Shown here: positions 1-64,000 of the stretch, piece by piece
Layout: the number at the start of each line of letters is the position of its first letter
Numbering within the stretch: position 1 is the stretch's first letter
Source: TPA_inf: Saccharomyces
Lineage: Eukaryota
DNA: 64,000 nucleotides
Direction: 5' to 3'
NCBI GenBank assembly: GCA_000146045.2
Contig: BK006944.2
Span: 192,001-256,000, forward strand
The notes under the pieces: model-generated
Database searches by the model: none
Told to the model about the DNA's origin: nothing
The model's input: only the letters and a program-made list of their open reading frames with translations
Position numbers and translations under genes: made by a program

Positions 1-1070
1 AAAGGTTCTGATTTTTTGTACGGTTCATTATCAATAGCGTATAGACTTCCTTCGAACTTCTCTGAATTTAGATAAAAAATCGACCCGAGCTCTGCCTGGG
101 CAAGCAAGATGTCGTCCAGAGGACTATCCGCTAGTAACATCCATTCTAGTGTTGTTATTTTGCTATTCAAGGCCCCAGAAAGATTACTCCGATTGAGACA
201 GTAACGAGTATATAAATCTCTTGCAGTCAGAAGTTCTTTCATGAAAACGCATTGTTCGCTTTCAGGTTCCTTTATCTTCAACTCCTGTTTTCTTTTAGAG
301 TTTAAATGCATTTGGTAGTCAGGTTTGGATTTACCAATAAATGGTAGACCCTTGAAATTCTTCCAGTCAAGCTGTTGGTTGTTTAAAAGTTCTGATTTGG
401 AAAGAACATTTTTGAACTCCGGTGAGTTCTCCAAAAATTCTCGTTGAGCTAATAAAAGGTGCATTATCAATAACGTTGCATTAGTTTCAGAGTCTTTATT
501 TATTTCATTGAACCTTACCAAAATTTGAAGGTCTCTTTTCAACAAAAAGAATTTTCTCTTCGTTGACTTATCAGTAGTTTTGCTTAGTTCATTATAGAAC
601 TTTTTCAGCATGTCTCCATATAAAGCTGTAGCATCATTATACATATGTAATTTCTCATACATTTCTCCGATTTTGATTTCAATACCGGTATATTCATCCG
701 AAAGTAGATCCACGTTTTCGGCTTTACATTCTTCTAAAGCTTCGAGGTAGTACTCAAGGCTTTTTTGGTAGTTCGCACCTTCTTTCTTAATTTCTGAATG
801 TAACCCCTTCCTTAATATTTTAGCAACGGGTTTGGGAAAAGTATGATGTGGCCAATAAACCCACCATATGTTAAAAGCGATGAAACTTACGATGCCTGTC
901 GATAACACCCATTTCTGTAATTTGCTCCTTCTTTTGAATGGTATTCTCCAAAAACTTTGTTCCTTTAATGTAGAATAAAACTTGAAACGGTGATTGGTAA
1001 ATAAGTTGAGGTTAGTGAGCCGTTCTACGGTCCCTTCATTTTTGACTGATCTATGAAGGTATTTCCACAT
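1..1070 (-). CDS. YKL133C-like protein of unknown function (Mgr3 paralogue). N-terminal ~356 codons; C-terminus lies beyond the window start.
   Basis: My own minus-strand translation from the ATG at 1070..1068 (plus-strand CAT) runs stop-free to the window edge as MWKYLHRSVKNEGTVERLTNL... An in-frame stop lies 8 codons upstream of this ATG. Not in the supplied ORF track because it is truncated by the window edge. Position directly upstream of RMA1 fits YKL133C. Confidence 0.7.
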   Translation of the reverse strand, partial: MWKYLHRSVKNEGTVERLTNLNLFTNHRFKFYSTLKEQSFWRIPFKRRSKLQKWVLSTGIVSFIAFNIWWVYWPHHTFPKPVAKILRKGLHSEIKKEGANYQKSLEYYLEALEECKAENVDLLSDEYTGIEIKIGEMYEKLHMYNDATALYGDMLKKFYNELSKTTDKSTKRKFFLLKRDLQILVRFNEINKDSETNATLLIMHLLLAQREFLENSPEFKNVLSKSELLNNQQLDWKNFKGLPFIGKSKPDYQMHLNSKRKQELKIKEPESEQCVFMKELLTARDLYTRYCLNRSNLSGALNSKITTLEWMLLADSPLDDILLAQAELGSIFYLNSEKFEGSLYAIDNEPYKKSEP

Positions 1071-1573
1071 ACTAAATGAGCATAAATTTCTTCATTACAA
1101 TATCTTTATAATGCTGTTTTTACGTTCTCACTTTGTGCCCTTTTATATATCCTAAAGGATTTAGTTCAATTTTAGAAATTTTCGTGCGGCTGAGTATCCG
1201 CAAATCGTTCTTTGTTTGGTATGTATTACTAGTCAAGGATTATTTAATGGTATTTGTTACGAGAACCAAATTACACACAAATCTCCTCAATCGTTTTCTC
1301 ATCAAGATAAATATGAGAGAATCAATTTATAAGGTAATTGTTTTATCTATATCAGGTACAAAGTATCAAAATGTGGTCGGAAAAACTTTATAAGTAATGA
1401 ATCACTAATAACTCTTGAAAAGCTGGAATGTAATGCCATAGTTTAAAGTAAAAGTAAAGTTACATGCCGTTATAAAAGAAGGAAAATATGATATATCCCC
1501 GGATGCCCTTGGCAGACTGGTCCTCTATCAATATCGGTAATTGCATTGTAGGATATGATCATATATCTAAAAA

Positions 1574-2866
1574 CTATACTGGCAAGTGACAGTTGTGTAA
1601 GCGCAATAGCTCTTTGCAGATATACAGTGATCCACATACGATAACAGGAACAATCGTCTTTAACCCACTTGTTTCAAGGAAGGTCCAGACACTTTGAAGA
1701 TCCGGCTGCATGTTAACATTTCTCGTATACCGGTTTTTGATAAATGCGAGAAGATTCACCGGTTCTAGGGATTGGATCCACGGCATTCCAACCACTGACC
1801 CAAATCTAGTCACAATAACATAATCTTGTGGACGTATTAGCGGATCAAGTAAGGGAGACACCTTTTTCCCAGTTGTTATAGCAATGACAAATGTTAATGG
1901 CGTATCACCGTACGTGGTCCTTAAATGGCAGGCTAAATTTCGAGCTGCCTTCGCATTATTTGCGTTGTCTAATAGTAATGCGATTTTCTTTCCACTAGTA
2001 GATTCATAACAGTAATCCAAGCGATGTAAACTTCTTGGCCAATCCACAGATATTAAACCTTGGGATAGTTGATCCTTTGAAATACAAACCTTTTTTTCCT
2101 TGCTCAAAAAGTCTAAAACCGCTATCGCAACTCTCAAATTAAATATTTGATATTCTTCTTCACTGTATGGCAGGCGAACTTCAAGAGTGCCCCATGTGTC
2201 TGTGTGTACATTGTAATCCCTAAGAGAAGGGTCGGTGATTTCTAATGGACATCCAACATCATGGCACCGTTTCGTTATCGTATTTCGTACAAATTCGTCA
2301 TTAGAACCGTCTAATAGAAAAATTGCTTTATTTGTGGAACTTTCAGTAATTTGAGACAAAAACTTGCATAAAAAAGCTTCATCGCTAATGCCCACGTTAG
2401 TAATGGCGCAACAGACTCTACTTTGACCAGCAATTATACTTCCAGGGTCCTGTTTTCCAGCTAAACCAGTTTCTATTATGCACCATTGGCAATTTTTCTT
2501 AGCGAAGTATACGAGAGCTACGCTTGTTAGCAGTTCGAGGTTGTTGCACTGTAATTTCAAAGAACTATCTGCTTCTATAAGTTCCTTCTCGATCCTAGAA
2601 TACTCTATCAAGGAAATGGCTTCATTATTAATGCTAATATCCTCTTCTTTGGCGTTTAGCAAGGAAGATGTAGTATACCTACCAATCAAGACCCTTTGCC
2701 GCTGTTGCCCCGGATGCTGCAATATGGATGTCAAAAATTTAGATACTGTCTCCTTACCATTTGTTCCCGCTATATGTAGGATTGACAAACTATCTTGGGG
2801 ATTTCCCACGTGCTCCAACAAACGGTTTATTCGAGGTAAAGTTTGCCTTCCGCTTATATCATCCAT
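1574..2866 (-). CDS. RMA1: Folylpolyglutamate/dihydrofolate synthase family protein (430 aa).
   Basis: Track ORF 1574..2896 begins at a TTG. The first ATG (codon 11, plus-strand CAT at 2864..2866) gives MDDISGRQTLPRINRLLEHVGNP..., 430 aa. Mur-ligase/FPGS P-loop HIAGTNGKETV. Confidence 0.85.
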   Translation of the reverse strand: MDDISGRQTLPRINRLLEHVGNPQDSLSILHIAGTNGKETVSKFLTSILQHPGQQRQRVLIGRYTTSSLLNAKEEDISINNEAISLIEYSRIEKELIEADSSLKLQCNNLELLTSVALVYFAKKNCQWCIIETGLAGKQDPGSIIAGQSRVCCAITNVGISDEAFLCKFLSQITESSTNKAIFLLDGSNDEFVRNTITKRCHDVGCPLEITDPSLRDYNVHTDTWGTLEVRLPYSEEEYQIFNLRVAIAVLDFLSKEKKVCISKDQLSQGLISVDWPRSLHRLDYCYESTSGKKIALLLDNANNAKAARNLACHLRTTYGDTPLTFVIAITTGKKVSPLLDPLIRPQDYVIVTRFGSVVGMPWIQSLEPVNLLAFIKNRYTRNVNMQPDLQSVWTFLETSGLKTIVPVIVCGSLYICKELLRLHNCHLPV

Positions 2867-2943
2867 CTGCTTCTTATGTAATCTGTTGCCGGCCAAACGA
2901 GCAATATTATTCTATATCAAAATCGTCAGGAAACTGGTCGACT

Positions 2944-2950
2944 TGACTCA
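2944..2950. promoter_or_regulatory. Gcn4/AP-1-type TGACTCA element 78 bp upstream of the RMA1 ATG.
   Basis: acttgactcaagt at 2941..2953. Confidence 0.3.
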
Positions 2951-3287
2951 AGTTTCATTAAGACAAGAATATAAATTTAAAAAATCATTATTGACCTAAA
3001 TTGGGGTCCCTCCCACATCAGAGGAGGCTTCATTTTAGGCTATAGTTCCTCATATTTTTTTTCCTTGGCACACCTGCCATTCTCCTTTGCATACCTATTG
3101 TATCAAAAAGTGAGAAAAAAACAGCGCGGTTTGAGATGCTGAAAATGAGTACGCCAGAATAAGAGCCGATCATCAGTGTTTTGAAAGCTTACTTTCTGTG
3201 CTATGTGATGAGGCTATTCATGTATATATATATGTTCTATTAACTAGTGGTACTTATTTGCTCTTTTTGAGCTAAAAACTGAAGGCC

Positions 3288-4028
3288 TCAGTTTTTCAAT
3301 TTACCAAATTTGTCATGCCATTTAGTAGCGACAACATCAAATTCTTCGTCCAAGGCGCTCAGCTTACCATCTAAAATGGAGTGCCACGCAGCTGACAAGG
3401 TCTGAAATTCTTCTTCGGAGTTGACAGGAAGAATCTCCTGCAAGAAGATATTATCAGTTTCTCCGATATTCGTTCCGTCCTCATCTGCGCATTTAATGGC
3501 AAATTGAACAACTTCTAAATCTAGCAGGTTGCTGCCTATACGCAAAGACTCAATCATCCATTGAGAAAATTTCACGAAATGATTGTAGGTATCGTCAATG
3601 GCTAATATGGACTCTGCTGTTAGCGTTAGGTCCTCGTTCAAAGTTTTAGATAAAATTTCCTTTTGTAATGACTGCGTTAGATAATAGTTCAGTAAGTCAA
3701 ACGTTTCAACACATTTAACAAACATTGAAGCTATTGGTAAAATTACCTTGTCAAACGAATCCGCCTCTGGGTCTAATTCGTTTTTACCTTCATTGATAAA
3801 CTCTGATGCATTATAGCTTAACACACAATCGTTGTAAAATCTCAATTTCTTAACAAATTTAATCAAAGTAGTTCTCTCGAATCGTAGCGTAGCTACCCTT
3901 CGCAAATGACTGATGAACTTGTTCAGCACGTGAATATAAGATGAGAGATACCGGGAGAGTAAGGCGAGTATTTGTTCAACTAATTCACAAGTTCCAGGAG
4001 TGACTTTGATATCTTTGTCTTTGCTCAT
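3288..4028 (-). CDS. SHE2: She2 RNA-binding protein (ASH1 mRNA localisation), 246 aa.
   Basis: Track ORF begins at a TTG (4133). The first ATG is at 4028..4026 and gives MSKDKDIKVTPGTCELVEQILALLSRY..., the recognisable She2 N-terminus. Confidence 0.9.
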   Translation of the reverse strand: MSKDKDIKVTPGTCELVEQILALLSRYLSSYIHVLNKFISHLRRVATLRFERTTLIKFVKKLRFYNDCVLSYNASEFINEGKNELDPEADSFDKVILPIASMFVKCVETFDLLNYYLTQSLQKEILSKTLNEDLTLTAESILAIDDTYNHFVKFSQWMIESLRIGSNLLDLEVVQFAIKCADEDGTNIGETDNIFLQEILPVNSEEEFQTLSAAWHSILDGKLSALDEEFDVVATKWHDKFGKLKN

Positions 4029-4211
4029 TTTTAAGTGTCTGGTATTATGCAAAAGGAAAATTAAGGAGGGTTTACTGTGCTTTCTCTTTTTTTGAGAAAA
4101 ATGTCTTGAGTAAAGTGAGGATTTTACTGTCAAATCTTTAAAGCTTGTTTTGAACGATGTCCTGCATTAAAGTGGGAGTTTTTCAAAACGGGAAAATACA
4201 AACAAAAAATG

Positions 4212-4228
4212 AAAAAAAAAAAAAAAAA
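4212..4228. promoter_or_regulatory. Poly(dA:dT) tract (A17) in the SHE2 promoter / MYO3 3' region.
   Basis: gaaaaaaaaaaaaaaaaagg. Confidence 0.5.
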
Positions 4229-4348
4229 GGGACTTTAACTTTCTGCGAGAGTATGTTTAAAAGTATATGTAATGCACTTTTGGTATGTTAAGAGGCATGC
4301 ACGAAGAACCATTCTATAAGAGACTAAACATCTATATATTCATGTTAA

Positions 4349-8173
<3,825 letters not shown>

Positions 8174-8883
8174 TTATAAGTATTTCTCTTTACTTTTTTT
8201 GATTCAAATGTGATCAGCAAATTAATGTTTTATAACTGGATTGTTGTTAATTTGCTCGCGGTCAATTGAATCGAGATTGCTTTAACCCTTTATAATAGAT
8301 TACTCTATATTTACTTGTCACAGCAAACGGTTTCCTTTTTCGGTAAAGCTCTTCCCGAGGTTTATTATATAAATGCAAATCGATCAGTTTACCTTTAGTT
8401 AGAAAAGCGATGGAGCTAGCATCTTGCTACTATATAATAGTTGTTCAAGATCGTAGGTCTGCCTGCCGAGTGATTAGGGGAGGCTACTGAAGTTTGTTTT
8501 AATGTACCGGTTACATTTTCTTGTACGAAAGTATATGAAGGGGGCTTATTACTTCCAAGCCTATATTTTCTGTGGCATCGATTAGTATAGTATAAAAGAG
8601 GGAGTGGACATAGCGGTGAAAACTATACAAGAATAAAAAAGGAACTAAGAACCCTTTGCATTCATATAATTTCACATATGCATTTTTTATTTTATACTCA
8701 AATGTATGTTCTCACCTAGCTTGAGAAAGCGATGATCAAAGTGAAAGGTTCAACCATTTCTCAAAGTGCTTAACACATTATTTGAAAAGAAAGGGTTTTA
8801 TTCCATCCACTCTATTATATCTATAAAAAATTATTTAAATTACCCACATATTTGAAAGTCCCGAATGGGCGCTGTGGGAAAAT

Positions 8884-9771
8884 TCAGAGCCTGCCGCGAT
8901 CGGCCGTGTTGACTGGTACTTCCACGACGACAGCGACGACTTTACCTGTGTCCAGGTTATAAATTGGAGGATGCTGTAAGTTTCTCAAGACACTTTGAAT
9001 GACACCTGAGTGACAAGTAAGCGAGATGAATTTTTCTTCGCTTGACAATTGATTAAATAGTTCAAATAATCCATTCAGTGTACGTTTGTCCATTTCAGCA
9101 CACGTTTCTCTATGATCAGGAAGCCACAATTCATCATCTTCTGGGTAATCTGGTACATATTGCCAATGTACAGTGTGGCCCGATTCCGTGCTGAAATCCT
9201 GGTATTCGTCAACTGCCATTGAGTGAGCCACTCTTTTGTCACAAGTGTGAGAGCCCAACGTCTCCCTTAGACCTTCTATAATGCGTGTAGAAATTTTAGT
9301 TCCGGCCGGTAATTCTTGCGTCTCCGCTAACACTGGTGTCCACGACTCAATGAATGTTTCGAGACATCTTCTCATTGGAGAACTGAAAAACACATGAGGT
9401 AGCATACCTAATTGCTTTGCCATTGGTAGCAAGACATTCGATCCTGTTCTTCTAACTTGATCTTTACCCAGAGGTGTCAGTTTAGAGTCAAGCCACTCTC
9501 CATGTTCATCGCCCGAAAGCAACGACCAATAGGCGTCCCATTTCTCCATACCGTACCTCAGTATGGCAGCATTGTGGTAACCTTGACCATGCCTAGCTAA
9601 AATCAACAGCTTATAGTGGCGATTTTTGGTATTTCTAGGGATAGCATGATACAGTTCCTTCCAATTCTTATGGTTAATCAATTCTAAGTGATCATATTTC
9701 GTGGAGTCTAATCCTTGAAAACCCTCACTTGGATATGCAGCAAAATATCCTGGGACTGCTCTGAGTGACAT
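8884..9771 (-). CDS. PMU1: Histidine-phosphatase (phosphoglycerate mutase-like) family protein, 295 aa.
   Basis: ATG confirmed (CAT 9769..9771). RHG catalytic motif LARHGQGYHN. Confidence 0.85.
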   Translation of the reverse strand: MSLRAVPGYFAAYPSEGFQGLDSTKYDHLELINHKNWKELYHAIPRNTKNRHYKLLILARHGQGYHNAAILRYGMEKWDAYWSLLSGDEHGEWLDSKLTPLGKDQVRRTGSNVLLPMAKQLGMLPHVFFSSPMRRCLETFIESWTPVLAETQELPAGTKISTRIIEGLRETLGSHTCDKRVAHSMAVDEYQDFSTESGHTVHWQYVPDYPEDDELWLPDHRETCAEMDKRTLNGLFELFNQLSSEEKFISLTCHSGVIQSVLRNLQHPPIYNLDTGKVVAVVVEVPVNTADRGRL

Positions 9772-10114
9772 TGTTGAATAACTGTTGGTGATTTCACGCA
9801 GCAGAGTCTTGGAAAGAAATCGTTAAATAACATACAAATCTCTCGAGGGTTTTTTTTTGCAAATGACACTTTTTACTTTTTCCAGTACTAGCTAGCACCC
9901 GAAAAATTAACTTGACTCGCACATGCCTGCTGGGTCATATCCGAATCTGCAAGAAATTAGGATTACAAATATTTATTCAAACGTTGCACAACCACGCAAT
10001 AGAAGATAATATCTGTAAATTTTAATCGCTTTCATCTGAAAACACTGAGCCTCTTCTTAATTTTCACGGACTTTTTCGCAGCCCAGGTTTGACCGGCTAA
10101 GTACGAACCTCTTT

Positions 10115-10440
10115 TGTTTGGAATAAGAGTTTGGTATTAATCAATTGTTGGTACAAAAGATTAATAGTATTACTTGTGTTTTCAGAATATAATTGTCCGT
10201 GAGCGTCCTAACTGTCATCGAGTTTATAGGAAGCTAATTAGTAAGGACTGACCATGCAAACCCAGCAATGAATGAAAGGATATAAACGAGGGAAGAAATG
10301 GTAGCAGTATTAAGTAAAATTGTCCATTTCCCCTCGTGAAATTATCCAAAACGCGGCAGAAGAACTTTTAAGTTATCTACTGTACATAGTGTTATTGTCC
10401 TCACGTGAATTGAATTGAAACTTTTTCAGAACATTATCGC
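10115..10440 (+). mobile_element. Degenerate solo delta (Ty1/Ty2-type LTR) relic.
   Basis: Starts tgtttggaataagag (compare delta TGTTGGAATAAAAAT). Internal patches align with delta: gtcatcgagtttataggaagct, caatgaat...taaacgag, gaagaacttttaagttatctactgtacatagtgttattg. Divergence is heavy. Match is from my recollection of the delta consensus. Confidence 0.4.
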
Positions 10441-10554
10441 TGAACTATAAATGAAATTTTGTAATGATTGTTCTGATCCCATCTTACTAAAAGCATTATT
10501 GTGAAGTATAAAATACAATAAATTTCTTCTCAAAAAAACTTGCCGTACATGATA

Positions 10555-10640
10555 TGGAGAAATAGGTGAATTTAGGGATAGTAGTTATTATAATGAGCCT
10601 ATTATAGAGAATCTATTATCGATTTCTAACGGTCGTATCA
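10555..10640 (-). mobile_element. Truncated delta LTR fragment (3' end of delta, reverse orientation).
   Basis: tggagaaataggtgaat matches the reverse complement of the delta terminus TGAGAAATGGGTGAAT. Similarity decays toward the adjacent sigma. Confidence 0.35.
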
Positions 10641-10643
10641 ATC

Positions 10644-10983
10644 TGTTGTATTACGGGCTCGAGTAATACCGGAGTGTCTTGACAATCCTAATATAAACAG
10701 TCTTAGGGAAGTAACCAGTTGTCAAAACAGTTTATCAGATTAATTCACGGAATGTTACTTATCTTATATATTATATAAAATATGAATCATACTAAGTGGT
10801 GGAAGCGCGGAATCTCGGATCTAAACTAATTGTTCAGGCATTTATACTTTGGGTAGTTCAGCTAGGGAAGGTCGGGTTTTGTCTCATGTTGTTCGTTTTG
10901 TTATAAGGTTGTTTCATATGTGTTTTATGAACGTTCAGGGTGACGTATTGTCATACTGACATATCTCATTTTGAGATACAACA
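10644..10983 (-). mobile_element. Solo sigma element (Ty3 LTR), full length 340 bp.
   Basis: Reverse complement reads TGTTGTATCTCAAAATGAGATATGTCAGTATGACAATACGTCACCCTGAACG...CTCGAGCCCGTAATACAACA with 8-bp terminal inverted repeats TGTTGTAT/ATACAACA. Flanked by a perfect 5-bp direct repeat CAATC (10639..10643 and 10984..10988). It ends 15 bp before tRNA-Lys +1, the classical Ty3 integration position. Confidence 0.85.
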
Positions 10984-10998
10984 CAATCACGTTTAAAA

Positions 10999-11071
10999 GC
11001 CTTGTTGGCGCAATCGGTAGCGCGTATGACTCTTAATCATAAGGTTAGGGGTTCGAGCCCCCTACAGGGCT
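10999..11071 (+). tRNA. tK(CUU): tRNA-Lys, anticodon CUU.
   Basis: GCCTTGTTGGCGCAATCGGTAGCGCGTATGACTCTTAATCATAAGGTTAGGGGTTCGAGCCCCCTACAGGGCT. The 7-bp acceptor stem pairs. Anticodon loop is CT-CTT-AA. B box GGTTCGAGCCC. Pol III T-rich terminator follows directly (tttcttttta). Confidence 0.95.
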
Positions 11072-11540
11072 TTCTTTTTAAAACAGGATGCTAAAGCCGA
11101 CACCGTTCAAACACAAGTGGCAGCTTTTCTCGAGAACAGCAATGCCCACAGTTTTATTTACAATTTTACACTATTGACGTGGAGATTTTTTTATCCCGCA
11201 TATGACCTAGTAGAGGATCTCTGTCTTCCCCTGATAAATGTCAAATGTATGACGTTACCACAATTGTATCACGGTGGTTTCAGTCTGTCATGAGGAATAA
11301 GGGCATTCAGTACCGACAATGCTATACTTGTAAATAGAAAAATGATGTTCTAAAATCGGCATTCTCGCTATTTGAGATTTTGTCTTTTTTTACCTGGTAT
11401 TTCGCGTTTATATTACGGATGCAAGAAAAGGAGAAGGGCGCATCACATCGATTTTGGTCTACCTATAAACATTCTCTCTCTCATCCACTTTCGGTTCAAT
11501 AGTGCAAAAATAGGTAACTAACAACTCAATTGAATAGTAA

Positions 11541-13253
11541 ATGTCACTTCTAATAGATTCTGTACCAACAGTTGCTTATAAGGACCAAAAACCGGGTACT
11601 TCAGGTTTACGTAAGAAGACCAAGGTTTTCATGGATGAGCCTCATTATACTGAGAACTTCATTCAAGCAACAATGCAATCTATCCCTAATGGCTCAGAGG
11701 GAACCACTTTAGTTGTTGGAGGAGATGGTCGTTTCTACAACGATGTTATCATGAACAAGATTGCCGCAGTAGGTGCTGCAAACGGTGTCAGAAAGTTAGT
11801 CATTGGTCAAGGCGGTTTACTTTCAACACCAGCTGCTTCTCATATAATTAGAACATACGAGGAAAAGTGTACCGGTGGTGGTATCATATTAACTGCCTCA
11901 CACAACCCAGGCGGTCCAGAGAATGATTTAGGTATCAAGTATAATTTACCTAATGGTGGGCCAGCTCCAGAGAGTGTCACTAACGCTATCTGGGAAGCGT
12001 CTAAAAAATTAACTCACTATAAAATTATAAAGAACTTCCCCAAGTTGAATTTGAACAAGCTTGGTAAAAACCAAAAATATGGCCCATTGTTAGTGGACAT
12101 AATTGATCCTGCCAAAGCATACGTTCAATTTCTGAAGGAAATTTTTGATTTTGACTTAATTAAAAGCTTCTTAGCGAAACAGCGCAAAGACAAAGGGTGG
12201 AAGTTGTTGTTTGACTCCTTAAATGGTATTACAGGACCATATGGTAAGGCTATATTTGTTGATGAATTTGGTTTACCGGCAGAGGAAGTTCTTCAAAATT
12301 GGCACCCTTTACCTGATTTCGGCGGTTTACATCCCGATCCGAATCTAACCTATGCACGAACTCTTGTTGACAGGGTTGACCGCGAAAAAATTGCCTTTGG
12401 AGCAGCCTCCGATGGTGATGGTGATAGGAATATGATTTACGGTTATGGCCCTGCTTTCGTTTCGCCAGGTGATTCTGTTGCCATTATTGCCGAATATGCA
12501 CCCGAAATTCCATACTTCGCCAAACAAGGTATTTATGGCTTGGCACGTTCATTTCCTACATCCTCAGCCATTGATCGTGTTGCAGCAAAAAAGGGATTAA
12601 GATGTTACGAAGTTCCAACCGGCTGGAAATTCTTCTGTGCCTTATTTGATGCTAAAAAGCTATCAATCTGTGGTGAAGAATCCTTCGGTACAGGTTCCAA
12701 TCATATCAGAGAAAAGGACGGTCTATGGGCCATTATTGCTTGGTTAAATATCTTGGCTATCTACCATAGGCGTAACCCTGAAAAGGAAGCTTCGATCAAA
12801 ACTATTCAGGACGAATTTTGGAACGAGTATGGCCGTACTTTCTTCACAAGATACGATTACGAACATATCGAATGCGAGCAGGCCGAAAAAGTTGTAGCTC
12901 TTTTGAGTGAATTTGTATCAAGGCCAAACGTTTGTGGCTCCCACTTCCCAGCTGATGAGTCTTTAACCGTTATCGATTGTGGTGATTTTTCGTATAGAGA
13001 TCTAGATGGCTCCATCTCTGAAAATCAAGGCCTTTTCGTAAAGTTTTCGAATGGGACTAAATTTGTTTTGAGGTTATCCGGCACAGGCAGTTCTGGTGCA
13101 ACAATAAGATTATACGTAGAAAAGTATACTGATAAAAAGGAGAACTATGGCCAAACAGCTGACGTCTTCTTGAAACCCGTCATCAACTCCATTGTAAAAT
13201 TCTTAAGATTTAAAGAAATTTTAGGAACAGACGAACCAACAGTCCGCACATAG
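11541..13253 (+). CDS. PGM1: Phosphoglucomutase (minor isoform), 570 aa.
   Basis: ATG at 11541. Active-site phosphoserine loop TASHNPGG, metal-binding DGDGDR, sugar-binding GEESFG. Confidence 0.92.
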   Translation: MSLLIDSVPTVAYKDQKPGTSGLRKKTKVFMDEPHYTENFIQATMQSIPNGSEGTTLVVGGDGRFYNDVIMNKIAAVGAANGVRKLVIGQGGLLSTPAASHIIRTYEEKCTGGGIILTASHNPGGPENDLGIKYNLPNGGPAPESVTNAIWEASKKLTHYKIIKNFPKLNLNKLGKNQKYGPLLVDIIDPAKAYVQFLKEIFDFDLIKSFLAKQRKDKGWKLLFDSLNGITGPYGKAIFVDEFGLPAEEVLQNWHPLPDFGGLHPDPNLTYARTLVDRVDREKIAFGAASDGDGDRNMIYGYGPAFVSPGDSVAIIAEYAPEIPYFAKQGIYGLARSFPTSSAIDRVAAKKGLRCYEVPTGWKFFCALFDAKKLSICGEESFGTGSNHIREKDGLWAIIAWLNILAIYHRRNPEKEASIKTIQDEFWNEYGRTFFTRYDYEHIECEQAEKVVALLSEFVSRPNVCGSHFPADESLTVIDCGDFSYRDLDGSISENQGLFVKFSNGTKFVLRLSGTGSSGATIRLYVEKYTDKKENYGQTADVFLKPVINSIVKFLRFKEILGTDEPTVRT

Positions 13254-13396
13254 AATTATTGGTCTTGAACAAGCACTAATTTTCCAAAGATGTTTTAACT
13301 GATCTTAATTTATATGTAGAGGATATATGTAGTATATCTATTTTTTGCTGATTGACTTATCAATTAGCTTCATAATACAACATTGTTTTTGTTTTT

Positions 13397-13409
13397 CGTT
13401 ACTCGCGAC
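13397..13409. promoter_or_regulatory. Abf1 consensus site (CGTNNNNNRYGAY) between PGM1 and YPK1.
   Basis: cgt-tactc-gcgac at 13397..13409. An inverted repeat cgcggc-aga-gccgcg follows at 13416..13430. Confidence 0.4.
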
Positions 13410-13706
13410 TTTCTTCGCGGCAGAGCCGCGCTACAGGAAAACAAGATCAAAACATGCCCCTATTGGAAGGCTTAAAAAATGCTTATCCCGAACGAGCCAA
13501 CGGTAATCAACACTATCGTCATACCAACAACAGTTGAGTTATTTTTCGCTCCCATACTTTTTAGAATTGGTTTGTTTGTGTTTGGTTAAATTTCAAAGCC
13601 TTTATATTCTTTGATATAGATTACTCTACAATTTCTTTGTATACAGCGGGAAATTGACACTTCAAAGTTCCTCTCATATCAACAAACATTAATACAGTTC
13701 CTGAAA

Positions 13707-15749
13707 ATGTATTCTTGGAAGTCAAAGTTTAAGTTTGGAAAATCTAAAGAAGAAAAAGAAGCCAAACATAGTGGGTTTTTTCACTCCTCTAAAAAGGAAG
13801 AACAGCAGAATAATCAAGCAACTGCGGGGGAACATGATGCTTCAATTACTCGTTCATCTTTAGACAGGAAGGGCACGATAAATCCATCAAATTCATCAGT
13901 GGTCCCGGTTCGTGTTTCATACGATGCATCCTCATCGACCTCTACTGTACGAGATTCAAATGGTGGTAATTCAGAAAACACGAACTCATCTCAAAATTTA
14001 GATGAAACAGCAAATATTGGTTCTACAGGGACACCCAATGATGCCACCTCAAGTTCAGGAATGATGACTATCAAAGTATATAATGGTGATGACTTTATTT
14101 TACCTTTTCCGATTACCTCAAGCGAGCAAATATTGAATAAACTATTGGCCTCGGGTGTTCCACCGCCACATAAGGAGATTAGTAAAGAAGTAGATGCTTT
14201 AATTGCACAACTGTCCCGTGTTCAAATAAAGAACCAAGGTCCAGCTGATGAAGATTTGATCTCTAGCGAGTCAGCAGCAAAGTTCATCCCATCTACTATC
14301 ATGTTACCAGGGTCTTCGACCTTAAATCCCTTACTATATTTCACCATTGAATTTGATAATACAGTTGCAACTATTGAAGCAGAGTATGGTACGATCGCTA
14401 AACCTGGTTTCAATAAGATATCTACCTTTGATGTGACAAGGAAATTACCTTATTTAAAGATTGATGTATTTGCAAGAATTCCGTCCATTCTTTTGCCCTC
14501 GAAGACATGGCAACAGGAGATGGGTTTGCAAGACGAGAAGCTACAGACCATTTTTGATAAAATAAATTCCAATCAAGATATACATTTAGATTCTTTCCAT
14601 TTGCCCATCAACTTAAGTTTTGACTCTGCAGCTAGTATTAGACTATATAATCACCACTGGATCACATTGGATAATGGCTTGGGTAAGATCAATATTAGTA
14701 TTGATTATAAACCTTCCAGAAATAAACCTTTGTCCATCGATGATTTCGATCTTTTGAAAGTTATCGGTAAGGGTTCGTTTGGTAAAGTGATGCAAGTCAG
14801 AAAGAAAGATACACAAAAAGTATACGCTTTGAAGGCAATCAGAAAATCATACATTGTCTCTAAATCCGAAGTCACGCATACTTTGGCAGAAAGAACCGTT
14901 CTAGCACGTGTTGATTGTCCATTTATTGTACCTTTGAAGTTTTCTTTCCAATCACCGGAAAAATTATACTTTGTTTTAGCGTTTATCAATGGTGGTGAGT
15001 TGTTTTATCATCTACAAAAGGAAGGAAGGTTTGATTTATCACGTGCCAGATTTTATACCGCAGAATTGTTATGTGCGCTAGACAACTTGCATAAACTAGA
15101 TGTTGTCTATCGTGATTTGAAACCAGAGAATATTTTATTGGATTATCAAGGCCACATTGCCCTTTGTGATTTCGGGCTATGCAAATTGAATATGAAGGAT
15201 GATGATAAGACAGATACTTTTTGTGGGACCCCAGAATACTTGGCACCAGAACTATTGCTAGGTTTAGGCTATACAAAGGCAGTAGATTGGTGGACATTGG
15301 GAGTCTTGTTATACGAGATGCTCACAGGTCTTCCTCCTTATTATGATGAAGATGTTCCAAAAATGTATAAGAAGATTCTACAGGAGCCACTAGTTTTCCC
15401 AGATGGATTTGATAGAGATGCAAAGGATCTATTGATTGGATTATTGAGCCGTGATCCGACAAGAAGATTGGGCTACAATGGTGCCGACGAAATTCGGAAC
15501 CATCCTTTTTTCAGCCAATTATCATGGAAGCGCCTGTTGATGAAGGGTTATATTCCACCATATAAACCAGCTGTTAGTAATTCCATGGATACTAGTAATT
15601 TCGATGAGGAATTCACTAGGGAGAAGCCAATTGATAGTGTGGTAGATGAATACTTGAGTGAAAGTGTTCAAAAGCAATTTGGTGGCTGGACATACGTTGG
15701 AAATGAACAGCTAGGTAGCTCAATGGTGCAAGGTAGAAGCATTAGATAG
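13707..15749 (+). CDS. YPK1: AGC-family Ser/Thr kinase (SGK-like), 680 aa.
   Basis: ATG at 13707. Kinase motifs GKGSFGKV, YRDLKPEN, DFGLCK, GTPEYLAPE. C-terminal hydrophobic motif FGGWTY. Confidence 0.92.
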   Translation: MYSWKSKFKFGKSKEEKEAKHSGFFHSSKKEEQQNNQATAGEHDASITRSSLDRKGTINPSNSSVVPVRVSYDASSSTSTVRDSNGGNSENTNSSQNLDETANIGSTGTPNDATSSSGMMTIKVYNGDDFILPFPITSSEQILNKLLASGVPPPHKEISKEVDALIAQLSRVQIKNQGPADEDLISSESAAKFIPSTIMLPGSSTLNPLLYFTIEFDNTVATIEAEYGTIAKPGFNKISTFDVTRKLPYLKIDVFARIPSILLPSKTWQQEMGLQDEKLQTIFDKINSNQDIHLDSFHLPINLSFDSAASIRLYNHHWITLDNGLGKINISIDYKPSRNKPLSIDDFDLLKVIGKGSFGKVMQVRKKDTQKVYALKAIRKSYIVSKSEVTHTLAERTVLARVDCPFIVPLKFSFQSPEKLYFVLAFINGGELFYHLQKEGRFDLSRARFYTAELLCALDNLHKLDVVYRDLKPENILLDYQGHIALCDFGLCKLNMKDDDKTDTFCGTPEYLAPELLLGLGYTKAVDWWTLGVLLYEMLTGLPPYYDEDVPKMYKKILQEPLVFPDGFDRDAKDLLIGLLSRDPTRRLGYNGADEIRNHPFFSQLSWKRLLMKGYIPPYKPAVSNSMDTSNFDEEFTREKPIDSVVDEYLSESVQKQFGGWTYVGNEQLGSSMVQGRSIR

Positions 15750-16042
15750 ACTTAGTGAATACATTATCAACTAGTTTACTCATGACATACTTTATATAAA
15801 AAGAAAGGTTTTCTTTTCCGTTACTTACTGTGTTCAAGATGAAGCAACTGTACCAATGGCGCAATTTAAGTTCTAGGATTTATATTTCGAACGTGGGCAA
15901 TACTTCACACATGTGTGGCTTGTGTCTCATGGTCATAGCGTATTGCCTCAGCTTATTCTGATTAGATAAAGGATTTCCTCTCTTACCCTTCCGAGATCCG
16001 TGTCGATGGGGCGGCAGAAAATAAAAAAAAAAAAAGGTGTTG

Positions 16043-16050
16043 AAAATTTT
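16043..16050. promoter_or_regulatory. RRPE-like AAAATTTT element next to an A13 tract, about 200 bp upstream of RRN3.
   Basis: tgaaaattttc at 16041..16051, preceded by aaaaaaaaaaaaa at 16023..16035. Confidence 0.3.
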
Positions 16051-16246
16051 CTCCTTGTATAAAAGATATTTTGATGAGCATCTCTCGTTTGCAGTAGCTT
16101 CTCCTTTTAAAAATATAAAGGTTGTTTTAATCAGCGTTCGACTTTAAATTAACCCAAGACCCCATTGTTAAAATTCTTACCTTAACCACGAACGGATACA
16201 TTGTCTGGTAAAGAAATAACTTTTGTGCAAGACAACAGCTGACAAG

Positions 16247-18130
16247 ATGATGGCTTTTGAGAATACAAGTAAACGACCACCCCAGGACTTTGTAGCTCCT
16301 ATAGATCAAAAAAAAAGGAAGGTCCAGTTTTCCGATAGTACTGGCCTGGTAACCCTTCAACCAGAGGAGATAAAAGATGAAGTGTTTTCAGCGGCCATGT
16401 ATAGCAGGTTCGTGAAATCTGCCCTAGATGATCTGGATAAGAATGATTCAACCCAGATCGGCATAATTGCCAATCAAGTAGCGCTTCCGAGCAAGAATCC
16501 TGAAAGAATTAATGATAAGAATCTCAATATTCTTTTGGATATCTTATCTAGTAATATCAACAGGATAGAATCCTCCAGGGGAACTTTCCTCATACAATCT
16601 ATCATAAACTTTGAGAAGTGGTGGGAATTGCCTCCACACACTCTAAGTAAATATATATATTTCATCAAAATCCTTTGCTCGAGTATACCCAAATGGTGGC
16701 AAGACGTTTCGATGATACTGGTATCTTGTTTTATTTTACCAATCAAACAGACAGTGTGTCATCATGATATGCTTAAATATTTCTTAAGGATGATTCCCTC
16801 CTCGATGGGATTCATAGATACATATTTGGCCAAATTTTTCCCAAATAAAAATGATACTCGGAGAAAGTTGGTTAATTACACTTCAAATTTGCTGAAATTG
16901 AGAGGCTACTGCTCTGAGCTAGGATTCCAAATTTGGTCCTTACTGATAGAAAAGATTATTTCGATTGATGTCGAGTTACAAAATGAATTAGATGAATTAG
17001 ATGATGATGTAGATGACGATGATCTAGAGGAAGTTGATCTAGAGGATGACGACGATTTAGATGATGATTCAGGAGACGATGATGATGAAAATTGTGGGAA
17101 CAGTAATGAAGAGTTAAGGTCTGGAGCAGCCGACGGTAGTCAAAGTGATAGTGAAGATATGGACATCATTGAAGGTATGGACGGTACTGAAGAATATAAT
17201 GTGGAGTTGACGCAGGGAATCAAAGAACTTTCCACCAAATTGGACTCTATCTTAACTTTGGTAAGCACGCATGTGGAAGAGCAAGTGACGCCGGAGAGTT
17301 TAGAAAGCGGTGAAGGCGTAGGAGTCTTCAACACTCTAACAACATTATTTAAAACGCATGTTCTACCCACGTACTATACCAGGTCGATTCAATATATCAT
17401 GTTCCATGTTTCACAACAACAATTAGAACTAATGGATTCATTTTTAGTGACACTGATAGATATTTCGTTTGCCGTCAACGAAGCAGCAGAGAAGAAAATT
17501 AAGTCATTACAATATTTGGGGTCGTACATTGCGAGGGCCAAGAAACTATCCAGAACTCAAATTATTTTCGTTGCAAGCTATTTAACGTCCTGGTTGAATA
17601 GATACGTTATCGAAAGAGAAGAAGAAGTTGATCAACGTGGAGGTATGGAAAGGTTTAAACATTTCTATGCAGCATTTCAAGCACTTTGTTACATTTTCTG
17701 TTTCAGACATAACATCTTCAGAGATACAGATGGTAACTGGGAGTGTGAACTGGACAAATTCTTTCAAAGAATGGTCATTTCAAAATTTAACCCATTAAAG
17801 TTTTGTAATGAAAATGTCATGTTGATGTTTGCTCGTATTGCCCAACAAGAAAGCGTCGCGTACTGTTTCAGCATAATTGAAAATAACAACAATGAAAGAT
17901 TGAGGGGAATCATCGGCAAAGCTGATAGCGACAAGAAGGAAAATTCCGCACAAGCAAATACCACATCGTCTTCTTGGTCTTTAGCCACTCGACAACAATT
18001 TATTGACTTACAGAGTTACTTCCCATATGATCCTTTGTTTCTGAAAAACTATAAAATTTTAATGAAGGAATACTACATAGAGTGGAGTGAAGCAAGCGGG
18101 GAATATGAAAGTGATGGGTCGGATGACTAA
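16247..18130 (+). CDS. RRN3: RNA polymerase I initiation factor Rrn3, 627 aa.
   Basis: Track start 16223 is TTG. The first ATG at 16247 gives MMAFENTSKRPPQDF.... Long acidic D/E block ELDDDVDDDDLEEVDLEDDDD. Confidence 0.88.
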   Translation: MMAFENTSKRPPQDFVAPIDQKKRKVQFSDSTGLVTLQPEEIKDEVFSAAMYSRFVKSALDDLDKNDSTQIGIIANQVALPSKNPERINDKNLNILLDILSSNINRIESSRGTFLIQSIINFEKWWELPPHTLSKYIYFIKILCSSIPKWWQDVSMILVSCFILPIKQTVCHHDMLKYFLRMIPSSMGFIDTYLAKFFPNKNDTRRKLVNYTSNLLKLRGYCSELGFQIWSLLIEKIISIDVELQNELDELDDDVDDDDLEEVDLEDDDDLDDDSGDDDDENCGNSNEELRSGAADGSQSDSEDMDIIEGMDGTEEYNVELTQGIKELSTKLDSILTLVSTHVEEQVTPESLESGEGVGVFNTLTTLFKTHVLPTYYTRSIQYIMFHVSQQQLELMDSFLVTLIDISFAVNEAAEKKIKSLQYLGSYIARAKKLSRTQIIFVASYLTSWLNRYVIEREEEVDQRGGMERFKHFYAAFQALCYIFCFRHNIFRDTDGNWECELDKFFQRMVISKFNPLKFCNENVMLMFARIAQQESVAYCFSIIENNNNERLRGIIGKADSDKKENSAQANTTSSSWSLATRQQFIDLQSYFPYDPLFLKNYKILMKEYYIEWSEASGEYESDGSDD

Positions 18131-18592
18131 GGTCTTTTTTCATAGGTATCTTCGAGACATGCCCGTCACAAACTAATGATACACTGTAGTCACCCCATTA
18201 ATAGTTGAAATGAGGATATATAGCATAAATGCATTTAACACATTTTTTAGATTTCTAGATACTATAGAAACTTAGTATTTTTATTTTCCACAGTGTACTC
18301 TTCACGATATTTTGCATTTTAGAACGCTTGTTTGTTCTCGTCACTTACTACGTGCGCGCTTTACATTCGCAGGTCTACTTATTAAAGAGTTTCTGTGGGG
18401 AGGGGTTCCTGAGTCAAAATCTCAGCTATCCGAACAGCTTGTACTTAGATTACTTGGCACATATTTATATTCAGTAAAGTCAATAGTGGGTATTATTAAT
18501 CGAAATAAACAGAACAAGCAGTAATAGCTCTTTTTTCATCTATTTTATTTGTAACTAGGAAGAAGAAAAAAACTTGAAGGTATACAAGAGCA

Positions 18593-20332
18593 ATGTATGT
18601 CACTTTTAATGAGGCTTTGGATAGTTCTTTTGGTAATCTAGAGAGTCCGAATCATGACTTCAAAGTAGGTGACCCTAACATGGTACCAACTCCCCCTATG
18701 GATTCAGATTCTGCAGCAATTAGTTTGGCTTTCTTAATAAGTCTTTCTATTACGTTTGCAATATTAATGCTCATCTTGGTAGTAATAGCGGCATATGTCA
18801 CCTTTTGTGGTGATGATGAATCAGAATACGACGAAGAGAACGCCTTAGGTACACGAACTTCAGGAACTCTGCACTCTTTGTTTGGTAAAAAACATAGTGG
18901 CATCTTGTTGGATTCGAGTTTTGCATCCCCTGGCGGGTTTGATGATGAGATCGTTCTTCAGGAAAGAGAACTTGAAGAATTACCAAAGATGTCAGCGTAC
19001 GAGGTTGAGTTGTATATAAGAGCGAAAGAGTTTCAAATGATGAGCCCGCCAATGGTGAAGGACTTTGGCACGTATTTGGACAGTGACGACCAGCAGTTTA
19101 TTAAGGATCGTGGCATTCAAAGCTATTTTTTGCTACCAAGCATTAATGATAATATAGACGAATATGGAAACTTTCTACCCAGTTTTATTGTCCAGGATAA
19201 ACTAGATATTCAATTTTCAAAGTTCAATAAGAGCTCATCCACTGTAATGAACTATCCCCTACCTCACAATAGGAAGGACGCAGTGTATTTCGAAGTTAAA
19301 ATTTTCAGACATATTCAAAAGTCCAATAGTATATTCAGTATAGGTTTGACTACTGTACCATATCCTTATTTCAGGGTACCGGGCATGGCCAAATACTCCA
19401 TTGCATACGAATCCACAGGTAAACTGAGGATAAATAACCCCTTCACTGCCAGCACATTATTACCAAAATTGGAAGAAGGTGACACGGTAGGATTCGGTTA
19501 CAGATATAAAACAGGTACAATCTTCATTACACATAATGGGAAAAAATTAATGGATGTAACACAAAATATTGGCATTGATCTTTTCATTGGAATTGGCGCG
19601 TTTAATGCCGCATATACAAGAACATATACGAGGGATGGTCTATTGGAAGACCCGGATAATGTTAGCTTCCGTGAAGCTCTCTCTGAAGGCAAAGATATTG
19701 AAGTCGCCAAAGATCTTCAAAGAGTTCACGATCCACATGATGAAAGTGATGAAATGACGTCAGATGAGGTTGAATTACATGTTAATTTGGGCCAAGTTGG
19801 GTTCGTCTTTATAGAAGCCAATGTGAAAAAATATGCGTTTGGGAGTGTTTATGGCCAAATTGGAATTCCTCCTGCGTATAATGGAACCGAGATCAAGAAG
19901 GATACTATTTTACAGAAAGGAGAAGAATTGCCACCAAGATATGCTGACACTGATAATTTCTTTGGTAGTATGAAGGTAAAAGAAGGGTCATCCTCTAGGA
20001 TAACGGCGCAAACTAGTAAGCCCCTGTGGTCTGTTGGGACGTATGAAAGAATCTCTTCTAACTTTGACAGAGAAAATAATGTTTACCACGACAGTCTTGA
20101 AACCGACGATAACAACACCGATAACAATGTTAATAACAACGATGAGAACGCTGGTTGCAATGAAAATTCGCCATTATTGGAAGATGATGGCAATAAAAGA
20201 CCGGAAAATTCAAATACCCCCCGTGAAGTATCAGATGGAGCTATCAATAAGAACCCTAGAAATAAATCTACTAAAAAACGTCAAAGAAACAGAGGCAAAT
20301 CTTCTAAAAAGAAGAACAGATCGAGAAAATAA
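18593..20332 (+). CDS. SSH4: SPRY-domain membrane protein, 579 aa.
   Basis: ATG at 18593. N-terminal hydrophobic segment AISLAFLISLSITFAILMLILVVIAAYV. K/R/N-rich C-terminus. Confidence 0.8.
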   Translation: MYVTFNEALDSSFGNLESPNHDFKVGDPNMVPTPPMDSDSAAISLAFLISLSITFAILMLILVVIAAYVTFCGDDESEYDEENALGTRTSGTLHSLFGKKHSGILLDSSFASPGGFDDEIVLQERELEELPKMSAYEVELYIRAKEFQMMSPPMVKDFGTYLDSDDQQFIKDRGIQSYFLLPSINDNIDEYGNFLPSFIVQDKLDIQFSKFNKSSSTVMNYPLPHNRKDAVYFEVKIFRHIQKSNSIFSIGLTTVPYPYFRVPGMAKYSIAYESTGKLRINNPFTASTLLPKLEEGDTVGFGYRYKTGTIFITHNGKKLMDVTQNIGIDLFIGIGAFNAAYTRTYTRDGLLEDPDNVSFREALSEGKDIEVAKDLQRVHDPHDESDEMTSDEVELHVNLGQVGFVFIEANVKKYAFGSVYGQIGIPPAYNGTEIKKDTILQKGEELPPRYADTDNFFGSMKVKEGSSSRITAQTSKPLWSVGTYERISSNFDRENNVYHDSLETDDNNTDNNVNNNDENAGCNENSPLLEDDGNKRPENSNTPREVSDGAINKNPRNKSTKKRQRNRGKSSKKKNRSRK

Positions 20333-20494
20333 GAGACATTATGAATTTGGTTTTTTTTACAATTTACGCATACACAATATATACATTCCTACTAGCTTTT
20401 TTTTCTTCAATTCGATAGTTTAGATGGGTTTATATCTAAATATATATATATAGTATTTTATTTCATATTCAATCTCCTAGTATACATGAAATAT

Positions 20495-20998
20495 TTAACG
20501 CTTTTTTTTGCCCTTGTTTTTATTTTTTTTCTTTTTTGAAGCTGCAGAGTTACCATTGTTATTTTGCACAGCATTAGCTTTTTGCTTCGGTTCTGTAGCA
20601 GTTTTCTTAGCCGCAGGATCGCTCTTTTCGACATCTGTGTTGACAATTAAGGTGGCTAAACCAACAATGTCTTGGATGCTCTTACCTTTTATTTTTTTAC
20701 TCGATTCTTTTATTTTGTTATTTTTCTTCTTCGACTGTGCTATTTTTTCAATTTTACCTGGAGTTATAGATACGCCTCGTGGGCCTAATGCACTAAGTAA
20801 TCTTGAAACATCTTTACTCTTATTAGTAGTAAATTTATAGTTCAAGGATAAATGCGAGTTATGAGTTCTAAAGGACACTTTGGTGTCTGTCTTCTGTGTT
20901 GGTGGTTTATACGATATGGAGAAGAGCGTTTGAGATGGATTCACCTCAAAAAGGCGAACACTGTTCGTGATGTAGTTGTCAATGGGTTTCACAGACAT
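20495..20998 (-). CDS. SRP21: Signal recognition particle subunit, 167 aa.
   Basis: Track start 21076 is TTG. The first ATG (CAT 20996..20998) gives MSVKPIDNYITNSVRLFEVNP..., 167 aa with a lysine-rich C-terminus. Confidence 0.85.
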   Translation of the reverse strand: MSVKPIDNYITNSVRLFEVNPSQTLFSISYKPPTQKTDTKVSFRTHNSHLSLNYKFTTNKSKDVSRLLSALGPRGVSITPGKIEKIAQSKKKNNKIKESSKKIKGKSIQDIVGLATLIVNTDVEKSDPAAKKTATEPKQKANAVQNNNGNSAASKKKKNKNKGKKKR

Positions 20999-22141
20999 GT
21001 TTTCCAGTTCAATTAGGTCTGTTAATTTGCTCGCGGAGGGAAGCTCTTTTATTTGGGTCAATCGAAGACAGCACAATTGAAACTTTTAGCATTGTTCTCG
21101 CGAAAATAGTCAGTTCTTAACTTTTCAAGAGTGGTGCGGCTTACCCTGCCTTCTGCCATAAGTAAAAAGTGACGCAAATAGCGGAACTATTGTCATTGTT
21201 ATTGACATTAATAATCTGTATTTGTGCTCATCCGGTTCCATTTACTAGTATGCAGACGTATCTTTTTCAGCTGGACGAATTGAGGCTTTCATTAGCTAGT
21301 GTGGTAATGACAAACTCTTTGCACTGAGAAAATACTGGGGTGAGGAAACTTTTCTACCGAATTGCTTCCACATCTATCAAAGCATGATTATCAAGTATTC
21401 AAAGATCAAAGCATGATGTTTGCAAATAATAAATGTTCAGGCGTCATTTAATGTTGATAATGGTGTACGGGAAGTGACTTGTAAAAGGTAGGGGAAACCG
21501 TCAGTCTATCACTAGTGGTGTATCTGATGGAAGTGCCCTTTTATATTTTTTGCCGTACACAGGTAAAGAAATGAAAGTACTAATTATCCCCCATACTCTT
21601 TGTTTCTCTTGTGTTGTTTATGATCAATCCTTCTAATTTAATCATTCAATAACTAAATATTTAAAAAGATGTAATTGCCGCAAAAAAAACTCTCAATTAT
21701 TTACTATTTTGAAACAGTCTCTCAGATAGTATGCGCCATATTGGTGTGATGATTCCTGTGAAAGCATTTTTGGGTTTGTTTAGGTGCCTTCTTTTCTTTA
21801 TTTAGCATAACCGCCAATACGGAATGAAAAGTCCGTTTTAATGTACCGCTAATAATTCAAAATGCGTAAAAGAGTTTTCATAAAAAGGGTATTTGCGTCA
21901 AGCAGGAAGAAATTTTGAAAACAACTAACAGGCAACTTACAGGCATATACTGACTTTAGTAAACGTCTTCCGCTATTCTAAGAAGGAGCTGACTTGAACA
22001 AGATCTTTATTTTAACGGTGCGACAAAAACAAGGAAAGTTTACAAGCGCTAGCCGTCGAAGACGTCAATTGCACTATTACTCAGTACCGTTTTAATCCTT
22101 ACCAACGTAGAATTACTATTTGTGCAGTAGGAGCCTGTGAA

Positions 22142-24700
22142 ATGTTCAAGTCGAAAACAAGCACTTTAAGCTATGATGAAACCCCGAACTCCAACGAGGG
22201 TGATCGCAATGCAACCCCTGTAAATCCCAAAGAAAAGAGCCAAACGAAACATTTGAACATACCAGGCGACAGGAGCCGACATTCCTCTATTGCAGATTCA
22301 AAAAGAAGCTCTTCTAGATATGATGGAGGCTACTCTGCCGATATAATTCCTGCTCAATTAAGGTTCATTGATAATATAGACTACGGCACGAGGCTGAGAA
22401 AAACACTTCACAGAAACTCAGTGGTTTCAAATGGGTACAATAAACTCAGTGAGAATGACCGATGGTATTTCGACCTATTCGATAGGAAATATTTCGAAAA
22501 CTATCTCGAAGAACCCACATATATTAAAATATTTAAAAAAAAGGAAGGATTAGAACAGTTTGATAGAATGTTCTTAGCTCAAGAGTTGAAAATTCCCGAC
22601 GTTTACAAATCTACAACCTACCAGGGAGAACCTGCAGTTGCTAATTCAGAGCTATTCAAGAATTCAATATGCTGCTGTACGTTCAGTCATGATGGTAAGT
22701 ATATGGTTATTGGTTGTAAAGATGGCTCTTTGCATCTTTGGAAAGTCATAAACTCACCAGTTAAGAGATCCGAAATGGGACGCTCAGAAAAGTCAGTCAG
22801 TGCCTCTAGAGCAAACTCACTAAAGATTCAAAGACATTTGGCGAGCATTAGTTCTCATAACGGCTCCATATCAAGTAATGATTTGAAGCCGAGCGACCAG
22901 TTTGAAGGACCTTCCAAACAATTACATTTATACGCACCGGTTTTCTATTCTGATGTGTTTAGGGTTTTTATGGAGCACGCTTTAGATATTTTGGATGCAA
23001 ACTGGTCCAAAAATGGATTTCTAATAACAGCATCAATGGACAAAACTGCAAAACTATGGCACCCTGAGAGGAAATACTCATTGAAAACTTTTGTTCACCC
23101 AGATTTTGTTACATCCGCAATATTTTTTCCCAATGATGATCGTTTCATAATTACCGGATGCTTAGATCACAGGTGTAGACTGTGGTCTATACTGGACAAT
23201 GAGGTTTCTTATGCCTTTGATTGCAAAGATTTGATAACATCCCTAACATTATCTCCTCCTGGTGGGGAATATACAATTATCGGTACATTCAATGGATACA
23301 TTTATGTTTTACTGACACATGGATTAAAATTTGTATCTTCATTCCATGTATCTGATAAAAGCACTCAAGGAACCACTAAGAATAGCTTTCATCCATCTTC
23401 CGAATATGGAAAGGTCCAACACGGCCCTCGAATCACGGGTTTACAATGCTTCTTTTCTAAGGTGGACAAAAATTTAAGATTGATAGTTACGACAAATGAT
23501 TCAAAAATTCAAATCTTTGATTTAAATGAAAAAAAACCTTTAGAGCTTTTTAAAGGATTCCAAAGTGGTTCCTCACGTCATAGAGGCCAATTCCTAATGA
23601 TGAAAAATGAACCTGTAGTTTTCACGGGAAGTGATGATCATTGGTTTTATACCTGGAAAATGCAGTCCTTTAATCTTTCAGCAGAAATGAATTGCACTGC
23701 TCCGCATAGAAAGAAACGGCTGAGCGGCAGTATGAGTTTAAAAGGGCTGTTGAGAATTGTATCTAATAAGAGTACGAATGATGAATGTTTGACAGAAACG
23801 TCAAACCAAAGCAGCTCACACACATTTACCAACTCATCAAAAAATGTTCTTCAAACTCAAACTGTTGGTTCTCAAGCTATCAAAAACAATCATTATATAT
23901 CATTTCATGCCCATAACTCCCCTGTCACATGTGCTTCCATTGCTCCCGACGTTGCAATTAAAAATTTGTCCTTGTCAAACGATTTGATTTTCGAACTGAC
24001 TTCACAGTACTTCAAAGAAATGGGCCAAAATTATTCAGAATCTAAGGAAACATGTGATAACAAACCTAATCACCCAGTTACAGAAACAGGAGGATTCAGC
24101 TCAAACCTATCGAACGTTGTGAATAATGTTGGAACCATTCTAATAACAACAGACAGTCAAGGTCTAATCCGTGTTTTCAGAACTGATATCTTACCGGAAA
24201 TACGAAAAAAAATAATAGAAAAGTTCCATGAATACAATTTATTCCACCTCGAAGCTGCTGGTAAAATCAACAACCACAACAATGACAGCATATTGGAAAA
24301 TAGAATGGATGAAAGAAGTTCCACAGAGGATAATGAGTTTAGCACAACCCCACCATCTAACACGCACAATAGTAGGCCAAGCCACGATTTTTGTGAGCTG
24401 CATCCTAATAATAGCCCGGTGATTTCCGGCATGCCATCAAGAGCTAGTGCTATTTTCAAGAATTCGATCTTTAATAAATCCAATGGAAGTTTTATATCCC
24501 TAAAGTCAAGAAGTGAAAGTACGAGCTCCACGGTGTTTGGACCGCATGATATTCCGAGAGTTTCTACCACTTATCCGAAGTTGAAATGTGACGTCTGCAA
24601 TGGATCTAATTTTGAATGTGCTTCCAAAAACCCCATTGCTGGCGGTGATAGCGGTTTCACGTGTGCTGATTGTGGTACAATCCTCAATAATTTCAGATAG
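22142..24700 (+). CDS. DGR2: WD40-repeat protein, 852 aa.
   Basis: ATG at 22142. WD-like repeats (LHLW, KLWH, RLWS). C-terminal Cys cluster CDVCNGS...CADCG. Confidence 0.75.
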   Translation: MFKSKTSTLSYDETPNSNEGDRNATPVNPKEKSQTKHLNIPGDRSRHSSIADSKRSSSRYDGGYSADIIPAQLRFIDNIDYGTRLRKTLHRNSVVSNGYNKLSENDRWYFDLFDRKYFENYLEEPTYIKIFKKKEGLEQFDRMFLAQELKIPDVYKSTTYQGEPAVANSELFKNSICCCTFSHDGKYMVIGCKDGSLHLWKVINSPVKRSEMGRSEKSVSASRANSLKIQRHLASISSHNGSISSNDLKPSDQFEGPSKQLHLYAPVFYSDVFRVFMEHALDILDANWSKNGFLITASMDKTAKLWHPERKYSLKTFVHPDFVTSAIFFPNDDRFIITGCLDHRCRLWSILDNEVSYAFDCKDLITSLTLSPPGGEYTIIGTFNGYIYVLLTHGLKFVSSFHVSDKSTQGTTKNSFHPSSEYGKVQHGPRITGLQCFFSKVDKNLRLIVTTNDSKIQIFDLNEKKPLELFKGFQSGSSRHRGQFLMMKNEPVVFTGSDDHWFYTWKMQSFNLSAEMNCTAPHRKKRLSGSMSLKGLLRIVSNKSTNDECLTETSNQSSSHTFTNSSKNVLQTQTVGSQAIKNNHYISFHAHNSPVTCASIAPDVAIKNLSLSNDLIFELTSQYFKEMGQNYSESKETCDNKPNHPVTETGGFSSNLSNVVNNVGTILITTDSQGLIRVFRTDILPEIRKKIIEKFHEYNLFHLEAAGKINNHNNDSILENRMDERSSTEDNEFSTTPPSNTHNSRPSHDFCELHPNNSPVISGMPSRASAIFKNSIFNKSNGSFISLKSRSESTSSTVFGPHDIPRVSTTYPKLKCDVCNGSNFECASKNPIAGGDSGFTCADCGTILNNFR

Positions 24701-25343
24701 AGAATCAGAAAGTAAGAGGAAAAACTATCTGTTCCACCGTCTTTAGATCATAAGCATGTCTGCAAATAACATAGTATTATTATTTATATCTGTAGCGATC
24801 TTTATTATTTTTCATTACTGACACATTTTCTCACAGAACCATCTACAACCCGAAAGATGCCGGAAACGGTCTTAGGCCGATGGGGTCTATTAGGGCCTAC
24901 AGAGACGTCAATTGGGCTATAAGAAAAATGAAATCGAGGAAAGATTTTCCACTCTCAAATTAAGTAGGGCAAAAATATGCTTTTGTTCGCATGTGGTGTT
25001 ATTCCAGTTGCGAGTCAGGGTCTGCCGATATGCTAAAGGAGGTCACGAAAACGAATCTGGCATTTAATACCTCATTAAGTTACAGCGGAATCGGCCTTCT
25101 GTTGCGGAAAAAAAAAAAAAAAAGAAAACGAACATTAAGCACCGCTGAAATTTCAAGCTGTGACTAAGTCGTCAAATGATAAATACTGCATATATATAAA
25201 CTATGTGATTATATGCAACATTAAGATATACTTTCTTCTTCCATAATGCCCCCACTCCAGAACTCCATCCGAAATAGTTTTCCTTAGATTGCTATAGCAA
25301 GTCAGACACAAGCACATCTCATCGAATTATATCGTAAGCAAAT

Positions 25344-26318
25344 ATGTCATCTGACAACTCTAAACAAGATAAACAAATTGAAAAAACAGCCGCCCAGAAG
25401 ATATCGAAGTTTGGTTCGTTTGTGGCTGGTGGGCTAGCAGCATGTATAGCTGTTACAGTTACTAATCCGATCGAATTGATTAAAATCAGAATGCAGCTTC
25501 AAGGTGAAATGTCAGCATCAGCTGCAAAAGTTTATAAAAATCCAATCCAAGGTATGGCGGTAATTTTCAAAAACGAAGGTATAAAAGGTCTGCAAAAAGG
25601 GTTAAATGCTGCTTATATCTATCAAATTGGGCTAAATGGTTCCAGATTAGGGTTTTATGAGCCAATCAGATCATCATTAAATCAGCTTTTCTTCCCAGAT
25701 CAAGAGCCACATAAGGTACAGAGCGTCGGAGTTAACGTCTTTTCTGGTGCCGCATCTGGTATAATTGGTGCAGTCATTGGCTCTCCATTATTCTTGGTGA
25801 AAACAAGACTTCAATCATATTCCGAGTTTATAAAAATTGGTGAACAAACGCACTACACCGGTGTTTGGAACGGGTTAGTAACCATTTTTAAAACCGAAGG
25901 TGTTAAGGGTCTATTCAGAGGTATTGATGCGGCAATTTTAAGGACAGGTGCTGGTTCCTCTGTTCAACTACCTATCTACAACACAGCAAAGAACATTTTG
26001 GTCAAAAATGATCTGATGAAAGATGGCCCAGCATTACATTTAACTGCTAGTACTATCTCTGGGTTAGGTGTTGCCGTCGTTATGAACCCATGGGATGTCA
26101 TTTTGACAAGAATCTATAATCAAAAAGGTGACTTGTACAAGGGACCTATAGATTGTTTGGTCAAAACTGTTAGAATCGAAGGTGTAACCGCTTTGTATAA
26201 GGGTTTTGCAGCTCAAGTGTTCAGAATCGCACCTCATACAATCATGTGTTTGACCTTCATGGAACAGACAATGAAACTAGTTTATTCGATAGAGTCGAGA
26301 GTTTTAGGCCATAATTAA
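25344..26318 (+). CDS. OAC1: Mitochondrial inner-membrane carrier (oxaloacetate/sulfate carrier), 324 aa.
   Basis: ATG at 25344. Three mitochondrial-carrier repeats with signature P-x-[DE]-x-x-[KR]-x-R-like motifs (PIELIKIRMQ, PLFLVKTRLQ, PWDVILTRIY). Confidence 0.88.
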   Translation: MSSDNSKQDKQIEKTAAQKISKFGSFVAGGLAACIAVTVTNPIELIKIRMQLQGEMSASAAKVYKNPIQGMAVIFKNEGIKGLQKGLNAAYIYQIGLNGSRLGFYEPIRSSLNQLFFPDQEPHKVQSVGVNVFSGAASGIIGAVIGSPLFLVKTRLQSYSEFIKIGEQTHYTGVWNGLVTIFKTEGVKGLFRGIDAAILRTGAGSSVQLPIYNTAKNILVKNDLMKDGPALHLTASTISGLGVAVVMNPWDVILTRIYNQKGDLYKGPIDCLVKTVRIEGVTALYKGFAAQVFRIAPHTIMCLTFMEQTMKLVYSIESRVLGHN

Positions 26319-26569
26319 TTCCCATAACAAACTCCGAGGTTTGAAGTTTCATTCATTGGCCAGGACAGTTCTACTTTACTAATGGTTTCATTACAACCTT
26401 TTTCTTCATATTATGTAGCATTAAGGATAATAGAGCATTTTTTATTTCACATTCATACACGATAGTTTTATAAACGTAATTATAAACATACAGAACATTA
26501 TTCACAATTGTCCAGTTCCAAGAATTATATGCTCTCGGATCTCGGAGTTCTTATTTATAAAATGATCAG

Positions 26570-27217
26570 TTACAGTGTAATCTTGCTTAGAACTTTCTTT
26601 TTCTCAACCTTTGTTTTTTCTTTTACTTTTGCTTCTTCGAGTTTTTTCAGATAGCTGTTATACACAACCACATCTGCTACTAAGACCAATATTCCAAAGA
26701 ACAAGCACAACAAAAGACGAACATGGACCGGAAAGTTTGTTGAAGATCCGGTCCAGTACCAAATGGCCACAACAACCGATATGACACTTACAAGAACGTT
26801 GAAAACAGTGGTAACTTGTTCCTTAATCTGTTTATTAATTTGTGAAGGCGTGAGTTCATCGTCTTCTTGAAGTGAAAAGACAGACTTGCTTCTCTTGACC
26901 ATACTTTGATATTCAAGTTCTTGTTCCTGATATTTCAAAAACTCTAATTTTTTCTTGAAATCCTCTGAATAGTGTAAACCTCTGACGGCCTTGGGCTTGA
27001 ATTCGAACTCCAAAGGTTTCAAAAGTTCTTTGATAGAGCATTGGAGATCACTGTCTTTTCTATACTCTTTCACATAAAAAAGAAGTGACTGCATAGGTAT
27101 TGCGTGTCGCTTCAGGAACAAATCAATGTCCTCATCAATTCCTTCGTTTGATTTCGCGCTATTCTTGAACTTTCGCAGAAATTCAGTTATTCTATCATTC
27201 AGTTTAATTTCGAACAT
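26570..27217 (-). CDS. VPH2: V-ATPase assembly factor (Vma12), 215 aa.
   Basis: Track start is TTG. The first ATG (CAT 27215..27217) gives MFEIKLNDRITEFLRKF.... Two C-terminal hydrophobic spans. Confidence 0.8.
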   Translation of the reverse strand: MFEIKLNDRITEFLRKFKNSAKSNEGIDEDIDLFLKRHAIPMQSLLFYVKEYRKDSDLQCSIKELLKPLEFEFKPKAVRGLHYSEDFKKKLEFLKYQEQELEYQSMVKRSKSVFSLQEDDELTPSQINKQIKEQVTTVFNVLVSVISVVVAIWYWTGSSTNFPVHVRLLLCLFFGILVLVADVVVYNSYLKKLEEAKVKEKTKVEKKKVLSKITL

Positions 27218-27391
27218 TAGAGTTCTTTTATGTGATGCCAATCGTCAATTATCCTATCTTACCTTTTCTTCATTTCTTTCAGCGTTTTCATGTGAGATTT
27301 GCTTTATTTTCGCTTCCTCGTTTCTCATTTTAAATATTCACACGTCCGTCATGTCTACTTTGAGTCAGTTAAATACACAAGATTTTTGTAA

Positions 27392-27723
27392 AACTGAGTA
27401 TTTCGTGAACAATATAATTGTTCGGATTCAATCATAGTTAAAGACTATAGTATGAGATACACAGAATATCCTAAAAGTTCCCCTCGAGGGTATAGGAAAC
27501 CTCAAAATGGAATCGGTCTTTCTACATGATAATATTACTCTAACTTCTTTTCTTCTATACTTTGCCATTCATTACCCTATCACGTTATCAATCCTTGCAT
27601 TTCAGCTTCCATTAAGACCGATAACTGTTTCCCAATCTCTATGTCATCATCTTACACCGCTGTGATAATATTCTAGGAAGACGAATACTAGCCAATAGAT
27701 GATACAAGGATTTCATTTCGACA
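27392..27723 (-). mobile_element. Diverged solo delta (Ty1/Ty2 LTR), about 330 bp.
   Basis: Plus strand reads as the reverse complement of delta: ...attgttcggattcaatc...tatgagatacacagaatatcctaaaagttcccctcgagggtataggaaacctcaaaatggaatc...tcaatccttgcatttcagcttccattaa...tagccaatagatgatacaaggatttcatttcgaca. Roughly 80% identity to the consensus as I recall it. About 170 bp upstream of tRNA-Ala. Confidence 0.7.
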
Positions 27724-27894
27724 GAAACAAAAAAAGCATGGAAAAACGAATGGAGACAAAGAGGAAGTTAAAGAAAGTTCATTTGTGACCTCATTTACTC
27801 AGAAGAATTTCGTAAATCGGTTGTTATAGAACTGTTTTATTGTTTAAAAGAGCTTGTTATAGTAATCTAAGTGGAAATACACTAACAGTAAATA

Positions 27895-27967
27895 GGGCGT
27901 GTGGCGTAGTCGGTAGCGCGCTCCCTTAGCATGGGAGAGGTCTCCGGTTCGATTCCGGACTCGTCCA
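27895..27967 (+). tRNA. tA(AGC): tRNA-Ala, anticodon AGC.
   Basis: GGGCGTGTGGCGTAGTCGGTAGCGCGCTCCCTTAGCATGGGAGAGGTCTCCGGTTCGATTCCGGACTCGTCCA. G3:U70 Ala identity pair, B box GGTTCGATTCC, T-tract terminator ctttttat downstream. Identical to the classic yeast tRNA-Ala sequence. Confidence 0.95.
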
Positions 27968-28323
27968 ATCTTTTTATACTTATTAATAATTTTTTTCCTG
28001 CCGTTACTTGCTTTTAAAATAACTGCCTTTTATGAATACAGAGTATAATTTTTGATATACAAAGAGGTTGACTGTGATAATCAATACTTAATTTGTGGTT
28101 ATTGGTACACATATACCTACAAAAGTTACCAACAAACTGTTCGACTTTTAATGCTACCCGCCTTCCGAGTGTTTTTGAAGGGGCGGAGAGGAGCGGCAAG
28201 AATTAGCATGGAAAAAAGCATAAAAAGACGAAATGGGTGGCAATGTATTAACTTGTTCGAGAAACCTAGTGGACTCAATTCATTACAACAACAAGTTCCC
28301 AAGATCATCGATTCATAATAGTC

Positions 28324-28974
28324 ATGTCCGATAAAGTTATTAACCCTCAAGTTGCATGGGCTCAAAGGTCTAGTACTACTGATCCAGAAAGAAATTATGT
28401 CTTAATAACTGTGTCAATTGCAGACTGTGATGCCCCTGAGTTAACCATTAAGCCATCATACATCGAATTAAAGGCTCAATCAAAGCCTCATGTTGGCGAT
28501 GAAAATGTCCATCATTATCAATTACACATTGATCTATACAAGGAAATTATACCTGAAAAAACAATGCATAAGGTTGCTAATGGCCAGCACTACTTTTTGA
28601 AATTGTATAAAAAGGATTTAGAATCTGAATACTGGCCACGTTTGACAAAGGAAAAGGTGAAGTACCCTTACATCAAAACTGATTTCGATAAATGGGTTGA
28701 TGAAGATGAACAAGACGAAGTTGAAGCTGAAGGTAATGATGCCGCTCAAGGAATGGATTTCAGCCAAATGATGGGAGGTGCTGGAGGTGCTGGAGGTGCT
28801 GGAGGCATGGACTTCAGCCAAATGATGGGAGGTGCTGGTGGCGCTGGTTCTCCAGATATGGCTCAATTGCAGCAATTATTGGCTCAAAGCGGTGGTAATT
28901 TGGACATGGGAGATTTCAAAGAAAACGATGAAGAAGATGAAGAAGAGGAAATAGAGCCGGAAGTGAAAGCTTAA
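28324..28974 (+). CDS. SBA1: p23/CS-domain Hsp90 co-chaperone, 216 aa.
   Basis: ATG at 28324. N-terminal CS domain. Gly/Ala-rich linker with duplicated MDFSQMMGGAGGAG. Acidic tail. Confidence 0.9.
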   Translation: MSDKVINPQVAWAQRSSTTDPERNYVLITVSIADCDAPELTIKPSYIELKAQSKPHVGDENVHHYQLHIDLYKEIIPEKTMHKVANGQHYFLKLYKKDLESEYWPRLTKEKVKYPYIKTDFDKWVDEDEQDEVEAEGNDAAQGMDFSQMMGGAGGAGGAGGMDFSQMMGGAGGAGSPDMAQLQQLLAQSGGNLDMGDFKENDEEDEEEEIEPEVKA

Positions 28975-29343
28975 AAGGAGGAGCAAATCAACCTGGAGTG
29001 CTAGAATGAGTAACTTAGAATAAAAGACGAATATATGCACTTTACACAACTCTTTACCTGTTTGTTATTGGCTGCCTCTATGTAATTAAATATTATGGAA
29101 TTAATAAAAATATTTTTATTCGTAACTATCTTAGATATATATTGTACATTGTCAAAAAGACAGTAGTAAGCAGATAGAAGCTATATTGGATGCAAAATAG
29201 AGAAAAAAGCAGAAATATTATGTTGCAAATGTCAAGTAATGGAACTGTATGTGATATTTAAAGAACAATTTCTATATGCTGGATGATTATCAGGTGTAAG
29301 CAATAAGAAAGAAAACGAAAGTAACTCCCATCCGTGGGAAATT

Positions 29344-30900
29344 TCAAGAAAAACTTAGAGTATCAGCGATCGTTTTAACGAAGGGGGATTCGTAAATTTC
29401 ATTAATCGACCAACGTTGGTTCTTCCTCGTTAGCGTATTTTCCACAATCTGTTTTCCCACATTAGTTTTATAATCGCTTAACCGGTACCATCTCCAATCA
29501 AACCTGGCAATACGATGTGACGTAGCTCTGCTACGCTGTCTTGCTGAAGCGTTTGGAGGAGGGTCAAATGGTAATCTGTCCTCAAACAAGCTGTATAGTA
29601 TGACACCTAAGGCCCACGTGTCGCTTAAATGGCCATCGTAGGGAACTCCCATCAGGATTTCTGGTGAGACATAATCCTCTGATCCACATCTTGCTGTACA
29701 CATCTCATTGTTCTCAATTTTTTTGCAGAGACCAAAATCTGCTAGCTCAATGAAATTTTGCTTGCAGTAAATGGGTGAGTCCCTAAAACTGTTGATATCA
29801 TCAAAACTATATTTCAGTAGTATATTCTCTAATTTTAGGTCCCGATGAATAATACTGTTTTCGTGCAAATATTTTACTGCCAGTACTACTTCCGTAAAAA
29901 TCCTTTGAATCAGCCACGCTTCTAGTCTTCCGTTACGGGCCATGACGGCAGCTAATAAGTCTCCTGCAGGACAATAAGACATAATCATATCACAAGGCGG
30001 CAGAGCTCTTGGAGTTTTTATAATCAAATCGCATAAAGGTTTTTTGCTAGTAACAAAAATTGGATTGTTTATCCCAAGTAGTTTAACTATACATGGGTGA
30101 TTTAGTGATTTTAGCACCTGCAATTCCCTAGTCAGAGAATTTTCCAAACGGGATAAAGTTTCCTTATATCGTAACGATGTATTGATTTGTTCAACATTTG
30201 ATAATTCCTCGGGATATTTGAGTCGTTTAACGGCCACTTGTTTCAGTTTAGGATTGCTTTGGTCCATGAGTTCATATAAAAGTACGGTACTAAAATTTCC
30301 TGAACCAATGGGCCTGACCTTTTTCCATAATAACGGGCGATCCCAGTGATCTAAAAGAAATCCCTGAAATATATCATCGTCACACTTTTCGGTAGAACTA
30401 CTACTTTCGGGAAAATAAGGTTCTTTCGTGTAGTTATCACTATCAACAGAATCATTTACTAAAGCCTCTTCAGTCACTGTTGGTAAGGAAACAACCCTTT
30501 GGGGGGATAAATTAGCTGGTGCAATAAGTTCAGAAACAACTCTTTGGTTTGGTTGTGTAACAGAAAGCATATCATCCAGTAATCGTGCATGACTTCGTCT
30601 TTTGGGTATATTCAACGAGGATTGATCTATAGGTGACATTGACAGATTGCCTGGGGATAACGGAGTGTAGGTCATCGGTGTAGGTAATGCTTGGACATTT
30701 TCAAACGTCGGAATAGATACAGTCAAAGGTGTACTGCGAGAATCACCAGTGGTCCCTTCAGTGGATGCCATTTTTTTATCTTCCTCACCATTTTCATCAA
30801 TCAATGCCTTTTCGTGTTGATCGCCAATGGAGTCGGGAAATCCTTCTTGTTTCAACCGAGGAGTCTTTGGTTGTGAATATATACTACTATATTCATCCAT
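29344..30900 (-). CDS. PRR1: Ser/Thr protein kinase, 518 aa.
   Basis: ATG confirmed (CAT 30898..30900). Kinase motifs [20 protein letters not shown]. Confidence 0.85.
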
Positions 30901-31351
30901 TGTCGGTATAACCTAACAGCTGCTGTGGGTATGGATGAATTCGAAGCGTAGATGTGATTACTATCTCAAAATATACTTGTCTAATTGTGTAAAAAAGAAA
31001 AAAAAGATAAAGAACACACCCCGCGTTGAAGATTACAAGTAAAAAACTTTCTATGCTTAGGAATAACGTTCCATAAGAGGATGGTGTGCTCAGCCTTCTT
31101 AGTTCATTTACTGGAATGTATTTAACTTTACCCTTTTCGTCTGCTAATCCATCAGTATGTGAAAAATGAAAATCTAAAAAAAAAAAAGGCTGCCTTATTC
31201 TGTAACGCAACGCGAAACATCTATAAACCAAGTAAGTAGTTTCTATGAAATGGGCAACAGCATCTTGGATGACGAAGGGTAGCATTTAGTTACGTACGTT
31301 GAGATAATCTACAAAAATTGATTACGTATTTAAAATTCTTCTCGCTTCTCA

Positions 31352-32455
31352 TTATTCTTTCTTAGTCTTCCTCTTCTTTGTCATTTGTGACAAGATATCA
31401 TTATCGCTTGGCTCTGCAGTGGCTTTCTTCCTCTTGGTGCCCCCAGCTCGCTTCTTTTGTTTAACCTCAAACTTGTCTAACTGTTCCTTACGCGATTTAG
31501 CACCTAATTTCTGCAGCGTATCATTTTTTTCTTTATACTCCTTGTCTTCTAACAATTCGCTCTCACTCTTTGATTCCAACCACTCCATAAGTTTGATTTC
31601 ATTACCATAGCCTTCATCATTTTCGTATGGAGTTTCCAAGACAATAGGGATACCCTGCAGGTATTCAGAGTGCGCGATCATTCTAAACACATCTATACCC
31701 AAATAACCTTGACCCAAGCGTTCATGCAAATCTCTATTTGCTCCTAAAGGAGCCTTGGAATCATTTAAGTGAACAGCACTTAGATATTTGAACCCTATTA
31801 CATCATTGAACTCTTTCCAAAAATTGTTAAACGTTTCAGTGGTGCTGATATCGTAGCCTGCTGCAAATGTATGGCATGTATCTATGCAAACGCCGATTCT
31901 TGATTTATCTTCAATCATTCCAATAACCTCCTTCAAATCTACCAGAGAACTTCCTACTAAATTTCCAGTACCAGCCATATTTTCTAATACAATTTTAACA
32001 AATTTCGTTTCCTTAATTGCTTTGTTCAAATATGAGGCTAGTTGTTTTAACTGCAACTGATGGTCTCCTTTCAAAGTAGAACCTGGATGTAAGTTATACA
32101 GGCCTATCCCTAATTGCTCACACCTGTTCAGATCGTCCATGAATGACTCATAACTCTTTTCTGCCTTTTCCCTATCCGGATTAGCCAAATTAATAAAGTA
32201 TTGGCCATGCGGTAAGACGTCCGTCAATGGGTTATAATTGTAAGTTGCACAGTTTTTCTTAAATTTATCTATTTCCTCCTGTGTATACTGCGGAGAAACC
32301 CACTTTCTTGGAGATTTTAAAAACATGGCAAACGAATTACAGCCAGTGTTAAATGCATTAGTTACACTATTAGAAATTCCACCGGCACCTGACATGTGCG
32401 CACCAAATTTGTATTTCGAGACAGCAGATCTAACAAAGCTAGGTGTCGAAGGCAT
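31352..32455 (-). CDS. APN1: Endonuclease IV-family AP endonuclease, 367 aa.
   Basis: ATG confirmed (CAT 32453..32455). Nfo-type TIM-barrel motifs (HPGS, HLNDSK). Lys-rich C-terminal NLS-like tail. Confidence 0.9.
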   Translation of the reverse strand: MPSTPSFVRSAVSKYKFGAHMSGAGGISNSVTNAFNTGCNSFAMFLKSPRKWVSPQYTQEEIDKFKKNCATYNYNPLTDVLPHGQYFINLANPDREKAEKSYESFMDDLNRCEQLGIGLYNLHPGSTLKGDHQLQLKQLASYLNKAIKETKFVKIVLENMAGTGNLVGSSLVDLKEVIGMIEDKSRIGVCIDTCHTFAAGYDISTTETFNNFWKEFNDVIGFKYLSAVHLNDSKAPLGANRDLHERLGQGYLGIDVFRMIAHSEYLQGIPIVLETPYENDEGYGNEIKLMEWLESKSESELLEDKEYKEKNDTLQKLGAKSRKEQLDKFEVKQKKRAGGTKRKKATAEPSDNDILSQMTKKRKTKKE

Positions 32456-32726
32456 TACGATGGTTCCGATATGCCAAAAGCTTATTAATGTTGCGTTTTG
32501 TGTTTCTTATTCGGAGTTTGTCATCTTATATTTACAATGATTTCCAACATGTAAAGAAATGAAGAAAAAGAAACCAGGTAAGAATGAAAAATTCCACGTT
32601 CAAGTTCCCAGAAAAACTGGCAAAAAAAGAGAAGTATTAGATGAAAAAAGTTCGTGTATACAAATATCTATGTTACATATATGCCAAGGTGAAGGACCAA
32701 AAGAAGAAAGTGGAAAAAGAACCCCC

Positions 32727-33875
32727 TCATCTTCTTCCCTTTGTGACTTTATTCTTATTTTTGTTCAATTTTTTATTTTCTTGTGCTCTTTTCGCCGCAG
32801 CAGCCAGCTGTTCCTTTGTCTTAGGCACCACTTGGAAGAACCCATCTAACCTACCCTGAATGCCAGATTTCAAGCCTTTTTTCAATCTTGATATACCAGA
32901 TTTAACTCTTTCTTCACTGAATTTCTTATCATCACATAAATACTCGATAAGTTCCTTCTCCTTTGGTGGCGACCATTTCAAGTTTATTTCGTTACCATCT
33001 ATAACTTCAGGGTCAAGAAACAGCATTCTTGCTTGTTTGTAAGGCCAGTCTTCTGGGATTTTCCATTTAGTGTTGTTTGACTCCCCAGATTCAATAAACT
33101 CCACGATTTTTTCGATGGATCCATGCGTTTTTATCAATTTTAAGGCTGTCACTGGACCAACACCTCTGATGCTTTCACAGTAGTCACAACCAAGCATTAT
33201 GCAAAGATCAACAAACTGCTCTATTGTCAAGTCGAGTCCTCTCAAAACTAATTCAGTATCTATTTCGTGAATCGGTTCCTTCTTGGCCTCTGAAAAAGTC
33301 AAATGTCTCAACAAGAAGGGTGTTCTATAACAGAGTGTGTCCATATCTTCACTTGCTGCGGCATACACCTTTCCCTTCTTTGCCAACTCAGCACATTGAG
33401 CCTCAGCTTCCGTTGGCGCTATTATATATGGGATTCCCATTAGTCCTAGTAATTTTTGGGCTTCTTCATTATGCTCTTTTGAGACCTTCACCAATCTTCT
33501 TTCTTGCTTCATCTTTTCCAATTCTGTTGTTGCCTCTGCCAGTTTTTTTTCTGTTTCCACCCTTCTTGAAGACCGCTTTGTCAACTCATGAGATTTCAAA
33601 TCTGGAGGTTTGCCGTCGAAGACATAACAAGGCTTGATACCGTTATCAATCATTCTCAGTGTCCTATAAAACATACCCATCAAGTGTGACGTTGTTTCAC
33701 CGGCTTCATTGGTCAACTGCCCACCGTCTTGCTGTCTTACAGCAATTAAAAACTGATATAGAGACATAGAGGCATCGATGGCAACCTTTCTGCCAAAAAA
33801 GCTCTTGATATCGCTTTTCCTGATAGCAGAGGGAACATGTTCCGATATAATTGCATTCAAACCTTTAATACCCAT
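32727..33875 (-). CDS. RAD27: Flap endonuclease FEN-1, 382 aa.
   Basis: ATG confirmed (CAT 33873..33875). XPG-N region [20 protein letters not shown] and I-region. C-terminal basic PCNA/NLS region. Confidence 0.93.
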
Positions 33876-33997
33876 ATTTTTTCTTCCGGTGTCCGTTTCC
33901 TATTTCTTTCCAATGTATGCTGTCAACGCTTTTCATCGATGTATATAAGGAAGAATACCTCATTATAATACATCAAAACCTTCATTTGCGCGATGTT

Positions 33998-34055
33998 ACG
34001 CGTCGCGTTTCCTATAAAAAATACATAAGCTAGTGAATAAAAGCTTTAAACGCGT
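33998..34055. promoter_or_regulatory. Two MCB (ACGCGT) cell-cycle boxes 120-180 bp upstream of RAD27.
   Basis: ACGCGT at 33998..34003 and 34050..34055. Each sits in CGCG-rich context (tgcgcgatgttacgcgtcgcg). Confidence 0.6.
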
Positions 34056-34243
34056 TAGGGGGATCTGCAATTAAAGTAAATAAATGAAATAAATGAAATA
34101 GATGAAAAACTGGTTACACTAATTATAACGTTAATAAAACTAGTTGATAATCAAAATATTGCCATAGCTAAGCCAATAGTACAGCGTTGGCTTTCTATCA
34201 TAACTTACCAGCCGGGTGCCCAATCGGGTATCTGTCACCGAAA

Positions 34244-34256
34244 GTCACTGTTAACG
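34244..34256. promoter_or_regulatory. Abf1 consensus site (RTCRYNNNNNACG) about 315 bp upstream of the ABF1 ATG.
   Basis: gtcac-tgtta-acg at 34244..34256. Confidence 0.5.
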
Positions 34257-34569
34257 AGGTGTGATTCAGCCGGGTACTAGTCTAGCATTTTTTTTCGCCT
34301 GTTTTTTTCGTGAAAAACGAAAAGTGGCAAGCAAACTTATATCACTTTCTACTTCTTTCCCTGTTCTTTTTGTTTATTGGCAATGGCCACTACCACATCC
34401 CCATTAACGAAAGTCACCAAAGTGTGTCATTTAATACTACGGTTAGTGACAGCATTTTGTTTAGATCTCAACTAGAGAGGATTATCAACTGCTAAGCCCT
34501 TTACACGTTATCTGTGATCCTGCTGCACTAGGAAACGTTTCAAATCACCATATTTGCAATTTCACAAGG

Positions 34570-36765
34570 ATGGACAAATTAGTCGTGAATTATTATGAAT
34601 ACAAGCACCCTATAATTAATAAAGACCTGGCCATTGGAGCCCATGGAGGCAAAAAATTTCCCACCTTGGGTGCTTGGTATGATGTAATTAATGAGTACGA
34701 ATTTCAGACGCGTTGCCCTATTATTTTAAAGAATTCGCATAGGAACAAACATTTTACATTTGCCTGTCATTTGAAAAACTGTCCATTTAAAGTCTTGCTA
34801 AGCTATGCTGGCAATGCTGCATCCTCAGAAACCTCATCTCCTTCTGCAAATAATAATACCAACCCTCCGGGTACTCCTGATCATATTCATCATCATAGCA
34901 ACAACATGAACAACGAGGACAATGATAATAACAATGGCAGTAATAATAAGGTTAGCAATGACAGTAAACTTGACTTCGTTACTGATGATCTTGAATACCA
35001 TCTGGCGAACACTCATCCGGACGACACCAATGACAAAGTGGAGTCGAGAAGCAATGAGGTGAATGGGAACAATGACGATGATGCTGATGCCAACAACATT
35101 TTTAAACAGCAAGGTGTTACTATCAAGAACGACACTGAAGATGATTCGATAAATAAGGCCTCTATTGACCGGGGATTGGACGACGAGAGCGGTCCTACTC
35201 ATGGTAATGACAGCGGTAACCACCGTCACAACGAGGAGGATGACGTCCATACCCAAATGACGAAAAACTATTCTGACGTAGTGAACGATGAAGACATCAA
35301 CGTTGCCATTGCCAATGCCGTCGCAAATGTAGATTCTCAATCAAACAATAAGCACGATGGAAAAGACGATGATGCCACTAACAACAATGATGGCCAAGAT
35401 AATAATACTAATAACGATCACAACAATAACAGCAATATCAATAACAACAATGTCGGTAGCCACGGCATTTCCTCCCACTCACCATCCTCCATACGAGACA
35501 CGTCTATGAATTTAGACGTCTTCAATTCTGCTACCGATGATATACCGGGCCCATTTGTCGTTACCAAAATTGAGCCCTATCATAGTCACCCACTAGAAGA
35601 TAACTTGTCACTGGGTAAATTTATCCTAACTAAGATTCCAAAGATTTTACAAAACGATTTAAAGTTTGATCAAATACTAGAAAGCTCTTACAATAATTCT
35701 AACCATACAGTGAGTAAATTTAAAGTTTCTCATTACGTGGAGGAGTCCGGTCTTTTAGACATTTTAATGCAAAGATATGGATTAACCGCCGAAGATTTCG
35801 AAAAAAGGTTACTTTCCCAAATAGCCAGACGTATAACGACGTATAAAGCAAGATTTGTTTTGAAAAAGAAAAAAATGGGCGAGTATAATGATTTACAACC
35901 TTCTTCATCTTCCAATAACAACAATAACAACGATGGTGAGCTTTCTGGCACGAACTTGAGAAGTAACTCTATCGACTACGCCAAACATCAGGAAATATCA
36001 AGTGCGGGTACCTCATCGAACACAACCAAAAATGTGAATAATAACAAGAATGACAGTAATGACGATAATAACGGCAACAATAATAATGACGCCTCAAATT
36101 TAATGGAAAGTGTGCTAGATAAAACCTCTAGTCACCGGTATCAACCCAAGAAGATGCCAAGCGTCAATAAATGGAGCAAGCCAGATCAAATAACTCATTC
36201 AGACGTGTCCATGGTTGGCCTAGATGAATCAAACGATGGCGGTAATGAAAATGTCCACCCAACCTTGGCTGAAGTAGACGCTCAAGAAGCTCGTGAAACT
36301 GCTCAGTTAGCCATAGACAAGATCAATTCTTATAAGAGGTCCATTGATGACAAGAATGGTGATGGCCATAACAATTCGTCGAGAAACGTGGTAGATGAAA
36401 ACTTGATCAACGATATGGATTCAGAAGATGCTCACAAGTCCAAAAGACAGCATTTGTCAGATATCACACTGGAAGAGAGAAATGAAGACGACAAACTACC
36501 ACATGAAGTGGCGGAACAGTTAAGGTTACTGTCATCGCATTTGAAAGAGGTAGAGAATCTACACCAGAATAATGATGATGACGTAGACGATGTAATGGTG
36601 GACGTGGATGTAGAATCGCAGTATAATAAGAACACAACTCATCATAATAACCATCATAGCCAACCTCATCACGATGAAGAAGATGTTGCTGGACTAATAG
36701 GGAAAGCCGATGATGAAGAAGACCTTTCTGATGAAAACATTCAACCAGAATTAAGAGGTCAATAG
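34570..36765 (+). CDS. ABF1: ARS-binding factor 1 (general regulatory factor), 731 aa.
   Basis: ATG at 34570. N-terminal MDKLVVNYYEYKHPIINKDLAIGAHGGKKFPTLGAWYDV... with atypical Zn-finger region CHLKNCPFK. Long N/D-rich low-complexity linkers. Confidence 0.93.
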   Translation: MDKLVVNYYEYKHPIINKDLAIGAHGGKKFPTLGAWYDVINEYEFQTRCPIILKNSHRNKHFTFACHLKNCPFKVLLSYAGNAASSETSSPSANNNTNPPGTPDHIHHHSNNMNNEDNDNNNGSNNKVSNDSKLDFVTDDLEYHLANTHPDDTNDKVESRSNEVNGNNDDDADANNIFKQQGVTIKNDTEDDSINKASIDRGLDDESGPTHGNDSGNHRHNEEDDVHTQMTKNYSDVVNDEDINVAIANAVANVDSQSNNKHDGKDDDATNNNDGQDNNTNNDHNNNSNINNNNVGSHGISSHSPSSIRDTSMNLDVFNSATDDIPGPFVVTKIEPYHSHPLEDNLSLGKFILTKIPKILQNDLKFDQILESSYNNSNHTVSKFKVSHYVEESGLLDILMQRYGLTAEDFEKRLLSQIARRITTYKARFVLKKKKMGEYNDLQPSSSSNNNNNNDGELSGTNLRSNSIDYAKHQEISSAGTSSNTTKNVNNNKNDSNDDNNGNNNNDASNLMESVLDKTSSHRYQPKKMPSVNKWSKPDQITHSDVSMVGLDESNDGGNENVHPTLAEVDAQEARETAQLAIDKINSYKRSIDDKNGDGHNNSSRNVVDENLINDMDSEDAHKSKRQHLSDITLEERNEDDKLPHEVAEQLRLLSSHLKEVENLHQNNDDDVDDVMVDVDVESQYNKNTTHHNNHHSQPHHDEEDVAGLIGKADDEEDLSDENIQPELRGQ

Positions 36766-36938
36766 ATACCCAGTTGAGAAGACGAGCTATTTTTCTCATG
36801 TTTCTTTTGTTTATTCACTTTTCTATACTTTTTCTTTTCTATTGAAATATATATTATATCTTATGTATGTTTTTTTGTATTATAAACAAGCAAATTTCGT
36901 CTTGCCATTTACCTTCTGATATTAATCACATGTATATC

Positions 36939-37880
36939 TCAATTCAAGTTTTTGTTAAGATAATCAGCGAAAAGCGGACCGATCCTATCTTGATCTATAT
37001 CTCTTAGTTTGTTGAAGTTAATGAATTGCCTTTTCAATCTCTGCAATTGCGCCAACGTAACGACGTTACCAATGGGCAAGTCTACGAAGAAGCAACCATC
37101 ATCATTGATATCGGTAATCCCTTCGGAAACAATGACTCTTGTTCCGTTACTTACCCCGCCAATAGAAGTCAGGCTTTTGATGTGGTTCATTATGGTTTTT
37201 ATTATCTTACTAGTTTCGATGTCGAGAACCTGGATGAAATTGGACTGAGACGCAGGCTTTAGTACCGTGGCTGAGTTCGGTTTTTGTAAGCCCTTACTCA
37301 ACGGATCATTGTGTCCACTGTTTTTAGCCGATTTGGAAGTTTGAAAGACTACTTTACAAATATCGTCGATGTAGTCAGTTATGTTGTCCTGAGGAGTAAG
37401 AATAGCAAAGAGTGGAGAGTCCCATCGGTTGCTTGAGTTAGGCTCTTCGTATCGTTGAATCAATTGATTCAATAACTCGGGTTCCCAAGGGTTCGGGTTT
37501 GAAGTCTTATTCCACTCGAATATAGTCTCTGGTGGACACAGTGTTTGAATTACACAAAATGTGGTGGACAAATTTTTCACCTCGCAGTGAAGTTGATACC
37601 GGAAACCCTTGATATAATTCAACGAGTCTACAATGACTATCTTGTTTTTAGATAGATCTCTTTTCACTGCGGAGATGATCTCCGACCTCAATTTTCTTTC
37701 ATCTTGGGAAGTTATATAATCTGAATGTTTTATGCCTAAAGATTCATCTGAATGATAGGTTATGGAATATTTACTTAATGATGGGGTTGCATCGATCTTG
37801 GACTGTAGTAGTTGTACCAAATGTTTAGCAAGCGTTGTCTTACCACTACATGGGTATCCCGTAAAAAGCACCAGTGGCAT
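36939..37880 (-). CDS. KTI12: Elongator-associated P-loop ATPase (PSTK-like), 313 aa.
   Basis: Track start is TTG. The first ATG (CAT 37878..37880) gives MPLVLFTGYPCSGKTTLAKHL.... Confidence 0.85.
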   Translation of the reverse strand: MPLVLFTGYPCSGKTTLAKHLVQLLQSKIDATPSLSKYSITYHSDESLGIKHSDYITSQDERKLRSEIISAVKRDLSKNKIVIVDSLNYIKGFRYQLHCEVKNLSTTFCVIQTLCPPETIFEWNKTSNPNPWEPELLNQLIQRYEEPNSSNRWDSPLFAILTPQDNITDYIDDICKVVFQTSKSAKNSGHNDPLSKGLQKPNSATVLKPASQSNFIQVLDIETSKIIKTIMNHIKSLTSIGGVSNGTRVIVSEGITDINDDGCFFVDLPIGNVVTLAQLQRLKRQFINFNKLRDIDQDRIGPLFADYLNKNLN

Positions 37881-39189
37881 CTTCTTACTAAATTGCCTGT
37901 TTAGTTTTTTCAAAAGTTTTACAAGGTCCCTTTACCCTCATTCTGATACGTTATTGTTCAAGTTTCACCTGTTCATCAAGTATTCTTCATTTCTTTTTCC
38001 ATCGCGATGACGATGACAAAACGGCAAAAAGTCAAAGAAAAAGAAAAAAAAAGATTTTTTTTCCATCATATGCAGAGAGAATATGTCCAAGCCAAGCGCA
38101 GTGTGCATGTATGCTGTTTTTAGCATATCGGGTGTGCGAAAGGAATGACATAATGATTTGCAACTAATATTTCCTTATATAAATATGCTTCTGGATATGA
38201 GTCTCATGAAACAAGTTCAGTAATTGCTTGTTTTACCCTTACTTTTTTCTTGGTTATGACTTGTGTACATAATAAATTGCCTATTTTCCCAAATTGTGTC
38301 CTTTTTCCTTTCCGGTTGGTATGAGATATTTCTTTTCAAAAATCAAAAGAAAACAACAAAGGGTTGATATTATGTAATGCAATACCTAGAATCGGGAAAA
38401 ACTTGTTTGTCGTACCAAGAGAGGCAGCACTGGCGTGCCTTGATTTAATATAACTCCTGAGATAGTGGGGGTTACATGAGTTGTACAGCATAAGACTCCC
38501 TCTCCCCAGTTCTGTTCGTATATGTCGGGCTTGCTTGCGAAAGCAAGGGGTTCAATAAACAGAAAACAGAGTTTTTGGATAAAGTTTAAACAACGGAAAC
38601 AGAGCAACAATGAAGGAGAGAATAAGTATCAATTGTGTAATTCTGTATACCGTAGTGCACAGTACGCTGTGCGCAACTCTTGCCTAAAAAATCTAGTTAT
38701 CAAGCGGGGTGAATATGCTACAATGCCTCTTTTACGTTGTACTCTATCAAGGGATGATAGCAGTGGCACATATTGATTGATACGACTTTTCGCCGCGCGG
38801 TAGGCGAAAAGCAAAGAAAACTACAGTAATATCCAGAAATAGATGCATTTTATGTGCGAAATAAAACTCATGCTGAAAAAAATAGTAATAATTAATAGGG
38901 TAACGAATAGAATGCAAACCTTATCACGTGAAAGAGAGAACAATCATAAATGATTTAGTGCGTAGGTCCAGATTTGCGAAACACTGCGGAAGGCGAGAAA
39001 AGAATTCGAATATGAAGTAGGTAGAAGCAGAGGTAGGGCCGCTATTTAAAGATATACTTTTTCTGTACGGGCCGGTGACTTCGCAGTAGTGATGTACTAT
39101 GAGATCACTATTTTGCCGGAAACTGTAGGCAAAAACCGTTTATGTCTTTTTTTCACCTTACGGGATAACCTCTGCTGAGAATTTCCAAA

Positions 39190-39600
39190 ACTAGGCATGG
39201 ATGATTGCCGGAATTTGAAACCCGGGCCCCGGAGGTTGATCGCACGGCAAATACATAAGAACCTTCTCCGCAATACGGGCTTTCCTCAATTTTCTTGGCC
39301 AAAAAGCGAGTCGGCCCCGAGCTACAAATCGGGAACAACGGAGGAATAGAGCGACAAGTTGATTCGGTCGTGCAGCCCGGAAAAAAAAGGCTGTCCTGCG
39401 GGCTTTATTCACTCCAATGCCGCTGAGAGGAACACGCGTTTCGTGGGCTTTGGACCACTACCCCGGCGTTCAGAGAAACCCCCCGGGGCAGGGGTCCGAA
39501 GTCTAAAAGTTTAATCCGGAAGTAGCGACGGGGGGGAAGCCCGCCGCGCACAGATGGCCAGCACAACGGAGCGGGGCCGAGGCGGCAAACGAGGTTAAGC
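39190..39600. other. GC-rich island in the KTI12-HAP4 intergenic region; probable part of the HAP4 upstream control region.
   Basis: About 400 bp with runs such as cccgggccccgg, ccccccggggcagggg, cgacgggggggaagcccgccgcgc, gcggggccgaggcgg, in an otherwise AT-rich sequence. Contains ACGCGT (39434..39439), AGGGG and GCGGGG motifs. Confidence 0.4.
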
Positions 39601-40226
39601 CCGCTGAACCTGAAAAAAAAAACGAAAATTTTCTTTCATCAAGGACTAAAGTTTTCTTATGTTACGGATCTTGCACGCGGTAAGCAATGGCCGTAGCCTT
39701 TTCACAGTTGCTTCCAAGTGTCATGTATCGATTTTGCAGATTGTTCTAAAAGTAAATGGATTGCTATTTTCTTTCCGAGACTACTCTAAAAAAATTTATT
39801 GAGTATGAGATCGTTTTTAGATAAATTATATATATTGTAAAGCTATTAACTAATCTCCTATATCAATTTCTTCTTGCTTAACCCCGTGTGGTTGTTTAGG
39901 TCCATCTCCTTTTTCCTTTTAATTTTTTTACCTTTATTAATTCCTTCACCTCTCTAAACCCCAGTTTTATATCGTATATGCTATCTACAGGTCCACTTTA
40001 CACTTAATAATATAAAAATACTACTATAAAGGAACCAGAAAAATAAAAAAGGGTCATTATTTATTTGAGCAGATCATTATCAAACGCATAGGAAGAGAAA
40101 AAACACAGTTTTATTTTTTTTCCACACATATTTATTGGTCTCCTAGTACATCAAAGAGCATTTTAATGGGTTGCTGATTTGTTTTACCTACATTTTCTAG
40201 TACAAAAAAAAAACAAAAAAAGAATC

Positions 40227-41891
40227 ATGACCGCAAAGACTTTTCTACTACAGGCCTCCGCTAGTCGCCCTCGTAGTAACCATTTTAAAAATGAGCATAA
40301 TAATATTCCATTGGCGCCTGTACCGATCGCCCCAAATACCAACCATCATAACAATAGTTCGCTGGAATTCGAAAACGATGGCAGTAAAAAGAAGAAGAAG
40401 TCTAGCTTGGTGGTTAGAACTTCAAAACATTGGGTTTTGCCCCCAAGACCAAGACCTGGTAGAAGATCATCTTCTCACAACACTCTACCTGCCAACAACA
40501 CCAATAATATTTTAAATGTTGGCCCTAACAGCAGGAACAGTAGTAATAATAATAATAATAATAACATCATTTCGAATAGGAAACAAGCTTCCAAAGAAAA
40601 GAGGAAAATACCAAGACATATCCAGACAATCGATGAAAAGCTAATAAACGACTCGAATTACCTCGCATTTTTGAAGTTCGATGACTTGGAAAATGAAAAG
40701 TTTCATTCTTCTGCCTCCTCCATTTCATCTCCATCTTATTCATCTCCATCTTTTTCAAGTTATAGAAATAGAAAAAAATCAGAATTCATGGACGATGAAA
40801 GCTGCACCGATGTGGAAACCATTGCTGCTCACAACAGTCTGCTAACAAAAAACCATCATATAGATTCTTCTTCAAATGTTCACGCACCACCCACGAAAAA
40901 ATCAAAGTTGAACGACTTTGATTTATTGTCCTTATCTTCCACATCTTCATCGGCCACTCCGGTCCCACAGTTGACAAAAGATTTGAACATGAACCTAAAT
41001 TTTCATAAGATCCCTCATAAGGCTTCATTCCCTGATTCTCCAGCAGATTTCTCTCCAGCAGATTCAGTCTCGTTGATTAGAAACCACTCCTTGCCTACTA
41101 ATTTGCAAGTTAAGGACAAAATTGAGGATTTGAACGAGATTAAATTCTTTAACGATTTCGAGAAACTTGAGTTTTTCAATAAGTATGCCAAAGTCAACAC
41201 GAATAACGACGTTAACGAAAATAATGATCTCTGGAATTCTTACTTACAGTCTATGGACGATACAACAGGTAAGAACAGTGGCAATTACCAACAAGTGGAC
41301 AATGACGATAATATGTCTTTATTGAATCTGCCAATTTTGGAGGAAACCGTATCTTCAGGGCAAGATGATAAGGTTGAGCCAGATGAAGAAGACATTTGGA
41401 ATTATTTACCAAGTTCAAGTTCACAACAAGAAGATTCATCACGTGCTTTGAAAAAAAATACTAATTCTGAGAAGGCGAACATCCAAGCAAAGAACGATGA
41501 AACCTATCTGTTTCTTCAGGATCAGGATGAAAGCGCTGATTCGCATCACCATGACGAGTTAGGTTCAGAAATCACTTTGGCTGACAATAAGTTTTCTTAT
41601 TTGCCCCCAACTCTAGAAGAGTTGATGGAAGAGCAGGACTGTAACAATGGCAGATCTTTTAAAAATTTCATGTTTTCCAACGATACCGGTATTGACGGTA
41701 GTGCCGGTACTGATGACGACTACACCAAAGTTCTGAAATCCAAAAAAATTTCTACGTCGAAGTCGAACGCTAACCTTTATGACTTAAACGATAACAACAA
41801 TGATGCAACTGCCACCAATGAACTTGATCAAAGCAGTTTCATCGACGACCTTGACGAAGATGTCGATTTTTTAAAGGTACAAGTATTTTGA
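40227..41891 (+). CDS. HAP4: Regulatory subunit of the CCAAT-binding Hap2/3/4/5 complex, 554 aa.
   Basis: Track start 40179 is TTG. The first ATG at 40227 gives [20 protein letters not shown].... Conserved Hap2/3/5-interaction motif [14 protein letters not shown]. Asn-rich tracts. Confidence 0.9.
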
Positions 41892-42316
41892 AATAGGCAT
41901 GTTGCAATAAAACGAAAACAACTAAAAATCACGAAAACAAAATGATATTATACAATAAAAAATTCTTATTATGGGTAATGATAGTATTCTTCGCCTGCTT
42001 AGGCGTCCTTTTCCTTCAACAACAAAAATTCCAAAAAAAAAAAGTAAAAAAACAAAACTTTGATTGTTTTTTAATGATGTTAATGATTTTTTTTTTCTTT
42101 CTTTATCATAAAAAAAAAGTTAAAATGAAAAACAAATATGGGTCTGGAAGGCCATTATTTTTTTTTTATTTATATACCGTTTCTGGTACTTAGTTATTTA
42201 TTCTCATACATACACTATATTCAAATTACCTAAGAGCATTTTCACATATCCGTTTACTTTCATTTTTTTTTTTTTTGCTTCCTTTTTACATATCTTCCGT
42301 ATATCACATCACGTTT

Positions 42317-42322
42317 ACGCGT
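42317..42322. promoter_or_regulatory. MCB (ACGCGT) about 105 bp upstream of SLD2.
   Basis: acgtttacgcgtatgg. A T13 tract lies at 42264..42276. Confidence 0.5.
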
Positions 42323-42425
42323 ATGGTGAAACACGTCAAGAGAAAAATGATAAAATCAAATTTTGATTTACATCAGGCTCCACAGGACAGGGAAATCTAT
42401 CTAGTGAGGCGATAACTGTAGTTCG

Positions 42426-43787
42426 ATGTACTCATTTGAACTGGACAAATTGAAAATTGAGCTGAAAACATGGGAGCATGATTTCATTGATAAAAATAAA
42501 AGGGAACCCACAAGGGATGACATCAAGAGCCTGCGGACTGTTCGGCAGATGTATAAACAATATTCCACACTGAAGAAGAAACAATCTTTGCAACGACAAA
42601 AAGTTGACACTCAAGAGTCGGTTGAACTCCCGGCACATAAAAAAGACCACGACGAAGTCGTAGAGATAGGCCCTACTCCCCAAGTTTACGGTAAGGCGAT
42701 TAGTATCTTTGACATGAATTTGTCGCCTATAAAGCCTATATACATGACATTCACAAATAATATTGATGTTAACAATGATAACTCCAAGACAATTTCTAAT
42801 GAATCTTCTCCACGAAAAACTATTCTCCTAAAATCGTCGCCTGCAGATCGTACGTTAGTGGCGGAACCAATATCCAGTGTGAAACGCCAATTAAACTTTC
42901 AAATGCTAAACGCTTCTTCTACACGTACTCCGACTTCATCACCATGCAAGAATCGCAATGGGAAGTTGGTAGAAATCAAGAAATGTAGTCCAACTATTAA
43001 TCCTCCACTAGAATCTGGCAAACCATCGGGGTATTATGGACCTAATTCCCCGCTAAAATTGGATGAAGAAAACATTCACCTAAACATCTCACTTAATTCA
43101 AGCACTAAACGCCGGCTTCAAATAGCATATCCATCTTTACAGAAGACTCCCTCAAAGGATCAAGCGGATATTTCAACTTCATTTAGTCCGTCTCCACTCA
43201 TTAGAAGACCACTGACGAAATCCCTGATAGAATTGGCCAGGGAACATACTGAAATTGTAAAAGAATTTGGTGTCTTACAGGAAGAAGATATTGAAGAGGA
43301 AGAGGAAGGAGAAGAAGGCGAGAATGGTTACGATGAGAAAAACCACGAAGACGACTTTGGGCTAGAAGATGAACTAATTAGACCAAAAGTTGTGAAGGAC
43401 ATATTTCAAGAGGATGATGATAATGATGATAGCCAAGCAAGGGAAGATACCTTCATAAGAAAGAGACCCAAAAGAAGAAAGGTTATCAGAAGATTACGAG
43501 ACAATGATCCAGAAACCGAGACCGCAGGTTTTGAGAGAGATGTCCATAAGGAGCTGGTGAAACTCAAAAGAAGGAAAGTGGCAGAATTTTTGGGATCCAC
43601 CTCACAAATCTCTGATACTGAATTTGAACATGATCCGGAGGCAAGCAGCGGCGTTGTAAGCTCAGAGCAAAAGCCTACGGCTAAGCGAAAGGGTAGAAAG
43701 AAGTATAATCTAGTGAGCAATAACTTCAGAAGACTAAAACTGCCAAAGAAAAACCGATTCTCTAATGGACGATGGGGAAGAAGGTGA
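42426..43787 (+). CDS. SLD2: Replication initiation protein Sld2/Drc1, 453 aa.
   Basis: ATG at 42426. MYSFELDKLKIELKTWEHDFIDKNKREPTRDDIK. Multiple S/T-P CDK sites. Acidic stretch and basic C-terminus. Confidence 0.85.
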   Translation: MYSFELDKLKIELKTWEHDFIDKNKREPTRDDIKSLRTVRQMYKQYSTLKKKQSLQRQKVDTQESVELPAHKKDHDEVVEIGPTPQVYGKAISIFDMNLSPIKPIYMTFTNNIDVNNDNSKTISNESSPRKTILLKSSPADRTLVAEPISSVKRQLNFQMLNASSTRTPTSSPCKNRNGKLVEIKKCSPTINPPLESGKPSGYYGPNSPLKLDEENIHLNISLNSSTKRRLQIAYPSLQKTPSKDQADISTSFSPSPLIRRPLTKSLIELAREHTEIVKEFGVLQEEDIEEEEEGEEGENGYDEKNHEDDFGLEDELIRPKVVKDIFQEDDDNDDSQAREDTFIRKRPKRRKVIRRLRDNDPETETAGFERDVHKELVKLKRRKVAEFLGSTSQISDTEFEHDPEASSGVVSSEQKPTAKRKGRKKYNLVSNNFRRLKLPKKNRFSNGRWGRR

Positions 43788-44140
43788 GCGTGATGGCGTA
43801 AATAATACAAACATTTGTAATTTATAGAAACCTATTAAGTATTCAGTTAGATTCCTTCAGCTGCATGACGTATAGTTTATATGGACATCATACGTATTTT
43901 TATCAATATAGAGACTAGCATGTTTTTACACTTTTTATTTTTGTTGTTCAATTAGGGGCCTCGTCCATATATGTATATATATTACATAATCTGCAATCAT
44001 CAATTAGGGGAGGAATAATCGGCAGAGGTATAAATACAAAATTTAAAACAATTCAAGTGAATGAAAAGGTGAACCAACAAACAGAATATTACCACGTATC
44101 AAGGAAAAACTAATAATAGTATATTGGCGCATTTAGCAGG

Positions 44141-45070
44141 ATGTTCTGGAAAAAGGATCCCACCGTCAGTTGGGAAAGAAAAAATATCAATGACATTGAT
44201 TTTAGTCGTTTTAATGTGGCCATAATTGGTGGCACAGGTGGACTTGGACGTGCAATAAGTAGAGAGCTGGCCCAAAGAAATGCCAGGGTTACTGTTGTCG
44301 GGCAAACTTTTAGGGACGAGGACCTAAAAGATAAAATTAACTTTGTCAAGGCTGATTTAAGTTTAGTGTCAGAATGCAAGCGTATATCTCATAGTGATGA
44401 AATTCCCTACGAGGAGTTAACACATCTGATTTTCACTACGGGTATTTTTGCATCACGCCAGAGACAAGCTACAAGTGAGGGTTTGGAAAAAGACATGGCA
44501 GTGAGCTATTTGAGTAGATACATTATCTTCCATGATGTGGCGAAGCGATTAGGAATTAGTAGGACAAAAAAAGACGATTTGCCAAAAGTTTTCATAGCAG
44601 GGTTTCCAGGAAATGGTCAGGTGGGAGACCCAGATGACTTGAATTCTGATGAAAAGAAGTATAGTGCCTACGCTACACATATGAACACTGTGGCAGCCAA
44701 TGAAAGTCTGGTCATAGACGCTAAAGACAGATACACGAATATAGATACTTTCGGTTTGAACCCTGGGCTGATCAAAACGAACATTCGTAATAATCTTCTT
44801 GGCAGTGACACCTACCTCAGCCGCATTACAGAATGGATAATCAGCTGGACCTGTCAAAGCGCAGAGACGTATGCGAAAACAATATGCACCCTGATTGCGA
44901 GCCCCGCTATCGAATCACGCAGTGGTACAATGTTCAGCAACAAAGGCGATGCTATTTTACCTTCGCCTGGTTTGACCAAAGATGTTGTTGAGAAGTTTAT
45001 GGAAAATTCGGAACTTCTAGTTGAAAAGGCCTTGCGTAATCAAAGTCCTTTCACTTCCAGTAACGAATGA
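44141..45070 (+). CDS. Short-chain dehydrogenase/reductase family protein, 309 aa (YKL107W-like).
   Basis: ATG at 44141. Rossmann motif IIGGTGGLGRAISREL. Confidence 0.8.
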   Translation: MFWKKDPTVSWERKNINDIDFSRFNVAIIGGTGGLGRAISRELAQRNARVTVVGQTFRDEDLKDKINFVKADLSLVSECKRISHSDEIPYEELTHLIFTTGIFASRQRQATSEGLEKDMAVSYLSRYIIFHDVAKRLGISRTKKDDLPKVFIAGFPGNGQVGDPDDLNSDEKKYSAYATHMNTVAANESLVIDAKDRYTNIDTFGLNPGLIKTNIRNNLLGSDTYLSRITEWIISWTCQSAETYAKTICTLIASPAIESRSGTMFSNKGDAILPSPGLTKDVVEKFMENSELLVEKALRNQSPFTSSNE

Positions 45071-45535
45071 CTTGCTGTAACTAATTGGTTTATATTTAAA
45101 TATTTCACTTTTTAAAGGGCGTTTGCATGCGACCATCGTCGATGATTCATATTGTTCGGATGCGGAAGATGGCTTCCATGAGTTTTGCACGCCGTCTCAT
45201 GTGATTGTTGGAGTCATAGCTCGCATATCTTCCTATTGTCAGATGTAATATCGACGGAAATGGCATCTTGGAGTATGGAAGCACTATTCTGCTTTGCTCC
45301 AATATTTAGGATGCCGCATTTTTCATATTTTTTTTTACATTTTTCGCTTACGTATATAAATTGCTAGCAAGTATTCGCTCTCTCTGTCTTGGTTATCTAA
45401 TTGCTAACCGTCGCAATTGAAAAGAAAAAAAAAATACAGAATAGACGATAGCGGATTGAACGATAGCATACTATTGAGTGCGTTTTCCCTTCTCATTTGA
45501 AAATTACTATCCGTTTTTCACTGCCGAAAGACTTG

Positions 45536-46891
45536 ATGTTGAGGACGAGGCTTACTAATTGCAGTCTATGGAGGCCCTACTACACGTCATCGCTTAGTAG
45601 AGTACCAAGAGCACCTCCAGATAAAGTCTTGGGGTTATCTGAACACTTCAAAAAGGTAAAAAATGTTAACAAAATTGACCTGACCGTAGGAATATATAAA
45701 GATGGTTGGGGCAAAGTGACGACGTTTCCCTCCGTTGCAAAAGCTCAAAAATTGATTGAATCTCATTTAGAGTTGAATAAGAATCTTTCATATTTACCAA
45801 TAACAGGTTCCAAAGAATTTCAGGAAAACGTTATGAAATTTTTGTTCAAGGAATCATGTCCGCAGTTTGGGCCATTTTATTTAGCCCATGATAGAATCAG
45901 CTTTGTTCAGACTTTGAGTGGTACAGGCGCCCTAGCTGTAGCAGCTAAATTCTTGGCATTATTTATTTCAAGAGATATTTGGATACCTGACCCATCATGG
46001 GCAAATCATAAGAACATTTTTCAGAACAATGGTTTTGAAAATATTTACCGGTATTCCTATTATAAGGACGGTCAGATAGACATCGACGGATGGATTGAGC
46101 AATTGAAAACCTTTGCATATAACAACCAGCAAGAAAACAATAAGAACCCACCTTGCATAATCTTGCATGCGTGTTGTCACAACCCTACAGGTCTCGACCC
46201 AACTAAAGAGCAATGGGAAAAGATTATAGATACTATATATGAGCTAAAAATGGTACCCATTGTTGATATGGCTTATCAGGGTTTAGAGTCTGGTAACTTA
46301 CTAAAGGACGCATATTTATTGAGGCTATGTCTCAATGTAAATAAATATCCAAATTGGAGTAACGGTATCTTTCTTTGTCAATCTTTTGCCAAGAACATGG
46401 GCCTTTATGGTGAACGAGTTGGTTCCTTAAGCGTTATCACGCCGGCAACTGCGAACAATGGAAAGTTCAACCCTCTACAACAGAAAAACTCATTGCAGCA
46501 AAATATTGACTCCCAATTAAAAAAGATTGTCAGAGGTATGTATTCTTCTCCACCAGGATACGGTTCTCGTGTGGTAAATGTAGTATTATCAGATTTCAAA
46601 TTGAAACAGCAATGGTTCAAGGATGTTGATTTCATGGTTCAGAGATTGCATCACGTCAGACAGGAGATGTTTGACCGTCTAGGGTGGCCGGATCTTGTAA
46701 ATTTCGCACAACAGCACGGTATGTTTTACTATACAAGGTTTAGTCCAAAGCAAGTCGAAATATTGAGAAACAATTACTTCGTCTATTTAACAGGTGATGG
46801 TAGATTGTCGCTTAGCGGAGTCAATGATTCGAACGTTGATTACTTATGTGAATCTCTTGAAGCAGTCTCGAAAATGGACAAACTCGCATAA
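45536..46891 (+). CDS. AAT1: Mitochondrial aspartate aminotransferase, 451 aa.
   Basis: Track start is TTG. The first ATG at 45536 gives MLRTRLTNCSLWRPYYTSSLSRV, a mitochondrial presequence. Class-I aminotransferase PLP-lysine region SFAKNMGLYGERVG. Confidence 0.88.
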   Translation: MLRTRLTNCSLWRPYYTSSLSRVPRAPPDKVLGLSEHFKKVKNVNKIDLTVGIYKDGWGKVTTFPSVAKAQKLIESHLELNKNLSYLPITGSKEFQENVMKFLFKESCPQFGPFYLAHDRISFVQTLSGTGALAVAAKFLALFISRDIWIPDPSWANHKNIFQNNGFENIYRYSYYKDGQIDIDGWIEQLKTFAYNNQQENNKNPPCIILHACCHNPTGLDPTKEQWEKIIDTIYELKMVPIVDMAYQGLESGNLLKDAYLLRLCLNVNKYPNWSNGIFLCQSFAKNMGLYGERVGSLSVITPATANNGKFNPLQQKNSLQQNIDSQLKKIVRGMYSSPPGYGSRVVNVVLSDFKLKQQWFKDVDFMVQRLHHVRQEMFDRLGWPDLVNFAQQHGMFYYTRFSPKQVEILRNNYFVYLTGDGRLSLSGVNDSNVDYLCESLEAVSKMDKLA

Positions 46892-47184
46892 TTTTTTCAC
46901 CTTACAGTTCACCTTTGTCTTTATTTTTTTATTACTTTTCCCTTCTCATTTTGCCACACAATAATTTATAGAATATAATAATTTTTTGTAATAATTAATA
47001 AACCTTTTTTTTATCTACTCTATATACACTTTTCAGATAACTAGATTGGATTAATTCGTGATCGAACTAGTTATTAAATTTTAAATGAAAAGAAAGCTAG
47101 CGCTAGCCAACTATTTTAATTACGGTGGCAGTGCATCATATCCTTACATTTCATTTTAGGTTTCCTATGTTTTCTTCTTTCAAA

Positions 47185-50100
47185 TCATTTCCTGCCAAAA
47201 ATTTTTTTCAGTTTCCTACCGAATTTACTGTGACCGTGACGGTCATGCGACTTATCTTTTATAGCTGCATCATCGTTATGAAGCTTGTGTATCTCTCCAT
47301 TTTTATCAATGATAGTCACCGGAACGCTTAATGGTAAGGCTGTAGGCAGGTCAGGATTTGATGACTCCAAAGTGGCTGTTCCACCAGATATGTTCCTATT
47401 TGACAATTGGCTTTTATTTCCGAATAATGAAAACCGGTGGCCTTCTGTACCAGCTTCGCTTACGTCATTAGTGTTCATGGATGATGCAGTGTAAGGGGAA
47501 GAATCATCGTTGTTGCAGCTCTTTTTATTTGCTAATATTGGCATATCGTTTTCGTTGGTCTTATTTTTGAAGTTCGTCATGGGATTAACTATCTCTGTTT
47601 CGTTCGTGGTATGAGTAGAATGACTTGTTCTCCTTTTCAGCGGAGAGGGCAAACCAAAAGTCCATGATTTTCTTGAGACATGACCTCCTTTTTCCTTCTT
47701 TTCTTCCACATCCAGGTTCTCTGCTGCTGTGGCTGTAGCATTCTTTGTGATAAGTGGCTCTCTCAAAGACATGCTTCTAAATCCTAGGTTATCCTTCGCA
47801 GGTCTTTCCTTCTCAAAACTAGACTTCCTGGCGGGGGGTTCTTTGGGGTAGAGTGCACTATTATTTTTATCAATGTATAGAGGGACATGATCAGGCAATC
47901 GTCTCGATGTTGTGCTCGCCTGAGGAGCTTTTGGAAAACACTTGGACGCCTCGTGTGAAGCCAAGTTGCCAGATGATGGAGGATTTGATGGCTTCTTGCT
48001 ATGATATGGAGGGGATGAAGATGAGTCAGAAGCTGGATATACTATATTATGCGAAAGAGTAGCCTCATTTGAACTACCACGTAGAGTTCTTAGGCACGAA
48101 CGATTGGTGATTTTTCTTTTATCGTCGAGACGCTTGGGAGACATCACGGGTATTTGATGAGAACTAGATTGATCGTATTTCTGTTTTGAAATACTCGTCG
48201 GAGGGCCATGGCTGTTCGTTTTCGTATTGGAAGCAGTTTTCCCTGTAGAGGAATCAATATTTGGAGACGTTTCTATCGAATAAATGGACGAGGAAGTACT
48301 TGATGGAACGGCTGATTGTTTCAAATCAGATCTAAGTTGTGGTTGTAGTGAGCTTTTCAAAAGGTCAGGTGCAACTCTTGTGGTATCCGTGGAGGACTTG
48401 GAGTTCACGTTTTCGGAATCTAGGCTGAAAGTGTCTGAACTTGTGTTAGTGAGGTAAGGATTAGCACCACGTAAATACTTGGCCATGTTTGTTCCGGACT
48501 GACTAACTTCTGCATTTTCAGAATTTTGTTCCTTCTTTTTATTATCTTCTGTCTCGGTAGAATATTCTGAAGGGTGTTTTAATGAAGGCACGTCAGATAT
48601 ATCTTGTTCTATTTGAACCGGATCTCTCATTATCACGTCATAAGAATCATGATATTCATCATCATCGTCATCATCATCGTCATCATCATCGTCAACATTT
48701 TCATCATCGTCAACATTTTCATCCTTGTCATCATCGTTAACATCATCGTCCTTGTCATCATCATCGTCATTATCATTGTCTTTGTCATCATCATCGTCCT
48801 TGTCATTGTTGGGTCCATTATTTTTGTCCATAACACTACCAGTCTCATCCTCCAGTTTAACGTTCTCGATCCCAGAAGTGCTAGGGAATTTTTCAGAACT
48901 TTCCGGTTCATTATCGGAAAGCGCCTCTTCTTGATCTTCTTTTTGGACTAAAAAGCAATTTGTATCGACGAGGCCTGACTTTTTTCCCTTTGTACGTTCT
49001 TCCTGTTTTTCACTATCATCATCTTGCGGAATTTTTAGTCCAACCTGATTTCCGCCTATTTCAGACTCCACACTTGTCTTTGCAGTAGCGCGAAGATCAG
49101 TTGCCGAGCCTTCTATATAATTATAATCGGATAATTCGCTGCCAGTGAGACTGTTTGAATCTGCAATGCACCTCACTTCGTTATCTGAATTCATGTGGAA
49201 GTTAGAATTGTTTAAAGAGCCGAGAAGAATAGGATCTACTAAATTTCCTTCGGCATCAACAGAATCGATATTCTCTGCATTTTCAATATTCTGAGTTTGA
49301 TTGGAGAGAGTTGATGGCTCTTTCTCCACGTCTTCCGGAGGTACATAGGCAGGCTTAGGTTCTGATAAAGTAGGTTGACGAATCGTGATCGATTTGACCT
49401 CGGATGCTACTTCCTGTCCTTTGTGAAAGTGTTGTTTTCTTTTGCTTTCAATTAGTTTTAATTCTTGGGCTTCAAGGTCGGCATTCTCCTTAACTATATT
49501 TAGCTCTCTTTTCAATAACTCCATTCTCCGTTCTTCATCTAGCTTAACTTTTCGCAATTCCAAAATTAAGCTTTGTTCCCTTTCTTCTTCGTTCAATTTT
49601 GCTATTTCGATATTTGATATTTTTTCCTCCAAGCTATGAACCTCTTTAAGCAATGTTTCAATTTCTTCCTTTTTCTCACGTCCACTGAGACCACTTTTAT
49701 CTTTTTTGGGTATGCTACGATCGAGAACGCTGGGTTCAATAAAAGAGTTTTCGTCATCGGATATAATCATGGGTTTAAATTCTAAAGGATCATGAAGATC
49801 CTCTTGCAGTTCTTGTTCCGTTTCCTCGTTCATAGTTGTTGGTATTAATGGAACATTGTTATGCCGTTGCTTTAATGATGTAGTATGCATTTTAGATAAT
49901 ACTTTGCCATGATAATCGTTTTTTGATTTACCGCCGCTTTCACTTTTTTTCTCTTGTGATCCTGCTTTCTTAGTAGTTTTATTCCTATGCATTAGACTAG
50001 TTTTGTTGTTTCGAGTAGGCAAAGAATATGCTCTACCACCTCGTTGGTTTGAGCGGTTGCTCAGACTGTATCTAGGAGGCTCTACTTCCACGGGTACTTC

Positions 50101-50583
50101 CACAGCCATTAACCCCCTAGGGCCTGGTATGTATTTTTTTATCGTCCTTATTGTGCTGCCTGAGTTCCCAAGTGATGTGGTCCTTGATTTACTATTCTGA
50201 CCAGTCGAACTTGAAATGTTTAAAACCTTCGATGACTGCTTGCCTCCAAATTCTCGAAACGTGGTTTCTGCATCCTCGTGAGCCCTGTGTTGCCTTCTCC
50301 CCGCCGAATTATTAGAGGTATTCTTATGTCCTTGGTTTGGCAAACTCGACGTGCGCTTAGAGTATTGGCGAACGTTACCATTCATTAAGAGCATCCTTGA
50401 GTTAGTCCTAGAATTCGAGAGCATTGTATACCTATTAATCCCTGCGATTGACGTAGTTCGAGAGGTAAAACTCTGATTGTATTGCGGTATTTTACTCTTG
50501 TCAACGGTCCTCCCATTATAACTGAGCGCATTTCCAATTGCTGCTGCTGCTGCTAAGGCATCTGGACTACTTTCTTGGATCAT
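47185..50583 (-). CDS. SEG2: Large low-complexity Ser/Asn/Asp-rich protein, 1132 aa (Seg1 paralogue).
   Basis: ATG confirmed (CAT 50581..50583). Extreme acidic block DKDDDDDKDNDNDDDDDKDDDVNDDDKDENVDDDENVDDDDDDDDDDDDEYHD, coiled-coil EEK-rich segment, basic C-terminus. Confidence 0.7.
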   Translation of the reverse strand: MIQESSPDALAAAAAIGNALSYNGRTVDKSKIPQYNQSFTSRTTSIAGINRYTMLSNSRTNSRMLLMNGNVRQYSKRTSSLPNQGHKNTSNNSAGRRQHRAHEDAETTFREFGGKQSSKVLNISSSTGQNSKSRTTSLGNSGSTIRTIKKYIPGPRGLMAVEVPVEVEPPRYSLSNRSNQRGGRAYSLPTRNNKTSLMHRNKTTKKAGSQEKKSESGGKSKNDYHGKVLSKMHTTSLKQRHNNVPLIPTTMNEETEQELQEDLHDPLEFKPMIISDDENSFIEPSVLDRSIPKKDKSGLSGREKKEEIETLLKEVHSLEEKISNIEIAKLNEEEREQSLILELRKVKLDEERRMELLKRELNIVKENADLEAQELKLIESKRKQHFHKGQEVASEVKSITIRQPTLSEPKPAYVPPEDVEKEPSTLSNQTQNIENAENIDSVDAEGNLVDPILLGSLNNSNFHMNSDNEVRCIADSNSLTGSELSDYNYIEGSATDLRATAKTSVESEIGGNQVGLKIPQDDDSEKQEERTKGKKSGLVDTNCFLVQKEDQEEALSDNEPESSEKFPSTSGIENVKLEDETGSVMDKNNGPNNDKDDDDDKDNDNDDDDDKDDDVNDDDKDENVDDDENVDDDDDDDDDDDDEYHDSYDVIMRDPVQIEQDISDVPSLKHPSEYSTETEDNKKKEQNSENAEVSQSGTNMAKYLRGANPYLTNTSSDTFSLDSENVNSKSSTDTTRVAPDLLKSSLQPQLRSDLKQSAVPSSTSSSIYSIETSPNIDSSTGKTASNTKTNSHGPPTSISKQKYDQSSSHQIPVMSPKRLDDKRKITNRSCLRTLRGSSNEATLSHNIVYPASDSSSSPPYHSKKPSNPPSSGNLASHEASKCFPKAPQASTTSRRLPDHVPLYIDKNNSALYPKEPPARKSSFEKERPAKDNLGFRSMSLREPLITKNATATAAENLDVEEKKEKGGHVSRKSWTFGLPSPLKRRTSHSTHTTNETEIVNPMTNFKNKTNENDMPILANKKSCNNDDSSPYTASSMNTNDVSEAGTEGHRFSLFGNKSQLSNRNISGGTATLESSNPDLPTALPLSVPVTIIDKNGEIHKLHNDDAAIKDKSHDRHGHSKFGRKLKKIFGRK

Positions 50584-51219
50584 CCCGCTATTTCCAATGC
50601 TCCCACTATTTGTTGATACTTGCCTCTTTCAGAGCTATCTGCCTTATGTTGATTATTAGGGTTAATAAATGCTATTTCCTCCCGCAATAATTGTGTAATT
50701 TGAACGAAGAATATGAAGAAGATGGAATGGCGATTTTCACTCTAAATTTTAAAAATTGCCTCTTTACAATAGCGAATTTCCTAACCCTTTTTTTTTTTTG
50801 TTGATTGCCTATTGCTCGTTCACTTCCCATTTATTTTCTCTCGAATTTCACCAAAAGTTGATGTGGATAATCAATCATCGGGCCTATTCCTGCGGGTAAA
50901 ACGCAGGGCCCAACTCAGGATAGGGTTTAATATTATTTTAGAGGACTTACAAGAAGGAAGTTATATGGTTTAAAAATTGTAACAAAGTTAGAACACATTT
51001 ATTTAGCAGGTCTAATTTAGGGCTGCAACTATCTTTTTGGTTATTCATATAAAATATAATTTTTTATTTATATAGAGAATACAAGTGGAATCATCTTTAA
51101 CGCCAGCTTGTAGTGCGCATTGCAGAATAATGGAAGTTCAAAAATTAAAAGCGAAGGAGAAGTGATAGTAGAAAGACGGATGGGAGGCTGGGGGACGAAG
51201 AGAAAGTAAAAGGGTTAAT

Positions 51220-53409
<2,190 letters not shown>

Positions 53410-53784
53410 TTATTGCTTATTTGGCCCTGATAACTATATAAGAAAAGAAATACAGTTATTCCTTGTTTATGCTGGCTTTTTGTCCACTTTTTCTCAACTA
53501 TATAACTATGATGTTGGAAAGGACACCGGTTCTGTAACTTTGCAGTGAAAATAAGTGTGATGGATGACTGAGAATGCTTTCTTGTAAGCGAAAAGAAGTA
53601 CGTGTTCCAAAAATAAAGCAGAAAGGCGAAAAGGGTCGAATGTAAGACACTAAATAAATATTTTAAGAAGAGGAAAAGTCGCCTCAGAAACGCTAAAATG
53701 CATCCGATTTCCCAAAGAGGAAGTCTAATGTTTTCGATTTGTGAAAAAAAGATAAAAATCGAAGAAAATGTAGGGAGCCGCGCG

Positions 53785-53792
53785 TTACCCGG
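53785..53792. promoter_or_regulatory. Reb1 consensus TTACCCGG about 410 bp upstream of GFA1.
   Basis: cgcgttacccggatt at 53781..53795. Confidence 0.4.
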
Positions 53793-54137
53793 ATTGATAT
53801 TTGAGTGATCGACGGCGTCACAAAAGAAAGAATGCTTGGCTAATCAAGAAAAGTATGTGGTTTGTTTCATCTAATACGGCTGTCAAGGCCCACATTGGTG
53901 TTCAAATGCATTTTTTATAGTTCGTGGTTACTGTTAATATTCTTTCCTAGTAGAATGTTTGGGGTTTAGGTATTTTTGATGTTTTATTTATAAATAGATA
54001 TTTATATCTTGACGATTGTGGTGTTTTATTTTTTTTTTTTTATACATTTTTCTTTTCTTCCTGATTCGAAATAAAAGTATTTTTAGAAAAAGGATAAAGA
54101 AACAGAAATCAAAAGAAATAAAAAGAGTGTGGCAAAA

Positions 54138-55682
54138 TCACAACTCGCCGAATTCATCGTAGACTGATCTCCAGTGCTTGAAAAATCCGTTGAAGAACTT
54201 AACACCTAATCCGACATCCTTGGACCCTGTAGCAGCTCTGATGCTGTGCATGGACAACTGTGCAATTCCCAGGTCTATGGTACGAGCACCTGTTTGAGAA
54301 GCCAATGATGGGCCGATAGTACCACCTGATCTTGAGTTGTTTTTGATTTGGAAATATTGCACTTTGTCTCCATTGCGGCGTGCTAATTCTTCTACTAGGG
54401 CAGTTCCTACGACATCTGTGGCCATATGACCGTTAGGATCCAGTGATAAAGTGATTCCGACATTAGGCACTGGAAAATGATTCTTCAAATAGACTTCAGG
54501 AAAGTTTGGGTTGTAGAGGTGGTTGACGTCTGCGGACAAGATGATGGAATTAGCCCAAACCGTATGCAAATCGACCGGTTTCTTAGTGAATGCAGAAGAA
54601 CTGCGTTCCACCACTGACTCCAACAAGCCACCTTTTGCGCCTTGTCTTGTCAACGATCCGATTTCTTCATTATCATACAAAGTGACAGTAGAGAATAAAT
54701 CTGATTCCTCGGTATTAACATCCTTAGCGTAGCAAATCAAAGCAATCATTGCTGCGAAACTACACAACCTGTCATCTAGACGTGGTGCAAAAAGGAAGTG
54801 TTTACCAATACCTCCAATGGTACCCTTTTGCACATCGAATAAGTCTAAATCCATTTGAATCAATTCGGACACTTCCACACCGGCTAATTTGGCAACGTAC
54901 CTTAACAGGTGGATGCAGTGTTTGCCAAATAAGGGCGATTTCTTTTCATCATCCGTGGGAGGTTCATTACCTTCCTCATCCGGAGTGGGGAAGCCGATGA
55001 CCGGGATAGTTTGGTCCTCTTTATCAAATGGGCCTTCAGCAGGTTTACCGAAATGGGGAGCCAAGGAAGGAATTCGACAAACAGGTAGGGGTGTAGAATC
55101 AACCAAGGCGCTTTTAATTTCGTTAGTGCCCTTCTTCTTGTAAAGAAGGCGACCACCAATACCTAGGTCTCTGTCTAGCCACAATTCATTCAGTGTACCT
55201 CCATAGGGAGCAACAGCAATTCTTCCGTAACCTTCCGCTGTGTCTTTAAAGGAGACGGGCTTCAATTTGACCGTCAAAGCGTCCACATGAGATCCAATGA
55301 CACCGACACCCTTTTCGGCTCTCCAGTTTTTGCCCAGGATAAAGGCAGATAGGTTAGTTCCATTTCTTATAGTGTAGAATTTCCCACCATCTTCGCCAAT
55401 GGAGTCCTGCCAATTGGATTTCTCGCTCAAGTATTTGAAGTTATGCTTATCTAACAGCTCCGCGAAAAATGATACTACATGGTAAGTGGTAGGGTTCTTG
55501 TAAATGAAATCAATGAATTCCTGTGCAATATCCTCATAATTGTGCTCGAGGATGCACCACGAATTTTCATTTTCTTTCTTTTCCTTTTCTTCGTTGGCGA
55601 TTTGGTTATTTTTAGATGGCTCTACAGTTAGCATCTGCAGAGTTTTCTTCAATTGTTCCAGTATTTCACGTTGTTCCTCCAT
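54138..55682 (-). CDS. APE1: Vacuolar aminopeptidase I (M18 family, Cvt cargo), 514 aa.
   Basis: ATG confirmed (CAT 55680..55682). N-terminal amphipathic propeptide MEEQREILEQLKKTLQML. M18 metal-binding region. Confidence 0.9.
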   Translation of the reverse strand: MEEQREILEQLKKTLQMLTVEPSKNNQIANEEKEKKENENSWCILEHNYEDIAQEFIDFIYKNPTTYHVVSFFAELLDKHNFKYLSEKSNWQDSIGEDGGKFYTIRNGTNLSAFILGKNWRAEKGVGVIGSHVDALTVKLKPVSFKDTAEGYGRIAVAPYGGTLNELWLDRDLGIGGRLLYKKKGTNEIKSALVDSTPLPVCRIPSLAPHFGKPAEGPFDKEDQTIPVIGFPTPDEEGNEPPTDDEKKSPLFGKHCIHLLRYVAKLAGVEVSELIQMDLDLFDVQKGTIGGIGKHFLFAPRLDDRLCSFAAMIALICYAKDVNTEESDLFSTVTLYDNEEIGSLTRQGAKGGLLESVVERSSSAFTKKPVDLHTVWANSIILSADVNHLYNPNFPEVYLKNHFPVPNVGITLSLDPNGHMATDVVGTALVEELARRNGDKVQYFQIKNNSRSGGTIGPSLASQTGARTIDLGIAQLSMHSIRAATGSKDVGLGVKFFNGFFKHWRSVYDEFGEL

Positions 55683-56419
55683 TCTTTTTTTCTTAATTTT
55701 GTTGGTTGTGCAGGTTTCTACAATTGCACTAAGATTACTGATCAGGCTCTATACAGTGTATGTCTTGTTCTGTGAAGTCAACTGCTTATAAATGAATTTT
55801 TATTATCTAATGGAACGATTAAGGGGTGTGTCAACTATTTCACTTAACCCTATTCTTTCTTACTGTCGTTTGCTTGCATAGCCTATCTTACAGTAATAGA
55901 GGTGCAAAACAGCATCACCCCTAGTTGTTTTTCCCGAAAAACCTATCCCAGATTATTTTTTTTTTGAATTAGACAAGAAATCATCCGAAGACCTATTATG
56001 CTTCTGATTAAACCTTGAGAAAAACGGAAGTTTGCAACCTATACCCTAAAGTAGAAGCTGACTAATTCATATTCCTCACGAAATGGTGCGACCTCTCTTT
56101 ATCCATGAGAAAAGGAAGGAGTGGGTTCTTGTTTGATGCTTCTTTATCTGATACCAACAAGCGCAAGAGATAAGGGATTACAATGTTATCATGCCTCAGA
56201 AAGTAATAGGATGACATTTTCTTGCAAACGTTGACATTAAAAACATAAAGTACCTTACGGCGTTCGGAGCCTACAAGCCTGCCACAATTTGAGCCGCTGC
56301 ACAAGAGAACACCGAATGAACAACTGGCTGCAGCTGTCGATGAAACCTCAGCGAATAAAGCACACATTTGTGCGTTTTACAATAACAGGGAAGGTGGAAT
56401 GTGTTGCCTTCGTCCTTAT

Positions 56420-56475
56420 TTTTCGCGTTGTGAAATATTTTTACTAATTTTTCTTTTCGCGTGGTCATTTTCGCG
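56420..56475. promoter_or_regulatory. Cluster of three SCB-like elements (TTTTCGCG, equivalent to CGCGAAAA on the other strand) 445-500 bp upstream of HSL1.
   Basis: TTTTCGCG at 56420..56427, 56454..56461 and 56468..56475. Confidence 0.55.
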
Positions 56476-56919
56476 TTGGGTTGTTTGGGCTAAATAGTGA
56501 AAACTAATCTCCATCACGTACCGTACCGTCTTGTACCGGCTGGGAGCAGCATTATAGTGGCCACTCTTATTGGCGTTCTTAATATAAGCAAGTTACCTTT
56601 TGCTCGAAACCTGTTTCTTCTTAAAACTCCCTTTGGATCGTAAGTTCGCTAGTTATCCGACTGCAAGGACGTAAATTGGACAGCGAGAGGCCATTAAAAC
56701 AGAGAGTTGAACTCAAATAGATCATCAAATAGGTTGGATATCCATCATACTACTTGCTACTAATCGCGAAAAGAGATAAATAATAAAATTACAAGAAAGA
56801 CAAGGTAAAAAGAACGACATAGATTTGCGGGACAAAAAATACTGATAAATAAATCAACAACCAACTATATTCACTCCTTTATTATTTGTTATTAATATTT
56901 TTTATTTTTACCACACGAC

Positions 56920-59900
56920 ATGACTGGTCACGTTTCAAAAACGAGCCACGTACCCAAAGGTCGCCCGTCTTCATTGGCCAAGAAGGCAGCTAAAAGGGCC
57001 ATGGCCAAAGTAAATTCGAATCCAAAAAGGGCGTCGGGGCATTTGGAGCGTGTTGTACAATCTGTGAACGACGCTACCAAAAGATTATCTCAGCCCGACT
57101 CTACCGTAAGTGTTGCTACAAAATCATCAAAGAGAAAATCCAGAGACACGGTGGGTCCTTGGAAACTTGGCAAAACATTGGGGAAGGGATCTTCTGGTAG
57201 GGTTCGCTTGGCTAAAAATATGGAAACAGGACAATTAGCTGCCATTAAAATTGTCCCCAAGAAGAAAGCCTTTGTTCATTGTTCTAATAATGGAACTGTT
57301 CCTAATTCTTACTCTTCTTCCATGGTCACTTCCAATGTATCTTCTCCATCAATAGCATCTAGAGAACATAGTAACCATTCTCAAACGAACCCATATGGCA
57401 TAGAGAGAGAAATAGTAATCATGAAATTGATATCTCACACAAACGTTATGGCATTGTTTGAAGTTTGGGAGAACAAATCAGAGCTGTACCTAGTTTTGGA
57501 ATATGTTGATGGTGGCGAATTATTCGATTATCTGGTCTCGAAGGGAAAGCTACCTGAAAGGGAGGCTATCCATTACTTCAAGCAGATAGTTGAAGGTGTT
57601 TCCTATTGTCATTCTTTTAATATATGCCATCGTGATCTGAAGCCTGAAAATTTATTATTAGATAAAAAGAATAGGAGAATCAAAATTGCTGATTTCGGCA
57701 TGGCAGCATTAGAGCTTCCTAATAAACTTTTAAAAACTTCATGTGGCTCTCCACACTATGCGTCTCCTGAAATTGTTATGGGTAGACCATATCATGGCGG
57801 TCCTAGCGATGTCTGGTCCTGCGGTATCGTTTTATTTGCATTACTCACCGGTCATTTACCATTTAATGATGACAACATCAAAAAGCTGTTGTTGAAAGTT
57901 CAATCGGGCAAATATCAAATGCCCTCAAATTTATCTTCTGAGGCTCGTGATTTGATATCAAAAATATTGGTAATTGATCCAGAAAAAAGAATTACCACTC
58001 AAGAGATATTGAAGCATCCTCTGATCAAAAAATATGATGATCTCCCAGTTAATAAAGTGCTGAGGAAAATGAGAAAGGATAACATGGCGAGGGGAAAATC
58101 TAACTCGGATTTGCATTTGCTAAATAATGTCTCGCCCTCTATTGTAACTTTACATTCAAAAGGGGAAATTGATGAATCCATCTTGAGGAGTTTGCAAATT
58201 TTGTGGCATGGAGTTTCTCGTGAACTAATCACTGCCAAGTTGCTTCAAAAGCCAATGTCGGAGGAAAAACTATTCTACTCACTGTTATTACAATATAAAC
58301 AACGTCACTCAATATCATTGTCCTCGTCAAGCGAAAACAAGAAATCAGCAACAGAAAGTAGCGTAAATGAACCTAGGATTGAATACGCATCCAAAACTGC
58401 CAATAATACAGGCCTAAGGAGCGAGAACAATGATGTGAAGACTTTACATTCTCTAGAAATTCATTCAGAAGATACTTCAACAGTGAATCAGAACAACGCA
58501 ATTACAGGGGTTAATACAGAAATTAATGCCCCTGTATTGGCACAAAAATCGCAATTTAGTATCAATACGCTCAGTCAACCTGAAAGTGATAAGGCTGAAG
58601 CAGAAGCTGTAACATTACCACCCGCTATTCCCATATTCAATGCTTCTTCATCAAGGATTTTCCGTAACTCATACACCTCTATTTCATCACGTTCGAGAAG
58701 ATCGCTACGCTTATCGAATTCCAGATTATCATTGTCCGCTTCAACTTCTAGAGAAACTGTGCATGATAATGAGATGCCTCTACCTCAACTGCCGAAGTCG
58801 CCTTCAAGATATTCATTGTCAAGAAGGGCAATCCACGCCTCCCCATCTACTAAATCAATACATAAATCACTTTCGAGGAAGAATATAGCTGCAACTGTTG
58901 CCGCTAGAAGAACACTACAAAACTCGGCTTCAAAGAGATCCTTATACTCATTACAGTCAATTTCAAAACGTTCCTTGAACCTGAATGATTTATTAGTCTT
59001 TGACGATCCTCTCCCTAGTAAGAAACCAGCATCCGAAAATGTGAATAAATCAGAACCCCATTCGTTGGAATCAGACTCTGATTTTGAGATCTTATGCGAT
59101 CAGATCTTATTTGGAAACGCCTTAGATAGGATACTCGAAGAGGAAGAGGACAATGAAAAAGAACGCGACACCCAAAGACAGAGGCAAAACGATACAAAAT
59201 CTTCGGCAGACACTTTTACGATCTCTGGGGTGTCTACAAATAAGGAAAATGAGGGCCCGGAGTATCCAACCAAAATTGAGAAAAATCAATTCAATATGTC
59301 ATATAAACCATCTGAGAATATGTCAGGGCTCTCTTCATTTCCTATCTTTGAAAAAGAAAACACGTTAAGCTCAAGTTATTTGGAAGAACAGAAGCCAAAG
59401 AGAGCGGCCCTTTCAGATATCACGAACTCATTCAATAAAATGAATAAACAGGAAGGTATGAGGATAGAAAAAAAGATTCAAAGAGAACAACTTCAAAAAA
59501 AAAATGACCGCCCGTCACCACTCAAACCTATTCAGCACCAAGAACTTCGTGTAAATTCTTTGCCTAATGATCAAGGTAAACCGTCCTTATCTCTAGATCC
59601 CCGCCGTAACATCTCCCAGCCAGTGAATTCAAAAGTGGAATCACTATTGCAGGGACTGAAATTCAAAAAGGAGCCAGCCTCTCACTGGACCCATGAGAGA
59701 GGTTCCTTGTTCATGAGTGAACATGTGGAAGACGAAAAACCAGTCAAAGCCTCAGATGTTTCAATCGAAAGTTCATATGTACCTTTAACAACAGTAGCAA
59801 CATCTTCGAGAGATCCCAGTGTTTTAGCAGAATCTAGTACAATTCAAAAACCAATGCTGTCTTTACCTTCTAGTTTTTTGAACACATCTATGACGTTCAA

Positions 59901-61476
59901 AAATCTTAGCCAGATACTCGCTGATGACGGTGATGATAAGCATCTAAGTGTGCCACAGAACCAATCTAGAAGTGTAGCCATGTCACACCCTTTGCGAAAA
60001 CAATCTGCCAAAATATCTCTAACTCCACGGTCTAATTTGAACGCCAATTTATCCGTTAAACGTAATCAGGGCTCACCTGGCTCCTATTTGAGTAATGATC
60101 TGGATGGAATCTCTGATATGACATTTGCGATGGAAATACCAACAAACACCTTTACCGCTCAGGCGATTCAACTGATGAACAACGACACGGACAATAATAA
60201 AATCAATACTTCGCCCAAAGCATCTTCTTTTACAAAAGAAAAAGTAATCAAATCGGCAGCCTATATCTCGAAGGAAAAAGAACCAGATAATAGCGATACT
60301 AATTATATTCCAGATTATACTATACCAAACACATATGATGAAAAAGCCATTAATATTTTTGAAGATGCGCCCTCCGATGAGGGTTCATTAAATACATCTT
60401 CTTCAGAAAGCGATTCACGAGCAAGTGTGCATAGGAAAGCGGTATCTATTGACACTATGGCGACAACAAACGTTCTTACTCCCGCGACAAATGTTAGAGT
60501 AAGTCTTTATTGGAATAATAACAGTTCTGGTATACCCAGAGAGACTACTGAAGAGATACTTTCTAAACTTAGATTGTCACCAGAAAATCCTTCTAATACA
60601 CATATGCAAAAGAGGTTTTCTTCCACGCGTGGTAGTCGTGATAGTAATGCATTAGGCATTTCTCAAAGTTTACAGTCAATGTTCAAAGATTTGGAGGAAG
60701 ATCAAGATGGGCATACTTCTCAAGCTGATATTCTTGAATCAAGTATGAGCTATTCAAAGCGAAGACCATCTGAGGAAAGCGTTAATCCAAAACAACGAGT
60801 GACAATGCTTTTCGATGAGGAGGAGGAAGAATCTAAAAAAGTAGGTGGGGGAAAAATTAAAGAAGAGCATACCAAGCTAGACAATAAAATATCCGAGGAA
60901 TCTTCTCAACTTGTGTTGCCGGTGGTTGAAAAAAAGGAAAATGCAAATAATACAGAAAATAACTACTCTAAAATACCAAAACCCTCAACGATTAAAGTTA
61001 CGAAGGATACCGCTATGGAATCAAATACACAAACCCATACAAAAAAGCCAATTCTAAAAAGTGTCCAAAATGTTGAAGTTGAAGAAGCGCCTTCCAGTGA
61101 TAAAAAGAATTGGTTCGTCAAACTATTTCAAAACTTTTCTTCTCATAATAATGCTACTAAGGCATCCAAGAATCATGTAACGAATATATCATTTGATGAT
61201 GCGCATATGCTAACATTAAATGAATTCAACAAGAATAGTATCGACTATCAATTAAAGAACCTAGATCACAAATTTGGGAGAAAGGTGGTGGAATACGATT
61301 GTAAATTTGTAAAAGGCAACTTCAAATTCAAAATCAAGATTACTAGCACACCCAATGCATCTACGGTAATTACTGTAAAAAAAAGAAGCAAACATTCAAA
61401 CACAAGTTCCAATAAAGCCTTTGAAAAGTTTAATGATGATGTGGAGAGAGTAATTCGAAATGCCGGACGTTCATAA
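56920..61476 (+). CDS. HSL1: Nim1-related septin-checkpoint Ser/Thr kinase, 1518 aa.
   Basis: ATG at 56920. Kinase motifs GKGSSGRV, HRDLKPENLLLD, DFGMA, GSPHYASPE. Long S/N-rich tail. Confidence 0.93.
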   Translation: MTGHVSKTSHVPKGRPSSLAKKAAKRAMAKVNSNPKRASGHLERVVQSVNDATKRLSQPDSTVSVATKSSKRKSRDTVGPWKLGKTLGKGSSGRVRLAKNMETGQLAAIKIVPKKKAFVHCSNNGTVPNSYSSSMVTSNVSSPSIASREHSNHSQTNPYGIEREIVIMKLISHTNVMALFEVWENKSELYLVLEYVDGGELFDYLVSKGKLPEREAIHYFKQIVEGVSYCHSFNICHRDLKPENLLLDKKNRRIKIADFGMAALELPNKLLKTSCGSPHYASPEIVMGRPYHGGPSDVWSCGIVLFALLTGHLPFNDDNIKKLLLKVQSGKYQMPSNLSSEARDLISKILVIDPEKRITTQEILKHPLIKKYDDLPVNKVLRKMRKDNMARGKSNSDLHLLNNVSPSIVTLHSKGEIDESILRSLQILWHGVSRELITAKLLQKPMSEEKLFYSLLLQYKQRHSISLSSSSENKKSATESSVNEPRIEYASKTANNTGLRSENNDVKTLHSLEIHSEDTSTVNQNNAITGVNTEINAPVLAQKSQFSINTLSQPESDKAEAEAVTLPPAIPIFNASSSRIFRNSYTSISSRSRRSLRLSNSRLSLSASTSRETVHDNEMPLPQLPKSPSRYSLSRRAIHASPSTKSIHKSLSRKNIAATVAARRTLQNSASKRSLYSLQSISKRSLNLNDLLVFDDPLPSKKPASENVNKSEPHSLESDSDFEILCDQILFGNALDRILEEEEDNEKERDTQRQRQNDTKSSADTFTISGVSTNKENEGPEYPTKIEKNQFNMSYKPSENMSGLSSFPIFEKENTLSSSYLEEQKPKRAALSDITNSFNKMNKQEGMRIEKKIQREQLQKKNDRPSPLKPIQHQELRVNSLPNDQGKPSLSLDPRRNISQPVNSKVESLLQGLKFKKEPASHWTHERGSLFMSEHVEDEKPVKASDVSIESSYVPLTTVATSSRDPSVLAESSTIQKPMLSLPSSFLNTSMTFKNLSQILADDGDDKHLSVPQNQSRSVAMSHPLRKQSAKISLTPRSNLNANLSVKRNQGSPGSYLSNDLDGISDMTFAMEIPTNTFTAQAIQLMNNDTDNNKINTSPKASSFTKEKVIKSAAYISKEKEPDNSDTNYIPDYTIPNTYDEKAINIFEDAPSDEGSLNTSSSESDSRASVHRKAVSIDTMATTNVLTPATNVRVSLYWNNNSSGIPRETTEEILSKLRLSPENPSNTHMQKRFSSTRGSRDSNALGISQSLQSMFKDLEEDQDGHTSQADILESSMSYSKRRPSEESVNPKQRVTMLFDEEEEESKKVGGGKIKEEHTKLDNKISEESSQLVLPVVEKKENANNTENNYSKIPKPSTIKVTKDTAMESNTQTHTKKPILKSVQNVEVEEAPSSDKKNWFVKLFQNFSSHNNATKASKNHVTNISFDDAHMLTLNEFNKNSIDYQLKNLDHKFGRKVVEYDCKFVKGNFKFKIKITSTPNASTVITVKKRSKHSNTSSNKAFEKFNDDVERVIRNAGRS

Positions 61477-61696
61477 ATTCTATATAGATGTTATATAATT
61501 ATACAACAATAATTTGAAAAATTTAACGTACGAGAACCGAATGGACAGGCGTGAGAAAACATAGTTTAAAAGAACATTAATAAATGGAGAGACATGAGAC
61601 ACGAAGGAAAGAAAGAGGGTTTTACAAACATTGTCCTAGATTAGAAGATAAATACAACCCTGGAGGGGTAAAAAGAGCTGTCGTTTCTTTTGGAGC

Positions 61697-63460
61697 TCAA
61701 GAAGATTCGTCATCCAAGAGATCTTCTTCAGAAAGCTCTTCCTCAGAGCTGTCACTGAGATCTTCCTCTTGCACGAATTCTTCATCATCGTCAAAATTTT
61801 CGTTTACATCATCACCAAGCAAGGCATACTTGTCGGCATCATTATAGTATTCTGATAGGATGAAGGTCGAATAAGTTATAGAGTTCTCCTTTTTTTCTAT
61901 CGCTTTTTTTAAACTTTTATCCACTTCAATCGTATCATACTGAAAATTCCAAAACTGCTTAAAATCCTTGTTCCAGCAAGCTACCAAAATAGTACTAATC
62001 AACAAGGAAGGAACAATGTATAATAAAGCCGGTTGAGCAGTATTGAAAATGGACAAGGAGACCATGGCAGATACCAAAGAAGCAACGTAACTAACCATAG
62101 CAGTAATAAAATATTTTCCAACGTATGACCAGTTCAAAAAGTGGAATTCAGTGTCATCATGATCAAGGTGCCACTTCCAGATGTCATATTTGTAGCACAT
62201 CGCAATAAACATACCAGGCAAGGCAATATCACCCAGACCAAGTATTGAAAAATTGAAGTTGTTTTGAGCTGTATTAAACTTGACTGGTAAGCTTAGTTTT
62301 ACGGGAATATCAAGGTTAGTAGCTACTGTAACCATTACATCGGTACCAAAGACAAAGCAAATGTCGTAAAAAAATAGAGCAATTAGGATTAGGGCCCCTG
62401 ATTTTAAATTCTTCAATTTTAATTGAGCAATGGACCAAATAGCCATATTCATACTGACAGCATTGGATATTAACCAATCATTGGGTGATAAATAGAAATA
62501 TACGGTAGAAACGATGGACAGAACGAACGAAACAATTAATGCGCTATTCAAATACATGTTGCTGATCTGCCTCTTCGATTTAATATCCTTCGGTTCAACT
62601 AATTCTCTTCTGTAAAAATGCTTCATCCAATGATCTTTTTCAATCTCATCCAATGTTTTCTTGTGAACAACTGAGTTGGTCAATCCATCTTTGTAATTCA
62701 AATTGGTAACAAACCCGCCTATCTTGTTCAGGTCTTCGTTATCATCAGCTATTGTTACACGATACCTTGGTAAAACAACCAGGGGATTCCAAGAAGCTAA
62801 ATGTGATAGGTTTCTGAAAAGTGAGTTGAGAAAGTAGGAGTAGACAAATGTGCCAGCTGGGATATTTAGCAGTGTTATATTAAAATTCAAAATTTTCACC
62901 ACATATTTTAGCCAGTTTAGGTGTAGTTTCTTGATCACAAAATAGAGAGCGAGTAAAGTACAGCCACTAGTTAAGGGCAGTATAATCGCATGTTTTTCAT
63001 CCATCATATCGAAAAACCTCTTGCTTTTCTTCTTTTTCTTTTTATCTTCGTCATTCTCGCGGTAGATAACATGACAGTCGTGGTCCACATCAAAATCTGT
63101 AGGATCAAACAATGAGTGTTCTCTCGTAGGAGGTAGAGCTGTAAATGGAATAGAAGAAATAGACGTAAATGAGCCAATAACGACCAAAGCACTTGCGATG
63201 AGAACTAAAGTGGCGTAGTTGAATACTAAAGAATGGCTTTCCACCAAGTGTGTAATCTTGTGAGCAACGCGATATGATATCTTATCAAAGGCAGTGGTTA
63301 ATTTGTTATTGTGGTTTTCAACTATAGCATTGATCTGTTCAAAAACTTGTTCTAATTCCTTGTTCGACGCACTTTGGTTAGCGCTTGATGAATTGTTCCT
63401 AAAGGCACGAGATGACCACTCTGAAAGGTGGTCAACAAATGAATTCAAATACTTGTCCAT
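61697..63460 (-). CDS. YPF1: Signal-peptide-peptidase-type intramembrane aspartyl protease, 587 aa.
   Basis: ATG confirmed (CAT 63458..63460). Catalytic YD (FFYDICF) and LGLGD (ILGLGDIALPG) motifs, PAL motif (QPALLYIVP). Acidic C-terminus. Confidence 0.85.
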   Translation of the reverse strand: MDKYLNSFVDHLSEWSSRAFRNNSSSANQSASNKELEQVFEQINAIVENHNNKLTTAFDKISYRVAHKITHLVESHSLVFNYATLVLIASALVVIGSFTSISSIPFTALPPTREHSLFDPTDFDVDHDCHVIYRENDEDKKKKKKSKRFFDMMDEKHAIILPLTSGCTLLALYFVIKKLHLNWLKYVVKILNFNITLLNIPAGTFVYSYFLNSLFRNLSHLASWNPLVVLPRYRVTIADDNEDLNKIGGFVTNLNYKDGLTNSVVHKKTLDEIEKDHWMKHFYRRELVEPKDIKSKRQISNMYLNSALIVSFVLSIVSTVYFYLSPNDWLISNAVSMNMAIWSIAQLKLKNLKSGALILIALFFYDICFVFGTDVMVTVATNLDIPVKLSLPVKFNTAQNNFNFSILGLGDIALPGMFIAMCYKYDIWKWHLDHDDTEFHFLNWSYVGKYFITAMVSYVASLVSAMVSLSIFNTAQPALLYIVPSLLISTILVACWNKDFKQFWNFQYDTIEVDKSLKKAIEKKENSITYSTFILSEYYNDADKYALLGDDVNENFDDDEEFVQEEDLSDSSEEELSEEDLLDDESS

Positions 63461-63719
63461 CGTGTATGAGTTTGTTCCCCATTATAGATCTGTAGTATTG
63501 CTCAAAAAGGGAGCACTTTACAAATCTTGTCCTAAATACTCCCATTCGGAGAGGGGTTCTTTTTTTTCCGGTGCCTCAAAATCCTTTTTTTTTTGATGGC
63601 GCAAAAGACACTTAAGAAAAGTGAATACTTTTTATAAACGTAATCCTATAAAACATGAAAAGAAGGATTACGGAACGTCTGCCTGATTCACTTATATATA
63701 CTATATAGATGGTAAAAAT

Positions 63720-64000
63720 CTAACGTTTCCGTTGTTTCTTCCATTTAAATGAAATTTTTCCTGAAGAGTCTACGATTTTTTTCTTGGAACCCTTCTTCAA
63801 CAATTCTCTTTGAGCATCCATTCTTTGTTGGACCTGTTTCAATTGAGTTTCCCTCTGTAAGTGCTGCTTGACTTGCTTGAACTTTTTCAATTTCTTTTTG
63901 TCTAATGATTCCTTTGGCATTATTGATGAAGCGTTCCTATTGTTTGAAATATCTTGGGCTAATTGGTCCTTAGTTAATCTATTTTCAGATCTATTCACCA
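63720..64000 (-). CDS. UTP11: C-terminal part of SSU-processome protein Utp11. N-terminus lies beyond the window end.
   Basis: Stop at 63720. Stop-free frame to the window edge. The track's apparent start at 63998 is a GTG. Basic K/R/Q-rich C-terminus ...FKWKKQRKR. Confidence 0.7.
   Translation of the reverse strand, partial: VNRSENRLTKDQLAQDISNNRNASSIMPKESLDKKKLKKFKQVKQHLQRETQLKQVQQRMDAQRELLKKGSKKKIVDSSGKISFKWKKQRKR

Follow-up and report, generated by a model that had tools for sequence, protein, structure and literature searches.

The GC-rich island upstream of yeast HAP4 is most probably its upstream activating region

Gene order around the island

We analysed a 64-kb stretch of Saccharomyces DNA (the window), in which a GC-rich island lies in the gap between KTI12 and HAP4. 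The genes and other features of the locus are listed below, with negative coordinates counted from the HAP4 ATG.

34570-36765, + strand: ABF1
36939-37880, - strand: KTI12
37881..39189, no strand: remainder of the KTI12-HAP4 gap, intergenic; by synteny, the position of an MTG1-type (YlqF) GTPase gene in non-duplicated yeasts
39190..39600, no strand: GC-rich island (57% GC), most probably the HAP4 upstream regulatory region
39827..39835 (-400..-392), + strand: TATA-like element TATATATAT, within a highly conserved core-promoter stretch 3' of the island
39978..40177, + strand: HAP4 mRNA leader with two conserved upstream open reading frames (uORFs)
39978-40007, + strand: uORF encoding MLSTGPLYT and a stop, beginning at -249; start-codon surroundings invariant
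40166-40177, + strand: uORF encoding MGC and a stop; start-codon surroundings invariant
40227 (ATG) to 41891 (stop), + strand: HAP4
42426-43787, + strand: SLD2

The gene assignments made around the island in a preliminary description of this DNA are correct, and the KTI12-HAP4 gap, put there at about 2.3 kb, measures 2346 bp. The island occupies positions -1037..-627 relative to the HAP4 ATG (40227), and would lie near chrXI:231190-231600 if HAP4 is, as we assume, at chrXI:232227-233891. It is found about 230-640 bp upstream of the TATA-like element, the ATATATA core of which is invariant in the six species compared below; over 39601-39900, 53% of the alignment columns are invariant. The leader uORFs, which have been reported as conserved (PMC1964767) and translated in several species (2026 bioRxiv preprint), place the transcription start between the island and 39978. 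Such a placement, intergenic and 5' of both the core promoter and the start site of HAP4, is typical of an upstream activating sequence (UAS).

In Torulaspora globosa, Lachancea thermotolerans and one further yeast, KTI12 and HAP4 are separated by a YlqF/MTG1-type GTPase gene, the end of which, in these non-duplicated species, lies 467-615 bp 5' of the HAP4 ATG. This gene is absent from the gap in all the post-duplication species that we examined, where the gaps measure 1.5-2.8 kb. The length of the 2.3-kb gap is thus best explained by the loss of the MTG1 copy from this chromosome after the whole-genome duplication.

Base composition of the island

The GC content is 57.2% over 39190-39600 and 62% over 39400-39600. 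The proposal of a GC-rich island of about 400 bp was borne out by GC windowing: at scales of 100, 200 and 400 bp, the highest GC of the 64-kb window (0.68, 0.635 and 0.5825, respectively) falls in the island. At the last of these scales the window has a mean GC of 0.381 (SD 0.036), which puts the island at +5.7 SD, and the runner-up non-overlapping 400-bp window has a GC of only 0.49.

The G/C runs singled out beforehand were found in their places (CCCGGGCCCCGG at 39221-39232, CCCCCCGGGGCAGGGG at 39478-39493, CGACGGGGGGGAAGCCCGCCGCGC at 39527-39550 and GAGCGGGGCCGAGGCGG at 39569-39585), as were the motifs ACGCGT (39434-39439), AGGGG (39490-39494) and GCGGGG (39571-39576). Motif counts in the island are largely as base composition predicts, with no significant enrichment: CCGG occurs 7 times for 4.4 expected (P=0.15), and CGG/CCG 33 times for 25 expected (P=0.08). 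The true signals are composition and conservation, and not the motif tally. As to an inverted repeat proposed between GGCGTTCAG and CTGAAC, a 6-bp complement does exist (GTTCAG at 39468-73, CTGAAC at 39604-09), but its arms are 130 bp apart and it is trivial.

Conservation among Saccharomyces species

We compared the locus in six species, S. cerevisiae, S. paradoxus, S. mikatae, S. kudriavzevii, S. eubayanus/pastorianus and S. arboricola. In each of them (6/6), the 400 bp with the highest GC content (0.555-0.625) fall within -1064 to -598, and at the four loci of about 10 kb that we tested (S. mikatae, S. kudriavzevii, S. eubayanus and S. arboricola) no other 400-bp window is richer in GC. The preliminary description had called for a check of conservation in sensu stricto alignments, and the island is indeed better conserved than the flanking intergenic DNA. 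Its identity to S. cerevisiae is 0.88 in S. paradoxus, 0.83 in S. mikatae, 0.78 in S. kudriavzevii and 0.77 in S. arboricola, for 0.80, 0.66, 0.60 and 0.55, respectively, in the adjacent 790 bp, and about 0.63-0.66 in the HAP4-SLD2 spacer.

This conservation takes the form of short blocks, with variable spacers and indels between them. Conserved elements among the six species include the CCGG/CGG blocks and the STRE-like AGGGG, and 5 of the 7 CCGG cores are retained in at least 5 of the 6. The S. eubayanus island is much remodelled (57% identity), which limits strict sequence constraint to a part of the island, and it carries a tandem duplication of about 72 bp that doubles the CCCGGGCCCCGGA and CGGGAACAACGG blocks. 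This lineage-specific turnover of sites is consistent with a binding-site cluster.

Searched at the DNA level, the conserved blocks have no significant match in Z. rouxii, T. globosa, N. dairenensis, N. glabratus, K. africana, L. thermotolerans or one further yeast, so that conservation at the level of blocks has been established within Saccharomyces only. Weaker GC humps are found 5' of HAP4 in N. dairenensis (0.50), K. africana (0.49) and N. glabratus (0.53), with no recognisable shared blocks.

Conserved blocks and candidate binding sites

The blocks within the island, none of which is assigned a strand, are the following.

39221..39236 (-1006..-991): double CCGG block CCCGGGCCCCGGAGGT, both CCGG cores identical in 6/6 species
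39263..39270: block CTTCTCCG, invariant in 6/6 species
39306..39320: conserved block GCGAGTCGGCCCCGA, of which 39306-39315 is invariant
39330..39341: direct CGG repeat CGGGAACAACGG (CGG-N6-CGG), in 6/6 species, one base differing in S. arboricola
39358..39405: activating and binding segment defined by experiment (-869 element and Ert1/Rds2 EMSA probe C)
39434..39439: MCB-like ACGCGT, a single copy, about 0.1 being expected by chance in the island
39458..39520 (-769..-707): best-conserved core CTACCCCGGCGTTCAGAGAAACCCCCCGGGGCAGGGGTCCGAAGTCTAAAAGTTTAATC, with 61-68% of columns invariant in the six species versus 33% for the whole gap
39571..39593: CGG-rich block GCGGGGCCGAGGCGGCAAACGAG with a Mig1-like GCGGGG, in 5/6 species, remodelled in S. 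eubayanus
39600..39622: 3' edge of the island, CCCGCTGAACCTG followed by poly(dA) (A10), conserved, with an A-run in all species

A half-site layout such as that of the direct CGG repeat at 39330..39341 is typical of zinc-cluster factors. The segment at 39358..39405 is the one for which experimental evidence exists. Ert1 and Rds2 bind cooperatively at -855..-822 in electrophoretic mobility shift assays (PMC10954478); this probe C corresponds to 39372-39405, with its core CCCGGAAAA at 39376 (-851), where CCCGGA is followed by A8, and its third CGG at 39398-39400. The probe as published, with its CCCGGA core, an AAA downstream of it and its three CGG triplets, agrees with the sequence of the window, and the CCGG at 39377 is retained in 5/6 species. 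A 30-bp activating sequence at -869, important for expression, came from the promoter dissection of Brons et al. (2002), as cited in PMC9787919, where the effect of Cat8 on this element is proposed to be indirect; its exact extent within 39358..39405 is one that we infer.

The 3' part of the double CCGG block, CCCGGAGGT (39228-39236, -999), matches the CCCGGA-GnT pattern. In mutated sites, changing the AAA after CCCGGA to GTT or GAT creates Gsm1 binding (PMC10954478), and CCCGGAGGT may be regarded, from this resemblance in sequence, as a candidate Gsm1/Rds2 site; it falls outside the -901..-715 interval scanned in that study. The best-conserved core falls inside that interval, within which a second, unpublished Ert1 site has been reported (PMC10954478), and it carries conserved CCGG cores at 39463 and 39483 together with the STRE-like AGGGG (39490-39494).

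Other candidates fared less well. The MCB, offered as part of a control module, is kept in only 3/6 species (S. cerevisiae, S. paradoxus and S. arboricola); S. mikatae and S. kudriavzevii have a mutated form, S. eubayanus has a deletion, and the element is probably not functional. Mig1 sites normally have an AT-rich flank. The SYGGGG core has 5 matches in the island and 9 in the whole gap, and the full site (WWWWWN-SYGGGG) has none in the island, its sole match in the gap being at 39959, outside it; the flank upstream of GCGGGG is not AT-rich, which makes its assignment to Mig1 doubtful, and we do not retain the Mig1-like motif as a Mig1 site. Strict consensus scans of the gap gave no match for the Cat8/Sip4 CSRE (CCRTYSRNCCG), Hap1, Abf1, Reb1, Rap1 or Gcn4, nor for the ACS of a replication origin, and the Hap2/3/4/5 box CCAATNA is missing from the island, with a sole gap match at 40132. 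A CCAAT at 39414 and an Adr1-like CTCCAA at 39412 were discarded, as neither is conserved.

A probable upstream activating region of HAP4

The explanation that we favour, to which we give a probability of about 85%, is that the island is the HAP4 upstream activating or regulatory region, a cluster some 400 bp long of short GC-rich binding sites. The island coincides with the published upstream activating region, and thus is an element of a known kind, and not a hidden RNA or gene. Besides the Ert1/Rds2 site, ChIP-chip signals of Rds2, Gsm1, Ert1 and Sut1 have been reported at the HAP4 promoter (PMC10954478), as well as a Cat8 ChIP-chip peak with a Cat8 motif (PMC3919619), and Msn2 is reported to bind this promoter selectively in vivo (PMC12804832). 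As the resolution of ChIP-chip is of hundreds of bp, these factors are not assignable to individual blocks; sequences matching defined sites (the CCGG/CCCGGA core, CGG triplets) are present in the island, and the factor that binds each of the other conserved blocks can only be inferred. The functional dependence of HAP4 on Rds2, Gsm1 and Cat8 is not clean in the literature: Rds2 has been described as a Snf1-dependent inducer of HAP4 (PMC13140433), and in raffinose the rds2 and gsm1 deletions do not lower a HAP4-lacZ reporter (PMC11432098). The carbon-source and stress control module with CGG/CCG zinc-cluster sites that was initially suggested is supported by the published Ert1/Rds2 site, by the -869 element as cited in PMC9787919, by the factors reported at the promoter in vivo, and by the conserved CCGG/CGG and AGGGG elements.

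One may propose the following mechanism. The sites, mainly of the CCGG/CGG type, would recruit Gal4-type zinc-cluster factors, namely Ert1/Rds2 heterodimers, Gsm1, Cat8 and Sut1, which would here be those of the fermentation-to-respiration switch, and the conserved AGGGG element would recruit Msn2/4. Once glucose is exhausted, Snf1-activated factors on the island would raise HAP4 transcription. The respiratory genes would in this way be switched on, HAP4 supplying the activator subunit that limits the Hap2/3/4/5 complex.

A more ambitious reading holds that GC-richness itself has been selected: post-duplication yeasts would have built an enlarged enhancer in the roughly 2 kb freed by the loss of MTG1, the island would be a compositional platform attracting factors through their disordered regions and/or setting nucleosome occupancy, and this platform would have helped to make HAP4, and with it respiration, as tightly controlled by glucose as it is in Crabtree-positive yeasts. 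Several points are compatible with it, namely that variable positions are 50-64% GC in the six species despite AT-biased substitutions, that motif-free GC humps are found in N. dairenensis, K. africana and N. glabratus, and that only 467-615 bp separate MTG1 from HAP4 in non-duplicated species. It also has an analogy in the behaviour of Msn2 on motif-free DNA of the HAP4 promoter, a 'GC-richer' segment of which speeds Msn2 target search in vitro (PMC12804832). Taken as a whole, we consider this scenario rather unlikely.

That this DNA is the regulatory region of HAP4 is already published, and we claim no novelty for it. Since the dosage of HAP4 determines how yeast balances fermentation against respiration, the control region of the gene matters for metabolism, ageing and strain engineering. 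What we add are refinements to a known element: (i) a six-species footprint of constrained blocks in the island, several of which, for example the core at -769..-707 and the double CCGG at -1006..-991, have not been assigned to any factor in the literature, (ii) the motif at -999 as a candidate for the Gsm1 site that was detected by ChIP but not located by EMSA, and (iii) the non-conservation of the MCB and the loss of the MTG1 duplicate as the historical reason for the long gap.

Alternative explanations

A GC-rich patch might have no function at all, and have arisen through GC-biased gene conversion where a recombination hotspot lies in the promoter, or be what is left of formerly GC-rich DNA in slow decay. 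The variable columns of the island are GC-rich in every species (0.50-0.64, versus 0.41-0.48 in the neighbouring region), so that GC-richness is not confined to the conserved motifs, and the GC humps of N. dairenensis, K. africana and N. glabratus without shared blocks would also agree with such an origin. The pattern of substitution speaks against it. Polarised on the terminal branches, substitutions in the island number 12 from A or T to G or C (W->S) and 33 in the reverse direction (S->W), implying an equilibrium GC of about 0.34 (flanks: 170 W->S, 112 S->W). These changes run against GC-biased fixation and give no support to gene conversion. Moreover, the island evolves more slowly than its flanks and has invariant blocks, the binding and activating elements mapped by published experiments sit inside it, and an unconstrained patch would not hold both its position and a GC of 55-62% in six species under AT-biased mutation. 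We thus see a functionless island as improbable.

Slightly less probable still is a structured non-coding RNA, or a regulatory upstream transcript, encoded by or including the island, with a GC-richness due to RNA helices. The many short self-complementary stretches, such as CCCCGG at 39461 with CCGGGG at 39483, or TCGGCCCCG with CGGGGCCGA, the former of which (in the 39306..39320 block) is a perfect 9-bp inverted copy of the latter (39572-39580), are what gives this idea its appeal. Searches of Rfam over 37900-40300 gave no family match, even with E up to 10, the sole match within the island being to a snoRNA model at 17 bits, versus a threshold of 50 bits, and a tRNA scan found none nearby. 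In minimum free energy the island does no better than its dinucleotide shuffles, with z-scores of -0.49 (+ strand) and -1.19 (- strand); 31/100 and 10/100 shuffles, respectively, fold at least as well. The RNAalifold covariation term, of limited power with six closely related sequences, is a penalty (+3.62 kcal/mol). Of the predicted pairs, most either do not vary or are disrupted in one or two species, and nearly all of the few double changes are contributed by the poorly aligned S. eubayanus row. Short conserved blocks with variable spacers and indels form the pattern of binding sites, not of helices. In the literature that we searched, no transcript is reported over this DNA. The structured transcript that had been put forward along with the control module, with an RNA-fold covariance analysis as its check, thus finds no support in Rfam, folding energy or covariation.

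The least probable origin, a degraded relic of the MTG1 duplicate (a pseudogene fragment) or a small unannotated coding gene, could draw on the 3' half of the MTG1-type gene lying at roughly the island's distance from HAP4 in non-duplicated yeasts, on that stretch being locally GC-rich (0.50-0.56) with CCGG sites in T. globosa, and on a 120-aa ORF placed over the island by the gene caller in S. paradoxus, but two MTG1-type proteins, searched by tblastn in all six gaps, gave only matches with E>=1 that are not collinear, a profile HMM of three MTG1-type proteins scored at best -1.8 on six-frame translations of nine gaps (shuffled null, -3.9 to +1.4), and, in line with the early remark that only tiny ORFs are present, the S. 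cerevisiae ORFs of the island are at most 73 aa long and not conserved, variable sites show no codon periodicity (56/74/71 per phase), and many 1- and 2-bp indels shift the frame between species. A weak P-loop-like match near 38370-38440, a chance G-K-[ST], was also set aside; it recurs only because the species are related.

Comparison with known regulatory systems

The island, understood as the HAP4 activating region, can be set beside several known systems. One is the vertebrate CpG island, the formal definition of which it satisfies, lying at a promoter and having a length above 200 bp, a GC of 57% (above 50%) and a CpG observed/expected ratio of 1.08. To our knowledge, S. cerevisiae is devoid of cytosine methylation, and CpG depletion is weak in the 64-kb window (observed/expected 0.82); the CpG-island mechanism is thus inapplicable and the likeness is compositional only. 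Another parallel is with the long, multi-factor stress promoters of the Msn2 type, of which the HAP4 promoter is an exemplar, its 'GC-richer' motif-free DNA having raised the non-specific binding of Msn2 (PMC12804832). That study does not name the part of the HAP4 promoter used, which may overlap the island, and the island has one conserved AGGGG whereas classical STRE promoters have several.

The AcuK/AcuM pair of filamentous fungi and Candida (Aod2/Aod5, Cwt1/Zcf11) is orthologous to the factors found here, Ert1 corresponding to AcuK and Rds2 to AcuM, and both pairs control genes of gluconeogenesis and respiration through CGG-triplet elements (PMC12719309). The AcuK/AcuM elements are CCG-N7-CCG direct repeats, whereas in the island the validated site consists of an everted, overlapping CCGG, and we found a single regular direct repeat, the CGG-N6-CGG at 39330-39341.

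The gluconeogenic UAS of FBP1 and PCK1 (Rds2/Ert1/Gsm1, Cat8/Sip4) share both their factor set and their core motif with HAP4. The FBP1 site is CCGGAGTTA/CCCGGA, to which correspond in HAP4 CCCGGAAAA at -851 and CCCGGAGGT at -999, and in these systems binding is cooperative on a short shared CCGG stretch, and not on spaced half-sites (PMC10954478, PMC12719309). Compared with a typical CSRE-containing UAS, the HAP4 region is much longer (about 400 bp) and has a higher GC content, and it has no strict CSRE consensus (CCRTYSRNCCG). At the HAP4 site that has been tested, the partner of Rds2 is Ert1, and not Gsm1. Finally, whereas FBP1 and PCK1 are genes of metabolic enzymes, the target of the island is a master regulator.

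A GC-rich island in the gap between KTI12 and HAP4

The gap between KTI12 and HAP4, reported in the preliminary description as about 2.3 kb long, measures 2346 bp in S. cerevisiae. The block at 39190-39600 (the island) lies in it; positions with a minus sign are counted from the HAP4 ATG.

Genes around the island in the S. cerevisiae window
34570-36765, + strand: ABF1
36939-37880, - strand: KTI12
ATG 40227, stop 41891, + strand: HAP4
42426-43787, + strand: SLD2

The G+C content is 57.2% for the island and 62% for 39400-39600, and the island is the GC peak of the entire 64 kb at 100 bp (0.68), 200 bp (0.635) and 400 bp (0.5825). At 400 bp (mean 0.381, SD 0.036) it stands at +5.7 SD and the second-best window reaches 0.49, an excess far beyond chance. 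The GC-rich island first noticed in the sequence is thus borne out. The motif tally is less informative than composition: CCGG occurs 7 times against 4.4 expected from the island's own composition and CGG/CCG 33 times against 25, neither enrichment being significant, so that the triplets singled out as possible Zn-cluster factor sites are present but not in significant excess. Each string and motif quoted in the preliminary description was found in its place. The inverted repeat it mentioned has its complement, but over 6 bp only, with arms 130 bp apart.

Within the island, several short GC-rich words appear more than once, on either strand. TCGGCCCCG and CGGGGCCGA form a perfect 9-bp inverted pair (39311-39319 and 39572-39580), both copies inside conserved blocks, and CGGGCTT/AAGCCCG occurs four times (39276, 39399, 39537, 39598); judged by sequence, the same factors may have several sites here. 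Elsewhere in the window lie genes for tRNA-Lys(CTT) (10998-11072) and tRNA-Ala(AGC) (27895-27967).

Conservation across Saccharomyces

Syntenic loci were obtained from Hap4 homologues in five further species: S. paradoxus (a close relative taken to be this species, its Hap4 being 89% identical), S. mikatae, S. kudriavzevii, S. eubayanus/pastorianus and S. arboricola. The gap is 2302-2478 bp in all five. In each of the six Saccharomyces species compared, its GC-richest 400 bp (0.555-0.625) lies within -1064 to -598, and this is the maximum of the whole ~10-kb locus in the 4 of 4 tested (S. mikatae, S. kudriavzevii, S. eubayanus, S. arboricola). Identity of the island to S. cerevisiae is 0.88, 0.83, 0.78 and 0.77 in S. 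paradoxus, S. mikatae, S. kudriavzevii and S. arboricola, against 0.80, 0.66, 0.60 and 0.55 for the adjacent 790 bp and about 0.63-0.66 for the HAP4-SLD2 spacer. The S. eubayanus island is remodelled (identity 0.57); among the changes, about 72 bp have been duplicated in tandem (L005:2942-3141, the S. eubayanus/pastorianus locus), which doubles the CCCGGGCCCCGGA and CGGGAACAACGG blocks, with copy matches of 20/20 for GCTGAAACCCGGGCCCCGGA, 15/15 for AGAAAACACGGTAGC and 20/21 for CCGGGAACAACGGGAAACCAG, in the GC-richest island among the species (62.5%). What is kept across the six species, above the flanking intergenic identity, is the position, the GC content and a series of short blocks, with variable spacers and small indels between them. 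In sum, this is a genuine island of exceptional composition, conserved throughout the genus.

Conserved blocks in the island region
39221-39235: CCCGGGCCCCGGAGG
39263-39270: CTTCTCCG
39306-39320: GCGAGTCGGCCCCGA
39330-39341: CGGGAACAACGG
39375-39388: GCCCGG followed by an A-run
39395-39407: CTGCGGGCTTTAT
39458-39520: CTACCCCGGCGTTCAGAGAAACCCCCCGGGGCAGGGGTCCGAAGTCTAAAAGTTTAATC, 60-bp core, 61-68% invariant columns (33% for the whole gap)
39571-39593: GCGGGGCCGAGGCGGCAAACGAG
39600-39622: CCCGCTGAACCTG followed by A10

Of the seven CCGG cores, five persist in 5 or all 6 species. Among the motifs proposed earlier, the STRE-like AGGGG (39490) is present and invariant; the MCB ACGCGT (39434) exists but is not conserved (intact in three species, altered by mutation in two, deleted in one), and the Mig1-like site is doubtful, as all SYGGGG matches in the island lack the AT-rich flank that Mig1 sites carry. 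CCAAT (39414) and the Adr1-like CTCCAA (39412) show no conservation in the Saccharomyces comparison.

Further conserved blocks lie far 5' of the island (38322-38331, 38370-38378, 38356-38430, 38556-38630, 39081-39130), among them TGAGATATTT and TTATGTAAT, both invariant, and stretches with 42-52% invariant columns. They could be further control elements of HAP4 or KTI12.

Alternative explanations of the island

GC-biased gene conversion, or passive composition, might also produce such a block, and the variable island columns are themselves GC-rich in all species (0.50-0.64 versus 0.41-0.48 next door), which might point to a force acting on composition. Terminal-branch substitutions in the island, once polarised, are however 12 W->S and 33 S->W (170 and 112 in the flanks), with an implied equilibrium GC of about 0.34, a result indicative only given the small number of island events (45). 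Such AT-biased fixation does not support ongoing GC-biased conversion; it is the slow change of the region that keeps its GC high.

A structured non-coding transcript, the other option of the preliminary description, finds no support: Rfam gave zero family matches to the island region even at E up to 10, folding energy is the same as in dinucleotide shuffles (z = -0.49 and -1.19), and the covariation term of the six-species consensus fold is unfavourable (+3.62), with many pairs broken. Nothing in the island sequence suggests transcription.

Coding sequence can be dismissed, with only tiny ORFs as noted before (<=73 aa), substitutions without codon phase (56/74/71) and frequent 1-2-bp indels. 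Automatic calling placed a 120-aa gene over the island in S. paradoxus (L001:2864-3226) and a 62-aa gene in the gap in S. mikatae (L003:2483-2671); in S. cerevisiae both frames are closed, and the calls, in GC-rich DNA, are therefore probably spurious.

Origin of the long gap

Loci from other genera were obtained via more distant Hap4 and Kti12 homologues, Hap4 identity being checked for the post-duplication species. Between KTI12 and HAP4, the non-duplicated Torulaspora globosa and Lachancea thermotolerans and one further, GC-rich yeast carry the gene for a YlqF-type GTPase of 330-375 aa, which we take for a member of the yeast MTG1 family (TIGR03596, E = 2e-36 in T. globosa and 7e-33 in the GC-rich yeast; assigned from Pfam GTPase matches only in L. 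thermotolerans). The gene points in the same direction as HAP4, with 467-615 bp between its end and the HAP4 ATG in T. globosa and L. thermotolerans; SNZ and SNO genes come after HAP4 in these loci (L009, L010, L014). The GTPase gene is absent from the post-duplication Saccharomyces, Naumovozyma dairenensis, Nakaseomyces glabratus and Kazachstania africana, with gaps of 1.5-2.8 kb. The Saccharomyces chromosome has lost the GTPase, SNZ and SNO genes at this position, and the disappearance of one MTG1 duplicate thus accounts for the length of the gap. Neither tblastn (no significant match) nor a profile HMM (best score -1.8, within the shuffled null of -3.9 to +1.4) revealed any remnant of MTG1 in the gap. 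In Zygosaccharomyces rouxii (L008, 499-4000) the 3.5 kb upstream of HAP4 carry no called gene and KTI12 is missing from the nearest 4 kb, an arrangement unlike that of T. globosa and L. thermotolerans; GC is flat (0.44-0.52), with no sharp island.

A GC hump also lies upstream of HAP4 in N. dairenensis, N. glabratus and K. africana (0.49-0.53 versus locus means of 0.34-0.42); in N. dairenensis and K. africana no other 400 bp of the 13-kb locus are richer in GC. None of the Saccharomyces island blocks is recognisable in these three species or in the non-duplicated ones. One might speculate that an enhancer arose in the room vacated by MTG1 and that selection acts on its GC-richness as such, a reading we consider rather unlikely.

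The island as the HAP4 upstream regulatory region

Within the gap, conservation is most even over 39601-39900 (53% invariant columns), where a TATA-like element lies.

Core promoter and leader elements of HAP4
39827-39835: conserved TATA-like TATATATAT
39978-40007: uORF MLSTGPLYT*, start-codon region invariant in six species
40166-40177: uORF MGC*, start-codon region invariant in six species

Both uORFs match those known as conserved (PMC1964767) and translated (2026 bioRxiv preprint). Together with the TATA-like element they place the HAP4 mRNA start between about 39840 and 39977. The island lies about 230-640 bp 5' of the TATA element, as is usual for a large yeast UAS.

Cooperative binding of Ert1 and Rds2 has been characterised at -855 to -822 of HAP4, on one short stretch used by both, where a CCCGGA core is followed by AAA in a probe with three CGG triplets (PMC10954478); 39372-39405 (GCAGCCCGGAAAAAAAAGGCTGTCCTGCGGGCTT) fits this description exactly. 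That paper also mentions a second, unpublished Ert1 site between -901 and -715. Gsm1 is at HAP4 by ChIP, yet does not bind this probe (probe C), and gained binding when the AAA was changed to GTT or GAT (PMC10954478). The invariant CCCGGAGGT at 39228-39236 (-999; CCCGGAGAT in S. mikatae) fits CCCGGA-GnT, lies just beyond the stretch of promoter that the study probed by EMSA, and is a candidate for the missing Gsm1(/Rds2) site.

ChIP-chip signals of Rds2, Gsm1, Ert1 and Sut1 are reported at the HAP4 promoter (PMC10954478), as are a Cat8 motif and ChIP-chip peak (PMC3919619). Msn2 binds this promoter selectively in vivo, and a motif-free, "GC-richer" segment of it raises non-specific Msn2 binding and speeds target finding (PMC12804832). 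The HAP4 inducer is named as Snf1-activated Rds2 in a 2026 review (PMC13140433). A passage of PMC9787919, summarising the dissection by Brons et al. 2002, places a 30-bp activating sequence at -869 (about 39358 in the window), on which the effect of Cat8 was proposed to be indirect; HAP4-lacZ in raffinose is not lowered by single rds2 or gsm1 deletion (PMC11432098). Together, these two observations point to redundancy among the factors. With these sites in the island and factor signals at the HAP4 promoter, the proposed carbon-source/stress control module for HAP4 holds, resting on the Ert1/Rds2 site, the -869 sequence and the factor ChIP: the island is the published HAP4 upstream activating and regulatory region, already known rather than new.
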